Source: Felis catus
Taxonomy: Eukaryota
Direction: 5' to 3'
Assembly (NCBI RefSeq): GCF_018350175.1
Contig: NC_058368.1
Span: 49,911,815-49,975,814 of the forward strand
Length of the DNA stretch: 64,000 nucleotides
The position numbers were made by a program, and so were the translations under genes. Shown piece by piece: positions 1 to 64,000 of the stretch (the first letter of the stretch is position 1; the number at the start of each line of letters is the position of its first letter). Below the pieces are notes generated by a model. The model was not told where the DNA came from, did not search any database, and was given only the letters and a program-made list of their open reading frames with translations.

Positions 1-39
1 CATCTCCAGTCACACCCCAGACACCACTCTCCTCCCCAG

Positions 40-1800
40 ACGCGCGCAGCTCGCTGCGTCCTCCTGTGGCGCGCACTCTCCACCATCCCAGGGACCACTC
101 TCCGCCTCCTCCCCTCTCCCCTGCTCCTGCAAGGGTTTCATTCCCGCCGTCCAGCCGGCCCGCTAGCCCCGCACCCAAGCTCCCGACTCCTGGTCCTTGG
201 GGCAGGAGGAGTGGACGCTGGAGCGTGCCACGTGGAAGGCGCGCGCCAGGAGCCCTGACCACAGGTCCTTCCCGAGGGGTCCCAAAGCCTCCAGCCCTGC
301 TCCTCCACCCCGGGTGTGCCAGACCCGCCCCCGCGCCTCCAGACGCAGTCTTGCCTGGTTGGGGTCTGTAGCGCGGAAAACGTGGCAGGCCATCTGCGAC
401 TCGGGGTCGTCTGGCTGCGCCTTGATCAGGTAGGCAAAGTAGGTGAGATCGTGGCTGTTGTGAATGAAGCGCGAGACATGCTGTGCCTTGTGCTCGAAGA
501 TGAACACGGCCGGGTTGGGCTGCGCGGCCGCGGGGCCGACGCCCCCCGCGGCCCCGGCGCCGGGTGCGGGGACACAGCGCAGGAAGGGCGCGCTGAGCAC
601 CAGAAGCACCTCGCGGGCGGCCGGCGCCCCGCAGCCGCCCGCGTCGGGCTTCTGGCTGCGCCGCCGGATCTCGGCCATGAGCCAGGGCAGCATGGGCAGC
701 GTGGTCCTGTGGTCCAGGCACGACCCCCCCACGTACCACAGACGGAACCGCTTGTCGCCCGGCTTCCCGGGGCCCGGCTGCGCAGGGGCGCCCGGCTCAG
801 GCTCCAGGGGGTGCGGGAACGGCTCATCCTGAACGCAGCTGGGGGGCTCCATAACTCGCGCCTCTGGAAGGCACCGAGGCGGCCGGGTAGGCGCGCCGCG
901 CCCCCAACTCTCGCGCCGAAGGCGCCGCCGAAACTGTGCCAACTGCCGCACCGGCGCCCGCGCCCGCGCCCGCTTTTGGCACGGCGAGACACCGAACTCC
1001 GCGCTTCAGCGGCCCTGCCCCATGCGGCACTTCCCCGGGCGAGGCTCGGAGACTCGGGCGGCGGGCACGGCGGGAGCGCCCCGCGGCCGGACTGGCAGGA
1101 GAGGGCGGGTTAAATCGTCATCCTCCTTCCTCGGGCTAGCGCCGAGGGGCCGAACTTCCCCCTTCCTCCGCCGAGGGCCCCGCTCTGCCGCCGGCCGCCG
1201 CCTGCTCCAGCGCTGCAGAGCCGCTGCGGCCGCCGCGCTCGCCTCGGGCAGGCGGAGGGAGGCTGGCTGGGCGGGGAATGGGCTCTGGGCGGGCGGGGTG
1301 ACTTGGGGCGGAGCTGACTCCTACCAGGGTGACCGGCTGTCACCTGGAAGGTCGGGGCCGCCGGGCTTCGGAGCGATCAGCCGTGCCTCAGGAAGGGCGT
1401 GCGAGAACTGTTCACTGGAAAATAACCAGACCCAAACGTGGCCACGCTGGGCCGCTCCCCCAGCCGTCGCCGCGGCCCAGCTCGCTGCTCCTCCTCCCGG
1501 CTGCTCCCGTCCCTCCCTCGCTCCTTCCTTCCTTCCAGGCTGCTACTTTAACCGAGCTGCTACCCCGCCTCCCGTCCAGCGGGCGGAGAGAGCCTGGCCC
1601 CTAAAAGCTTTTCGGTGAAGTCACCTCTCCGCCTCTTCCTCCGGCCCCTGTGCCAGCCCGCCCTTCCAATCCGCCCCTGGGGCAGCGACCCCGCTGCAGG
1701 CCCGGCCACTGCCGGGATCGACTCGCCCTCTCCTTGGTCCCCGACGTCTCGGTCCTCCCGCGCGTCTCTGCTGCCCCCTGGAGAGGGGGCCCCCTCTCAA
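40..1800. promoter_or_regulatory. CpG island / promoter and 5' UTR of TBC1D4
   Basis: Very GC- and CpG-rich with several GC boxes (GGGCGG); abrupt switch to AT-rich sequence after ~1810. Confidence 0.9.
355..852 (-). CDS. TBC1D4: TBC1 domain family member 4 (AS160), coding exon 1 (N-terminus and first PTB domain); rest of gene lies left of the window
   Basis: ATG at 852 (gttATGG) gives [21 protein letters not shown]...[31 protein letters not shown]...[13 protein letters not shown], 166 codons matching the TBC1D4 N-terminus; similarity ends at CAG|GCAAGA. Confidence 0.96.
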
Positions 1801-4364
1801 GAGGGCGTTGGGATTTCTGGTTTTTTGAACAGCATTTATTTGCGTGGCTTCAATTCCTTCTGAAGCCTGCGTAATAAGTTCTGAATCTTATTCCAAACAA
1901 CATCCAAAAGAATCCTATTTTATTCATTCTACATACCCAGCTCAGAGGTGTAGAGATTTCTCACTCTTTTATGTGCAGTAATCTGTAGTTCCACGGAACT
2001 CGAAAGACATTTAAGGGATAATTTGATCATTCTAACTTTAAACCAGAAAGAAAAATATTTTTTTCATTTGAGCAAATTAGATTCTCGTTCTTTTTACTCT
2101 TACTGAATTGTAATGAATTCGATAAGAGGTAAACAAAATAAAAGGGAAAGACTCTGAAAGTTCCCACCTCTCTCCAAAGTACTTACAGGAAGAATGAAAA
2201 TCCAAACCCAAAGGTTTCTCAGTGTTTTCAGTTTAATGATATTCTCACTTTCTGTAAAGCCTTGAAACTATTTTTTATCCATTTTATGTAAAATGGCTAT
2301 GGTCAATTGTCACTTTTCCTGTGTTCAATTTCTGGGTACATCCTGGTGATTTTATTGGAAATAAACATCCGAGCTCCAAGATGGAGACCTTATTAATTGT
2401 TTAGGTTTAGTCATTTGATTTAACCACTCTACCACTTTGTGCAAAATAGACCCATGTCCTCAAGAAGCAGTGAAAAGTTCTTGGAATGTAGATTGAAACC
2501 TTCTAGAACCTTACCAGTAACTCTCTTATTCAGATCCCATTTTCCTAGGCTACATATGTGGGATCCATAAAAGAGAGGGAAAAAAAAACAAAGATCTGGG
2601 GAGAGCATCGTTCCACCAAGTCAAACAGCTTGGGAGCTGGGATTGAGTTCGAAGTCCCAGCAGACCATTTCCTACTGGTCAAAGAAAGTGAAGCAATAAA
2701 CTTGCACTCATTGATAGAAAAACAGAAGAATTGTCTTTTATCATTGCCTCCTGCTCTGAAAGCCTTTAGCCTTTTCTTTGTAACTTTTTTGTCATGCTTG
2801 TCTTAGTATGCATTGAGTATTATTACTGCTTACCAATATCTGATCCTCTCTGCATACCGATACAAGAGAAGGCAGCTCTTCTCTGCCCCTTAAAGTTGGG
2901 CACGGTCTTAAGACTTGTTTTGGCAGTGATGACTTGGGCTGCATCTTAAGCAGAAGGATTTAATTGCCAGTAGTCTCCACTCCAGCCCCCTTTCAGCTCC
3001 AGGGATCATGGAAACATGTGCATATGGAGGCTGCTTGTAATCAATGCAGCCCAGAATGCTGAGCCAGCACAAAGAGGAGAGCTGTCCTGCAAGAAAAATA
3101 TCTCCTGAATAGTCTTATAGGCATCACCACCTATGACATCCACCTTCCATCCAACCCAACATCTACTTTTTCCCCTACTCACACATCCAGACACCAGACA
3201 TCACCTCCATCCCCAACCGCATACCGGGCTCACTCTCCATGGGGCTTCACAGGTGCCTTCCTCTCCCTATTGCTCTTCCTGTCGCTCCACAGCTTGAACT
3301 TCCCTCATCCTTCGCTACTTGAGTGTCCATTCATTAAGGCGCAACTCAAAAGTCACTCTTCTGTGAAGATGTTTCTCACCCATCCAGAGTTAGCAGGCCT
3401 CTCTTTGCTCTTTTTTAATGCATTCCTCTATTATAGCTCTTAACGCATTCTTCGTAATTCTCAAGTGATTTGTCTGTGTCCCCCACCACAAAGAGGGCAT
3501 CTTGAGAGGGATTATTTTTTTGGCCCATATTTTCCTCCAGCAAGGTAGCCGACATGTAATAGGTTCTTAATAAATGTTGAATGAATGAACGAATGAATAG
3601 CAAATTAGAATTTAAGAACCCGAAGATTCAAATGAGAGTTTTAATATCATAGAGGTGATGTACCAAGTGATTTAGTTAGCTAATTTCATAAACATACTAA
3701 ATGTATCTACCAGCTAATTATCAAGTACTAGAAAATAATAGGATGCCTCCCAACAGTTGTAATGGAGCTCCGAATGGAGTGGCAAATAGAGCGCAAGCAT
3801 TCGTGACTGAATAAAATTTTGAGATAATAACAGGGTTTTCCCTCTATTGTTCCTTTGTTCCCTGTGACCTTCCCTCAGCCCAGGCAGCCAGGGCACTGCA
3901 TCTCCTCTGCTCCAGTGGAAGGATGACACAGCAGAATACAGATAACAAAAGAGTCCGTTCTTAGCCTTCAGGTTTCAAAAACTAAAGACTTGGCAAAGGC
4001 AAAAGATTTAGAGTATGGGCTCAGAGTCAGTTTCCCTTGCTCTAGATACTTAGAAAAGTTTCCCCAAACTTGGAAGATGGAGATGAAGAAGGAATAAATA
4101 AGAGGTAACTACTAGGAAACCAAAATACAATGTATGACTTTCAAACCAGTAGAATATTTATCCATTTGGTGGAAAAAGGAAGAGAATGAAAAGAAAAAAA
4201 CAACAACAATGAAACAAAAATAAAGTGTGATAAGTAGAAAACTGAAAACAGTATGGCTGCAGTAACTCCAAATAGCAACTATAATGTAAATTAGTTCACC
4301 TAACCCACAAAAAGGTAACAACGTAAAGTTATCCAGGAATCTGTTGTTTACAGAATCAGTTTTA

Positions 4365-4557
4365 CTTATTTTTGTTTATTTATTTATTTTGAGAGAGAGA
4401 GCGAGGGGAGAGGCGAGAAAGGGAGAGAGAATCCCAAGCAGGCTCCACACTGTCAGCCTAGAGCCCTACCTGGGCTCAAATTCAGGAACCATGAGATCAT
4501 GACCTGAGCTGAAATCAAGAGTTAGAGGCTTAACTGACCGAGCCACCCAGGCACCCC
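4365..4557 (-). mobile_element. CAN-SINE
   Basis: tRNA-like head, CT-rich tract and A-rich tail on the minus strand; degenerate TSD acagaatcagtttt/acaaaatcactttt. Confidence 0.9.
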
Positions 4558-4572
4558 TACAAAATCACTTTT

Positions 4573-5246
4573 ATCTGTTTTAAAGGATATTTTTTATTTT
4601 ATTTGTTTATTTATTTATAAACGTTCTTTGAATTTTTTTTTTTTTAATTTACATCCAAATTAGGTAGCATATAGTGCAACAGTGATTTCAGGAGTAGATT
4701 CCTTAGTCCCCTTACCCATTTAGTCCATCCCCCCTCCCACCACCTCCATAACCCTCAGTTTGTTCTCCATATTTATGAGTCTCTTCTGTTTTGTCCCCCT
4801 CCCTGTTTTTATACTATTTTTGTTTCCCTTCCCTTATGTTCATCTGTTTTGTCTCTTAAAGTCCTCATATGAGTGAAGTCATATGATTTTTGTCTTTCTC
4901 TGACTAATTTCACTTAGCATAATACCCTCCAGTTCCATCCATGTAGTTGCAAATGGCAAGATTTCATTCTTTTTGATTGCCGAGTAATACTCAATTGTAT
5001 ATATATACCACATCTTCTTTATCCATTCATCCATCGATGGACATTTGGGCTCTTTCCATACTTTGGCTGGTGTTGATAGTGCTGCCATAAACATGGGGGT
5101 GCATGTGTCCCTTCGAAACACCACACCTGTATCCCTTGGATAAATGCCTAGTAGTGCAATTGCTGGGTCACAGGGTAGTTTTATTTTTAGTTTTTTGAGG
5201 AACCTCCATACTGTTTTCCAGAGTGGCCGCACCAGCTTGCATTCCC
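4573..5246 (-). mobile_element. 5'-truncated young L1 (ORF2 C-terminus, 3' UTR, tail)
   Basis: Open frame [21 protein letters not shown]...WIKKMWYIYTIEYYSAIKKNEILPFATTWMELEGIMLSEISQ; T-run at 4633-4645; TSD acaaaatcact. Confidence 0.93.
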
Positions 5247-5278
5247 ACAAAATCACTCTTAAAACGCAATCATACAGA

Positions 5279-5455
5279 GGGGCACCTGGGGGACTCAGTT
5301 GATTAAGCATGGGATTCTTGATTATGGCTCAGGTTGTGATCTGAAGGATCAAGCCCCTCTACGGGACTCTGTGCTGACTGCTGGGAGTCTGCTTGCTTTT
5401 CTCTCCCCTTTTCTTTCTCTCTCTCAAAATAAATAATAAATAAACATTAAAAATA
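5279..5455 (+). mobile_element. CAN-SINE (older, internally deleted)
   Basis: gggcacctgg...ctcagtt head, CT tract, aataaa tail. Confidence 0.8.
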
Positions 5456-5479
5456 ATTAACAATCATATAGAAACAGCG

Positions 5480-6380
5480 CAATAAACAAATAGAAGAAAG
5501 TATATCAGGCATAGATAAGTGAAAATAAAGCCAGGGTAGTGGTTTCAATATCAAATTAAATAGAAAGTAAACTAATGAAGGGGGTCACAAAGAAAATTTT
5601 GCCAGTGAAAGTACTAAGAAGATACTATTTTTTAACACATAGACACTAAGGAAATTGATTCCAAATACATAAAACAAATAAAAGACTGACAGGAAACATA
5701 AATACATCAACACTTTTAGTTGATGACTTTAACAAATCATTCTCAGATACAGTAAAATTAAATAAACTAATAATAATCAAATTTATAAGTTTGATGAGTA
5801 GAGAATGCAAAATTTTTATAGAGTACCTGTGAAAGAAACAAAAATTGGCAGTGCATCGTGTCACACAAGAAACCCATAAATTCCAAAGAATTGCAATCAT
5901 ATAGATCATGTTTTCTGACTATTATTCAAGGCAAATCAAAAACAAAAACATAGGTTTTAAAAATCATTATGTCTGAAGAGTAAAAACATAATGTTGGATA
6001 ATCCTGATCAAAAAGAAAATTATGAAAGAAAATTCTATTATATGGAATTAAGTGATAAAATGATTTTATGCCAAAACTTGTCAAATACAGGTAAATGTAT
6101 TGATTAACACAATAAATAATAATAATAAATAAATAATAAATATTAATAAATAAATAAGTAAAAATAAAACTAAAATAATAAATAATAATAAATAAAATAA
6201 ATAATAATAAAACTAAAATTTAAAAAAAAGAATGAATGAAAGTAAATTAACTAAAAATTCAACTTAAAAAAGTAGAAAAACTGTCATGGGGAAGCCCAAA
6301 GAAATAATTAGAGATAATAGAGATCAATTTAGATATTAGGAAAATAAAAAATGGGAAAATAATAGAAATTGATAGCAAAT
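5480..6380 (+). mobile_element. Old degraded L1 ORF2 endonuclease region containing an AT-rich low-complexity tract (~6110-6230)
   Basis: A-rich strand with remnants such as gatcatgttttctgactat and caaaacttgtcaaatacag. Confidence 0.5.
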
Positions 6381-6446
6381 AACAATCTCTTCATGTCTAT
6401 GAATCATCTGTATTTCTCCTTGAAGTATTTGGTGCTCATATCTTTG

Positions 6447-6465
6447 CATTTTTTTTCTTAATGTT

Positions 6466-6504
<39 letters not shown>

Positions 6505-6654
6505 TTGAGAGGGAGAGAGACAGAGAATCCAAAGCAGACTCCACACTGTGAGCACAGAGCCCAATGTGGGGCTCGAACTCACAAAAGAACCCGCAAACCA
6601 TGAGATCATGTCCTGAAGTTGAACACTTAACCAACTGAGCCACCCTGGCACCCC
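6447..6654 (-). mobile_element. CAN-SINE
   Basis: (TTTA)n tail, gagaga tract, gagccaccctggcacccc end. Confidence 0.88.
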
Positions 6655-7368
6655 GCCCACCACTTTTGGTTAAGTCTGGGTCAAATTACAAAATTATCCT
6701 GTATGTGGGCATTAAGGATAATAACATTTTGTCCAAAATATATTTCGTATGTTTTTCCCAGTTTATCATTTATCTCTTTTGAACATAACAAAAAGAAAGA
6801 ATACAGATTTTTTTTGTTTCAAACATTCATGGAATATTCAAAGACATTAACCACACCTTACCTTTTGACATTAAGATGTCTTGACAAAAATGTAGGTAAT
6901 TATTCATTTACGTCAGCCCACACCTCAAATACAGGCATTACTTATTAGCACTCTTGACAGATAAATGAGTGGTAAGAATAGAAAAGTGCCATTTTTTTTA
7001 AGTTAGGAAACTGAAGCACAAGCTAAGTAGGTAATGAGAGTAATGTGGTAGAATACGAATGGAACGCATGGCGACTGATGGCCAATCAAATGCACAGTCC
7101 TTTTGCACACAGAAGGTGATCAATAAATGTCTAGTGGATGAATGGATTTACAGCTCTCTCAAATACTAAAGAACAGAATCAGTTAGTTCCAGAAGTTAAA
7201 TTTTTACAACGGAAACAGATTTTTCTTCTACCATAAGGCTGGGATAATTTTACAATAGCTATTTTTGTCTTACTGTGTAATTCAGAAGTGCCTCAAGTGG
7301 TCTGAAAAATTCTGTTGTCATAAAACCTGCTTGAGGGGTAAAAGGAAACAGTTAAAAAGAACATTTAT

Positions 7369-7535
7369 TGGGGCACCTGGGTGGCTCAGTCAGTTGAGCG
7401 TCCAACTTTGGTTCAGGTCATGATCTTGCAGTTTGTGAGTTGAAGCCCCTTGTCGGGCTCTGTGCTGACAACTCAGAACCTAGAGCCTGCTTCACATTCT
7501 GTGTCTCCCTCTCTCTCTACCCCTCCCCTACTCAT

Positions 7536-7584
<49 letters not shown>

Positions 7585-7610
7585 AATAAATAAACATTTA
7601 AAAAAATTTT
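7369..7610 (+). mobile_element. CAN-SINE
   Basis: Full head and (CT)n; TSD taaaaagaacatttatt on both sides. Confidence 0.93.
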
Positions 7611-8004
7611 TAAAAAGAACATTTATTTAGTGCATGCTTTCAGGTCAGCTTCACCTCAACCAAGGGTATGAAATCAACCACAGGTTTTGAAGTACTATAT
7701 ATTTGAGTGACGATATTAGTATAGTGAGATTAAACATTTTCCCCACTAGACACTCCTTTATCACTGAATGAAATTTCACATTTATGCTCTTCAGAATTAT
7801 GTAGGTGTACATTGATTTAATTGACTATTTCCTCTTGGACTTTGTGAATTTTTTTTGCAACCAAAAGCATATTAATACTGAAAAAAACTGTCCACCTGTA
7901 AAAATCTTCTTGTTTAATTACTATTTCTAATGGTCTCTAACAAGATTAAAAAGAAATCTATTTTAAGTCTGTCATAAATGAACTAGTTCGTATTTTCCTT
8001 GCAG

Positions 8005-8199
8005 ATTTTACTTTTTAATGTTTATTTATTTTGAGAGAGATAGAGACAGCATAAGTAGAGGAGGGGCAGAGAGAGAGGGAAAGAGAGAATCCCAAGCACA
8101 GAGCCTGATGTGGGGCTCGAACCCACAAACTGTGAGATCATGACCTGAGCCAAAACCAAGACTCAGACGCTTAACTGACTGAGCCACCCAGGTGTCCCC
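8005..8199 (-). mobile_element. CAN-SINE
   Basis: SINE body; TSD tttccttgc(a/t)gatttt. Confidence 0.9.
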
Positions 8200-8545
8200 A
8201 TTTCCTTGCTGATTTTAAAATGGATCATTCAAGCTTCTAATACAATAGAGATTAACATGAACAAAGATATAAGTAGTATTTTTAAAACCTATAATTCTTT
8301 GGAATAGGCAATATATGTAGATGGTAGAAAATTCAAAAGTTACAAGAAATATAAATACAGCTAAATACAAGCTTACCTTCCACTCCTTTGCCCAGCAACC
8401 CATTTTCTTTCTGGAAGCAGCCATTTTTACAGGTTACTATGCATGGATCTGAAAATGAGATAATAATAATGGCCCCCATTTGTTGAATACTTACCTACTC
8501 TGCATGAAGGATTTTCACAACAATCATCTAGGATAAGCAGTACTA

Positions 8546-8747
8546 TTTTTTTTTTCCTTTTTTACTAAGGAGATGTATGCCATTTTTGATGTAGCCTCTT
8601 CTCTATGATTGGCTGTGGAGAGTCTATTCTGCCAGTCTTTGGGTCATTTTCTGGGCTATTTACACTGATACGGATGTTGTCTAAGTGTATCTGTGGAATG
8701 AGGTGATCTTAAAACCCTCCTCTTCTGCCATGTTATCTAGAAGCCCC
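8546..8747 (-). mobile_element. Short poly(A)-tailed retroposed L1 5'-end fragment inserted in a MIR
   Basis: Minus strand begins ggggcttctagataacatggcagaagaggagg (L1 5' UTR-like) and ends in an A-tail; TSD gataag(c/t)agtacta at 8532-8545 and 8749-8762. Confidence 0.7.
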
Positions 8748-8931
8748 AGATAAGTAGTACTACTATTCTCATTTTATAGGTGAGAAAATAGTCATACAGG
8801 CATTAAGAATCATTTTAAGGGTCACACTTTGTATGTAGGATTTGGTTCAAACAAGGGCCACTGCACATATTTGTACAGATTGTATCAAATAGGTAGTATA
8901 ATAAAGACAACAGTTAAGAAGAAACTAGCTG

Positions 8932-9105
8932 ACAGGTCGTGATCTCATGGGTTGTGAGTTCGAGCCCTGCATCAGGCTCTGCACTGACAGCACGGAGCCT
9001 GCTTGGATTCTCTCTCTCTCCCTCTCTCTCTGCCCCTCCTTCTCTCTCTGTCTCTCTCTCTTTCTCTCAAAAATAAATACATAAATAAACATTAAAAAAA
9101 GAAAA
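8932..9105 (+). mobile_element. 5'-truncated CAN-SINE
   Basis: TSD aagaagaaa(c/g)tagctga. Confidence 0.88.
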
Positions 9106-9844
9106 GAAGAAAGTAGCTGAACTAGAGTAACAGTTTCTATGCTAATAGAGATTTGATAAAACTTACAATGATGCCCTAAAAGCCTCTTTAGCTATTAAGA
9201 GTTACTTTTTTACTTATAGGTGATATTTATTGGATACCTACTGTGGTCCAGGCATTGGAAACATACTTGCCAGCTCCATGGTGTTTGTCCAGTGAAGGTT
9301 GCAGATGAGCGAAATGGGGCCATGGGAGGATGCCATAACAAAACTCTAAAATATGTGACTTTGATTCCAGGACCAGGTGGCACATAGGAAGGAAACTGTT
9401 AGTGGAGGTTGGAAAAATACCAAAATAATTATTTCTGGAGACTGGAGAAATGGTGAGAAAACTGTTATAGAAGCTTAAAAAATAGTGACTCATGTTATGT
9501 AGCAGGCATTCCCTGCTGTAACTTGAAAGATAGTGTCTTGATGGACTTTGGGGTCTGAGCAGAGATTTCTAAGCAGAAAACTGAGAGTATCAGCCAGTTT
9601 ATACTAGCTGAAGTATAAGGAGCTTCAAGAAAAAAATGGACTTAGAAAAGAACTGGCCAATTTGTAAGCAGAATCTAGAGATTCAGAGAGGCTAGAACCT
9701 GCCAGTCTGGAATATAAATTATCTCTTATTTACAGCTTCTCAAGCAAGTAAGATTCTCAAATTAAGACACAGCCCAAGGATAAAGGTCAAATCAAAAGTA
9801 TGGATGTAAGACACTTTTTAAAGGCTTCTAAGGAATTAAAAAAA

Positions 9845-10050
9845 AATTTTTTTTGAATGTTTACTCATTTTTTGAGAGAGTGAGCCTGAGTCGGGGAGGG
9901 GCAGAGAGAGAGGGAGACACCAAATCTGAAGCAGGCTCCAGGCTCTGAGCTGTCAGCACAGAGCCTCATGTGGGGCTTGAACTCACAAACCGTGAGATCA
10001 TGAGCTGGCTGAAGTGGGGCGCTTAACCAGCTGAGCCACTCAGGTGCCCC
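9845..10050 (-). mobile_element. CAN-SINE within old MaLR-internal-like sequence (~9200-10440)
   Basis: TSD aaggcttcta(a/g)ggaatt. Confidence 0.88.
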
Positions 10051-11313
10051 AAGGCTTCTAGGGAATTTAAATTGGTACTTTATCAGCTAAACAAAACGGT
10101 TTCTTGAAAGCTTAAAGATGTAGTCCCACAGAAGCCTGATCCCAAAGTAGCAGTAAATCAGTCTAAAAGGAGAAAACTGTCTTGAAAACAACTGTGGCTT
10201 TGGCTTCTAAAGCATGGAGTGGGATTTGATCTGATATATAGAAAGCCCCCAAAGTTCTTTAGGGAATTGTATTAGCAAAAGTATTGCCAGCCTAGACTCA
10301 TAGAGACCATGACTATTCAGATTGTAAAGAGGTTTCTGGGCCCCTAACTTTACACAGACAGGAACAGCAGGAAAGTTGTTCAAAGGGCATTTGGGGGGAT
10401 GCAATGGAATTGGGCATTTGGATTTTAAGTAACTGTGGGATTTCAGAGCAGAGAAATCAGAGGATATTCGAGCAGAGAAATCATACAGTTCTGAACCCTG
10501 AGAGACAGATCTGGGCTACATATATAAATTTGAGAGTCATTAGCACATAGCAAAAATACAAAAGTACAAATCCAAGCTTTCAGCCTTGGTTGAAGTATAG
10601 GTGAAATCTTGGGACCCCATATCACATTATTCAATGAGAATCCTAATAGAAGCAGAAAATGGCTGACACAAGTGAGAATGCATGGCACTGGTTTAGTTAT
10701 ACAACACTATCCTATCAGGCAGGTGTTTGGAAAGAAAAAAAAATCACCCAAAGTGAGTTCAAATTAAGACGTGAATGAAAGGAGTAACAAAGGTGTGGGC
10801 AGATATGATGGAAAAAACAGAATATCAAGGCATGGAGAGACTTGCAACAATGGGAAACCATTATTACACCTAGAACCAAAAAGTCAATAGTAAAAAATGT
10901 CAATGGAACCTCACAGGAGGCACAGCCCAGAGGAGCCTTTAGTTGGGGAGCCACACAGCTACTGCTAGAGATATGACACTGAGCAGGGAAGGGGCAGAGG
11001 AGAAATACTCTGACCTTGCTGGCCTCCTGGTTTGCATCTCCTGCTGGTATACCTCCCATGGGACAAGCCCAAGGAGCACAGGTGATATAAAGGACAACAT
11101 TCCAGGGCATAAGGCAAAGAAGAGAAGGGCAATGTATCCAATACACAAATGCAGAATAATAAGCACAGGATTTAGGGTAAAGGTGAAGATTTAATAATAC
11201 TTATAAATCACATATCACCAACCCGCTAAGGATATGTAGCAGTAGCCAGGAGGGAAGGCAGCTATGTTCAATGTACATATACAGGTTCTGTCCCTTATAA
11301 ATATGAATTACTG

Positions 11314-11473
11314 AAGGCACCTGGGTGGCTCAGCCGGTTAGGTGTCAGACTTTGGCTTAGGTCATGATCTCATGGTCCATGAGTTCAAGCCTCATGTCAG
11401 GTGTGGACAGGTTGGAGCCTGGAGCCTACTTCAGATTCTATGTCTCCCTTTCTCTCTGCCCCTTCCCCGCTTG

Positions 11474-11518
<45 letters not shown>

Positions 11519-11545
11519 AAAAATGGATGAACATTAAAAAAATTT
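11314..11545 (+). mobile_element. CAN-SINE
   Basis: TSD aaatatgaat(t/c)actg; (CT)n tract. Confidence 0.9.
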
Positions 11546-12203
11546 AAATATGAATCACTGGACAGTTTGCTGAGAACAACAAAAAGAACCTTTTTTGTGT
11601 GATAGTCTACTTTTTCATTACAAAAGGATCATCATCATCTTCTTTGGAATGCAGCATTAACTCAAGACAATAAATACTGCAAAGTTTGTTTTTCATTTTG
11701 TTGTGATAATGTGTTAATGCACCACATCAATGTTGCCTGAAACTTCATTGTTGTAACAGTTGACTCCACACAGCTACGTTGTAAAATATCCCCAGCATTG
11801 TGATGACTAAGATACTACTATAAACCTAGTAACTTTCTTCTGTCACTCCACTGGTATTTAATTGGCATGAAATAGATTGTTCATCAGGGTTCGTTAACAG
11901 ATTTATTTTTTCCTTCCCCTTATAGAATTATTTAAACAAAACAGTCTTTGAGATTCCAGCAGCTTCATGTCAAGACAATGTCAAGTATCTTTCTTACTTG
12001 ACTTGGATGATAATTACAGTCTCAGGAGCTGATGACATCAACCATAGTGTGCTGACAAAGAGAAGGCAAGACTGCCGAGGAAACCCTGAGGAACATCAAC
12101 ACTTAAAGGAAATACAGACCAAAAAGCCTGGGAAGGATGCACCAGAGACATAGGGGGAATGTGGTATCAGGGACGCCCTGTTTAAGAAGTGGTCCACATA
12201 TTT

Positions 12204-12429
12204 ATTTTTTTTTTAATTTTTTTTTCAACGTTTATTTATTTTTGGGACAGAGAGAGACAGAGCATGAACGAGGGAGGGGCAGAGAGAGAGGGAGACACAG
12301 AATCGGAAACAGGCTCCAGGCTCCGAGCCATCAGCCCAGAGCCCGACGCGGGGCTCGAACTCACAGACCACGAGATGGTGACCTGGCTGAAGTCAGACGC
12401 TTAACCGACTGCACCACCCAGGCACCCCC
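12204..12429 (-). mobile_element. Young felid SINE (SINEC_Fc-type) inserted in an L2 remnant
   Basis: CpG-rich SINE; perfect 20-bp TSD agaagtggtccacatattta at 12185 and 12430. Confidence 0.95.
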
Positions 12430-13044
12430 AGAAGTGGTCCACATATTTAAATGTGGCATCCAGATCAGACCAAGTGAGAACTGAAGTGGTTCCATTCAGT
12501 GTAGCCACAGGCTGGTTTTTGATGACCACAGCAAAAGCCCTCTTACTAGAGCCATAACAGCAGAAGCTAAAATGCTGTAGATCGCAGAATGAATGTGACA
12601 TGCAGACATGAAAACACTGAGTATGGATGGTGTTTTAGGGATGTTTGGCTTTGAAGAGAAGATAGGGTAGTCGCTGAAGAAGGGGGCATGGTGAAAGGAG
12701 GGATTTTTTTCTTTTTCGGTTGGTTTGGTTTAGTTGGTTTTTCGATGGGAGAGAACGTTGAGCATGGTTAAATGCTATTGAGAGAAGTTGAATCCACAAC
12801 AGAGAGAGGAGCTGATCAATGGATGGAGCATCATGTCTGTTACAGACTGGGTGCTCAGTGTTTATTAAATAAATGACAAATCCCTTGAGAAGCAGGGAGG
12901 CATTCAATCCAGAAACCAGGTGAAAGGCTTATCTGTAGACAAGAGGTAAGATATCTCTTCCATCAGAAAAGCAAACAAGAGGAAATAAGTGGAGATGCAG
13001 ATCCTTTGGTAGATGTGGTATGAAGAACTAGAGAAATTTCCAAC

Positions 13045-13210
13045 AGTTTCTTGAGTGTCTCTTGATTTCGGCTCAGATCATGATCCCAGGGTCATGGCAT
13101 CAAGCCCTGTGTTGGGCTCCACACTGAATGTGGAACCTGCTTAAGATTTTCTCTCTCCCTCGGCCCCTCTCCCCTACTCGTGCATTCTCTCTCTGGAAAA
13201 TAAACTAAAA
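13045..13210 (+). mobile_element. Older CAN-SINE fragment
   Basis: cttgatttcggctcagatcatgatcccaggg...ctctctc...aaataaa. Confidence 0.75.
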
Positions 13211-14643
13211 ACATTTCCATCAGATGACTTCTATTTTCTCTATTAAATGAAAGATGGGATCATCCGAGGGAAATAAAAGTATATTGGAACCACTGAGAAT
13301 AATGAAAAAGGCCTGTGAAATACTTTCATGCTCTGGAGAGATGCTTCAGAGGAATGCCCCTTTAAGCAACTGCCAGCCTCTGCAGTATATAGTGGATCAT
13401 GAAAAGGGTTGCCCTGCATATACTCCCGGTACTGGGCCTCGGTATTGAATCCGGTCATCTGGCACCTTTACCTTTTCCTCTCTCACTTGAAACTCTAGAC
13501 CACAAACTTCAATAATTGCTCTCTCCTTTATTTTCCTGATAGTGCTCCACCAGATTTGAAACATGATGGCTCCTGGGAGCCCATGGCCTTCCACAGTTCT
13601 GCCTCCCCTCCCCCAGAAAGTGTTACATCGTTCCACCTTGAGGGCATTTCTTACAGTTCATTATGGTACTGAGACCTGCCTACCCAGATACCCACCCAGC
13701 CATCAGGGCACCCACCAGCCTTCAAAGGAGCAAACTGAGCATAACGTATAAGAAGTAGGGTAGGCCCACTTCATTGTCCACATAGTCCCTTCCCACAGAA
13801 CTTGAGTCGTCTTTGGGCAGAGTTACAAGGGCCATAGAAACTTCCCCATAACCCCCTGCTCTAGCCTCCCAAGGGCTTAAACCCTCTACTGTTTCCTGTG
13901 GCTGATGGTGGAAAGGACTTCTCTAAGAAGAGACCCTGCTCAAAAGCTACAGCACTATGATCTTAGCCCATGGCGTCAAAGGAAACCCGATCAGGATATT
14001 CACAGAAAACCTAACAGCCCCCTGAAAGAGAACATAGTCATAAGATGAGTGGTTTTGTTACACAATCAGAGGAACTGCCAAATCTATATAAGGATAAATA
14101 TTATAACCCAGCATGAAAATGGAACAGAAGATTCAGTAAACTATATGTTAATTTGCAGTCCTTACCTAACCAATAAACAACATGTGTATAATGCATTTGC
14201 TTACAAATTTTAGGGAATCTTAAATCAGTTCTCAAAATTTAGCTTCATAGAAAACTTGGCCAAAATAGCTGATTAACTAGCAGTGAGATTACTGAAGAGA
14301 AAATACTGAAAAAGGTGGCCTAGAAAATTCATTTTTAAGCATATGGATTGAAGGACAGGATGAAAGAAATAAAAACTGATGGCTGAGGAGTTAAAAACAA
14401 AACACTCCAGGGAAGCAGTGGGATTTCTTCTGGATTAGTTACTAACTTTCCTCGTCAATTTGCTCTAATATGTGTGGAATAGGTTATTTAGATGAGGCAA
14501 TATTTTTTATGGTTATGGCTACAGCTCTAGAGTAGAATTATTAATCTGTTTTGGATCACTAAACTCTGTACGTACCTTTTATTAAAATTCCACTCCCTTC
14601 TCAGCTACCCATTATGATATTCCATTTTAAAGTAATTCTCCTT

Positions 14644-14778
14644 GGGACATCTGGAGATGTCCAGTCAGTTAAGCTTCTGACTTGGGCTCAGGTCACCATC
14701 TCCCAGTTCATGAGCTCGAGCCCCACGTTGGGCTCTGTGCTTATAGCTCAGAGCCTGGAGCCTGCTTCAGATTCTGTG

Positions 14779-14822
<44 letters not shown>

Positions 14823-14881
14823 CCTCCCCTGCTCACGCTCTGTTTCTCTCTGTTTCTCAAAAATAAAGATTAAAATAAAAT
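14644..14881 (+). mobile_element. CAN-SINE
   Basis: TSD taaagtaattctcctt. Confidence 0.92.
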
Positions 14882-16467
14882 AAAGTAATTCTCCTTTGTT
14901 AAGTGATCCATTGCTTTCCTCAAAAAAAAAAAAAAAAAAGGCAGTGAGAGGCAGATCTCTAAAAGAGATCTTCCTTTTTCCTCTTCTCCTTTTCCTTCTT
15001 CTTCTTACTTTGCAATAACAGAAGGATTCCTGGAATAGGGATGCTAGAAAATCTATCTTTTTGGAGTTCCCCCATTATAAAAGTGTGGGAAAACTGATTT
15101 CATTTTCCAAACAAGCAGTAGAAAAGAATTGTGGCCAAATTTCATGCAAAAAAATATTATGAGAAAAGAAGAAATAAGGAGACTAAAACCCACACACACA
15201 ATGATGAAAACTCTTCAGAAAGATATGCAAACACATTGTGAAACTGTAAAATCTAATATTTCCAAATAAGCTAAAAAATTTTAAGAAAATATAGCAGCCA
15301 TTAAAAAAAGACCCACATAAATTAGCATTAGGAAAACTCAAAAACTGCAAAACAAGAACCTGGGGTTCTAAAGCGGGAAACCAAGATTTCTGCTAATCTT
15401 CTTTCATCTGTCCCTTCAAAGACCAACTGGAACCCATTCATCTCTGGGCTAGCTTGGCCTTTGCCATGGCCCTCAGCAATATAGATATGTCATAGCAGAT
15501 TAAGCACATGATAGCCTTCATTGAACAGGAAGACAATGAGAAAGGAAAAGAGGCAAAGGCAATGCAAAACATTAGAAAGGTGCAATCTCGTGCAAACAAA
15601 AAGACTGAACGTTACAGAATATTATGAAAGGGAAAATGCAGGTTGTGTAGCAGAAGGAAATTTAAATGTCCAACTTGAATCAAGAAAATTTAAAAGTCCT
15701 CTGAGCCAGAAGTGACCTTCTTACTGACCCAAGAAAAGCAAAATAGATGCTCAGTAAGGTGGTAAAAGATACAACCAGACACTGAGTGTTGGAAACACTG
15801 GTCGTCAAGGGTTTATACCAGTTGCTATAGCTTCTAATGACTGTTTGCTGCAGGAATCAGGATCTCCTTCCATTAAAGGCGGCTGAAGTGCAAAAACTTA
15901 GCCCTGTAGACAAAATCCCACGAAAAAGATGCTGAGGTCTAAATTGATCAGAGGCCTACTTGTCTGACTAAATAGCTGGCAGTGTTGAAATCCATGATGA
16001 GGTCACAAAATAAAGGTTTCCAATACCCTAAAAAGCCAGCTGGATCTCTTAGGTTCAGGAATGATGCCAGAAATACGGTGAGCCTTGTTTGGCATGAATA
16101 GCAACAGAAAGGTTTTGGATTAAGCCTTTGGGAGGTGGAGCTTTCTCCACTGCATGTAACTATAATAATAAAGCATCTGATATTTGAAAAAAACAGGATT
16201 TTCTAGGTCACTTCCTTTTTGATGTTCTGATATAGTTCTCTATTCATTAGTGGAATACCTCTTCCATAGCTATTGCCTTTGTTCTAATCATTAACATGGG
16301 GAGAAAGATGCCCTTGAAATACAGGAACATGCCTCCAATTCTAGAAGTAATGCAACTTTCAGGGGTTCTGAGCATGAGGTAGAGGAGATCAGACAATGGT
16401 TGTATGACTTTCATCCAGTTTTCTGCCCTTTTTCTACTTCCAGAGATCTAATTCAGAGAATTTTACG

Positions 16468-17145
16468 TGAGACAGACCAGGGACTAGACTTGAGTCCCCT
16501 CAGTCCTGACCACAAAATCCAGTGTTCCTGGACAGCTGAAACCCTATGCCTGTTGAGTAGCATGTTTGCAGATACGCAGAAGCAGGCTGCTTCCCAAAGA
16601 AGGGATTCTACTAGGAAGACTGGCAAAGACCCAAGCAAACCAGTCTGCACGAAGGTGGACTCCAGTGCTGCCCTTTCACCTATTTGTTCCCTCATTACAA
16701 TACAAAAAATCACTCCCAGAGGTGGGGATTTAACACGCTAATGAGACATGTGGTACATGATGAAGCATGTTTTGTCCGCTGTACCTACATGCTTAGATGT
16801 CACTCCTTTCCCACATCAGTTTCTTTAAAACCTTGCCTCAGCCTTTGTTTGGAGAGGCAGCATGAAGGACCCTTTTGTTTGTGCTATGTCCCTTGCAGGG
16901 GAGCCCAAGCCCTAATAAAAGCCTTGCCTGGACTCTGGGCTGATGGCTCGGAGCCTGGAGCCTGTTTCCGATTCTGTGTCTCCCTCTCTCTCTGCCCCTC
17001 CCCCGTTCATGCTCTGTCTCTCTCTGTCCCCCAAAAAATAAATAAAAAAAAATAAAAAAATAAAAAAAGCCTTGCCTGGAAACTCCAGCTTGGCCTCTAG
17101 TAAATTTCTATTGCTTGGAGAGCCCAAGGTCCTGAGTGGGTGACA
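16468..17145 (+). mobile_element. Solo LTR (ERV1-like) inserted in the pseudogene 3' UTR
   Basis: TG...CA termini, near-TSD tacg/taag, internal AATAAA at ~16914. Confidence 0.65.
16933..17064 (+). mobile_element. 5'-truncated young felid SINE inside the LTR
   Basis: Perfect 16-bp TSD aaaagccttgcctgga (16917-16932 and 17065-17080). Confidence 0.93.
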
Positions 17146-17269
17146 TAAGTACCTTTAAGTCTCTGCTCTTTTGATTTAAAATGCATGTGGCAAGCATTCA
17201 TTATTGCAGTAGTAGCTTCGCTGTTATTTGGGCCTAGTAGTTTTCCTCATAAGTAAATGTGAAACAGGT

Positions 17270-17726
17270 TTATGTGAGGAGAAAAATGAAAAAACTCAGG
17301 ACATAACTAAATATTTCTTAACAAAGCATAAACAAGAAGGAACATAGAGCATATAAAAGCAACAAATAGTATCTTAACAGAAATAGAACTATAAGAGAAG
17401 AAAAATGCTAAAAATCAAACAGAAATGAAGGAAAGGGTGAAAAGGATTTGAAAGTAACAGATAAAGAAGACAAAGAAAGTTCCTACATATGTATATCCAG
17501 AAATACCCAAAGAAGAGAACCACAGCAATAGAACAGAACAAATGTGAAAATAATCTAAGAAACTTTTCCTGACCAAAAAAAAAAAAAAAAAAAAACAAAA
17601 CCCAAAAAGAAACCTGGAAAATCTATTGAAAAGCAAATCATGTGCCTGAAAAAACTGACCCCAAAATGGCCGACATCAAGAATTATTCTAGTAAGATGAA
17701 TGAATTTTAAATGCTTATTTATTTAT

Positions 17727-17762
<36 letters not shown>

Positions 17763-18260
17763 AGCAGGGGAGGAGCAGAGACAGAGAGGTAGAGAGAGAG
17801 AATCCCAAGCAGGCTCTGTACTGTCAGCAAAGAGCCTGACACGGGGCTCAATCCCATGAACCATGAGATCATTACCTGAGCCAAAATCAAGTCAGATGCT
17901 TAACTGACTGAACGACTTATACACCCCACTAATGAATTTTAAAGAATAACTTTAAATATTTTTTTATATCAAGGAAAAAAACCCAAAAACAAAAATGCAA
18001 TCACTTATAAGAGAAATGATATCAATTGCCAGATCTTTCTACCTCAACCCTTTATGGGTTAAAGATAGTGACATATTTAACACACTCAAGGCAAGAAAAT
18101 GTGACCTAAGGGTTCTGTACCATGCAAACTTATATTCAAGTATAAAGACCATAGACAAATTGTTATGAACATTCGTGAACTAAAGAAATATTGTTTCCAT
18201 GCCCCTTCCTAAGATATCTACCGGAGAATAAGCTTCCAACAACCAAAATGACTAGACAGA
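17270..18260 (+). mobile_element. Old L1 ORF1 remnant, interrupted by a CAN-SINE at ~17708-17927 (minus)
   Basis: Degenerate ITYK...DFSTSTL...IFNTLK...RVLYHAKL-type ORF1 motifs near 18000-18150. Confidence 0.6.
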
Positions 18261-18769
18261 CATCAACATCAGGACTGGTGGGAACCATTACATATATATT
18301 GACTTATGGAACTAAGACAAAATAATGGATACAAAGGACAGGGTATAATATGTTATTGGTCATATGCTCTAATGAGGTGGAGAGTACAATTATCAAACAT
18401 AGGAGGAGGGGGTGTGAAATGGGGAGAACATATGAAAAGTAGAACAGGCAAGCTGACTGCCTTATAGTTATTACCTGAAAATAAGAAGATATTACTTCAC
18501 ATCAGATGCTGGGATAGAGTAAGAGGAGGAAGGAAGAAAAGGTGGTCAACCAATTTTGATTATTTCTCATAGTAGATAATAGAAAATTACTAAGGGTACA
18601 ACATAATGGTATTAGTATACAAGCAGCCATCCAAGCAAAACCAAAAATTTTACCAGTAAAAGAAAAGCTGGGGGGGGGGGGGATGGAAGGGGAGAGGAAA
18701 CAAAGATTATTTGTACAGAGCGCTTAATATGTATCTATTAATATAATATAAAGATAATATGGCAGTATG

Positions 18770-19710
18770 AGAGCCCTTGCCAGAGCAATTAGGCAAGAAA
18801 TCGAAATGAAAGCCATCAAAAATTGGAAGGAAAGAAGTAAAACTGTTATTTGCAGATTAAATGATATTATACATAGAAAATCCTAAAGACTCCATCAAAA
18901 AACTATTTGAACTAATAAAAGAATTCAGTAACATTGCAGGATACAAAAGTAATATACAAAACTCTGTTGCATTTTTATGCACTAATAATGAACTATCAGA
19001 AAAAGAAATTAAGAAAACAATCTCATTTGCAGTTTCTTCAAAAAAGAATCAAATACCTAGGGATAAATTTAACCAAGGAGGTGATAAACTTATACATTGA
19101 AAACTGTAAGACATTAATGAAAGAAGTTGAAGAAAGCATAAATAAATGGGAAGATATTCCATGCTCAAGGATTAGAATAATTAATATTGTTAAAATGTAA
19201 TACTGACCAAAGCAATCTACAGATTCAGTGCAATTTTTATCGAAATTCCAACAGCATTTTTCACAGAAATACACAAACAATCCTAAAATTTGATATGGAA
19301 CCACAAAAGATCCTGAACAGTCAAAACAATCTTGAGAAAGAACACATCATGCCCCTTGATTTCAAACTACTACAAAGCTATAGTAATCAAAACAGCATGG
19401 TATTGGCATAAAAACAGATATGAAGATCAATGGAACAGAATAGGGACACCAGAAATAAACCCACATCCATATGGTCAATTAACAAAGGAGGCAAGAATAT
19501 AAAATGGGAAAGGGACAATCTCTTCAATACATGGTACTGGGAAAACTGGACAGCCACATGAACAAAGAATAAAGCTGGACCAGAATCTTACACCATACAC
19601 AAAAATGAACTCATAATGGATTAAAGATTTGAACCTAAGACCCATAACCATAAACCTAACACCCCTAGAAGAAAACATAGATGGTAAGCTTCTGCAGTTC
19701 TTTTCTTGAT
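18770..19710 (+). mobile_element. L1 ORF2 fragment (RT / C-terminal region)
   Basis: [50 protein letters not shown], in shifted frames. Confidence 0.93.
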
Positions 19711-20380
19711 AGTAACAGTTTTTTAAAAAGGCACATCTTAAATATTCCTTTGCCCTTTCCCCTGGCATAGGAATGTGAAATACAATAAGACATGTAAGTG
19801 CTTTTCTTTCATCAGTGTTCCTCATGTGCTGAAATAGTAACTAGCCAAAGACGAATAGCTACTTTCTTCTAGGGGCACTTGTAATTCAAAAGAACATAAA
19901 TCAAAGTCAAGTTAATCAAGCTATGCAATCCATTATATTTAGTATTTCTTTGTGCTATGAAATAGTGGTTAAATCCACAGCTGGAATACCCCCTTATCAA
20001 ATAAAGACCCTAGTAAAATCAGCGTACTTGTTTGAGAATGACACATGAAATTATAAAATTCCATTTAACCTATTTCACACGTAAGAAGTTTCTTATTCAA
20101 ATTCGAAAACGTAATATTTAAGTTCCGAAGTTCTTGATCAGTGAATTCTTAATCAGTATAGTAGAGTATATAGGCTAAATTTACACTAGCATCATTCATT
20201 ACTTGAGAACTAATAAAATTAATGAACTAGCACTAAAGCAGGTAGATTATTTCTTTAGGCAAATATATAAGGAGCTTTATAATAAGTTATTTCCAGAGTG
20301 TTTAGATAAGTTTAATTATCTGGGTGTGGAAAAAAAGTTAACATAGCAGTCCTAACTGCTTATACTTTAAAAATCCTTCT

Positions 20381-20597
20381 TGGGGACACCTGGGTCACAT
20401 AGTCAGTTAAGCTTCCGACTTTGGCTCAGGTCATGATCTCACTATCTTTGAGTTTGAGCCCTGCATCAGGCTCTCTGCTGAGAGCTCAGAGCCTGGAGCC
20501 TGCTTCAGATTCTGTGTCTCCCTCTCTCTTTGCCCCTTCCCCACTCACGCTCTGTTTCTCTCTCCAAAAAATAAAGAATAAAAACATTTAAAAAATT
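20381..20597 (+). mobile_element. CAN-SINE
   Basis: Head, CT tract and tail; TSD aaaaatcct(t/c)ctt. Confidence 0.9.
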
Positions 20598-20609
20598 AAA
20601 AATCCTCCT

Positions 20610-21088
20610 TATAGTGTTGGCCCTTAGTTGGCATCTGGGCACATGGATTTCAAGAAGCTTCCTACCACTAACTGGTATGAGTGGTTCAGTGTCTAAACTG
20701 TTTGTACAAACAAGATCATCTTCTGCTTTTCTTCTAAGAGATTGAAATTTAGGTATGTGCAAGACAGGGAGTAATATGATCAGACCCCAATAGAAACCCT
20801 GGGTGTTCAATCTCTAATGAGTTTCCCTGATTGGCAACATTTCCCACAATTTGTCCCACCTTGTTGTTTGAAGAATTAAGCTCATCCTGTGTGACTCCAC
20901 TGGAAAAGGAATCTTGAAAGTTTACATCTGGTTTACTTAGCCCCATGTCCCTTTTCTCTTTGCTGGTTATGCTCTGTATCCTTTCACTATAATAAATCAT
21001 AACCATGAGTATAACTACACGCTGAGTCCTGGGAGTTCTCCTAAGGAATTACCAAAACTCAGAATGATCTTGAGGACTCCCAACACAA
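20610..21088 (+). mobile_element. MER21-like LTR fragment
   Basis: 3' end aataaatcataaccatgagtataactacacgctgagtcctgggagttctcc...ccaacaca resembles MER21. Confidence 0.6.
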
Positions 21089-21601
21089 TCCCCTAATCTA
21101 CTTTTACAAGAATCATTCAATTTGATGATTAGTTGTGTATACCTCAATATAGGAAATGACTTCTACAGGCATTACTAATGAAAATGTAGGGATTCCCTAA
21201 GCACTACAAATCAAGAAATCTACACAATTGATTTTAATTGTAACTTAAGAGTTTGGTTACAGTGGTGTAACCAATGTTATGAACCATTGGTAAGAAATTC
21301 TCTTTCAGCTGTTGTCAGGATGTTATCTAAGATGACATCCTGACATTCTAGAGTGCCCTCTATTAGGTGGGAGCCCAGGGCAAAATTCAGATCTCTTTTG
21401 ACTAAATTATGCTTACCTTGAACTGTATGTTTTGCTTTTATTATATAGCGACTCTAATGAGTGGTTGAGGGTTTTTTGTTGTTTTTTTTTTAAACTAGAA
21501 AACTAATAGTCAAATTACAATCCAGTCTAAACCACTGTACAAGATAGTATCTTATACATATTTCTCTGCACTAAACTCAGCTATACTATTTTCTGACTCG
21601 T

Positions 21602-21819
21602 ATTTTTTTTAAGTTTATTTATTTTGAGAAAGAGAGAGAGAGAGAGACAGTGCAAGTGGGGGAAGGGCAGAGAGAGAGAGAGGTAGAGAGAATCCCAAGC
21701 AGACTCTACACTGCCTGCACAGAGCCTGACGTGGGACTCGAACCCATAAATCATGACATCATGACCTGAGCCGAAACCAAGAGTCAGATGCTTAACCGAC
21801 TGAGCCACCCAGGCGCCCC
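21602..21819 (-). mobile_element. CAN-SINE
   Basis: TSD ttttctgactcgtattttt. Confidence 0.92.
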
Positions 21820-22457
21820 TGTTTTCTGACTCGTATTTTTAACATGACCTAAATTCCTCAGTATTTTTCTAACTCCTTTACTGTTTATATTACTGCCAGA
21901 CATTTCAAAACTTTTCAGATGAGGCATGCAGGAAGGAACTTTTCAGATAAGCTGTACAGGAAGGGAGAAAAGAAGTACTGAATCTGTAAAACATCCAAAG
22001 AAAGATTAGTGGGAAAAAAACGGCAAGCAGTTAACACTGGAAAATGGGAACCAAAGACTGAAAATTCTAAGTGATTAAACACTTTTAAAATCAAGGCAGC
22101 ATGTTGGAAGTTTCATTTCCTTTAAATAAATATGACTATTTTACCTTTTTTCCTCATAAATCTGATACTTATGTTAACTTGTCAACAGCAGAATATATGA
22201 AGACACTTGGGTTTATGCTTGAACTCAAGGCAATTCCCTTTTGGAAACTAAAAGTTCATTAATACATATTCCAACTTAAGAATACATTTTCTTTTTCTCA
22301 AAAGTTTACATACATTTAAGAGCAAGTGTTTGAAACTTGGAACACATTTTTCCACAGAAATGTTATTACAAACAGTGGTTAATTCCCAGGCATCCCAGTA
22401 AACTCAATAAACTCATAAAGAACAAAAGTAGACATTTGTAATGAAAATGGTATAAAC

Positions 22458-23255
22458 ATGAAAAGATGCTCAACGTCACTCCTCATCAGGGAAATACAAA
22501 TCAAAACCACACTGAGATACCACCTCACCCCAGTCAGAGTGGCTAAAATGAACAAATCAGGAGACTATAGATGCTGGAGAGGATGTGGAGAAACGGGAAC
22601 CCTCTTGCACTGTTGGTGGGAATGCAAATTGGTGCAGCCACTCTGGAAAACGGTGTGAAGGTTCCTCACAAAATTAAAAATAGACCTACCCTATGACCCA
22701 GCAATAGCACTGCTAGGAATTTACCCAAGGGTTACAGCAGTGCTGATGCATAGGGGCACTTGTACCCCAATGTTGATAGCAGCACTTTCAACAAGAGCCA
22801 AATTATGGAAAGAGCCTAAATGTCCATCAACTGATGAACGGATAAAGATGTGGTTTATATATACAATGGAATACTACTTGGCAATGAGAAAGAATGAAAT
22901 CTGACCATTTGTAGCAACGTGGATGGAACTGGAGAGTATTAATGCTAAGTGAAATATGTCAGGCAGAGAAAGATAACATATTTTTTCACTCATATGTGGA
23001 TCCTGAGAAACTTAACAGAAGACCAGGGGGGAGTGAAAGGGGGGGAAAAAAGTTACAGAGAGGGAAGGAGGCACACCATAAGGGACTCTTAAATACTGAG
23101 AACAAACTGAGGGTTGATGGGGGATGGGGGAGAGGGGAAAGTGGGTGATGGGCATTGAGGGCACCTGTTGGGATGAGCACTGGGTGTTGTATGGAAACCA
23201 ATTTGACAATAAATTATATATAAAAAAATAAATGAACACTTAAAAAATAAACGTT
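22458..23255 (+). mobile_element. 5'-truncated carnivore L1 3' end
   Basis: [66 protein letters not shown], then 3' UTR and A-rich tail. Confidence 0.93.
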
Positions 23256-24129
23256 AAAAAATAGTGTAAAACCCTACTATGAAAGAAACCTTGCCTTTTA
23301 AATTCAAAAGTTAAAATTAAACATGCAATTTAAATTGAAAATAGCATAACCAATGTTACACAGTGAGCAGGGCCTCACTTTGGGCTTCTGCATATCCTTA
23401 AACATTGCAAATGGGGAGGGAGAAGTGGAAGATTTTGAACTCAGGTGGGTGGGCCTTGGAGAGACCCTATGCACAGTCTGGAAAGGAAAGTACGTTGTAT
23501 TTACCCAGACTGGGGTGGGGGTGGTTTCTACTCTGATTTCTGGGAGTACAATGATGTTGGTACACCATAGGAGAGTAAAAGGGATGGAAAGGGGATTTTG
23601 GCTTCTCAAAATCCTAGAATCATTAACATGCTACTATCTAGAGCCGGGGTAACAGGGTGTATCTCTGGGCTGCTGGTAAGCATGAATGACCAGTTGGCTA
23701 ACTCTTCAAGCAGGGGGGACCTAAGTACCCAGGTGGGTAGCCGCAGGCTGTGGATCTGGGCATCTCTAGCAGAGAAGCAACGTGGATTCACACAGGAGAC
23801 CTGTGAAAATGCTGACGGTGTGAAGAAGACATAAATAACCAACATGGAAGATCAGAAGAGGAGACAAAAGTGTAAGAGGTGTTTCCTGCGTGGCGCCAGC
23901 CGACGTTAGCCCCAACTGGGCTCAACGTCTCTAAAACATGGCTAGGCCTGTGTTTGATGTATTTCAGGTTTGTCTATCCTGGTTTGGGGAGGCACTTCAC
24001 AAGTAATCCTCATTCTAAACACTACACATTTGTTAAATTAAAATAAGAAAATATTATACCATAAAAAGAATTATAAGAATTTTTCAAAAGCATATTTAAA
24101 ACAAATATTTTTAAAACTCCTGTATTTTT

Positions 24130-24310
24130 GGGGCACCTGGGTGGCACAGTCGGCTAAGCGTCTGACTCTTGATTTTGGCTCAGGTCATAGTCTCATAGTT
24201 CATGAGTTCAAGCCCTGCGTCAGGCTCTGTGCAGACAGCATGGAGGCTGCTTGGGATTCTTTGTCTCTCTGCCCTGCCCCGCCACCTCTCTCAAAAATAA
24301 ACATTTTTTT
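24130..24310 (+). mobile_element. CAN-SINE
   Basis: ggggcacctgggtggcacagtcgg head, tail aaaaataa. Confidence 0.9.
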
Positions 24311-24334
24311 TAAAAATCTTATGTTTTCAAGTAT

Positions 24335-24539
24335 TTAAAAAAATTTTTTTAATGTTTATTTTTGAGAGAGACAGCATGAGTGGGGAAGGGGCAGAGAGAG
24401 GGAGACACAGAATCCAAAGCAGGCTCCAGGCTCTGAGCTGTCAGCACAGAGCCCCACGTGGGGCTCAAACTCACGAACCGCGATAGCATGACCTGAGCCC
24501 AAGTCGGACACTTAACTGACTGAACCACCCAGGTGCCCC
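24335..24539 (-). mobile_element. CAN-SINE, tail-to-tail with the previous copy
   Basis: SINE body ending ccacccaggtgcccc. Confidence 0.9.
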
Positions 24540-25144
24540 TCCAGTATTTTTTTTTAAACCATACTTATTTATCATGAACCATAAACTTAAACAAAATAAA
24601 TTTTTTAACTTGCTCTTTCTCCCCCTCTCCAGACACCCTCTCCACTAATGCATACAAGCTGGTAGACATCCTTCTGTACGTTTGTAATTTTCCACTAAGT
24701 ATTCAAATACATATGAATTTGAATAATTCATTTTTTATGACACAAAAATATGTACTAATAATATCTCAAAAGCAAATCTTAGTAGATGTATGATATGCCA
24801 TATAGCATAGGGAGGCCAAATTTATTTAACCATTCATTTATTGACAGGTATTCACTTTTTTCCTTTGTTTTGCATTTTTGCCACTGGAAATACTACAAGA
24901 AAATTCTTTATACATGTATTTTCTGTTATTCAAGTTTATGCTCACTCACCCCAAATATCTCACCAGCTTATGACAATAAAAGTTGGCTTCTGGTTCCCAC
25001 CACTGCCTAACTCAAGGTGGGCTATTATTACGAGGCATTTGCCTCCAGTAGTGATTCAGGGATCCATCTTACGGTTTTGCTATCTTAGAGTCCTTCATTT
25101 CCAGCAGGAAGGATGTGAGAGAACTTGGAAGATGAGAAGGATTT

Positions 25145-25593
25145 TTTTAACTAAAATTCTTTATTTCAGTGTACTGACACAATGTTACATTAGTTTCAGG
25201 CGTCGAACATAGTGACTTGACAAGTCTGTATGCTACGCCATTTTCACAAGTGTAGCTACCATCTGTCACCATACGATCTCATTGACTATTCCTTATGTTG
25301 TGCCTTTTATTCCTGTGACTTAATCATTCTGTAACGAGAAGCCTGTATCTTCCACTCCCCTTCCCCCATTTTGCCCATCACCACCTTCCCTCTCCTCTAG
25401 CAGCCATCAGATAGTTCCTTGTATTTACAGGTCTGATTCTGCTGTTTATTCATCTGTTATGCTTTTTAGGTTCCACATCTGAATGAAATCATATATTTGT
25501 CTTTTTCAGTCTTATTTCACTTAGCAGAATACCCTCTAGGACCATCCATTGTTGTCACAAATGGCACAATCTCCTATTTTATGGCTGCATAAT

Positions 25594-25647
<54 letters not shown>

Positions 25648-26025
25648 TATCCATTTGTCTACTGACAGACACTTGGGTTGCTTCCATATTTTGACTATTG
25701 TAAATCATGCTGAAATAAACATAGGGGTGCGTATATCTTTTCAAATTAATGTTTTCATTTTCTGTGGGTAAATACCCAGAATTATTGCATTATATGGTGT
25801 TCCTATCTTAAATTTTTTGAGGAATTTCCATACCGTTTTCCACAGTGGTCATCCCAGTTTATATTCCTACCAGTGGTGAGTGGGAGTTCCTTCTTCACAT
25901 CTTCATCACTTGTTATTGTCTTTTTGATGTTAGTCTTTCTGACAGGTGTGATATCTCGTTGTGATTTTGATTTGCATTTCCCTGATGATTACCAATTTTG
26001 AGCATTTTTCATATATCTGTTGGCC
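25145..26025 (-). mobile_element. L1 3' end (L1MA/L1_Carn-like) containing a (CA)n at ~25597-25645, inserted in an MLT1-like LTR
   Basis: ttatttcacttagcagaataccctctagg and ttttccacagtggt motifs; gaagatgag...ggattt flanks. Confidence 0.85.
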
Positions 26026-27534
26026 AGAAGATGAGGATTTATGAGGAAAACTGGATGTGGCTTAGTATGCTTCTGCCCAGATTCCATTGGCTACAACCCA
26101 GTCATGAGATCCTTACCTAATTGCAAAGGGAGGCTGGAAAATGCAGTCTGCCTGTGAGGGCAAACAGCGGAAATGAATGAGCATTCAACCACTTTTGCCA
26201 AATACCCCTTTACATACTCGTAACTTTATTTCAAACGGTTTATTTCTGGACTGACATTTCTGGACTATGAAATTGCTACATCGTGTGCATGATCACTTTG
26301 CAAAAGACCATAATAACTCCTATTTCTGTCAGCGGAGTAAAAATGCTCAGCACCATTCTTCCTGTTCTAAATCTCCCCTCTTAAAGTGCTAAAAGACTAG
26401 AAACTGAATTGACTAGATTCTTATGTCAACAGGGTCCTGGTTTACCTTCCACCAATGAGAGGCATTCTTGCTGTAACATTAGGAAGGGCAAAGAAAGCAA
26501 GCAGCTTTTATTTCATTGCACACGTGGACAGCAGAAATGGCACATGCACCGGCTTCCAAGTAATGTTCTGCATTGTGCAGTTTATTGGCAACGGTTTGGC
26601 CTGAAATTCCTGCACCACTGGATTTCTAGAAGCCAGGAGGAACTTCTACTGACTTGTTTCCTTAGTCTGATGGTTTAGGGAGCATATCATTTCTTATATA
26701 AAATCTCTTCCTACTTGAAATATTTAAAGTAATTTGTTTTCCAGACCAAGAAGTAACTTCTACATCAACCCAGCATGTCTTTTGTCTTTAATGACTTTTT
26801 TTTCCACATATAATTTTTTACTTCTTGTATTTTAGATGTATCTATGTTGTACATTATAGTTGTGGAGTTGTTTACCTTAGTTAACATAAATATTTTGTAA
26901 AACTTCTAAATTTTATAATTTAAAGTCATTTAATCTATCTGGAATTTACTTTTATCCACATTGTGACAGCTAGTATAATTTATTAAATAAATCACATTTT
27001 CCCATCCAACTGAAATACCATCCATGTCCCAAATGCCTTGATCGATTTCTAGGCCACCTAGTATATTCTAGTGGTGTAGTTGTTTATTCCTAAGCAATGC
27101 CATATAGTGCTGATTGCTTTGGCTTTATGAAATATTTTCACAACTGCTTTATAAATTTAAATTCAACAGAAATCATCTAACACAGTAATCTGTGCTACCA
27201 GGTTAACTCAGTTATATAAAGAGCTCAAAATAAAACTTATTTTTCTATCTCTGAGCATGTACTTGAACTTCCTATAAATGTTAATAACAAACGACTGTTT
27301 TAAGGCAGCAATGGTCATTCCTAACCTGATCTAAATGCCTGAGAGGGAGCAGGCTCACTATTCTCACCGATTGCTGTTATTATAAGTGAATACTGAAAAA
27401 CTGAATTTGAAATGTTATAATAATCAAATACTACCTTTTAAAAAATTTATACATATTTTATATATAGGACTCCATAAAAGATTTTGTTTATAAAATGGGT
27501 AGCATTATTAATAAAATTTAAAACTCTTGGTCTA

Positions 27535-27780
27535 GGGGCACCTGGGTGGCTCAGTCAGTTAAGTGTCCGACTTCAGCTTAGGTCATGATCTCACAGTCCA
27601 TGAGTTCGAGCCCTGCATCAGGCTCTGTGCTGACAGCTCGGAGCCTGGTGTCTGCTTCAGATTCTGTGTCTCCCTCTCTCTGACCCTCCTCCATTCATGT
27701 TCTGTCTCTCTCTGTCTCAAAAATAAAAAAATATCAAAAAAAAATTTAATAAATAAAAAATAAATAAATAAATAATAAAA
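27535..27780 (+). mobile_element. CAN-SINE
   Basis: TSD aaaact(c/a)ttggtcta. Confidence 0.9.
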
Positions 27781-27960
27781 CTATTGGTCTAATACATAAA
27801 CTTGTGTTGCCTTCAAAATCAATCATTTAACTCTGATTTTTTATTGAGATATAGTTTACAAAACAGAGTTTACCCTTTAAAGTGTTCAATTGAGTAGCTT
27901 TTAGTATATTCACAAAGTTTTGCATTGACCACCACTATCTAATTCCTGTTTGTGTGATTT

Positions 27961-27966
27961 TTTATT
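27961..27966 (-). other. Candidate poly(A) signal (AATAAA) of COMMD6
   Basis: tttatt on plus strand, ~135 nt downstream of the COMMD6 stop. Confidence 0.5.
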
Positions 27967-28099
27967 ATTAAAAAATAGAAAAACAAAAGTACAATTTTCA
28001 GTCAATAAATATCATTGGATCCATATACAGTTTGTTACAGAAAGTGAAGTCCACGATTTTAGAATGATGGCCATAACTTATCAACCAAGTAATCAGTTT

Positions 28100-28150
28100 T
28101 CACACAGTTTCAATAACTGCAGCAATTTCCTTGAACTGTCTGTAGAAATT
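28100..28150 (-). CDS. COMMD6: COMMD6 coding exon 4 (NFYRQFKEIAAVIETV*)
   Basis: ttttctctgcAG acceptor; translation matches the COMMD6 C-terminus; TGA at 28102-28100. Confidence 0.95.
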   Translation of the reverse strand, partial: NFYRQFKEIAAVIETV

Positions 28151-28379
28151 CTGCAGAGAAAAAAGGAAAATATTAACTTTGCTTTTAGAGGATAGGTTAA
28201 GTAGTTATTTTACTTATATCTGACCACTAGAGGCTATAGGACATATTAAGTTTGTATGTTAATGTCTATATCACAATTATTATTAGAAAGTTATACAAAA
28301 CAAACAAATGCAATTTGCAAATTGCAAGCAAAATTACTATTGTAGGGTTGGATAATTAGCTCATGATTAAACTTTTCAG

Positions 28380-29180
28380 AGGAGCACCTGGAAGGCTCAG
28401 TCAGTTAAGCGTCAGACTCTTGATTTTCAGCTCAGTTCATGATCTTAGGGTCATGAGATTGAGCCCCCCATTGGGCTCCATGCTGGGTATGGAGCCTGTT
28501 TACAATTCTCTCTCTCTCCCTCCACTGCTCATGCTCTCTCTCTAAAAAATAATAATAAATAATAAAAATAAAATAAAGCACAAAACAAAATTCTTTTGAG
28601 ATTATACCAGAAAGCGTTATTAAATACCCAACATTGTACTAGGCAATGAAGACAAAAACAAAAATGAGTTTGGGGGGCACCTAGCTGCCTCAGTCAGTAC
28701 AATATACAACTCCTGATCTCGGGGTTATGAGTCTGAGCCCCATATTGGGTGTAGAAATTATTTAAAAATAGAATCTTTGAAAAAAATGACAGTTTGGTTT
28801 CCAGGCTTCAAACCACTTTAAATTTAGTGAAAGACTGTATTTCAGAATGATAGGAGCTGCCTTGTTTAAGATATGGGTTTAGTTACAATAAGAGAAACCC
28901 AACAATGACAATGGTTTAAATGGTAGAAGTGTATTTCCCTTTCATTTAAAAATTAAGATGGTGGGGCGCCTGGGTGGCTCAGTTGGTTGAGCGTCCAACT
29001 TCGGCTCAGGTCACGATCTCACCACTCGTGAGTTCGAGCCCCGTGTCAGGCTCTGTACTGACAGCTCGGAGCCTGAAGCCTGCTTCGGATTCTGTGTCTC
29101 CCTCTCTCTCTCTGCCCCTAACCCACTCACATTCTGTCTCTGTCTCTCTCAAAAATAAATTAACATTAAAAAAAATTAAA
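28380..29180 (+). mobile_element. Three CAN-SINEs in COMMD6 intron 3 (~28380-28575, ~28674-28775, ~28963-29180)
   Basis: Repeated ggggc(a/g)cctgg heads and A-rich tails. Confidence 0.85.
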
Positions 29181-29958
29181 AATTAAGCTGGCATGGTTGT
29201 TCTCCCATAAAAGTCATCTTTTTTTTCCATCTCCCAAATCTCCAATAAGAGAGGGAGCAAGCAAATTCTTTTCCTTTCTTCTCCTCTACCCACCAGGAAG
29301 CTAAGAGGCAAATTTGAAACTTAACCTCATCAATTAGGATACTCTCTAATGACTTACATATTTTCATTTTCCTTCTTATTTGGTCTTAATTCTCTATTTT
29401 ACTACTTAAGAGTATATATATTTCGTTTTAATTTATATGTAAACTCATTATGGAAAGAAGTTGGATGTCACTATTTCCTTTTTTTTTTTTAAGTTTATTT
29501 ATTTATTTTGAGAGAGGAAGAGAGAGAGAGTGCAAGTGGGGAAGGGGCAGAGAGAGAGAGGGAGAAAGAGAATCCCAAGTAGGCATGAAGCCTATTTCAA
29601 AGTTAAGATTCATTTAGCTTATCATTCTTGAAATTAAGCCTAAAAAGAATAAGAATAAAACAGTTAAATGCAAAGTAAGTATCCTACCAGAGAAGACGAA
29701 AACGTCCTAAATATATTCACAGAGGAGCACTGTGAAAGTGATCAAATGTGACGGTACACAAATTCAGCATTATATTGAAAGTACTGAAATTTATCAAGTT
29801 CCCAAAGAAAAAAAATTTAGATCTTTTGTGTGTACTAATAAATACACATCAAAACAACTGCAAATACAAACAATTAAAATTTTCCCTCAAGAAAGATTGC
29901 ATGTTTAAGTAGCAATTACAGAATCAGGAACTACAATTGAATGAGTGAAATCACAAAC

Positions 29959-30111
29959 CTGAAACTGTGGAATGGTCATTTCAAAGGACTTGTTCTTCAC
30001 TTGGCCTGAATGATCCATCACCTTCAGCAACACTGCAACGTAAGGATACTTGAGAGATCTGCAACTGTCTGAGCTCACTGCCATCCCCAGTTTCCACTGA
30101 AAATCTACAAG
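29959..30111 (-). CDS. COMMD6: COMMD6 coding exon 3 (COMM domain)
   Basis: ttacAG|LVDFQWKLGMAVSSDSCRSLKYPYVAVLLKVMDHSGQVKNKSFEMTIPQFQ|GTTTGT; 153 nt, phase 0. Confidence 0.97.
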
Positions 30112-31102
30112 CTGTAATGAAACATTACAGAACAATACATTGGTAATAAATAACAATGCCATGAATGCAGATATTTATTCAGTTTTACTGCTCTCACATT
30201 GAACTTTTAGTTTCAATGCTGGTCAGAGAAAAAGAAAATACCTTCATTTAATACTGTTATGGGAACAATAATCAAATGAAAATGGAGAGAGGCAATAAGG
30301 GATATAAAGAGCTGGAAAACAATACTGTCATAATTACAACAGTAAACACACACACGCACACACACACACAAATCTTCACCAGGTATAAAATGGAGGTAGA
30401 AGGAAGATGTGGTATTCCTAGGTTTCCTTTCATTTTGCTCTGGCGTTTAAGGGGACTCCCAATGCCTTGTGGCCTCTCTTACCTTACTTTCCTGTTCCAC
30501 ATATGCTTTCTCCCATCCCACAACCCAAAAGTCCTGAAGTGGAAGGTGAATTAAATACCATCTCCTTATGTGACTGAGACTCACATGGGAATCATTCCAG
30601 TTTCCTTCTTCATGAGGATCCTCAGCCTAAAGCCTTACACTGACATAAACACTGGGTGATAAGGTGGTTTTAGATTTCATCACTGAGGATGATGAACACT
30701 TGCCAGGTGAGGTCCTATGTAGTTTACATGTATTCAATGCCTCACTGAATCATCATAACATCATAGGCTATTATTTCTATTTTGCAGATGACAAAACTGA
30801 ATTTCAGAGAGCTTAGATAACGTGTGCAAGGTCACACATTTCTGTGATCAGAACTGAAACCAAAGTCTGTTTGACTCCAAAGATTACTGCTTATTGACTA
30901 CTAGCTGTCTTTGCTTTTAATCTATTTTCTATCAATGACTGCTCAGTGTTGCTGTGGCATAAAACAAGATTGGATAAATGCAGCTCTTAAAACTGACTCT
31001 AAAACAGCAGACTGTGAGTAGAGGAATTCTGTTTCTTGTTTTCAAAGCTTAGACAAGTAAATGATACACAGCAGGCACTCACAAAAAATACTTGTTGACT
31101 AC

Positions 31103-31320
31103 TTTTTTTGAGAGAGAGAGAAGGCAAGTATGCATGTGCACATGAACAAGCACTCGTGTCGGCGGGGGGAGGGGCAAAGGAAGAGGCAAACAGAGACTCT
31201 TCAGCAGGCTCCGCGCACAGCACAGAGCCTGATGCGGGGCTCAGTCTCATGACTGTGAGATCATGACCTGTGCCGAAATCAAGAGTTGGATGCTTAACCA
31301 ACTAAGCCACCCAGGTAACC
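31103..31320 (-). mobile_element. CAN-SINE
   Basis: SINE body with degenerate TSD. Confidence 0.85.
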
Positions 31321-31409
31321 CTTGAATGATACTTTTTGCTACCAAATTAATGCTGATAGGACAAAAAGCTTTCCTTGTTAATAAATCTCTTTTTATAAAA
31401 TTTGGGATC

Positions 31410-34400
31410 TTTTATAAACAAGATTTATCTGTATACCGCCTAGACGAGACATGCTCCAGAGGTAAGAAGGCAAACAGAGTGAAAATGAAGGATGGAAAAA
31501 GAATTTCCATGCAGATAGAAACCAAAGAAAGCTGAGGTAGCTATGCTTAATACCAGACAAATAGACTTTAAAACAAAGACTGTAATAAGAAACAAAAAGG
31601 AAGTTACATAATGATAAAGCAGTCAATCCAACAAGAAGATATAACGTGTAAATATTTATGCATCCAACATAGGAATACTAGATATACAGTGCAAATATTA
31701 ACAGACCTAGAAGGAGAAACAGACAGCAATATGATAGTAGGAGACTTTAATACCCTTCTTATATCAATGGATAGAACATCCAAATGGAAAATCAATAAAG
31801 AAACATCAGCTTTAAATAACACGTTAGCCCAAATGGACTTAACAGTTATTTACAGAACATTCCATCCAAAGGCAACAGAATACATATTCTTCTCAAGTGC
31901 ACATGGAACATTTGCTAGGATCGATATCCTCTGAGGCATTTCTTCCAACCACAATGGTATGAAACTAGACATCAATTACAAGAAAAAATCTAGAATATCC
32001 ACAAATATGTGGAGACATAACAACATGCTACTAAATAATCAACGGGTCAAAGAAGAAATGAAAAGAGAAATCTAAAAAAATACCTTGAGACAAAGCAAAA
32101 TGCAAATGTAGCATGCCAAATTGTGTGGGATGCAGCAAAAGCAGTTCTAAAATAGAAGTTCATGGTGATAAATGCCTACATCAAGAAACAAGAAAAATCT
32201 CAAATAAATAAGCTAACTTTACACTTCAAGAAAACAGAAAAGGAACAGAGATGCCCACAGTCAGCAGAAGAAAGGATATAACAAAGATTAGAGTAGAAAT
32301 AAATGAAATAGAGACTAAAAAGACAATAGAAAATATGAAGAAAACTAAAAACTGGTTCTGCAAAAGACAAAATTGAGCATTTTAACTTAAAGATTAAACA
32401 AAAATTAAGGCTTTAGCTAGACTTACCAAGAAAAAAGAGGAAAATAAAATCCAAAATGAAAGAGGAGATGTTATAAGTGATTCCACAGAAATACATAGGA
32501 TCATAAGATACCACTGTAAACACTTACATACCAACAAATTGAACAACCTAGAAGAAATGGAAAAATTCCTAGCAACATACAAACCACCAAGCATGAATCA
32601 TGATGAATTAGGAAATATGAACAGACCAACTACTAGCAAGGAGAGTGAATCAGTAATCAAAGACTTCGCAACGAACAGAAGTCAGAGACCAGATGGCTTC
32701 ACTGATGAATTCTACCAAACATTAAAACAAGAATTAATATGAATCCTTCTCAAACTTGCCACAAAACAAGCAAAACAAAACAAAAAACCAGGGAGAACTT
32801 TTCCAAATAAACTTATGAAGCCAACATTACCCTGATACTAAAAGGAGACAGGTAAGCCACAAGAACAGAAAATTACAGGCCAATATTCGTGATGCACATA
32901 AATGCAAAATTCTCAAAAAAAATTAGCAAACTGAATTCAACAGTATATTAATAGGACCATATACCATGATCAAATCAGTTATTCCAGGGATGCAAGGTTG
33001 GTTCAACATCTATAAATCAGTCAATGTGATACACATTTTAAAAAAATAATAAAAAATAAATAAATAAAATAAAAAGATAAAAGATAAAAATCATATATAA
33101 TCATCTCAATAGAAGCAGAAAAAAGCATCTGACAAACTTCAATATCCATACATAAAAAACAACAACCTCTCAACAAAGCAGCTATAGAGGGAATATACCT
33201 TAACATAATAAAGGCTATATATATGTATATGTGTGTGTGTGTATATATATATATATACGTATATATATGTATATATATATGACAAATATATGACAAGCTT
33301 ACAACTAACATGATACTCAATAATGAAAAGCTAAAAGCTTTTCCTTTCAGATCAGGAACATGAAGATGATGTCCACCCTCACCAATTTTATTCAACATAG
33401 AATCAGAAGTCCTAGTCAGAGCAATTAGGCAAGAAAAACAAGTAAAAGGCATCCAAACTGGAGGGAAAGAAGTAAAACTGTCACTATTTGCAGATGACAT
33501 ACAAAGGAAACCTTAAGGATTTCATTAAGAAAGAATAAATAAAAAATAAAAATTAAAAAAAAACTGGTAGAACTAATAAATTCAATAAAGTTGTAGGGTA
33601 TAAAAGGAATACATAAAAATCTGTTGCATTTTTATGCACTAATAATGAACTATCTGAAAGAGAAATGTTTTCTCAATTTCTCTTTCAGATAGCTCATTAC
33701 AAAATAATACCATTTATGATTGCATCAAAAAGAATAAAATACCTAGGAATAAATTTAACCAAGGAGGTGAAAGACCTATACACTGAAAACTACAAGACAT
33801 TAATGAAAGAAATTGAAGACACAAATAAATGGAAAGATATCCTGTGCTCATGGATTGGAAGAATTAATGTTGTCCTTACTACCCAAAGCAATCTACAGAT
33901 TCAATGCAATCCCTATCAAAATCCCAATGATAATTTTCACAGAAATAGAAAAAACTCCTAAAATAAGTATGAAAGCACAGAAGACCCCAAAGAGCCAAAG
34001 CAATTTTAGAAAGAACAAAGCTGGAGGCATCACACTTTCTGGTTTCAAACTGTATTACAAAGGTATAGTAGTTTTAAAAGTACGGTATTGGCATGAAAAA
34101 AGACACACAGGTCAAATGCAACATAATCGAGAGCTCACAGAAATAAACCCATGCATATAAGGTTATTTAGCTTATGACAAAAGAGGTAAGAATATACAGC
34201 AGTGAAAGGACAGTATCTTCAATAAATAATACTGGGAAAACTGAACAGCCACATGCAAAAGAAGGAAACTTGACCACTATCTTATACCATACATAAAAAT
34301 CTACTCAAAATGGTTAACGACTTGAAAGTAAGACCTGAAACCATAAAATTCCTAGAAGAAAATGTAGGCAGTAAGCTCCCTGACACAGAAGTCTTGGCGA

Positions 34401-35005
34401 TGATTTTTTGAGTTTGACACCGAAAGCAAAAGCAGCAAAAGCAAAAGTATACAAGTGGGACTACATTAAATTAAAAAGCTTCCGCACAGCAAAGGAAACC
34501 ACCGGCAAAATGAAAAGGTGGGGTGCCTGGCTGGCTCAGTCACTTGAGTGCTGGACATCAGGTCAGGTTATGATCTCATGGTTCCTCGGTTCAAGCCCTG
34601 CATTGGGCTCCCACTGACAGTGCCGAACCTGCTTGGGATTTCTCTATCTGCCCCTCTCCCACTCTCTCTCTCTCAATAAATAAATAAACTAGCAAACAAA
34701 CCTTACCAAAAAGGCAACCTACTGAATGGGAGAATATAACTGCAAATCATAAATGACAAGGGGTTAATATCCAAAAAATGTAAAGAACTCATACAACTCC
34801 ATACAAACAAACAAAAATCGGACTTAAAAATGAGCAGAAGCGGGGGTGCCTGGGTGGCTCAGTCAATTGAATGACCGACTCTTGGTTTTGGCTCAAGTCA
34901 TGATCTCACAGTTTATAGATTTGAGCCCCACGTCGGGCTCTGCTGTCAGTGTACAGCCTGCTCAGAATTCTCTCTCTCCATCTCTCTCTGCCCCTTGCCT
35001 GCTCA

Positions 35006-35061
<56 letters not shown>

Positions 35062-35790
35062 AATAAACTTAAAAAAAAAAATGAGAACACTAAATAGACA
35101 TTGTCCCAAAAAAAGACACCTAAATCTCCAACAGGTACATGAAAAGATGCTCAACATCATTAATCATCAGGGAAATATGTGTCAAAATCATAATATCACC
35201 CCACACCTGTCAGAAATGCTATTATAAAAAAAAACAAGAAATAAGCATTTATGAGAATGTAGAGAAAAGGGAACCCTCATGCACTGTTGGTAGGAATAAA
35301 GATTGGTGCAGCCACCATGAAAAACAGTATGAAGCTTCCTCAAAAAATTAAAAATATAACTGCCAAATGATCTAGCATTCCCACTTCTGGGTAGTTATCT
35401 GAAGAAAATGAAAACACTAATTCAAAAAGATATCTGCATTCCCATGTTCATTGTAGCATTGTTACACTAACCAAGATATGGAAACAACCTAAGTGTCCAT
35501 CAGTGGATGAATGGATAAGGAAAATGTAGTATATACGAACAACGGAATATTATTCAGCCATAAAAAAGAATATGCAACAACATAGCTAGACCTTGAGAAC
35601 ATTATGCTAAGTGAAAAAGAACAGAAAAAGACAAATACCGTATGATCTCTTACATGTGGAATCTACAAAAGAAAACTAAGCACATAAAACAGAGCAGGCT
35701 GGTGGTTGCAAGAGGGGGTTGGGGGAGTGGGAGAAATGGGTGAACTTTTTTATTAGTTTAAATAAACTGAACTTTTAAAAATTTAAATTT
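31410..35790 (+). mobile_element. ~4.4 kb degraded L1 (ORF2 endonuclease to 3' UTR) in COMMD6 intron 2, with SINEs at ~34519-34690 and ~34842-35080
   Basis: [98 protein letters not shown]; many stops and frameshifts. Confidence 0.95.
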
Positions 35791-35959
35791 AAAATTAAAG
35801 GAGGGATTGGTGGAGACCAAAATTTTCTCCCATCTCAGAGGCACTTTGGGCTACTCTGTTAATATAATAAAGCCAGGCTAGTGCTATAGAAGGTTAACAT
35901 CTTTAATAGGTACAAAGATTGTGTAATTCCATTTTAAATAAAAGTTTTCTATGTAAAAA

Positions 35960-36720
35960 TAAAGAAGATAACAGAAGAACTACAAATGGTTAAAAAACTT
36001 ATGGAAAGGTACTCACCTTCATTAGGAAACAGAGAAATGCAAATTTGAACCACAATAAGATACCACCACACACCTACCAAAATGGCAAAATCTTTAATCT
36101 GCCAATTCCAAGTACTGGCAATGAAGTATGTGTCACATGCTATCGATGGAAGTCTAAATTGGGCTAATGTTTTGGAGTATTGGTTTTATCTAGTAAAACC
36201 AAAGTTACGTATACCTCTGATCCAGCAACTCAATTACTAGAGATATATCCTAGAAAAACTTGTGCATATGTACACACAATACATGTATGTTCTGAGCAAC
36301 TATATCCCTAATAGCCCTAAACTGAAACCACCCAAATATTCATCAGTAGTAAGATGGATAAATGAAGTATGTGCAGCAATGAACTTCAGCTACACTTAAC
36401 ACCAAAAATGTTGAAAGAAACGAAGTCAAAAGTTATGTGATTCCATTCACTTAAACTTGAGAAATAGGAAGTATAATAGTAAGGTTGCATACACAGGTGG
36501 GAAAACTATACATAAAGGTCAGAACATGATTATCACAAAAGGATCATCATTACCTCTAGGGAGGAGGGAAGGGAGGGGTTTGATTGGGGAAGGGCATGTG
36601 GTGGGTTTTTGGGATACTGGTAATGCTCCATTTCTTGAATTTGATTGTGGTTACAAAGGTGTTCACTTTAAAATTATTCATTAAGCTGTCCACGATAATG
36701 CACTTTTTTTGCCTATGCTA
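35960..36720 (+). mobile_element. Ancient L1ME-like 3' end
   Basis: gaaatgcaaatttgaaccacaataagataccacc motif and a G-rich 3' UTR. Confidence 0.65.
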
Positions 36721-37007
36721 TCTTGTAGGTATCAGGTGTGGGAAGTGAATATAAATCAGTGAGTTTCACATTTCTGGTTGAAAGGAAAATTTTATTGTAC
36801 AATACAGTGACCAAGGGAATGCTTTACAGAGGGCATAAGCTTTCAGCTCAGTTTTGAAGATTAAATACAACTGAATATGAGAGGAAAATGTGTTTTCTTT
36901 ATATATTCCATAAATATACATGTAACAAAAAAAATAAATGTTTAATAATATTTAGCTGAACCAACTAGAGATGGAGATAGTCAGTATCTGGTATAAGAGA
37001 GAGCACT

Positions 37008-37204
37008 GGGCGCCTGGGTGGCTCAGTCGGTTAAGCGTCTTAACTTCGGCTCAGGTCATGATCTCACAGTTCGTGAGTTCAAGCCCCACATCAGGCTCTG
37101 TGCTGACAGCTCGGAGCCCAGAGCCTGCTTCAAGTTCTATTTCTCCCTCTCTGCCCCTTCCTCTCTCATGCTCTGCCTCTTTCTCTCAAAAATAAATAAA
37201 AATT

Positions 37205-37247
<43 letters not shown>
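37008..37247 (+). mobile_element. CAN-SINE followed by (GA)n
   Basis: SINE body; (GA)n expanded within the [15 protein letters not shown] TSD. Confidence 0.9.
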
Positions 37248-37251
<4 letters not shown>

Positions 37252-38171
37252 ATTTACGTGCCTTACAGGGGAAGGCTCCTATAAGTATGGAATATAAAGC
37301 TGACAAAAGAAGTCAAGAAGCCAATAAATCTTTTCGAATTCTGAGTTTTCAAAGGTTTTCAAAGTATTCTCGAATACTTGATCTCATAGGAAATATATCA
37401 TATTAAGTCATTTAAATGTTTCCTGTATGCAGAGGGGACTCACTGAAACTTTTCAGTAAAAGGAATGATATGAAAGTATTGATTAAAAAACATTCATCTG
37501 GTGGCAGCAGAATACAATAATCCAGGTGCCTGATTATTTTAAGTGCCTGAACTGAGGTGGTAAAGGTAGGGTTAAGCTGATCCTTAAAGAATGAATCAGT
37601 AGGCCTTGATTATTTTCCTCATAATTATGGGAGAGATCCAAGACAACTATGAAAATCCGAGTGCGGATGATGAGAATTCTGATATCATGTATCAATTAGG
37701 ACTCTATATATCCAGTCCAAAGGTATTATCAAGTGGTGATAGAGGATATTTAAATAGCAATGTTCAGTAAGTGGCTAAAAATCCAGGAACAGAATTTGAG
37801 TTCATGATTAGACATACAGTTTTTATATTAGATCAATGGTGATACTCATTCTTAAACTTATTCAGCCTGTACAATTCCTTGTTGCTTTCCTGTATACAGG
37901 AAAATGGTACAGAAAATCATTACCTATTTGACTTTGTCTGAAATAAAACTCTGGATTATTTAGACCATTTCAAACCAAAAAGCAATTAAGAAATACAATG
38001 TTGGAATCCACTGATCATTGCAACGGTGGAATGGGCAGGTGAGGAAATATGAAGAACTTACTGTGCAAAATGAGTATTCCTAAATAAAAAAAAGCTGGGG
38101 TTAGGTTTATGAGATGAGAATTTTTCAAATCGTAACCTGAACATTTAAGTGCAAATTAAAAGCAAATTATA

Positions 38172-38395
38172 GGGGCGCCTGGATGGCTCAGTTGGTTAAG
38201 CATCCAACTTCGGCTCAGGTCATGATCTCACAATTCATGAGTTTGGGCCCTGTGTCGGGCTCTGTGCTGACAGCAGCCTGGAGCCTGCTTTAGATTCTGT
38301 GTTTCCCTCTCTCCCTGCCCCTCCCCTGCTCATGCTCTGTCTCTCTCTCTCTCTCTCTCTCAAAAATGAATAAATGTAAACAAAAAAAAAATTTT
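38172..38395 (+). mobile_element. CAN-SINE
   Basis: Head, CT tract and tail. Confidence 0.9.
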
Positions 38396-39260
38396 AAAGC
38401 AAACCTTCTAATAAATGTGGTTTAGCCTTAAATAGGAATTAACTGTATCAAGGATTTTAATAAGAAAAGAACAAAAGAGAAAAATCAGAACAGAACATGC
38501 TTCCATTAGGGAGAATATTAAGAATGAAGTAATATAGCCCAAAAACTCTTGTAGAATTACGAACGTGAATTAAAAATGAAAATGTACAAACTAGTACATG
38601 AGTAGTGAAAAAAATATGAGAACATCCCAAAGTAAAATGAATACAAAGAAAAAAAAATCACAAAACAAATATAGATATTGAAAGATAAACGAAGACATTA
38701 GCTGTAGTCAGTCACACTTAAAATTGATATGGTAGCTGCAATTACTTACACAAAACATCATAGAAAAATTGTCCATAAAGAAAAAATATCGATAAAGACC
38801 ACTTCGGTTTAAATTTAATTTTTATTTTGTCAAAATACGACATAAAATACTAGAAAAACAATCATGTATAACTCCATCCTAGAAACTATTTTCTTATTCC
38901 TGTATCCCCATTTCTAGTCCTCATATGTAATTTTTACAGAGTCATAAAATACACACTTCTATGGCCTCTCCTTTTTTAAGTGAAAGTTTGCCAAAGGAAG
39001 GAATGCTAACTATTCTGCACACATTAATCTCTCTCAAAAGTATTGAAAGCAAAAGACTGGTCAAACAACTCATCCAATGATCTCAAACTAATATAGCTGT
39101 TATTCCAACCCTAATTTGTCTGATGCCATATTCTATCCAGTTTTCATTATGCCTAGCTGCAACATGATTACTATCTGGAATTAAATTAAGTTGTAGTAGG
39201 TCAAGAAAGTAAATTGGTCTAGGGTGGCATGAAAACATTTGTCACCTTCTAAATGCTAAA

Positions 39261-39459
39261 CCTGAGCTGTCCAATACAGCAGGCATTAGCCAAATGTGAC
39301 TATTTAAATTAATAAAATAAAAATCGTTTTCAGTTCCTCAGTTGTGCTAGCCACATAGCAAGTGCTCCACGGCCACATATGGCTACTGCTCCCATACTGG
39401 ACAGTGCCAACCAACACAGAACATTTCTGCCATCATAGAAGTTCTATTGGACAGCGCTA
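39261..39459 (-). mobile_element. MER3-like hAT-Charlie MITE
   Basis: Terminal inverted repeats gctgtccaata ... tattggacagc. Confidence 0.8.
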
Positions 39460-39594
39460 TGCCACACCCTGTGTTTACATGTGTAAAGTGATTAAGGCAG
39501 GAGTTATTAGCAAATTTCTACTTAAGAATTCATATTACTCTAGTCCAAGTATACATTTTCCAAGTCATTAGTCTTCCTCATTTTCTTAAAGGAT

Positions 39595-39618
39595 TTTTTT
39601 TAAGTTTATTTGTTTATT

Positions 39619-39658
<40 letters not shown>

Positions 39659-39840
39659 ATACACACAAGCGGAGGGAGGGACAGAGAGAGGAGAGCGAGA
39701 ATCCCAAGTGGGGATTTGGTTGCAGTGACAGCGCATAGCCTGAACCTGAACTGGGGCTGGATCTCACAAACTGGGAGGTCATGACATGAGCTGAAATCAA
39801 GAGTCTGACGCTTAACCGACTAAGCCACCCAGGCTCCCCC
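39595..39840 (-). mobile_element. CAN-SINE
   Basis: TSD cttcctcat(t/c)tt. Confidence 0.88.
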
Positions 39841-40084
39841 TTCCTCATCTTGTTTACAGGCACCTTCACCCATACTCCTTTTAATGTTCTCAGTAGCACT
39901 CATCATTATCTGAAATTATCACATTTCCTTATTTATCACCTGTCTCCCCAAAAAATGCAAACTTCCTAAGAGAAAGAACATTATCCATCTAGTTTACTAC
40001 TGAATCTACTAGAACAGTATGTGGTACAAAGTGAATGTTCAAATAAGTATTTGTTGAACTAATATGTTTGGAAATGCTCAGGCA

Positions 40085-40595
40085 TGTGGTAACTGGTCTC
40101 TAAAGATGGCTTCCAACAATTAGTGTCACCCCTCCCTGTACGTACATGTCATTCCTCATATTAAGTGGAGCTTATTCTCCCCCTGCAGCCATCTGAGTTG
40201 TCCCTGTGATTGCTTTAAGCAACAGAATATGACAGAAGAGGCTTTCTGGAATCTTTGAGCCTAGACCTTAGGAGAACTGAAAGTGTCTGCCTCCTTCTTC
40301 ATGGAAGGCTGGCTCTTGGGCCTCTCCCTCTTGGAACCCAGCTACCCTAATTTGAGCAGCCATGTAGGAAGAATCAAGTCACTCCAATTATTAGCTCTGG
40401 CTGAGCTCTTAGCCGAAGTTATCACTAGCCATGTGAGCCCCCTTCGTTTCTGGCTCAATCACACTCCTAAATGACGGGGAGTAGAAGCTAGCTAAGTCCA
40501 GGTAACCCCCAGAGTCTTGGAAGATCATTAAACTGTTGTTTCAAGTCACTGAGTTTTCGGTAGTTTGTTACACAGCAATGATAACTAAAGCAGTG
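40085..40595 (+). mobile_element. MLT1-like MaLR LTR
   Basis: tgtggt...aagatggcttccaa start; tagtttgttacacagcaatgataactaaagca end. Confidence 0.65.
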
Positions 40596-40671
40596 TAAAC
40601 ATAATCAGCTGAGAATAACTTTGTCAATAAACTTAACATTTATTCGTTAATGACATCGAAAATTCATTCTC

Positions 40672-41545
40672 ATGGGCAGAAGACATGAACAGGCATTTTT
40701 CCAAAGACATCCAGATGGCTAACAGACACATGAAAAGATGCTCACTCACCATCAGGGAAATAACAAATCAAAACCACGAGGAGATTCCACCTCACACCTG
40801 TCAGAATGGCTAAAATTAACAACACAATAAACAACAGCTGTTGGTAAGGAAGTGTAGAAAAGGGAACCCTTTTGCACTGTTGATGGGAATGCAAACTGGT
40901 GCAGCCACTCTGGAAAACAGTATGGAGGGTCCCCAAAAAGTTAAAAATAGAACTACCCTACAATCCAGCAGCTGCACTACTGGATATTTACCCAAAGGAT
41001 ACAAAAATAAAGATTCAAAGGGGTACATGCGCCCTGATGTTTACAGCAGCACTACCAACAATAGCCAAACTATGCAGAGTCCAAGTGTCCAATGACTAAT
41101 AAATGAATAAAGAAGTTGTGGTATATATGTATAATGGAATATTACTCAGCCATCAAAAAGGAGGAAATCTTGTCATTTGCCACAAAGTGGATGCAGACAG
41201 AGTGTATTATGCTAAGTGAAATAAGTCAGAGAAAGACAAATAGCATGTGATTTCACTCATATGTGGAATTAAAGAAACAAAACAGATGAACAAATAGGAG
41301 GGGGGAGAAAAGAGAGTGTGAAACAAACCATCAGAGACTCTTAAAGATAGACAACAAACTGAGAGTTGATGGAGGCAGGTGGAGGTGGGATGGACTAGAC
41401 AGGTGACGGGTATTAGGAGGGCACCTGTTGTGATGAGCACTGGGTATTGTATGCTAGTGATAAATCACTGACTTCTACTCCTGAAACCAATATTGCACTT
41501 CATGTTAACTAACTAGAATTTAAATAAAAATTTGAAAAAAAAATT
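40672..41545 (+). mobile_element. Carnivore L1 3' end
   Basis: [32 protein letters not shown], 3' UTR and poly(A). Confidence 0.92.
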
Positions 41546-42361
41546 CTCATAATCATATAAATCTGAAATATATTAGTTTCTAGAAATTTTGACAAAAACA
41601 GCTAAAAGATATTTCATATTTGGTTAGTGAAACCTGTTATTTACCTCTGAGAGACGCTAATACCTCCAATAAAAATAATACAGAAGAACAAAGCCTTTGC
41701 CATTAAGCACGTTCACTACTAATAAATTCATAGTACATATGCCCTCCAACACCAGGTACACATCATCTTCCCTCAAAAGTGTTTTTCATCCTCATTTCAT
41801 GTCTACTGATGAATGCCATTCCCATAGTGTCACGGGTTTGAAATGGCGGTAAACTGATTTTTCTCTCTCTTACTCAAAATATGTAAGAATTGATAGGTAT
41901 TCAAATTTTATTTCAGAGAATGCCAACATTTATTCCCTTCTTCCGAGTCTCACTGCTATAGACCTACACAAAGTTGTTTTTGTTTTTTTTAATCTTGCCT
42001 TAAATTTTACCATAGCCTCCTAATTAGTTTCTCGCCTACAGTCTTTGTTGGCTCTAATCCAGATTAGAGTCTCCAAATACTGTTTATAGATGAACCAAAT
42101 CTAATAACACAGGTCAAAACCTGTAAAGTCTACTGTCTCACGAGTTAGTTACCAACCGGGCACTTGAGTCATTGCCCGAAACAATCCCAGTTTTCCCACC
42201 CATATCCAAAAGGGACGGCCTCCCTTCTTCAGATTCTCATTCAGTCTTTACACTTATGCTCATACTGCTCATCCTTCTTGCAACAGAATTCTCAAACATC
42301 TACTTCAAACTCCTCTCAAAGTCTACCTGCTCCATGAAGTCTTCCCTGGGTTTACTCAACC

Positions 42362-42593
42362 TTTTTTTTTTTTTTTTTAATTTTTTTTTTCAACGTTTAT
42401 TTATTTTTGGGACAGAGAGAGACAGAGCATGAACGGGGGAGGGGCAGAGAGAGAGGGAGACACAGAATCGGAAACAGGCTCCAGGCTCTGAGCCATCAGC
42501 CCAGACTCTGACGCGGGGCTCGAACTCACGGACCGCGAGATCGTGACCTGGCTGAAGTCGGACGCTTAAACGACCGCGCCACCCAGGCGCCCC
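42362..42593 (-). mobile_element. Young felid SINE (SINEC_Fc-type)
   Basis: CpG-rich body, long T tail, TSD tttactcaaccttt. Confidence 0.95.
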
Positions 42594-43179
42594 TTTACTC
42601 AACCTTTCTATGAATATTCCTGTCATTTCTTACACTCGACCATTTAGAACATTCTACCTCGTACAGGAGTCATTTGTGGATTTGTCTCCCACCTCTACAT
42701 CCACTAGACTGTAAACTTCTTAAGGGCAGTTCATACATCCAACACAATACACAAAAGAACAAAAACAGTCATACATTTATGAACCACTTTATAAAATGCA
42801 CAATAGTTTAAGTCACTATGTCTCATATATGGGAAGAGGGAAAGTAACACAACATATTATGTGTCAATAAAACATCTTACATTGATTTATACCATACAAC
42901 TGGTAAGAAAGAAAGCGATAACATGTGGCAGCAGTAGGACTAATCATTCATCTGTGAGGAAGAGTTCTAATTAGACATCTAAAGGAAAATCATGAACTAC
43001 TTCGAAACACTATCAAAATGTGTAAAAATGGATAATCTGAGACCTCTGGTGCTGGGTCATATGTAGCACTATGACTTGTTAGATTTAACAAACAGATTCT
43101 GAAGCCAGACAGACCTGAATTTGAATCTCAGCTCTGCTACCTTCTAACAATGTAGCTTTGGATAAGTTACTATGTCTTT

Positions 43180-43900
43180 ATGCTCTAACATTCAATAAGA
43201 ATTTACTGAAGAATACGATTTTCTAAGCACTGGGGATATAAAAAAAGAATAAAACAAAGTTCCTGACCTCAGGACCTTAACTTCCAGTGGGGAAGGCAGA
43301 CAATAAACAAATAAATATTAACAACAAGAAATAAATATAAAAAGTGTAAAAAAAAATGCAGAGTAAGGGGATAGAATGACTGGGAAGGTTAATTAGGTAG
43401 AGCGTGGGGGAGACTTCTCTGAGGAGTGGCTTTTGAGTAGAAAGGGAACAGAATAAAGGAAAGGAAAAAGCACATGGACCTCTGGAAGAGAGAGCATTCT
43501 GGACAGAGGGAGAAGCATGCCTGACACAACTAGGGAACAACAATGGGGCCCAGGTAGCTCGAGCGGCATGAGCTACAAGAGATGAGAGATCAGTTTTTGA
43601 ATGGCCCCGCAGAACATGGTCAATATATAAGACTTTTTTTCTGGTGTGACAGGTATCACTTAAAAGACTGAGCAGGGTAAAGACCTGGTCTAACTTAAAT
43701 TGCAAAAGGCTCACCCAAATTGCTGGATAGGGCATTATGTTTAAGAAGGAAAGCTAGGAGACTCAATTAGGAGCCTATTGTAGTAGTCTAGACAAGAGGA
43801 TGAAGGCTTGGCACAGGTGGTGGCAGGGGAAGATGCCTTTAGAGTATATTTTAAAGATGGAGAGAACAGTATGCTGATGGCTGATAGACAGTATGGGGGG
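43180..43900 (+). mobile_element. L2 remnant
   Basis: ggaaggcagacaataaacaa, ggagacttctctgaggag and aggagcctattgtagtagtctag motifs. Confidence 0.6.
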
Positions 43901-44179
43901 GGTACGTGAACTCTCACTGGAGGTGTGATCCCAATTAACCTGACTAATTCATACATTGGTGAGAAATATTTAAAGAACAAGAAAAGGTATTATAGCTCAA
44001 GCCTAAATATTAGCTATATCTGGTGCATTTTAAAAAGCATATACTACAAACATAAATGACTGAGAGCTGGGTAATGGATTCTTCTTCCTTCAATGATATT
44101 CTTGAATAATCTACCCCCCTGGCCGAGCATTATGTTTAGAACCACATCATAAACTAGGAATTAAAAAGTTCAATTTAGG

Positions 44180-44541
44180 AGTTCCTGGAGGTGAAACTCA
44201 CAGAAGTGTGAGGGTGCCCCCCACCCATGACTGGATCCCTGAGATTCTAATTCTCAGACTTGTCCACACTGAGCCTCTAGCAACTTATCAATTATAGTTT
44301 GGATGTTCCCACCCTGGCACTGGTTTCCACAGAGATTTCCATTCCGGTAAATTGTAATTCTCTGTATTCACCTCACTGTCTCTCCAGTTTGGGGGCAGCA
44401 GTTTGTCCTGTGACCTCACTTCTCTGACGGATCTAAGACTTGTTCATTCTTTGGTTTGTTTCGCTTCTTACTCATGGTTAGGATGAAGTGACGACTTCCA
44501 TATTCTGAGCTCCATACATGCCAGACTAGAAACTGACAGTC
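44180..44541 (-). mobile_element. Old L1M 5'-end fragment
   Basis: ggggcagcagtttgtcctgtgacctcacttctctgacggatctaag...gtgacgacttcc resembles the reverse complement of L1M 5' ends. Confidence 0.6.
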
Positions 44542-44779
44542 TAGCACTCATCATAATTTTCTTCATAAAGGTTTTAAACATCTTTTGTTAGATATATCGC
44601 AAAGTACTTTATAATTTATGTTGTAAATGATGTCTCTTATAAAAATATTTTTCGGCTCTGTGTCTGAATTAAACAATTGAATCATCTTGCTAAAGTCTCA
44701 TACTAATTCTAATGTTTGTGCATTATCTTGGCTTTTTCTATGTAAACGATCATATAACCTGTGAATGATTGCACAAAAG

Positions 44780-45225
44780 GAATGAGGAGTAGGCTGAAAA
44801 CAGCCCCCTCCCCTGACCAAATGTCTGCATTCTAATCCCCAAAACCTGTGAATACGTCATCCTATATGACAAAACAGACTTTACAGACAGGACGAAATTA
44901 AAGATCTTGAGATTGGGAGAGTTTCCTGAATTATCCAGGTGGGCCCAACATAGTCATAAGGAGGCAAAAGGCTCAGAGTCACAGGAAAGAGTTGTGGTGA
45001 TGGCAGCAGAGGTAGGAATGCTGTGCCTTCAAGACAGAAGTAAAAGCCACAAGCCAAGGAGTGTAGACAGCCTCTAGAAACCGGAAAAGAAAAGGAAATA
45101 AAATCTTCCCTAGAGCTCCCACAAGGAACACAGCCCAGCCAACACCTTGACTTGAGCCCCACAAAACTAATTTCAGACTTCCACCTTCCAGAACCATTAT
45201 AAATCTGTGTTGTTTTAAACACTAC
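44780..45225 (+). mobile_element. MLT1-like MaLR LTR
   Basis: ctaatccccaaaacctgtgaatacgt...cagcccagccaacaccttga...aaatctgtgttgttttaa. Confidence 0.75.
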
Positions 45226-46161
45226 CCCCCCAAAGAGGTTCAATTTATTAAAGCCCTATAATCAATATAATTCAGCTTCAGCACATCTTACTCAACTAAA
45301 CATATGATTTGGTGTAAGTGAATGGATACAATAATTTATAAAAGACTGAATCAAAGTACACTAACCCAATAACTCAGAGCAAAGCCAGATAAGGGGGTTG
45401 ATTAATCTTTCTGAGTGCCCCCTACTTCCCAGGAATCCTCGGAAGCAATAGCATTTGGAGACAGATGACAGAGAGCAGTCAATGGACATCCCTCTGCCCT
45501 TTTATTTCTTATCTCATCCCTTTCTTACATTTTGTTTGGGCCTGGGAAACTCCTGACCTAAAATGCTCTAGTTTTAGTACTGTTCCTCTGGGAAATGTGT
45601 TATTAGGCTATCTGCCTAAAAATAATTTATTACCTGGAACAGGACAGGAACACTTAGAACAAAGAGGCATAAAAATATTTTAAAATTCAAATTCTTATTT
45701 CTGGCATAAAAAAGGTAGACATTGAAAGGTTAAAGGCGGTATACTTTCCAGCTACAAAGTAACTTTTTTAAAGACTTCGAACATGTTTGCAGCTTTACCT
45801 TTGTATACTTTAACAATTTCTTCTCTTTATATAGCACACGCCACAATACTGTGTACCTGGCTTTGAATACACTCTCAGCACGAACAGTAATTGCTCTGTC
45901 CGCTTTGGGCTGGAGTGGGTGGTGCAGGTTCAATTACAATGGCAGCAGCTACTGCGTCCGGGGCAAAGTGGAAAGAGCAATTCTAGGTGTCGGGACGAAA
46001 GTCACAGACTCGCAGACACAGGCCTTGGACTAGGGGGACAGCTGAGGAAGGCTCACGGGGGCTTGGTCCCAGGCTGACGGAGGCAGGAGGAAGGCCAGGT
46101 GCTACCGCCAGCCCCTTGCCCAGCTGACGCCGGCAGAGGGCGGGGCCGCCCATTCACTCAC

Positions 46162-46173
46162 CTGGTTGGTGAC
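46162..46173 (-). CDS. COMMD6: COMMD6 coding exon 2, 12-nt microexon (VTNQ)
   Basis: ccatttcAG|GTCACCAACCAG|GTGAGT; completes the 85-aa frame (42+12+153+51 nt). Confidence 0.92.
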
Positions 46174-46262
46174 CTGAAATGGAAGCAGAGAACACAATTT
46201 AGGGAAAGATCCCTCTAGCTCCAGAGCCCCGCTGCCCCGGCTCGTCTGAGGACAGGACTTAC

Positions 46263-46304
46263 CTTGGACTTGGCATCCAGTTGCGGCTCGCCGCAGTCCT
46301 CCAT
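46263..46304 (-). CDS. COMMD6: COMMD6 coding exon 1 (MEDCGEPQLDAKSK)
   Basis: ggtATGG...AAG|GTAAGT; similar to human MEASSEPPLDAKSD. Confidence 0.92.
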
Positions 46305-47349
46305 ACCAAACCGCTAGGGCTCACACCACCAACCGATCAGGTGGTCTGTCCCCGGGCGCCAGCACTTCCGCTTCCTCCTCCCGCCCCTCGCGGACCGGCG
46401 CACGCAGCGGAAGTAGGGGGACTTGAAACAAACATATTTGTGTAACTCACCCTGAGTGTTAATTAAATATTAGTTTCAAGGAGACACTCAGCAGCAAGGA
46501 AATTTCTATGGGGGAAAGGTCCTAAGATTTTGGAGATACCTTATGAAGTGATGGATAGATTAACTTCAGTATGCCTCCTTCCCCTTCTGACCTGGAGACG
46601 TGGACTCTTCCGGTCTGGGCCCACAGCGCTTTTTGCGCGCGTGAGCTGGCGGGCGCGCGACTAATGTATCTCCACAAAGTTCAAGAACAGCTGGATCACC
46701 ACACCCTTTCCTCCCACAGAAGTCTTTGGGCTGGGAGATCCCAGTGGTAACTATAGTTATATGATTAGCTTTTGTCACTCGGATTTACTGCACTGGCCCA
46801 GCTGCGGTGGGATGGGGATGCTATTCTTTATCACGCTGCCACTGACCTACTCCAGCCCTCTACGTGACCGTGGGAATAGCCTTCTCATCTGGTCTTCTTT
46901 CCTCTACGCAGCTCACATCCATTCTACCCAGTAGCTAAAGCGACTTCTCTTTCTCGCCAAATTTTTATTTTAAAAAACGCAAATTTTTGGAGAAAAGTTG
47001 CAAAAGCAGTTCAATGAACATCTCTATACCCTTCATCTAGATTCACCAACTTAACATTTTAACCATTTGCTTTACCTTTAGCTCCATACACGGTAATGAT
47101 GGCACCTCATCTCTAAATACTTGAGCCTGTGGCGCATTTCCTAAGTCATCACAATACTACCACAATACTACTACACAGATTTAACACTGACAAAATACTG
47201 GGATCTAACACGTCGGGCAAGTTCAAATTTCTCCAGTGGTCTCAACGACATTCTTTAAAACTTTCCAACCCTACCCACCCCCAGAATCTAATCAAGAACT
47301 ACTTGTTGAATTTAGTTATTGTGTCTGCTCCGTCTCTTCAAATCTAGAA

Positions 47350-47832
47350 CTGCACTATTGAAGGGTCCATCGGACTGCAGTGGTTTTTCACTGGACCCTC
47401 TGAGGGAGAATCTGTTCCTGGTTGTTGCCAGAACTCAGTTCAATGAAGGTCCCACTTCCTTGCTAGCTTTTGGATGGGGGTTCTCAGTGTCTAAAGGACA
47501 TCAGCATTCTTTGGCTTGTGGCCCTTTTCCTCTGTCTTCAAAGCCATTAATGGCAGGTCAAGTCCTCCTCACACTTTGAATCATTCTGACCTCCCCTTCT
47601 GCATCATCTCTCCTTTCTTGTCTTCTTTCACCAATCTCTGACTCCAGCTTGAGCAGCTTCTGTCTTTAAGGTCTCAAATGATTAGACTGAGCATACTCAG
47701 ATAATCCAAGATAATCTCTACATCTCAAGGTCCACAACCTTAAATAACCTACACAATCCTTTCAGAGCAGTACCCAGATTAGTGCCTGATTCAATAACCA
47801 GGGGAGGGGACCCTTACGGGGAGGGGCATCTT
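47350..47832 (-). mobile_element. MLT1-like MaLR LTR
   Basis: cttggcttgtggcccc and gataatccaagataatctc...tcaaggtcc motifs. Confidence 0.6.
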
Positions 47833-48709
47833 TAAAATTCTGCCTACTGCAAACAGTCATAGGATTGTTGGAGAATTACATTAGTTAACACATGTAAAAC
47901 CCCTAGAATTGTGCCTGGCATGTAACACTGAGAATCTGTGCCAAACAGCCACTGACTCAAGGTTATTGGACATGATTAAAAGTCCTAACTGGCTTGGGAA
48001 CATAGCGCTGAATTAATCCAGTGGTTTCTTTCCTATAAAGGAAACTCTGGATAGGACACTGGTGATGCATCCCACTGGTATGTGCATCAATTCTGTTTGT
48101 AAGGGAATATTTCTCTGAAGTTCTTGGTTGCCATCATATTATGATCCATGTCAAGATTATGCTCCTTGGAGGGCTGCATGCCTGCACACACGCATACACA
48201 CACATACACACATACACACACTCAAACACTTCTTAATTACATAAAAATGCTTCCAAAAGGTGAAAAGATGATATAAAGAAGTTAATTTTTGTGTTTTTCA
48301 CACAAAAAGGTTTTTTTGTATGTTTTTTTGTTTTGTTTTGTTTTTTTAGACATAAGTGTCCCTTTTCAAAAATCTATTGATAAAATTTGGGGAGAGTAAG
48401 ATGTCAGTAGAGTTCAGGCCAATCTTGGCCCATCGTTAATCTTGTTCTTGCGCTCTTGACACTTCATCAGCACATAGGATCAAGTGCTTTTTTTTAAGAC
48501 CTCCATCTTATAAAAGATCAGAATGTATGCAAGCTTCAGACTTGAAAAACACAGATTTTGTGAATAGAGTCAAGAAAAATGCTAAAATTAAAGATGTATA
48601 GGCATAACTTCTGCTTCATTTATATTTATTTTTTGTGATTATGTGTAAATAAGACATAAATAAGAAAACGTTTTTTTGGAACTGTTTTTTAAAAATTATT
48701 TTACTTATT

Positions 48710-48947
48710 TTTTTTAAATTTTTTTCAATGTTTTTTTATTTATTTTTGGGACAGAGAGAGACAGAGCATGAACAGGGGAGGGGCAGAGAGAGAGGGAGAC
48801 ACAGAATCGGAAACAGGCTCCAGGCTCCGAGCCATCAGCCCAGAGCCTGACGCGGGGCTCAAACTCATGGACCGCGAGATCGTGACCTGGCTGAAGTCGG
48901 ACGCTTAACCGACTGCGCCACCCAGGCGCCCCATTTTACTTATTTTT

Positions 48948-48988
<41 letters not shown>

Positions 48989-49170
48989 TGTGTGTGTGTG
49001 TGTGTGTAAGCAGGGGAGGGGCAGAGAGAGAGGGAGACACAAAATCCAAAGCAGTCTCCATACTCTGACCTGTTAGCACAGAGCCGGACACAGGCCTCAA
49101 ACTCATGTACCATGAAATCACGACCTGAGCCGGAAGCAGAAGCTTAACCAACTGAGCCACCCAAGCCCCC
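48710..49170 (-). mobile_element. Young felid SINE (~48710-48932) inserted in the tail of an older CAN-SINE (~48935-49170)
   Basis: TSD attttacttattttt flanks the young copy. Confidence 0.9.
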
Positions 49171-49977
49171 CTTTTTTTGAGCTCTTAAACAAACAAACAA
49201 ACAAACAAACAAAATGAGCACTGACCGATGTATAGGAGGATGTCCATAAAACTATGGCATGAACTCTGACCTCACAAGGGTTACAGTGTAATGGAGAAAA
49301 TATAATTGACACACATGAAGAAGTAATACTTCAATCTAAGCTTTATTTTAGGGCTTTTTTTTGTGTGTGTGCCAAGTGGTATTAGCCCAGCTCAAACTAG
49401 CCTGAGAAAAATAGCAAAATCATCGTCTCATAGGCATGGCCTCTGAAATGTAAGGGTAGAGCCAACTGCAGGAATCTCATAGAATTATGAGACTTGAATA
49501 GCAAAGGGACCAAACTCTGTTTCTCAACTGTAATCTGACCTTCAATTTGTCTGTTGGCTTCATTCTCTTAGGCTTCTCCATATCTGCCTATGGACACATG
49601 ACTTCTAGCATCTCTGAGGTCATAACCTGTGGTTTATAATCCAAAGGGAAAGAGAAAGCTGCTCTCCCATCTCAATTCTTAGAAAGGAGACCAATTTGCT
49701 TGTTTGGGTCGTCTGTTTACCCCTTGGACCAATACTGGATTTAGGGTGATGCAATACTATTCTTTCCCTATGTCCCGTGTTGTGGCCACAAGAGGTAGAA
49801 TTGTATAATTGGCAGAGTCACTAGTAGCAAAAGGGATAAGAAGATGCACCCTAGGAGGTGCAGGTGAGGACAATGCCACAAAACTTGGATGAAAAGATAC
49901 TGAAGGAACAAAAACAACAGATAACCACTAAATACATTTACTAATACTGTATTATACTATTCTACACAGTCAGTGGA

Positions 49978-51237
49978 TGTGGTAGGCAGAATAATGGGCC
50001 CCCAAAGATGTGTTAAAAGATAAACTGAGGCCAATCAAAAATTTTAAGAGTTTATTTGAGCAAAAATCGATTCCAATTGGGCAGTGCCATACCAGAAGTC
50101 GGTTAGGAACACTCCACTGATGGGAGCTCAGACAGAGATTTCAGAGAGAAATGGTAGAAGCAAAGTAAGGAAAATATTGATTGGCGGTGGCTTAAGCCTA
50201 GTTGTCTAGTTATGATTTGGTTGCCCTTAGTATTTTGGTCCCATAACCTTGAGGCATTTGTAGGCACAGATTTTGGTTTGCTTACGTAGGCCACCACAGA
50301 GCCATCCCAGTCTGATGGCCTCCATGTTTAATTAATTTAACAAATATTCACTTCTAAATCCCCAGAATCTATGAAAATACTGTGTTACATAGCAAGGGAG
50401 CATTAAATTTACAGATGGAATTAAGTTTGCTAATCAGAGAATCTTTAAAAAGAATTTTTTTAAGTTTATTTATTTTGAGAGAGAGAAAGCACAAGTGGGG
50501 GAGGGGCAGAAAGAGAGGTGAGAGGGAGAATTCCAAGCAGGCTCCGTGCTGCCAGCACAGACAGAGCCCAATGTTGGGCTTGAACCCCTGAACTATGAGA
50601 CTGTGACCTGAACCAAAGTTGGATGCTTAACCAACTGAGCCACCTAGGCTCTCCTCAGAGAATCTTTTTTTTTTTTTTAATTTTTTTTTCCAACATTTTT
50701 ATTTATTTTTGGGACAGAGAGAGACAGAGCATGAACGGGGGAGGGGCAGAGAGAGAGGGAGACACAGAATTGGAAACAGGCCCCAGGCTCCGAGCCATCA
50801 GCCCAGAGCCTGACGCGGGGCTCAAACTCACGGACCGCGAGATCGTGACCTGGCTGAAGTCGGACGCTTAACCGACTGCGCCACCCAGGCGCCCCAAGAG
50901 AATCTTAAAATAAGGACATGTTCCCGGATTACTGAGGTGCCCAGTGTAATCACAATGGCCCTTATATGTAGAAGATGGTGACAGAGGAGTTAGAGTCAGA
51001 GAGAAAGTGTCAGTGGTGGAGGCCAAGAGCCAAGGAAGGCAGGCAGATTCTTGAAGCTGGAAAAGGAATGAAAATGAGTTCTCCCATCCAGGAGTCGAGC
51101 CTGCTAACACCTTGACTTTAGCCCAGTGAGACCAGTTTTAGACTTCTGACCTTCAGACTGTAAGATAACAAATTTCTGTTTTTCAAGTCACAGAGTTTGT
51201 GGAAATTTGTTCCAGCAGTAATAGGAAACCATGACAG
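49978..51237 (+). mobile_element. MLT1-like LTR carrying a nested LTR-like element (50011-50342) and two SINEs (~50452-50655, ~50667-50895, minus)
   Basis: tgtggtaggcagaataatgggcccccaaagatg start and ccagcagtaataggaaacc end; nested element bounded by tgttaaa...tttaaca. Confidence 0.8.
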
Positions 51238-51634
51238 TGCTGGAGGCTGTAGAGTCACTTAGGCCTGAATCTGAATCTAAATCATTTGACTTACACGGTT
51301 TTTATTAAACGTTAAATGGGATCACATATGTAAAGCACATAATTGGTTCCTATTATCACCATCATGCTATTCAGTCCTCAAAAGAAACCTATAAGCTATC
51401 TATATCATGCATCATCTCCATTTTAAAGATGAAAAAACTGAGGTTCAAGAATGTTAAGCAACATCACCTGGCTAATAGGGAAAACTTCCAATTCCGCTTT
51501 TAATTTACGGTCTGCAATCTAATTTCAGAGAACTCCAGAGGGACTCCCAGAGTAGGTGCCGAAATCCTTCTCAGCTGCCTTGTGCTAACTGAATGTTCTA
51601 CTTATTCTCCAGGATATTCAAGAATATGAGTGAT

Positions 51635-51635
<1 letters not shown>

Positions 51636-51680
<45 letters not shown>
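51636..51680. repeat. (TG)n microsatellite
   Basis: Uninterrupted TG run. Confidence 0.95.
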
Positions 51681-51681
<1 letters not shown>

Positions 51682-52496
51682 TGGGGGTGGGAGGTTGGAG
51701 ATAGCAGTAGTCATCAATGGTCAACATAAGCAAAGATGCAGAATTGGGAATAAACCATAATCACTGATCCTAGATTCATAGAGGTTTTAGAGTTTAAAGC
51801 AGATTACGCAAATTCTTAGCCTTTCAGCCAACCTGGCCTACCCATGTATTTAAAACCAAACAAGGAAAACAAAACAAACTATATCAAAAACTGAGTAAGA
51901 ATGCATTTAGATACCTTTTAGATGTTACAGTGTGTCATTGTCCCCACATTCCTTTTTCATTTCACCCGGCCAATTGGCACATTTATCTGAAACTTGCAAG
52001 ACACAGGTTTCAACTTTTGGCTGAAAGTGACCTTATAGAGTCTGTTATTTAAAATAAGACCTAAGTAGGTTAAGTGCCTGGCTTATAGAAACATGGCTAG
52101 ATTATGGTAGTCATGACTTCTGATCAAATGGGGAGAATTATTAAGCTGTCCCACAGGCAGATGAGGCCAAATAATGTAAGGTTAGGATATGTTCTTAAGT
52201 ACTGCAAAAACGTACGTTTTGCAATGGTGGTTTGGCAATGAGATGCAGGTTCAAGGCAGGTGATGACAGGATCCATATCCATACAGTAGGAAGACAGCTA
52301 GACATATTCCTATTTAGATAAATAATATAAGACAGTGAGTAGTCACAGTGGTACACCACAAATGAGTTACAGGTGTACAGAGAAATTGATCCCCATAGTT
52401 TTCTAGGGAAAACTGGGTGGCCCTGAGCCTAGAAGATTCCCTGGGCTGGTTAACACTGTGAGGACAACCTTATTTGATTGGCAGGTGTTATTACAA

Positions 52497-53400
52497 ATGC
52501 TGCATTTTATCCATTGTTAGATTCCTATTTTTTCACATTTGACATCTCAGCAATCACAATGCACATTGCATCAGATGGCTTCTTATAGTGACAGGTAGCC
52601 AGGCAGCAGCTGTGACCCAGTTATTTTTGTCAGTGCATGCATGAACTTGGTCACAGCTGATCAGCACTTCTACTGAGTTATGGGTATTGTTGGCTGTATA
52701 CTTACTATATTTAACCGCCATGTAAAGTGTCTTTAGAAAGATTATGCTTTGACTTGGCCTAACAAAAGTTACTAGGTATGGAAATAGAACAATGGGTATC
52801 AGTAAGGCAAATATGGCTCATTGGAGGAATGACCAAAAATCCATGTTTTCTTACAAAACAATCCAATAATTTACAGTTCCTAAAAATAGGTAGATGGCCT
52901 TGAGTAGATAAAACAAAAAGGTAGCTTATTCCGGTTTAAGGTTGGAATAATTGCCAAATCGCTCAGAATATAAAAATGAAACCTATAAGGATGAGAGAGC
53001 AGGTTTTGAGACACAACAACTTTTGTTAAGACATCAAACATCACTTTGTCAGAAACACCCTGCTATTTTTGAGTAGAAGTTACTGAATTTTCATCAGTGG
53101 CTGAGAAAATGAATTAGTGAGTTTAGTCAAGTAAGAAATGGTGACAAACCTTGATATTCTTTGACAACCATCGAAATCAATCTGTAAGTGTTAAAGTCAA
53201 TAAAAGTGCATGGATTATTTGATATTGCTGATCTGTATCACGTGGGGAGAAAGGTTGGGAAACACTGGAATACATAATAAATTCTGCAGGGGCTTTAAGA
53301 AAGAATTTTAGGATGGATCAAGGGTGAAAAGATGTGAAATTTCAGCCAAAAATAACTTGAAAAATGTCCAGACTCATTCATGATCAATGAAAATAAAAAG
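52497..53400 (+). mobile_element. Ancient Tc1/pogo-like (Kanga/Tc2-type) DNA transposon remnant
   Basis: cacatttgacatctcagcaatc...gatggcttctta end motif and degenerate transposase N-terminus (ISKANMAHWRND). Confidence 0.5.
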
Positions 53401-54465
53401 ATATTTTACAATGCACTAAGTTCTAGGATTTTTCTCTCTTTTAGACTCCTCTCTCATGCTCCTCACTTACCTCCTTTTTTTTTTCTTTTTATCCCCCTCC
53501 TTCTCATCCTCTGTCTCTCTCTCATTGTCCCCTTCCTTCTCCAACCCTCCTCACACTCTTCTCTCAGGAAGAGATGTGTAGTAACGATATGCTGTTGCTT
53601 GTTTTCCTGCCAACTTGGATGTCCCTGGGTCTCAGGGTGTGGAATTTTTCTGGATGGACAGTTCAGAGGAATGCTGGCACCTGCTGTTGTAACAATACTT
53701 TGTAGCCTCCTCCAATCCCCAGCCTATCTTCTGAGTACCCTTCTCTAACTGTCAGCATGTTCACTGCTCTTGTCTCTTTCCGGCTTTGAAAAGAATTCTA
53801 GATCTGGCTGCAGGAAATATAGGTTGAAGTCCCATTCTGCCACCTGTGAAACCTTGGGAAACAATTTAAACTCTCCAAGCGGTAGCTACTGTGTTTGTAA
53901 TATGGTGACATCTCTCTCTCTCTCACCTGCCTGCTTGTCAGACTGTAGTGAGGATCAAACAAATGCGTGAGAAGGGTCAAAGTTTCTATGAAGAGTAAAG
54001 CCTGAATTAAGTCTGAATATATATTATTGTTTCATTGCTATAATAACATCTCACTTAGTTAACATAGTTGGACAGTTTACTAACAAATTAAATTGTATTA
54101 ACATATACATTTAAAAATTTCTGGAGGTAAAACTACACATCTTTATTTGGCTATTAGAATTTGAGCAAGTGTATCAATTACCTATATTCCTTTTAATTTG
54201 ATTATTTATAAAGTTTTGGCAGGTATAGTAATTAGTTGCTGCTAATTGGTTTGTTCTCACAAACTACCCCTTCCCCAACACACACAAATTCCCAATGTCC
54301 TACTACAAGCAAATATTTATTTAGCTTACATTTCTCAAGGGTTAGTGGTGGGTTGGCCAGTCTAGGCTGGGCTCAGCTGAGGTGGTTCCGCTGTGCTCCA
54401 AGTGTCTTTTGCTGTGTTTCTGGGACCAGCAGGCTAGCCCAAGCACATTCTTCTCAAGGCAGTGG

Positions 54466-54579
54466 CAGAAATGCAAGACAACACGCAGAAATACAAGCTC
54501 ATTAAGGCCTAGACTTGGAACAGAAATGCAAGACAACACGCAGAAATACAAGCTCATTAAGGCCTAGACTTGGAACAGA
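54466..54579. repeat. Perfect 55-bp tandem duplication within an MLT1-like LTR
   Basis: cagaaatgcaagacaacacgcagaaatacaagctcattaaggcctagacttggaa x2, plus caga. Confidence 0.95.
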
Positions 54580-54652
54580 CTTATTTCTGCCCTACTTTAT
54601 TGACTAAAACAAGTTACATGGCTGAACTAGGTGTCAAGGAGTGGAGAAATAA

Positions 54653-55272
54653 CACACCTGATTTTCATTATTTGTGGTAGTTATGGTCTGTAAAGTCACC
54701 ATGAATACTGCTTTAGTAAATACAGAACCACTGCTCCCAGGGGAAATATCAGTTAGGTTCCTGTGAGCCTCTGATAACATTTGCATCAACAGATCGATAT
54801 ATAACCTTGTTTTATGTGTTTCTTTTTAAAGACACCTCACCTGATATACATTGTTGAATCATTAACATCAAACTCCTGGCCGACAGCACCATAACTCATG
54901 CCTGAAGGAACAAATCTAACACATGTATTTTTGGTATAAGGCACATCACAGTGCTCTTGTGTTTGGGAACATCAGACAGAATGTCTGCACAATGCTTGGG
55001 GCCATATATACACTGAAATCATCAATAAAAAGTGCAAAAATGCAAAAAAAAAATATATGGCACTAAATAGAGTGCAAAAAGGACACTTGTTTCTAGGATG
55101 AGACCTGAAACAAGGCAGAATATTGCCTGTTCACTCTCAGCTGGGAACTCAAGTTTTTTTGCCACTACACATGTCTGCAAATAACTGTGGGAGAATTAAT
55201 TTGGGGGACACAAATAATGTTAGCAGGTAGGCAGATTCAAAGTGCAGAATCCATGAATAATGGGGATCAACG
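54653..55272 (+). mobile_element. MER82-like TcMar-Tigger element
   Basis: cattatttgtggtagttatggtctgtaaagtcacc...ccactgctcccaggggaaat start; ccatgaataatggggatcaac end forms a degenerate TIR. Confidence 0.7.
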
Positions 55273-55562
55273 CTACTTTGTCCTTTAGTGGAAAAATTTT
55301 AAAGGAGGTAGATGGAGAGTTAAAAAAAATAGGGCCTATAATGCCTAATCTTGAGATCCATCTCAGATGTATTGAATCAAATCTGCATTTCAGACCCCCA
55401 GATGTTTTTGTATGCGCATTCAAGTCTGAAAAGTACTTCCCTTTAATATGATGATAGGTACATTCATGCCAGAGAGTGGTAGTTAAACCCTACAAAAGTT
55501 AGGGCCCTAGTGCAGAATTGTTATGAGTCTAAAAGTTTGGGGCATACAGGAACAATCTTTTT

Positions 55563-56075
55563 AAGGTGAAGAGTAACTTATTTCATCTTGCAACTCCTAT
55601 AATGGAAAAGAGGCAGAGTAATTGGGCCTCTTTGGCTTTTCGAGAGCAGCATATGTGACCCTGGAAATTACAGCTATAACACATTTATTGGGTAACATGG
55701 ACGGCTGACGGTTTGAGGGGGTCCCTGAGCAAGACAGTGCTCTGCAGCAAGTCCGTGCAGAAAGGCCAGCTGCCTTGCTGTTTGGCCCTATGTCTCAACA
55801 GATCCAGGGGTACTAGAGATGTCCATGGTGAGTGAGTAAGGGTGTATGTGGAGTCTTAGGTAACCCTAACAGGAGAATCACAGGGAAGAACCTCAGGGCT
55901 CTGGAGCAAGGCCATTCACTAACAGCAGGCCATTTGAAAAGCAGCCTTGGCACACCACTGAAAGCCTGGCCATAAAACTCAAGTATGATGCAACTATAGC
56001 TGCTTATCATGAGCTGGACATTTCAGACTTACCAACTCACTCTAGGGGGGTTTAACAGCAATCTGTCAGATGGAT
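55563..56075 (+). mobile_element. ERV-L internal pol fragment (RT connection / RNase H)
   Basis: Degenerate KVKSNLFHLATP, GLFGF, PEQDSALQQV, GESQGRTSGLWSKAIH, FEKQ and LLIMSW blocks in ERV-L pol order. Confidence 0.7.
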
Positions 56076-56256
56076 CAGGAGAAAGAGGAATCAAAGTTCT
56101 GGAAATTCCTTGGAGGTCAAACATCGGTGGCCAGAATATGAGTGGGAAAGTTGGAAGTTCTTCGAGAAAGGCAAACTCAGCGCAATAAAATTATCCTTTT
56201 TTTTTTTCACCCGTAAAAGCTCCTCTCCCTGAATGCCTTCTATTGGGAGCAGAGTG

Positions 56257-56964
56257 GTAAATGCACTCTACCCCAAGTCAGATCTCTGAAGTTATCATTG
56301 ACAATTTAGGCTCACCAAAGGGATATCCTATTAAAATGGTTTCTATTTAATTTGTGCCTCCTTCTCCATCTCCGTGGTTTATTGCCTTAATTCTCTCATC
56401 ATTTCACCCTTGCAAATATCCTACATTATTGACAAATTAAGTTTCTGCATATCTGATGATTCTCTTCATTCCTCAAGTATTTATCGAGCATCTATTATGT
56501 ATCAGGCACTGGGGTAGGCTTTGGGGAAACAGTGTGAAGAATTTAAAAAGACACTCCTGCAAGCCTCATGGAATTTACAGGCTGGTGGAAGAGAGATATG
56601 AAAATCCTGCTTAAAAGCCTTCAGTGGTTCCCTGCTGTTTACAGAGTGAAGCCCAGATGTCTTGATGGGACTGTCCCTCCTTACCCCTCCAGCATCACCT
56701 CCAACCAAAGCCCTTCAACCTTGCAGGCTCTGCAGCCACAGTGCACACTTCACTTCTTCTGAGCATAATCAGATATGCAGAAACTTAATTTGTCAATAAT
56801 GTAGGAAATTGCAAGAGTGAAATGATAGAATTAAGGCAATAACCATGGAGATGGAGAACGAGGCACAGATTAAACAGAAACCGTTTTAAGAGGGTATCCC
56901 TTTGGTGAGCTGAAATTGTCAATGACAACTCCAGAGATTTGACCTGGGGTAGAGTGCATATTAC
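56257..56964. repeat. ~200-bp inverted repeat (arms ~56257-56460 and ~56765-56964; spacer ~300 bp)
   Basis: Arms align as reverse complements end to end; perfect 39-bp core 56419-56457 vs 56768-56806. Confidence 0.93.
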
Positions 56965-57223
56965 ATTTCAAGGGCCCTCTCCAGCTTTACACCTTTTGCA
57001 GGGAACCTCTGGACACACCTCCCCTCTTTAGCTGCACGTCTCTTCAGTTCTACATCTCATGCTACCACTATCATATATGTATCATACTTCGTTGCAATTT
57101 TTCATTCTTCTGCCCACCTCTTCTACTCTACGGTGAGTGCAGTGTCTGATTCATAATAGGTGCTTGACATTTTTTTCATAAATAACTAAATAGGTATATA
57201 GAGAGCAACCCCCCTCCCCCCTC

Positions 57224-57228
<5 letters not shown>

Positions 57229-57273
<45 letters not shown>

Positions 57274-57283
57274 ACACACACAC
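57229..57283. repeat. (CA)n microsatellite upstream of the UCHL3 promoter
   Basis: CA run with one GA interruption. Confidence 0.93.
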
Positions 57284-57844
57284 TCTGCAATAGCAGATGA
57301 GGCTGACATATCACCTCTGCACCGTGGCAAAGGAGCTTTTGGGACTTGACTCCTGGGCATTCACTGGCCTTCAGGCCTCCTGATGCATGGCAATCCCGTT
57401 GTTCGCTCTTAGAATAGGACTCAGTGGCGCGCCCCCTAGCGCCTCCAGCTGAAGCTGCAGGAACGGGAGGGCGCCCGCGAGCATGAGGTCCCAGGCCCGC
57501 GCAAGGCGCAGGCGTAGCACGCGAGCGCTAGGCTCGGATGGGAACAGTCCAAGTGAGAGGGGAGCTAGCTGTGGATTCAGATTCTTTTTCCTTTTTCAGT
57601 ACGGAGATGGCTTATCTTGTCTTCTCCGATTGTATCTTAATTTAAAATGTAAGACTTGAGTGTGGCTCTGCAGGGAAGGAGAAAAGCACTAGAGTGTTTT
57701 GTCAAGCTGTTTTTCGTTCTTCAGCACCCCTCCCTGGGGGGGGGGGGTGGAGGAGGGTTGGACGGTCCCAGGTCAGAGCGCGCGGGGGCGGAAGCGGCGG
57801 CGGCTGCTGCTGTCAGAGCTGGAGAGGGGCCGGGCGGAGCGGCC

Positions 57845-57886
57845 ATGGAGGGTCAGCGTTGGCTGCCGCTGGAGGCCAATCCCGAG
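57845..57886 (+). CDS. UCHL3: Ubiquitin C-terminal hydrolase L3, coding exon 1 (MEGQRWLPLEANPE)
   Basis: gccATGG Kozak context; matches the UCHL3 N-terminus; GAG|GTGTGC donor. Confidence 0.96.
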
Positions 57887-58003
57887 GTGTGCGCTGCTTG
57901 GATCTCGGCTTGAGGCCGCGGGCATGGGCGGAGGGAAGCGGGATGCCGCGGCTAGTCCAGAGCAGTTTGTTTCTATAAATTGTGTTCTCTGTTCCGTTTT
58001 CAG

Positions 58004-58015
58004 GTCACCAACCAG
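58004..58015 (+). CDS. UCHL3: UCHL3 coding exon 2, 12-nt microexon (VTNQ); later exons lie beyond the window
   Basis: ttttcAG|GTCACCAACCAG|GTGAGT; continues ...ANPE-VTNQ. Confidence 0.94.
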
Positions 58016-59199
58016 GTGAGTGAGGTGTCTGTCGCTGGGGACCCCGGAGCCCTCCCTGCCTGCCTGCACCTCTGATCTTCCTAGGAATCTGGAATTAGAT
58101 TCAGTGAGGGCCCCTCTTGCTTTGCTTCATACGGGTGTGCCCCCTTTACGGCCGTATCCCTACCACCTAATTCCTGGAGATGCTCCCGGCTATTTCAGCC
58201 CTTCCTCTGGGGCCATTCCCCTGTCATCCTGGGGTCTGGGTCTGAGGCTTGTGGCACATTGACCCTGTATTCCTATTTCTCTTCCCTCTTCGTTTTGCCT
58301 CCTGCTAGTGCCAATTCCATAATTTCCCAACTCCTGTACCTTCTGGGTGACTAATTTGTCTACACTACCTGACTCCAAGCTTTGAAAACTCGCCCACCCA
58401 GTCCTTGTAATTTCATCCACCGCCTGCACTATGAAATCATCTTCCAATCATCTTCTCTTGCTCCATCAAGTCACTTGTCTTCCCCGCCACGCCCCCTTTC
58501 TCTTCCAGTCCCTTAAAACTGGAATTTAGTTGTTTCTATACCATAGAAAGCTCAGTATAATAGTTCCCACGCCATTCTTGGCCCACCTACAAACACTTCA
58601 AGTTCGTCTGGGTATTGAAGGTTCAAGTTTGGGGTGGGAAACATCTCCCAGCCACTCCATTAAAAGTTATTGTGCTACCAGGTATAAACTTTTGATTTGC
58701 TCAGGTGTATTTTATCTTAACCTGTTTTAAATTCTCATCAGCTCATTTACTTTTTATGGCCCTTTTAGCTTGTCATCTGATGTACGTTCCCGCCCCCCCC
58801 CCCATAATTTTCCTTTTCATCATCAAGGAATAATGATTCATCACATACTTGATTTTTGATTTTCAAAGCTTGTAGAAAAATTCCTTATATACAGAAAGTA
58901 GATAGAAACGCTTGATCTTAATGTTGACAGTAAATCTTTCATCTTATGCAGTTTATTGTATGTTTTTGAAATGACTCTGGAACTCTTGTCTCTTTAGTAA
59001 TCCTGAGATGTACAAAACTTAAAACCCTGCATATATCTTTTATATTGTGCTTTAGATGGCATTCTCTATATGCATGCTAATTTTCTTTTGTTTCCCCCTT
59101 TTGAAATTTGCTGTTCATTTTTTCCTTAAAATAGTTTCACCCCTTTGTAAAGAGAGAAAAATCTTTAGGCTGAAGAAATCATTTGCACCTTCTGATTTA

Positions 59200-60395
59200 G
59201 TCCATAGGGGAGACCTAAGCCAAAGCTATTTTTATACCTTTGTGAAAAATCAATTTACCATATATCTGAACTTTGTTCTTTTCCATTGATCTTTGTGTCT
59301 GTTCTTTTCCCGATACCACATTGTTTTGATTATTGTAGTTTGGTAGTAAATCTTGAAATCAAATAGTATGAATCCTCCCACTTTGTTCATTTTTGAAATT
59401 GTTTTAGTTACTTTGCCTTCCCATATAAATTTTAGAATCGACTTGTCAAGTTGTACAAAAAAATCATGGTTTTGATGGTAAATGTGTCTAAATATATAGA
59501 TTTAGTTTGGGGAAAACTAACATCTTAACAATATTGAGTCTTGTATTCCATTAAGATAGTATATCTCATCATTTGCTTAGGTCTTTGATTTCACTCAACA
59601 GTGTTTTGTAGTTTCAGCGTATAGTTCTTGCATGTATTTTGTTAGATTTATACCTAAATATTTGTTACTATTGTAAATGACACTGTTTTAAAATTACAAT
59701 TTCTAATTGTCCATTGCTATGTGTAGAAATATAGTTGATTTTTATATGACGGCTTGTATCCTACTACTCTGCCAAATGCGCTTATTCTGGTGGCTTTTTT
59801 GTCGATGTTTTGGGATTTTTGTATATAGACAATCATATTCTGTGTGAATAGACTGTTTTTTACTTCTTCCTTTTCAATCTGTGTGCTTTTTATTTCTTTT
59901 TCTTTTTTGCATTCGTTGGGACCTTTAATACAAAGTTTTCCGCCTTCGGTGGAAAACATTTGATCTTTCATCATTAAATATGTTAATTGTAGGGCTTCGG
60001 TAAATGCTTTTTGTCAGATAAAGAAGTTTCTTTCTTTTCCTAGTTTACTGAGAGTTTTTATCATGAATCCATGTTTAATTTTCTTAAATGGCTTTTCTGC
60101 AACCCTTGAGATACTCTTTTAAGAAATAATATCAATTGTATATAAACATAGAAGAGGAGGGACACTTACCAATTCATTTTATGGCCAGCATTACCAGACA
60201 AGCCATAATAAGAGTAACTGCAGACCAGTATCCTTCATGGGATCTAAAAATCTTTAGCAAAATATTAGCAAATTGAGTGTAGCAATGTATAAAAAGAATA
60301 CTATTTCATGACTAAGAGCAGTTTATCCAGGGATCGCACAGCTGGGTTCACCATTCAAAAGTCAATCAATGTAATTAGCCATATCAAGAGACAAA
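59200..60395 (-). mobile_element. Old L1 ORF2 fragment with 5' inversion, in UCHL3 intron 2
   Basis: Minus part ~59200-60112 (IEKEEVKNSLFTQNMIVYI); plus part ~60130-60395 (EEEGTLTNSF...KSINVISHI). Confidence 0.8.
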
Positions 60396-63275
60396 ACTAT
60401 TTTTGGTGATATTATTTGTTAATAAGATATAAATTTATTTAACTGGAAACATACATATTGTGATCCAGCTGCCAATGGACCTTGTTCCTAGGTAATCTTA
60501 ATATTAACTATAAAACACATTCACTTTCAAGAGACACAAACAAACACACATGCACATTTACTTATTCACATAGATTAAATGGTATTTACGGAGCACCTTT
60601 TCTAATCCAGGTATCTGAGAAGGAGCTGGTTATTCTTTGGTGATTAAAATATTCATGGTTTTCTGCTTTTCAGTGGGAAGATAGACAATAAACAAGTAAG
60701 CAAACAATTAGCAATTGTTTTAAGTGCAATGAAAAAAATTAATAGGGCACTGTGATCAAAACCATCAGGAGAAACATAATAGGTTAGTTGGTGACAGGAG
60801 GCCAGTCTGAGGTGGCGTAAACAGGGAAAAAGATGTTATTTAGTGTATGATTTGACACTATTTCTGGCTTGTTTTGGCAGGGTTCAGTTTGTTTTAAATT
60901 TATTAAAGAAGTAATGTGATTTTAGGGCAGAATGAGCAAATATTTTAGAAGTGATTGGTTTTAACCAAAATTTTTGTGGTTGGTTTTAATTCTTTATACG
61001 TTAGTGACAAAACTGAGACTAGAAAATGAACAGAAATTTGATAACTGACTTAGAATTTGGAGAATAAATTAAGCCACAGATAAACCCGAACAATATCCAT
61101 CCCCACACTATTTCTTCAACTTAATGGAATCTTAGGTATTTTACTTGTTACAATTTGGTAGTTGCATACGTTATTATACTCTTAGTTTTATGTTCTAATG
61201 ATGCCTAGTTTGTAGGAAAATGGTTGACATATTTATTATATAGAGATCATTATTAGCTGTTAGACATTAACTAGTAACCATGTGTCTCAGTAGATGTGGT
61301 AAGCAGTGATTTTTCTTGTTGATTAATGTGCTGTCAATCCATTCTAAGGATATTTTATCATGTTACAGGTAGGACTTACCCGGAATAAAATCAGTTAGGT
61401 GATAAAAAAAAATTATTCTCATTTAACTTCTAGTTACTGTCTACTTCTTCTAGCAATTACTGCTTATATATATTTATTAGTAGTAATATCAAGTGCTAAA
61501 TAAGCATAATTTCTGTTACAATCTAAATCATTAACAAATGCGTAATAAGGTGGAGTCTGTCACTGCCCTGAGCATGCCATTAAAGACCAGAAAAAGTGGC
61601 TTAAAACAAATTTGAAAGGAAAGTGAATGTTATTTTTCTGTTTTCTTAAATTTACAAAATCAGAGTTTTTATTTGACTGTCATCTAAAAAGGAAGAATTC
61701 ATTGTAAGTTAGGGGCAGAGGGTAACAGTTTTTCAGGTAGAGAAGTCTAGTTTGTGTGCAAAGACCTGGAGGGAAGAGGTGGTTATAGACTCTTTGTTCA
61801 TTGTGGCTAAAGTTAGAGAACACCGTATAAAAGAAGATACTTCAGTGAAAGAAAAGTAAATAGGGATGAGAGCAGCCTGGAGCTTTGCGCGTGGGTTCTG
61901 GCCATGTGAATTTGAACAATGCTATAATCTCTCAGACTCCGTTTTCTCATTGGTAAAAGGATCTAATAAAAGCTACCTTGCTCCTTGCAGTAAAGGTGAA
62001 GTATATTAAAGCTTCTAGCATGCTTTCTGATACATGACACTTTTTAAAAATATTTACAAATAATTTTAAATGGTGTTTATTTGGTGGAAAAATTTATCAT
62101 TGGACCATAGAATTAAAAAAAAAAAGTTGCCTCATATTTTAAGGGCACATATCCTAAATTACTCATTTTTCTTGATTGGACAAAATTACAGTGGCATTGT
62201 GAAAATTTAGTGGGCTAATCGGTCAGAACTTTGTTATTACCCAATGTTTAGAAAGGCCAGATTGGTATTAGGTTGTAAGTCCTTTTATCCCGCTTGATGC
62301 AAACTGCATGCTTCTATTGTGTAGAGATGGCTTTGGAAATGCATATACGGAATACTCTGTGGGTAGTCTGGAGAAATTTTTTTGGAATAGTTTTAAGGTC
62401 ATTACTTTGAGTTTTTCTCCCAGTTTTGTAAATTTAACTAAAACATGTGTATCAGTTCTATAGATTTTTATAACTTACAAACTACATATAACTATTATAA
62501 AAATAACACATTTTTTAAAACTGGAAAATAAGTTGAGTTCACATCACCCAAGCTAACTGCAGTCAATATTTTTATGTATGTATGTATGTATGTATGTATT
62601 TTTAAGCAGTCAATATTTTAGAGAACTTCCTTCCAATCATTCTCTATTTACGTAGGATAATTTTAAACACAGATGCGTTTGTTTAATTATCAAAGTAGGA
62701 CAGCTTCATGATTAAAAAAAAAGAGAGAGAAAAGTAAACGTTGAAGACCTTCCCCACCCTTTCTCCACTTCCCAGAGGTAGTGACTATTAGTAGCTGCTT
62801 TTGTCTTTTCATTCATAGATGACTTCCTGTGTGAATCTTACAGCAATCCGGAATCAGAGGATGCAACAAATGTACTTGATAGATATTGATTGGCCTTTTT
62901 ATGTCAATCTCTTTGAGATTAGCAGTATGAGTAAAAATTTAAGTGTGATTCCAGTTAAAATGTAGCCATTTTTATGTTAATGTAGTCATTCATTCCTCAG
63001 TTACTAATCATTCTTTCTACAGTGGCTGCCTTGGATCTTAGTATTTTTCATCCTTAATAGCTTTGGCTGACCTGAAGTAAGACTGTCCCTAAAATGTTTC
63101 ACTGTTACTTCCAGTTTGCAGCACAGATGTGTTTCTCTGTTACGTGTACCATGCTGTTTTATAATTTTATGACAGTATGACTTTTTGGGGTGTATAAAAT
63201 TAACAAATTTAAATCCTCTTATCAGGATTTATGATTCTTTTCCCTTTAGAGCTTTCAATCCTAGGCAGATAGTAT

Positions 63276-63366
63276 TCTCCTATCCAGGTTCTAACCAGGT
63301 TCAACCCTCCCTAGCTTCCAAGGTCAGAGGAGACCAGGGCACCTTCAGGGTGGTATGGCTATAGAC
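63276..63366 (-). pseudogene. 3'-truncated 5S rRNA retropseudogene
   Basis: gtctatagccataccaccctgaaggtgccctggtctcctctgaccttggaagctagggagggttgaacctggttagaacctggataggaga aligns to 5S nt ~1-90. Confidence 0.9.
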
Positions 63367-63479
63367 TGGGCAGGCAGTGTTCTGTGTTGATTAAATGAAT
63401 GCCTGGTTTTCGATTAGAAGCCAAATATATCTTTCCTCCTTATTTAACATGACATAAATACAAATGAATATATTTTAAA

Positions 63480-63638
63480 TTTTTAAAAAAATATTTATTT
63501 ACATTTTGAGAGAGAGAGAGGGGGACAGAATCCGAAGCCTGCTCGAGCTGACAGCAGTGAGCCTGATGCGGGGCTCGAACTCATGAACCATGAGATCATG
63601 ACCTGAGCAGAAGTTGGACACTCAACCGACTGAGCCAC
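63480..63638 (-). mobile_element. CAN-SINE (deleted)
   Basis: TSD caaatgaatat(a/g)ttttaaat. Confidence 0.88.
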
Positions 63639-64000
63639 CAAATGAATATGTTTTAAATATTCATGATAAATACAGCTTAATGGACATCCATAGACATACA
63701 GATGGCAAGATTATCTGTTAAAATAGGGATGTGATCTTCAGTTCAACAAATAAAACTTGAGTGTCTTTGGGTTAACCAGGTACAGTGCTAGGCGATGGGA
63801 TTAAAAAGATGATTAAGACACAGTTCCTTCTCTTGACTTGTGGGTCAGTTTTAATTCTTTCTGGTTTCTAGATCAAATTGAATATAGAGAAGGGCATAGA
63901 CTAAGGATTTTGGAGAAAGTGGAGAACAGAGAGGGAAGTAGTTTGGAGTACTTGAGTGACCTTTATTAAAAGTGTAGAATCAGATGAAGAATAGGTATGC

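Follow-up and report, generated by a model that had tools for sequence, protein, structure and literature searches.

The first two exons of COMMD6 are, with a probability of roughly 80%, an old inverted partial copy of the 5′ end of UCHL3, joined in frame to the exons that encode the COMM domain. In the window, by which we mean the whole 64,000-nucleotide stretch of Felis catus DNA analyzed here, the two genes form a head-to-head pair, with COMMD6 on the minus strand, UCHL3 on the plus strand, and 11,541 nt between their ATGs. The coding part of COMMD6 exon 1 (46263..46304, minus strand, as for all COMMD6 features given here) starts with the ATG at 46304, which together with 39 further nucleotides makes up MEDCGEPQLDAKSK; it ends in phase 0, and its peptide is the N-terminus of the cat protein model P0109. 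It is followed by an intron of 89 nt with GT..AG borders (46174..46262) and by exon 2 (46162..46173), a 12-nt microexon, GTCACCAACCAG, that runs from phase 0 to phase 0 and encodes VTNQ. Exon 3 (29959..30111), with a phase 0 acceptor, carries the main part of the COMM domain in 51 codons (LVDFQWKL...IPQFQ), and its translation matches the Felis catus COMMD6 model at 100% identity. The last coding exon (28100..28150; NFYRQFKEIAAVIETV plus stop), located by a six-frame motif search, agrees with the C-termini of the orthologues, and the COMM domain profile PF07258 matches P0109 with an E of 4e-15, which identifies it as a COMM domain protein.

On the plus strand, the coding part of UCHL3 exon 1 (57845..57886; MEGQRWLPLEANPE), the proposed source copy, begins with the ATG at 57845 and ends in phase 0, and it is followed by an intron of 117 nt (57887..58003) and by a 12-nt microexon, exon 2 (58004..58015), which also encodes VTNQ. 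Exon 3 (G000:C1:49977527-49977667, plus strand) lies 1.7 kb past the end of the window and is 100% identical to UCHL3 in many mammals; together with exon 4, also just outside the window, it matches PF01088. Residues 1-15 are the same as in solved human UCH-L3 chains, and the exon 1 peptide is identical in 26 orthologue models. By its N-terminal motif and the exons that follow, the plus-strand gene is a peptidase C12 UCH-L3. COMMD6 and UCHL3 therefore have a common 5′ layout, consisting of an ATG, a 42-nt phase-0 exon, a short intron (89 and 117 nt, respectively), and a 12-nt exon. The preliminary description had reported this layout, a spacing of about 11.5 kb, an identical 12-nt VTNQ exon, and a gapless match of 26/42 nt between the exon 1 sequences, and all four observations were reproduced here. 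As a separate observation, COMMD6 and UCHL3 are each found on contigs of equal size in alligator, Xenopus, and coelacanth.

The microexon and its surroundings are the sole statistically unambiguous part of the similarity between the two genes. They form a 54-nt inverted repeat (I8), with one arm in COMMD6 (46154..46207, minus strand), which holds a branch-point/pyrimidine region, the microexon, and the donor site, and the other in UCHL3 (57970..58023, plus strand). Each arm is made up of the microexon, the 34 intronic nucleotides that precede it, and 8 nt of donor-site sequence. The arms are identical at 48/54 positions (89% complementary), including 12/12 in the microexon and a 16-nt exact match, TAAATTGTGTTCTCTG, in the intron. 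Pairwise blastn gave the block an E of 3.9e-15, and when the whole 2.43-Gb genome was searched with the 186-nt UCHL3 unit, the COMMD6 copy was the only non-self match (E 1.3e-10). As a control, the equivalent 54 nt at the UCHL1 microexon were compared with UCHL3, and only 29/54 were identical; thus, splice signals alone cannot account for 48/54. With their opposite orientation, a genome-unique similarity that exceeds functional requirements, and exon 1 colinear upstream in both genes, the arms fit an inverted segmental duplication, whose extent outside these parts is not detectable.

It is unusual for intron sequence to retain 89% identity over more than 160 million years, and gene conversion, rather than constraint, could be the reason. 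The duplication would then still be old, and non-allelic conversion between the inverted copies, which lie 11.8 kb apart, would have kept or refreshed the block in place of purifying selection on splicing elements. The abrupt fall from 89% to random identity at either edge of the block (upstream, 18/55; downstream, 17/60) has the look of a conversion tract, and the first 55 nt of COMMD6 intron 1, aligned without gaps, do not resemble UCHL3 intron 1; the perfect agreement of the cat microexons would also fit. In several lineages, however, the microexon peptide of COMMD6 has moved away from that of UCHL3 (VTDQ, VTSQ, VTGQ, VTCQ, VTTQ, and VTNK), whereas UCHL3 is constant as VTNQ in mammals, so homogenization is not general. 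Furthermore, placentals have kept SEPxLDAKS, an exon 1 sequence specific to COMMD6, and 6/54 positions of the block still differ. We consider conversion an unlikely, though not negligible, explanation for the preservation of the block.

For exon 1, the 26/42 match ranks first among the ~128,000 positions that the two strands of the window offer (runners-up 24 and 23) and also among 2,380 ATG-anchored 42-mers (runner-up 23), although taken on its own it would be weak as a sign of common descent. One may thus ask whether the microexon block alone, of about 54 nt or slightly more, came from UCHL3, by duplication or as a gene-conversion tract in a COMMD6 intron, so that exon 1 and the promoter of COMMD6 would be independent and the 26/42 would be a coincidence between GC-rich first exons that start with ATGGAGG. 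Such an origin is consistent with the cat exon 1 peptide, which has only 4/14 residues in common with UCHL3, and with the gapped local alignment of the sequence upstream of the block, whose score of 22, against a null of 21.4, is reached by 426/1000 shuffles. Nevertheless, it leaves to chance the equal coding length, the equal phase, the similar distance upstream of the microexon, and the first rank of the match in both comparisons, as well as the 6-8/14 residues (MEG, P, L, E, A, E) in common between UCHL3 and the exon 1 peptides of marsupials and of the placental consensus. For instance, opossum COMMD6 exon 1 (MEELCQPPLEAKSE) has 7/14 identities with the marsupial UCHL3 sequence ME(G/S/T)HRWLPLEANPE, and other marsupial COMMD6 models keep the MEG start. 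Marsupial exon 1 is thus nearer to UCHL3 than that of the cat, as expected under divergence from a common sequence. We regard an independent exon 1 as rather improbable.

The homology of exon 1 to its UCHL3 counterpart is suggested by several weaker lines of evidence. The promoter regions of COMMD6 and UCHL3 show no significant similarity (p about 0.1-0.7), and pairwise blastn found nothing beyond the 54-nt block, so that the copying of exon 1 and the promoter is argued from position, length, phase, and a modest identity. Thus, of the inverted duplication of the UCHL3 promoter and exons 1-2 put forward in the preliminary description, the microexon block and the two exons find support, and a copy of the promoter is not detectable. 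UCHL3 exon 3 and the exons after it have no detectable counterpart on the COMMD6 side; a tblastn search of the window with full UCHL3 (P0243) recovered UCHL3 exon 1 itself (E 1e-5), and all other matches had an E of at least 1.8. The COMMD6 leader corresponds to the first 18 codons of UCHL3 only and does not have the complete UCH fold with its catalytic residues (PF01088, 211 positions); by sequence it is probably derived from a UCH gene, yet it is no UCH protein. As for chance or convergence, in which unrelated microexons with similar splice signals would both encode VTNQ, the block does hold generic signals (TTTCAG and GTGAGT) and the UCHL1 control already reaches 29/54, but the 48/54 identity, the exact matches of the 16 intronic and 12 exonic nucleotides, and the position of the sole non-self match in 2.43 Gb next to its source gene, with a colinear layout, make it extremely improbable, and the genome-wide search and the UCHL1 control effectively rule it out.

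The distribution of the leader was followed in 227 proteins of the COMMD6 set, a comparison at the level of protein models. A VTNQ-type peptide stands directly before the COMM exon in 74 annotated or assembled models, with the junction VTNQ-L(V/I)D, and in 18 further models exon 1 is joined straight to the COMM exon, the microexon being skipped. The named models with the leader are all from placentals (all four superorders) or marsupials, except for one entry labeled as a tick, whose sequence is of the placental type. Opossum and sloth have COMMD6-like copies elsewhere in the genome that retain the VTNQ-L(V/I)D junction; these copies and the 74 models lend indirect support to in-frame splicing of the leader exons to the COMM exon. 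Direct read evidence in the cat is thin, with one read that covers 46262-46387, up to the donor of exon 1, and then continues into unlike sequence. The VTNQ of the COMMD6 copy is the form seen in amniotes, and most therian copies also have a final E, as in the mammalian NPE, which fits a copy made from UCHL3. The echidna COMMD6 model consists of MEGVGPPPARSPQ followed by the COMM domain, without VTNQ, and the platypus model begins differently. At the protein level, the ME..VTNQ leader was not found in the retrieved non-mammalian COMMD6 models, whether long or short isoforms.

According to the available text of the Commander papers PMC6089597, PMC10187114, and bioRxiv 10.64898/2026.02.02.703414, human COMMD6 alone among the COMMD subunits lacks an HN domain, which the COMMD6 of fish and amphibians has; that text gives no origin for the HN-less form. 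We found no paper describing a UCHL3 origin for the start of COMMD6. A COMMD6 HN-domain profile matched 37/227 models, all of them non-mammalian and of about 130-230 aa; these models, from birds, reptiles, amphibians, and fish, whose COMMD6 is ~200 aa long, end in ..VGQ before the COMM exon and have no VTNQ. No mammalian model among the 227 matched the profile, and PF21672 (COMM_HN), the N-terminal helical domain of typical COMMD proteins, was absent from 12/12 mammalian models scanned (nine longer ones plus cat, wallaby, and echidna) and present in the alligator control. Both the truncation of mammalian COMMD6 and the long helical N-terminus without VTNQ that had been predicted for outgroups are thus borne out by the protein models. 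HN-coding sequence was detected neither in the window nor in the cat genome, where only residues 140-192 of turtle COMMD6 have a match, which lies at the COMMD6 locus. In the full-length COMMD6 of turtle (P0198), alligator (P0191), and Xenopus (P0223), the COMM exons are orthologous to those of the cat (74-78% over 51 residues), and the COMM exon apparently begins with the same L(V/I)D, since two Xenopus isoforms differ up to that point. The difference lies in the N-terminus, with about 135 residues (HN, ending in ..VGQ) in place of the therian 18-residue ME..VTNQ leader.

That the copy went from UCHL3 to COMMD6 is supported by the conservation of the UCHL3 N-terminus in vertebrates and by a homologous 12-nt exon in UCHL1. 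From fish to mammals, UCHL3 keeps the N-terminus M..RWLPLEANP(E/D)V(T/M/I)NQ, and coelacanth, gar, and bowfin have 226-aa UCHL3 isoforms that lack exactly the four microexon residues. In the cat genome, UCHL1 has a 12-nt exon 2 encoding MLNK after an intron of 117 nt, as had been indicated in the preliminary description for the exon. Exon 1 ending in NPE, a 117-nt intron 1, and a 12-nt exon 2 that is alternatively skipped and encodes VTNQ or MLNK are common to UCHL3 and UCHL1, whereas the copy in COMMD6 has two exons only and its peptide has lost the W.PLE.NPE motif.

Under the duplication of the UCHL3 5′ end that we favor, a short piece of this gene would have been duplicated in the mammalian stem lineage, after the sauropsid split and before the divergence of marsupials and placentals, and placed, with its orientation reversed, at the COMMD6 end of the head-to-head pair. 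The piece would have comprised the first coding exon, an intron 1 of roughly 100 nt, and exon 2 (12 nt) together with the splice signals around it, and the core promoter was probably copied along with them. The donor site of the copied phase-0 microexon would then have been spliced to the phase-0 acceptor that the COMM-domain exon already had, giving an 85-aa mammalian COMMD6 with an 18-residue UCHL3-derived leader (ME....L.A...VTNQ) before the COMM domain; the ancestral HN-domain exons would have been lost, and the copying may have caused this loss, accompanied it, or come after it. The element TAAATTGTGTTCTCTG and the pyrimidine tract may have been retained in both genes because each needs them for the recognition of its 12-nt exon. 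It is possible, but in our view doubtful, that one inverted duplication provided the new promoter, the start codon, and both leader exons of COMMD6 and at the same time disconnected the HN exons, with the intronic element and pyrimidine tract controlling microexon inclusion in both genes ever since. If this were true, one structural mutation would have reduced the number of HN domains in the COMMD ring of Commander from ten to nine.

The COMMD6 locus offers a concrete genetic route to a new gene start, in which the 5′ module of a neighbor would have been copied, flipped, and spliced to the COMM exons, a change dated before the marsupial-placental split. The pair would thus be a clean and very small case of promoter-proximal exon capture between head-to-head neighbors, of a kind that escapes protein-level paralogue searches, since it concerns no more than 18 residues. 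The model yields predictions for the marsupial, monotreme, and sauropsid loci, and the shared intron element is a ready target for studies on 12-nt exon recognition.

Microexons often have conserved intron flanks, and the 12-nt exon of COMMD6 and UCHL3 is similar in having a strongly conserved upstream intron and a strong GTGAGT donor, with a putative role in splicing. Here, however, the conservation is between paralogous copies in different genes and not between orthologues. Chimeric genes that arose through partial duplication and exon shuffling include jingwei and Sdic in Drosophila and TRIM5-CypA in primates. As in those cases, a fragment of one gene appears to have given another gene new 5′ exons, and probably regulatory sequence, and a phase-compatible (0 to 0) intron junction replaces part of the recipient protein. 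In contrast to them, the donor is the immediate head-to-head neighbor, the copy is tiny (about 170 nt detectable) and inverted, and the leader adds 18 residues but no domain. The event is also old, at least therian, and has been fixed in a housekeeping subunit of the Commander complex.

COMMD6 and UCHL3 lie head to head, with 11,541 nt between their ATGs, and it is probable, at roughly four chances in five, that COMMD6 exons 1 and 2 are an inverted copy of UCHL3 exons 1 and 2, older than the marsupial-placental split. On the minus strand, the coding part of COMMD6 exon 1 (46304-46263; MEDCGEPQLDAKSK) is followed by an intron of 89 nt, a 12-nt exon 2 encoding VTNQ (46173-46162), an intron of about 16 kb, an exon 3 of 51 codons for the COMM domain (30111-29959), which is 100% identical to the Felis catus COMMD6 model, and a last coding exon at 28150-28100; the sum of these coding exons gives the canonical 85 residues. 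On the plus strand, the coding part of UCHL3 exon 1 runs from the ATG at 57845 to 57886 (MEGQRWLPLEANPE) and is followed by an intron of 117 nt and a 12-nt exon 2, also VTNQ (58004-58015), with exon 3 located 1.7 kb beyond the window end. The preliminary description had claimed 42-nt first exons in phase 0, these two lengths of intron 1, identical 12-nt exons (hereafter, microexons) and an ungapped exon 1 match of 26/42, all of which were borne out by the window sequence.

The similarity is in fact stronger than had been stated, because it continues into the introns. An inverted repeat of 54 nt, with its opposite arms at 46154-46207 and 57970-58023 and 48 of 54 positions identical, comprises a 16-nt exact match (TAAATTGTGTTCTCTG) about 15 to 30 nt upstream of the acceptor site, the microexon and GTGAGTGA. 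When the whole 2.43-Gb genome was searched with the 186-nt UCHL3 unit, its sole match besides itself was this COMMD6 copy (E 1.3e-10), and pairwise blastn between the COMMD6 and UCHL3 sides reported only the 54-nt block. The UCHL1 microexon, a control with similar splice signals, agrees with UCHL3 at 29/54 of the equivalent positions, and in the flanks of the block, ungapped identity drops to random (18/55 and 17/60). The retained intron element may be read as a putative splicing requirement of the 12-nt exon. Alternatively, the identity of the block could be due to later gene conversion between the two copies; the COMMD6 microexon peptide drifts in rodents, rabbit, rhinoceros and others, whereas that of UCHL3 remains VTNQ, which argues against general homogenisation. 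A larger duplication was rejected, as the two genes showed no similarity over the initial 3 kb of intron 2, and none of the UCHL3 exons from exon 3 onward was found on the side of COMMD6. The nine loci in metagenome contigs that match a 20-nt pattern of the microexon plus splice site were likewise rejected as mammalian DNA and are chance matches, because each of them is rich in GC, has unrelated flanks and is not mammalian.

The exon 1 similarity is weaker than that of the block. Its score of 26 ranks first out of about 128,000 positions in the window, where the next scores are 24 and 23, and again out of 2,380 42-mers anchored on an ATG, where the next is 23. When the whole part upstream of the block was aligned locally with gaps, the score was not above shuffles, being reached by 426 of 1000. 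An ETS-like motif of the GGAAGCGG type is found 47-63 nt upstream of each ATG, and its occurrence in both promoters is not above shuffles either. A compact CpG-rich core surrounds the COMMD6 start, and both promoter sides present a CpG-rich block, an AT-rich gap and a CpG-rich core in the same arrangement. At 46420-46700 and 57400-57700, upstream of the core promoters, the AT-rich gap measures about 130-150 nt and is followed by the second CpG-rich block; sequence similarity behind this common layout was looked for between these two segments and was undetectable. Promoter capture by COMMD6 is plausible and statistically not demonstrable. The earlier interpretation of an origin of COMMD6 exons 1 and 2 from an inverted UCHL3 copy is supported, and a causal link between this copy and the loss of the N-terminal helical domain may exist.

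With respect to the direction of copying, vertebrates share a conserved UCHL3 N-terminus, which reads MEGQRWLPLEANPEVTNQ in 26 of the models listed, MEPHRWLPLEANPDVTNQ in those of birds and reptiles, and ..NPDV(M/I)NQ in frogs and fish, and exactly the four microexon residues are missing from the 226-aa UCHL3 models of coelacanth, gar and bowfin. UCHL1 in the same genome shows ..EINPE, a 117-nt intron and then a 12-nt exon encoding MLNK, as the preliminary description had stated for the length of its exon 2; since UCHL1 has this intron and 12-nt exon like UCHL3, the microexon layout predates the split between them. Outside mammals, COMMD6 protein models are without an ME..VTNQ-type leader. Taken together, the conserved UCHL3 N-terminus, the UCHL1 layout and the absence of the leader from non-mammal COMMD6 indicate that UCHL3 was the source of the copy and COMMD6 its recipient. 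The leader in COMMD6 has the amniote form VTNQ, and the terminal residue of its exon 1 is E in most therians, like that of mammalian UCHL3 NPE. At the UCHL1 locus itself (L022 2108-2245, G000:C11, minus), exon 1 ends ..MQLKPMEINPE before the MLNK exon, and intron 1 has exactly the length of UCHL3 intron 1 (117 nt), the intron sequences being unalike. Elsewhere, a UCH-family copy that lacks introns and contains stop codons (G000:C15:122088765-122089356; Peptidase_C12 positions 1-199) is likely a retrocopy.

The use of the COMM exon as a query twice gave 226 proteins (P0002-P0227), and the distribution that follows refers to protein models only. A V(T/S)xQ/K peptide immediately precedes the COMM exon in 74 models, and exon 1 is joined straight to it in 18 more. 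Named carriers of the leader are all placental (including tenrec, manatee, sloth and many Laurasiatheria and Euarchontoglires) or marsupial (including wallaby, dunnart, devil, opossum and monito del monte), except for one tick-labelled entry. This entry, P0026, is an 85-aa COMMD6 labelled Ixodes ricinus with a placental-type sequence (MEGSSDPVLDAKAKVTNQ....); its most likely source is RNA of the host carried along in the tick sample. In therians, the consensus reads MEG(S)SEPxLDAKSEVTNQ, and the marsupial leader MEGLCQPPQEAKSE(VTNQ), and in opossum, PPLEAKSE of COMMD6 compares with LPLEANPE of UCHL3. A profile of the COMMD6 N-terminal helical (HN) domain matched 37 proteins, ending ..VGQ ahead of L(V/I)D, from birds, reptiles, amphibians, coelacanth, ray-finned fish or shark only; outgroup COMMD6 with an HN domain and without VTNQ had been predicted, and all 37 agree. 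Pfam COMM_HN is absent from nine longer mammalian models as well as from cat, wallaby and echidna, and present in the alligator control. Monotreme COMMD6 also appears to be short, the echidna model having MEGVGPPPARSPQ plus COMM in 80 aa without VTNQ, and the platypus model begins differently.

As for the fate of the HN exons, tblastn of 32 long N-terminal parts against the window gave scattered weak matches only, and a profile built from 30 true HN domains reached a best E of 1.2 over 3,421 fragments of the window in six frames (4.4 in the reversed-window control); neither search revealed a relic of these exons in the window. The matches of P0138 and P0168 were rejected as HN relics, both being mammalian models without an HN domain. 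The N-terminal part of P0138, a goat hypothetical COMMD6 model, matches 54269-54508 on the minus strand (E 9e-9, 41% over 80 aa), a segment that may represent an alternative upstream exon or merely spacer sequence, conserved in either case. Turtle COMMD6 matched the whole genome through its COMM-domain part only (residues 140-207; 140-192 at this locus), and a second genomic match to the COMM-domain end of this turtle protein lies at G000:C47:40803174-40803332 (47% identity).

An element resembling a palindrome, about 700 bp long (56261-56959), lies in the spacer between the two genes, with inverted outer arms of 119 nt (56261-56379 and 56841-56959; 89%) and inner arms of 50 nt (56415-56464 and 56761-56810; 94%); it is possibly a foldback or DNA-transposon remnant. 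At 51636-51680 and 57217-57285 there are long (GT)n and (CA)n microsatellites, the second of which adjoins a C-rich run some 560 nt upstream from the ATG of UCHL3. Some database models (P0144-P0149 and P0275-P0283) fuse neighbouring genes of this cluster. For instance, pig TBC1D4 models contain the COMMD6 COMM domain, and in chimpanzee and baboon, the N-terminus of UCHL3 and a Peptidase_C12 domain stand at the start of LMO7 models. All of these models represent read-through across the gene cluster.

If COMMD6 exons 1 and 2 were copied from UCHL3, the copied unit would have brought a start codon and an exon of 14 codons, separated by a short intron from a 12-nt exon whose donor site is strong. 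This last exon ends in phase 0 and would have been spliced onto the acceptor of the COMM exon, which is also in phase 0. Two Xenopus COMMD6 isoforms diverge right up to the residue preceding LVDF, which suggests that the acceptor position at LVDF was already present in non-mammals. The microexon is optional in protein models of both COMMD6 and UCHL3. The use of the COMMD6 exons is backed mainly by database models: the first 69 residues of the cat model P0109 equal the conceptual splice of exons 1-3, and the exon 1-2-3 junctions are retained in copies resembling COMMD6 at other places in the genomes of opossum and sloth. Two raw-read RNA runs over 46050-46450 gave three reads in total with no joints listed; one read spans 46262-46387 before passing into a dissimilar sequence, in keeping with the donor site of exon 1. 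One contig run spans 46050-46247 and may be DNA, and another gave nothing over 46050-46450.

Passages on COMMD6 without the HN domain in PMC6089597, PMC10187114 and bioRxiv 10.64898/2026.02.02.703414 offer no origin. The listed titles and abstract openings that treat COMMD6 with UCHL3 hold nothing on gene origin. Among the openly accessible papers listed, we found nothing on a chimeric origin, microexon, inverted duplication, exon shuffling or bidirectional promoter for COMMD6, and no literature on the UCHL3 microexon. The COMMD family was reportedly first described in Burstein 2005 and de Bie 2006. The birth of a chimeric gene by partial duplication and exon shuffling is a well-known kind of event, of which the probable UCHL3-derived start of COMMD6 appears to be an undescribed instance.

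Follow-up and report, generated by a model that had tools for sequence, protein, structure and literature searches.

How do two unrelated neighbouring genes come to share a very small exon together with the splice signals around it? Within the 64,000-nt stretch of the Felis catus genome analysed here (the window), a 48-bp block of COMMD6 recurs in UCHL3 with 44/48 positions identical, the two copies lying 11.8 kb apart as inverted neighbours (Table 1). The names of the two genes, proposed in a first-pass annotation made from the letters of the sequence, are supported by PDB matches (COMMD6 exon 3 to PDB COMMD6, UCHL3 exon 1 to PDB 1UCH) and by the 100% identity of COMMD6 exon 3 to a Felis catus protein; COMMD6 exon 1 matches the N-terminus of the Felis catus protein P0099, which covers exons 1-2. 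That annotation offered two explanations for the block, strong selection on a shared microexon-definition element or recurrent gene conversion between the inverted copies. We conclude that the block is the best-kept remnant of an inverted duplicate spanning exons 1 and 2 and intron 1 of UCHL3. This main cause, a duplication that replaced the 5' end of COMMD6, is absent from the earlier claims.

Table 1. Features of COMMD6 and UCHL3 in the window (strand given relative to the window; a dot marks features without strand).
Feature	Position	Strand	Remark
COMMD6 last coding exon, with stop codon	28100..28150	-	
COMMD6 exon 3, 153 nt, COMM domain core	29959..30111	-	common to non-mammalian COMMD6
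COMMD6 CpG-rich promoter region, GC 0.57, CpG o/e 0.62	45900..46700	.	not alignable to UCHL3 promoter
48-bp block, COMMD6 copy	46154..46201	-	16-mer, pyrimidine tract, acceptor, 12-nt exon, donor
COMMD6 exon 2, 12 nt, VTNQ	46162..46173	-	alternatively included in annotations
COMMD6 intron 1, 89 nt	46174..46262	-	alignable to UCHL3 intron 1 over just its final ~28 nt
COMMD6 exon 1 coding part, MEDCGEPQLDAKSK, 42 nt	46263..46304	-	very probably a diverged copy of UCHL3 exon 1
UCHL3 CpG-rich promoter, GC 0.59, CpG o/e 0.64	57400..58300	.	
UCHL3 exon 1 coding part, MEGQRWLPLEANPE, 42 nt	57845..57886	+	probable source of the duplication
UCHL3 intron 1, 117 nt	57887..58003	+	no AG from -40 to -2
48-bp block, UCHL3 copy	57976..58023	+	
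UCHL3 exon 2, 12 nt, VTNQ	58004..58015	+	within Peptidase_C12, domain start at residue 6

Match between the two genes

A blastn comparison of 40-52 kb (minus strand) with 52-64 kb (plus strand) recovered the block at E 4e-14, the only other matches being a CA repeat and a T-rich 19-mer (E 0.12). Its local alignment score was 80, against 14.3 ± 2.8 in 1000 shuffles. The mismatches fall at block positions 17, 19, 21 and 22, and the perfect runs within the block are 16 and 26 bp long, the latter being the longest. The identity claimed at first pass, 44/48 overall and 16/16 over the intronic bases, is thus confirmed, as is the contrast drawn there with the surrounding DNA: the coding parts of exon 1 are 26/42 identical (62%; p=0.001 against shuffles), and the 5' part of intron 1 aligns no better than shuffles (p=0.53). 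Alignments of the DNA upstream of both genes, promoters included (p=0.56 and 0.76), and of intron 2 (p=0.70 and 0.054) also stayed within the range of shuffled sequence. Over the last 27 intron bases, the DNA of cat COMMD6 and cat UCHL3 differs by 3 edits when gaps are allowed.

The two genes have a common plan: exon 1 contributes 42 coding nt, the intron behind it is short and in phase 0, and the 12-nt exon that follows is phase 0-0 and encodes VTNQ in both, so that skipping of exon 2 would keep the frame in either gene, as had been pointed out. In COMMD6, exon 2 falls where the Pfam COMM model begins. The window yielded no UCHL3 exon 3.

Origin of the COMMD6 leader

We estimate the probability that the COMMD6 5' end arose by duplication of the UCHL3 5' end at roughly 0.9, based on homology, exon structure, distribution across taxa and drift in orthologues. 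The curated human, mouse and bovine COMMD6 proteins bear the leader (PDB chains of 77 and 85 aa), and it is UCHL3-like in marsupials as well as placentals (for instance brushtail possum MEGLCQQPQEAKSEVTNQ vs UCHL3 MEGQRWLPLEANPEVTNQ). In 10/10 therian COMMD6 proteins, the first 18 aa scored 25-45 against UCHL3 and no higher than 6-14 against 11 non-mammalian COMMD6 linkers. Identity of the exon-1 peptide to UCHL3 reaches 7/14 in marsupials and is 4/14 in the cat; taken alone, this peptide is significant against shuffles in 8/11 proteins, the cat being among the three others (p=0.078). All 12 non-mammalian COMMD6 proteins tested are 193-209 aa long, without VTNQ or a UCHL3-like leader, and Pfam COMM_HN was detected in 2/3 non-mammalian and 0/3 mammalian COMMD6. 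As in a chimeric gene, the 5' part of COMMD6 is homologous to exons of another gene with the same intron positions, and the borrowed part is absent from outgroup recipients and kept in the donor, the UCHL3 outgroup being platypus.

UCHL3 residues 6-18 lie inside the Peptidase_C12 model and are kept in platypus UCHL3, which points to UCHL3 as the donor. The duplication is probably older than the marsupial-placental split. The platypus COMMD6 model has no UCHL3-like leader; echidna COMMD6 (80 aa, starting with MEG) has a 13-aa leader scoring 9 vs 1, too weak to date the event earlier. The contrary reading, which does without a duplication, derives the leader, as a remnant, from the last HN-linker exon of COMMD6 itself and puts its likeness to UCHL3 down to convergence between two strong microexon cassettes, can draw on tuatara EDAKNVATVGQ and shark EDAKHMLTVGQ, which resemble placental LDAKSKVTNQ. 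We consider it very improbable, given the scores of the leader against UCHL3 and against the linkers and because equal exon lengths, start-codon context and intronic identity would be unexpected under convergence.

Several non-mammalian COMMD6 linkers (P0214, P0196, P0200) end in DAK...TVGQ or alike, near the placental DAK..VTNQ. The borrowed leader may have drifted toward the linker that was lost, the mouse having VTGQ.

Under the duplication reading, UCHL3 exon 1, intron 1 and the 12-nt exon 2 with its donor would have been copied and inverted before the marsupial-placental split, and the copy would have landed in the neighbouring COMMD6, upstream of the COMM-domain exon. The phase-0 exon could then have been spliced in frame and the HN-domain exons lost, COMMD6 becoming a COMM-only protein of ~85 aa with a UCHL3-derived leader. 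COMMD6 exon 1 would have drifted because it no longer builds a UCH fold, whereas the likeness of the 48 bp would have been kept mainly by the demands of a 12-nt exon, whose splicing depends on a strong acceptor, a clean pyrimidine tract and a donor close to consensus. Such an event would account for the known absence of the HN domain in human COMMD6, a domain present in fish and amphibians (PMC6089597, PMC10187114, PMC10274727, PMC11189303). Searches of the window with tblastn and hmmsearch found no remnants of HN exons, so the insertion site is not seen; decay of breakpoints and replaced exons is expected at such an age.

The upstream first exons of two primate COMMD6 models (P0149, P0156) and one bat model (P0132) lie antisense in the UCHL3 CpG island, mapping to 57442-57407 and 57846-57732 (minus strand). 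This suggests that the island is a two-way promoter, possibly the original COMMD6 promoter, and would fit an older shared two-way promoter with the cassette inserted ~11 kb downstream.

The intron tract in other mammals

Orthologous DNA was bounded from protein records that read through intron 1 (spurious ORFs and gene models), using translations only. The '-like' taxon labels of these records were assigned by exon-1 likeness to named proteins, and the forced changes in the 16-mer are ungapped lower bounds. In the frame of exon 2, the read-through is KLCSLLPFQ in cat COMMD6 and KLCSLFRFQ in cat UCHL3. A carnivoran-like COMMD6 record (P0258) also gives KLCSLLPFQ, with 0 forced changes in the 16-mer. 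At least 2 changes are forced in bovid-like COMMD6 (P0262, P0264; ELCFLLPFQ), at least 3 in bat-like COMMD6 (P0263; KLCFTVPFQ), at least 6, ungapped, in the shrew (P0038; MTCLLLSLQ) and at least 7, again ungapped, in a dasyurid model (P0178; LNYFLFPLQ). On the UCHL3 side, catarrhine-like records read LKRVLCFVFRSPTR in the next frame, with at least 2 changes. Because other mammals show 2-7 forced changes, we read the perfect 16/16 match as a carnivoran state, which would be under partial constraint; judged from these translations, the 16-mer does not appear to be an invariant or fixed splicing element.

Two groups of hits were set aside. A representative search gave seven matches, of which four (P0257, P0259-P0261) were discarded as long, unrelated proteins, and four metagenome contig loci from a degenerate-pattern scan (L001-L004) were AT-rich coding DNA with no blastn match to the window, attributed to chance.

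Ordinary signal makes up much of the block, namely the acceptor, the coding exon and a donor that matches the consensus at 8/9 positions in both genes (donor scores are matches to a 9-position consensus). The two bases after the six-base donor vary in COMMD6, where vole and horse models read VSG as against VSE. Strong selection on a shared microexon element, as first proposed, is plausible for acceptor, exon and donor and does not extend to an invariant 16-mer. Free divergence of the block in other mammals, named at the outset as evidence against that proposal, is partly seen in the forced changes of the 16-mer.

Conversion or constraint

Recurrent conversion would homogenise the 48-bp cassette within each mammalian lineage and keep both exons co-regulated. 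It would fit the 44/48 identity in cat, the identical synonymous sites and the inverted arrangement of the neighbours, and conversion is long-lived in three known gene pairs, one of them inverted (PMC2720389). However, block position 21 is gene-specific across orders, C being forced in 5/6 COMMD6 read-throughs (C or G in the shrew) and G in 3/3 catarrhine-like UCHL3 read-throughs, with both cat genes in agreement; a segment evolving in concert should hold no such lasting gene-specific site. Synonymous sites are unchanged in catarrhine-like UCHL3 as well, so that no conversion is needed to explain them.

Exon 2 of COMMD6 has also drifted. Junctions could be scored in 145 of the 277 COMMD6-type proteins fetched; with isoforms, '-like' copies and close relatives among them, the records are not independent: 78 have VTNQ, 28 are without the exon and 39 carry another peptide (13 VTSQ, 10 VTCQ, 4 VTDQ, 4 VTGQ and 8 others). 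UCHL3, by comparison, has VTNQ in 10/12 readable proteins, drawn from one further match and the 15 members listed for a cluster of 136; the two odd models, P0231 (VGAQ) and P0240 (otter), were counted and are taken as gene-model artefacts, not skipping. The mouse pair, with VTGQ in COMMD6 and VTNQ in UCHL3, largely refutes recurrent conversion. Paralogues that are closer to each other than to their orthologues, the usual mark of such a process, are found (or tie) on the cat intron tract and not for the mouse exon. Position 21 and the lasting changes in COMMD6 exon 2 thus argue against recurrent conversion, which we now regard as improbable.

A more restrained alternative keeps the same duplication and the same splice constraint and adds one or a few UCHL3-to-COMMD6 conversions. 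These would date either to the placental stem or to the carnivoran lineage, in the latter case as a very short tract spanning the 16-mer. Its main attraction is the closeness of the cat paralogues. Over the last 27 intron bases, cat COMMD6 and cat UCHL3 are 2 edits apart, gapped, by a peptide-based bound (the intron tracts of both genes were compared within cat alone), and by the same bound cat COMMD6 differs from its orthologues by at least 2 (bovid-like), 3 (bat-like), 5 (dasyurid) and 7 (shrew). The cat paralogues are therefore as close as the nearest non-carnivoran COMMD6 orthologue and closer than the cat-dasyurid pair, which paralogues of that age should resemble. Block position 12 fits as well: T is forced there in bovid-like, bat-like, shrew and dasyurid COMMD6, whereas cat COMMD6 has the UCHL3 base, as the carnivoran-like P0258 also allows, so that the site would have moved to the UCHL3 state.

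Identity this high has a low probability under constraint alone. A hand estimate puts the rate of the intron tract near half of neutral; it uses 8 forced changes at 25 sites, assumed branch lengths and the premise that some three quarters of changes show up in the residues. At 0.4-0.5 of the neutral rate, P(≥21/25 identical) is 0.01-0.12 and P(15/15) is 0.0006-0.006, in a model with a uniform rate and assumed path lengths of 0.9-1.1. Further points in its favour are the distance of 11.8 kb between the copies and the conversion seen in yeast with very short homology at a very low rate, although in mammals conversion becomes efficient at roughly 200 bp of identity (PMC3924818). Against this stand four points: position 12 is a single informative transition that could arise in parallel; a carnivoran tract must end before position 17, which limits it to under ~20 bp; choosing the block for its identity exaggerates how surprising that identity is; and for marsupials the tract is known from a single gene model (P0178), where evolution may have been fast. 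On balance, we hold duplication followed by maintenance through constraint alone to be about an even bet, and occasional conversion on top of it to be a serious contender that falls short of even odds. A bolder version, in which ultra-short conversion (sub-50-bp) is ongoing, UCHL3 resets the splice signals of COMMD6 and the COMMD6 exon serves as a tissue switch skipped in neurons, seems unlikely to us.

Splicing of the 12-nt exon

Among the records listed, forms that skip the exon account for 28/145 in COMMD6 and 0/12 in UCHL3. COMMD6 is annotated both with and without exon 2 in marsupials, carnivores, horses, camels, bats, rodents, lagomorphs and armadillo, and some of the skipped models may reflect a missed microexon. 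In UCHL3, skipping would delete four residues inside the catalytic domain. By these annotation tallies, the cassette appears near-constitutive in UCHL3 and alternative in COMMD6, and co-regulated splicing of the two microexons, raised at first pass, is unsupported by the annotated isoforms.

The exon-1 donors may contribute to this difference. The COMMD6 donor is strong, matching 8/9 consensus positions, and that of cat UCHL3 is weak (5/9), a weakness that may be partly cat-specific, as VSA is read there in other records. Possibly a strong exon-1 donor competes for exon 3 and a weak one cannot, so that the same ancestral cassette would behave in two ways. COMMD6 intron 1 carries a branch-point-like motif at -26, where none scored in cat UCHL3, and has no AG from -41 to -2.

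In the mouse, a 12-nt Commd6 exon is a catalogued alternative event (VastDB MmuEX0012381), near fully included in ES cells and with a large change vs neurons (PMC10946425). From the gene and the length, we infer that this event is the COMMD6 exon described here; the stated size of the change suggests that neurons skip it. Unlike SRRM4-type neural microexons, the mouse exon is included in ES cells and probably less so in neurons, and the published mouse data do not fit neural-specific inclusion. SRRM4-type exons have a UGC near the acceptor and a distant branch point, at a median of 45 nt (PMC12871342).

A TGC at -14 (46185-46187, minus strand) is found in COMMD6 only, created by one of the four bases that differ between the block copies. 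UGC is a motif of the SRRM4 type, yet the mouse data point to neuronal skipping.

Four RNA runs on 45900-46700 yielded 23 reads and one contig, with no junctions or loose ends listed, which tells neither for nor against inclusion. Most of these few reads fell not on exons but on 45900-46115, at the start of COMMD6 intron 2. They represent either RNA that was not spliced or a longer form of exon 2 such as that of the deer and buffalo models P0107 and P0142.

A set of COMMD6-like proteins from Old World monkeys (P0039, P0067, P0069, P0078, P0337) is without the microexon and has other changes in common. They look like a putative retrocopy of a skipped mRNA, which would show that skipping in the germline is old.

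Comparison with known systems

Partial duplication or capture of 5' exons has given rise to chimeric genes such as HYDIN2 (PMC5345166) and the tandem-duplication chimeras of Drosophila (PMC5460883). As in those cases, a partial gene copy would have given its first exons to another gene, with an in-frame product. Unlike the cases described there, COMMD6 is a single-copy Commander subunit, the event would be at least of therian age, and it would have removed a whole domain without making an extra gene. The four COMMD6 structure papers cited above describe the same HN loss; in the passages where COMMD6 is named, they give no mechanism and leave UCHL3 unmentioned.

The pairs BMP8A/B, DDX19A/B and TUBG1/2 show long-term concerted evolution, with regions >97% identical that group by species (PMC2720389). 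COMMD6 and UCHL3 resemble them as old neighbour duplicates in which an intron-containing segment is more alike than its flanks, and differ from them in that the shared block is 48 bp long and contains a position that stays gene-specific across orders. The main text of PMC2720389 names neither gene. Constitutive micro-exons are known for short introns on either side and for strong splice sites (PMC4317164); the frame-preserving 12-nt exon described here likewise has strong sites and a short intron upstream.

A full-text search that covered few subscription journals located no paper on a UCHL3 origin of the COMMD6 5' end, and the papers listed as naming both genes (15 of 16) deal with other topics, by titles and the starts of abstracts. 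The duplication origin appears unreported in the literature searched; VastDB or genome-browser annotation may already show the self-match. The new part is the finding of two descendants of one microexon cassette in unrelated genes, and it gives a mechanism and a rough date for the unexplained absence of the HN domain from mammalian COMMD6 in the Commander ring. It also amounts to a natural experiment, in which one ancestral 12-nt cassette, still ~90% identical in cat, appears to have two inclusion behaviours, and exchanging parts between the copies could reveal the few bases, or the flanking donors, on which microexon inclusion depends. Short conversion, if confirmed, would have worked on far less homology than is usual in mammals.

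Other features of the locus

Between the two genes, a 209-bp inverted repeat with 89% identity (56257-56964) resembles a small DNA transposon. A 231-bp direct repeat with 95% identity (48705-48933 and 50668-50896) probably represents young SINE copies; at 54466-54579, 55 bp are duplicated in tandem without a mismatch. Positions 1-2000 form a strong CpG island (GC 0.69, CpG o/e 0.85), which, going by the gene order, is possibly the TBC1D4 promoter. Pig models (P0134-P0139) join COMMD6 exons to TBC1D4, and a baboon model (P0225) joins UCHL3 to LMO7. Either transcripts read through at both flanks of the locus, or these models are artefacts of annotation.
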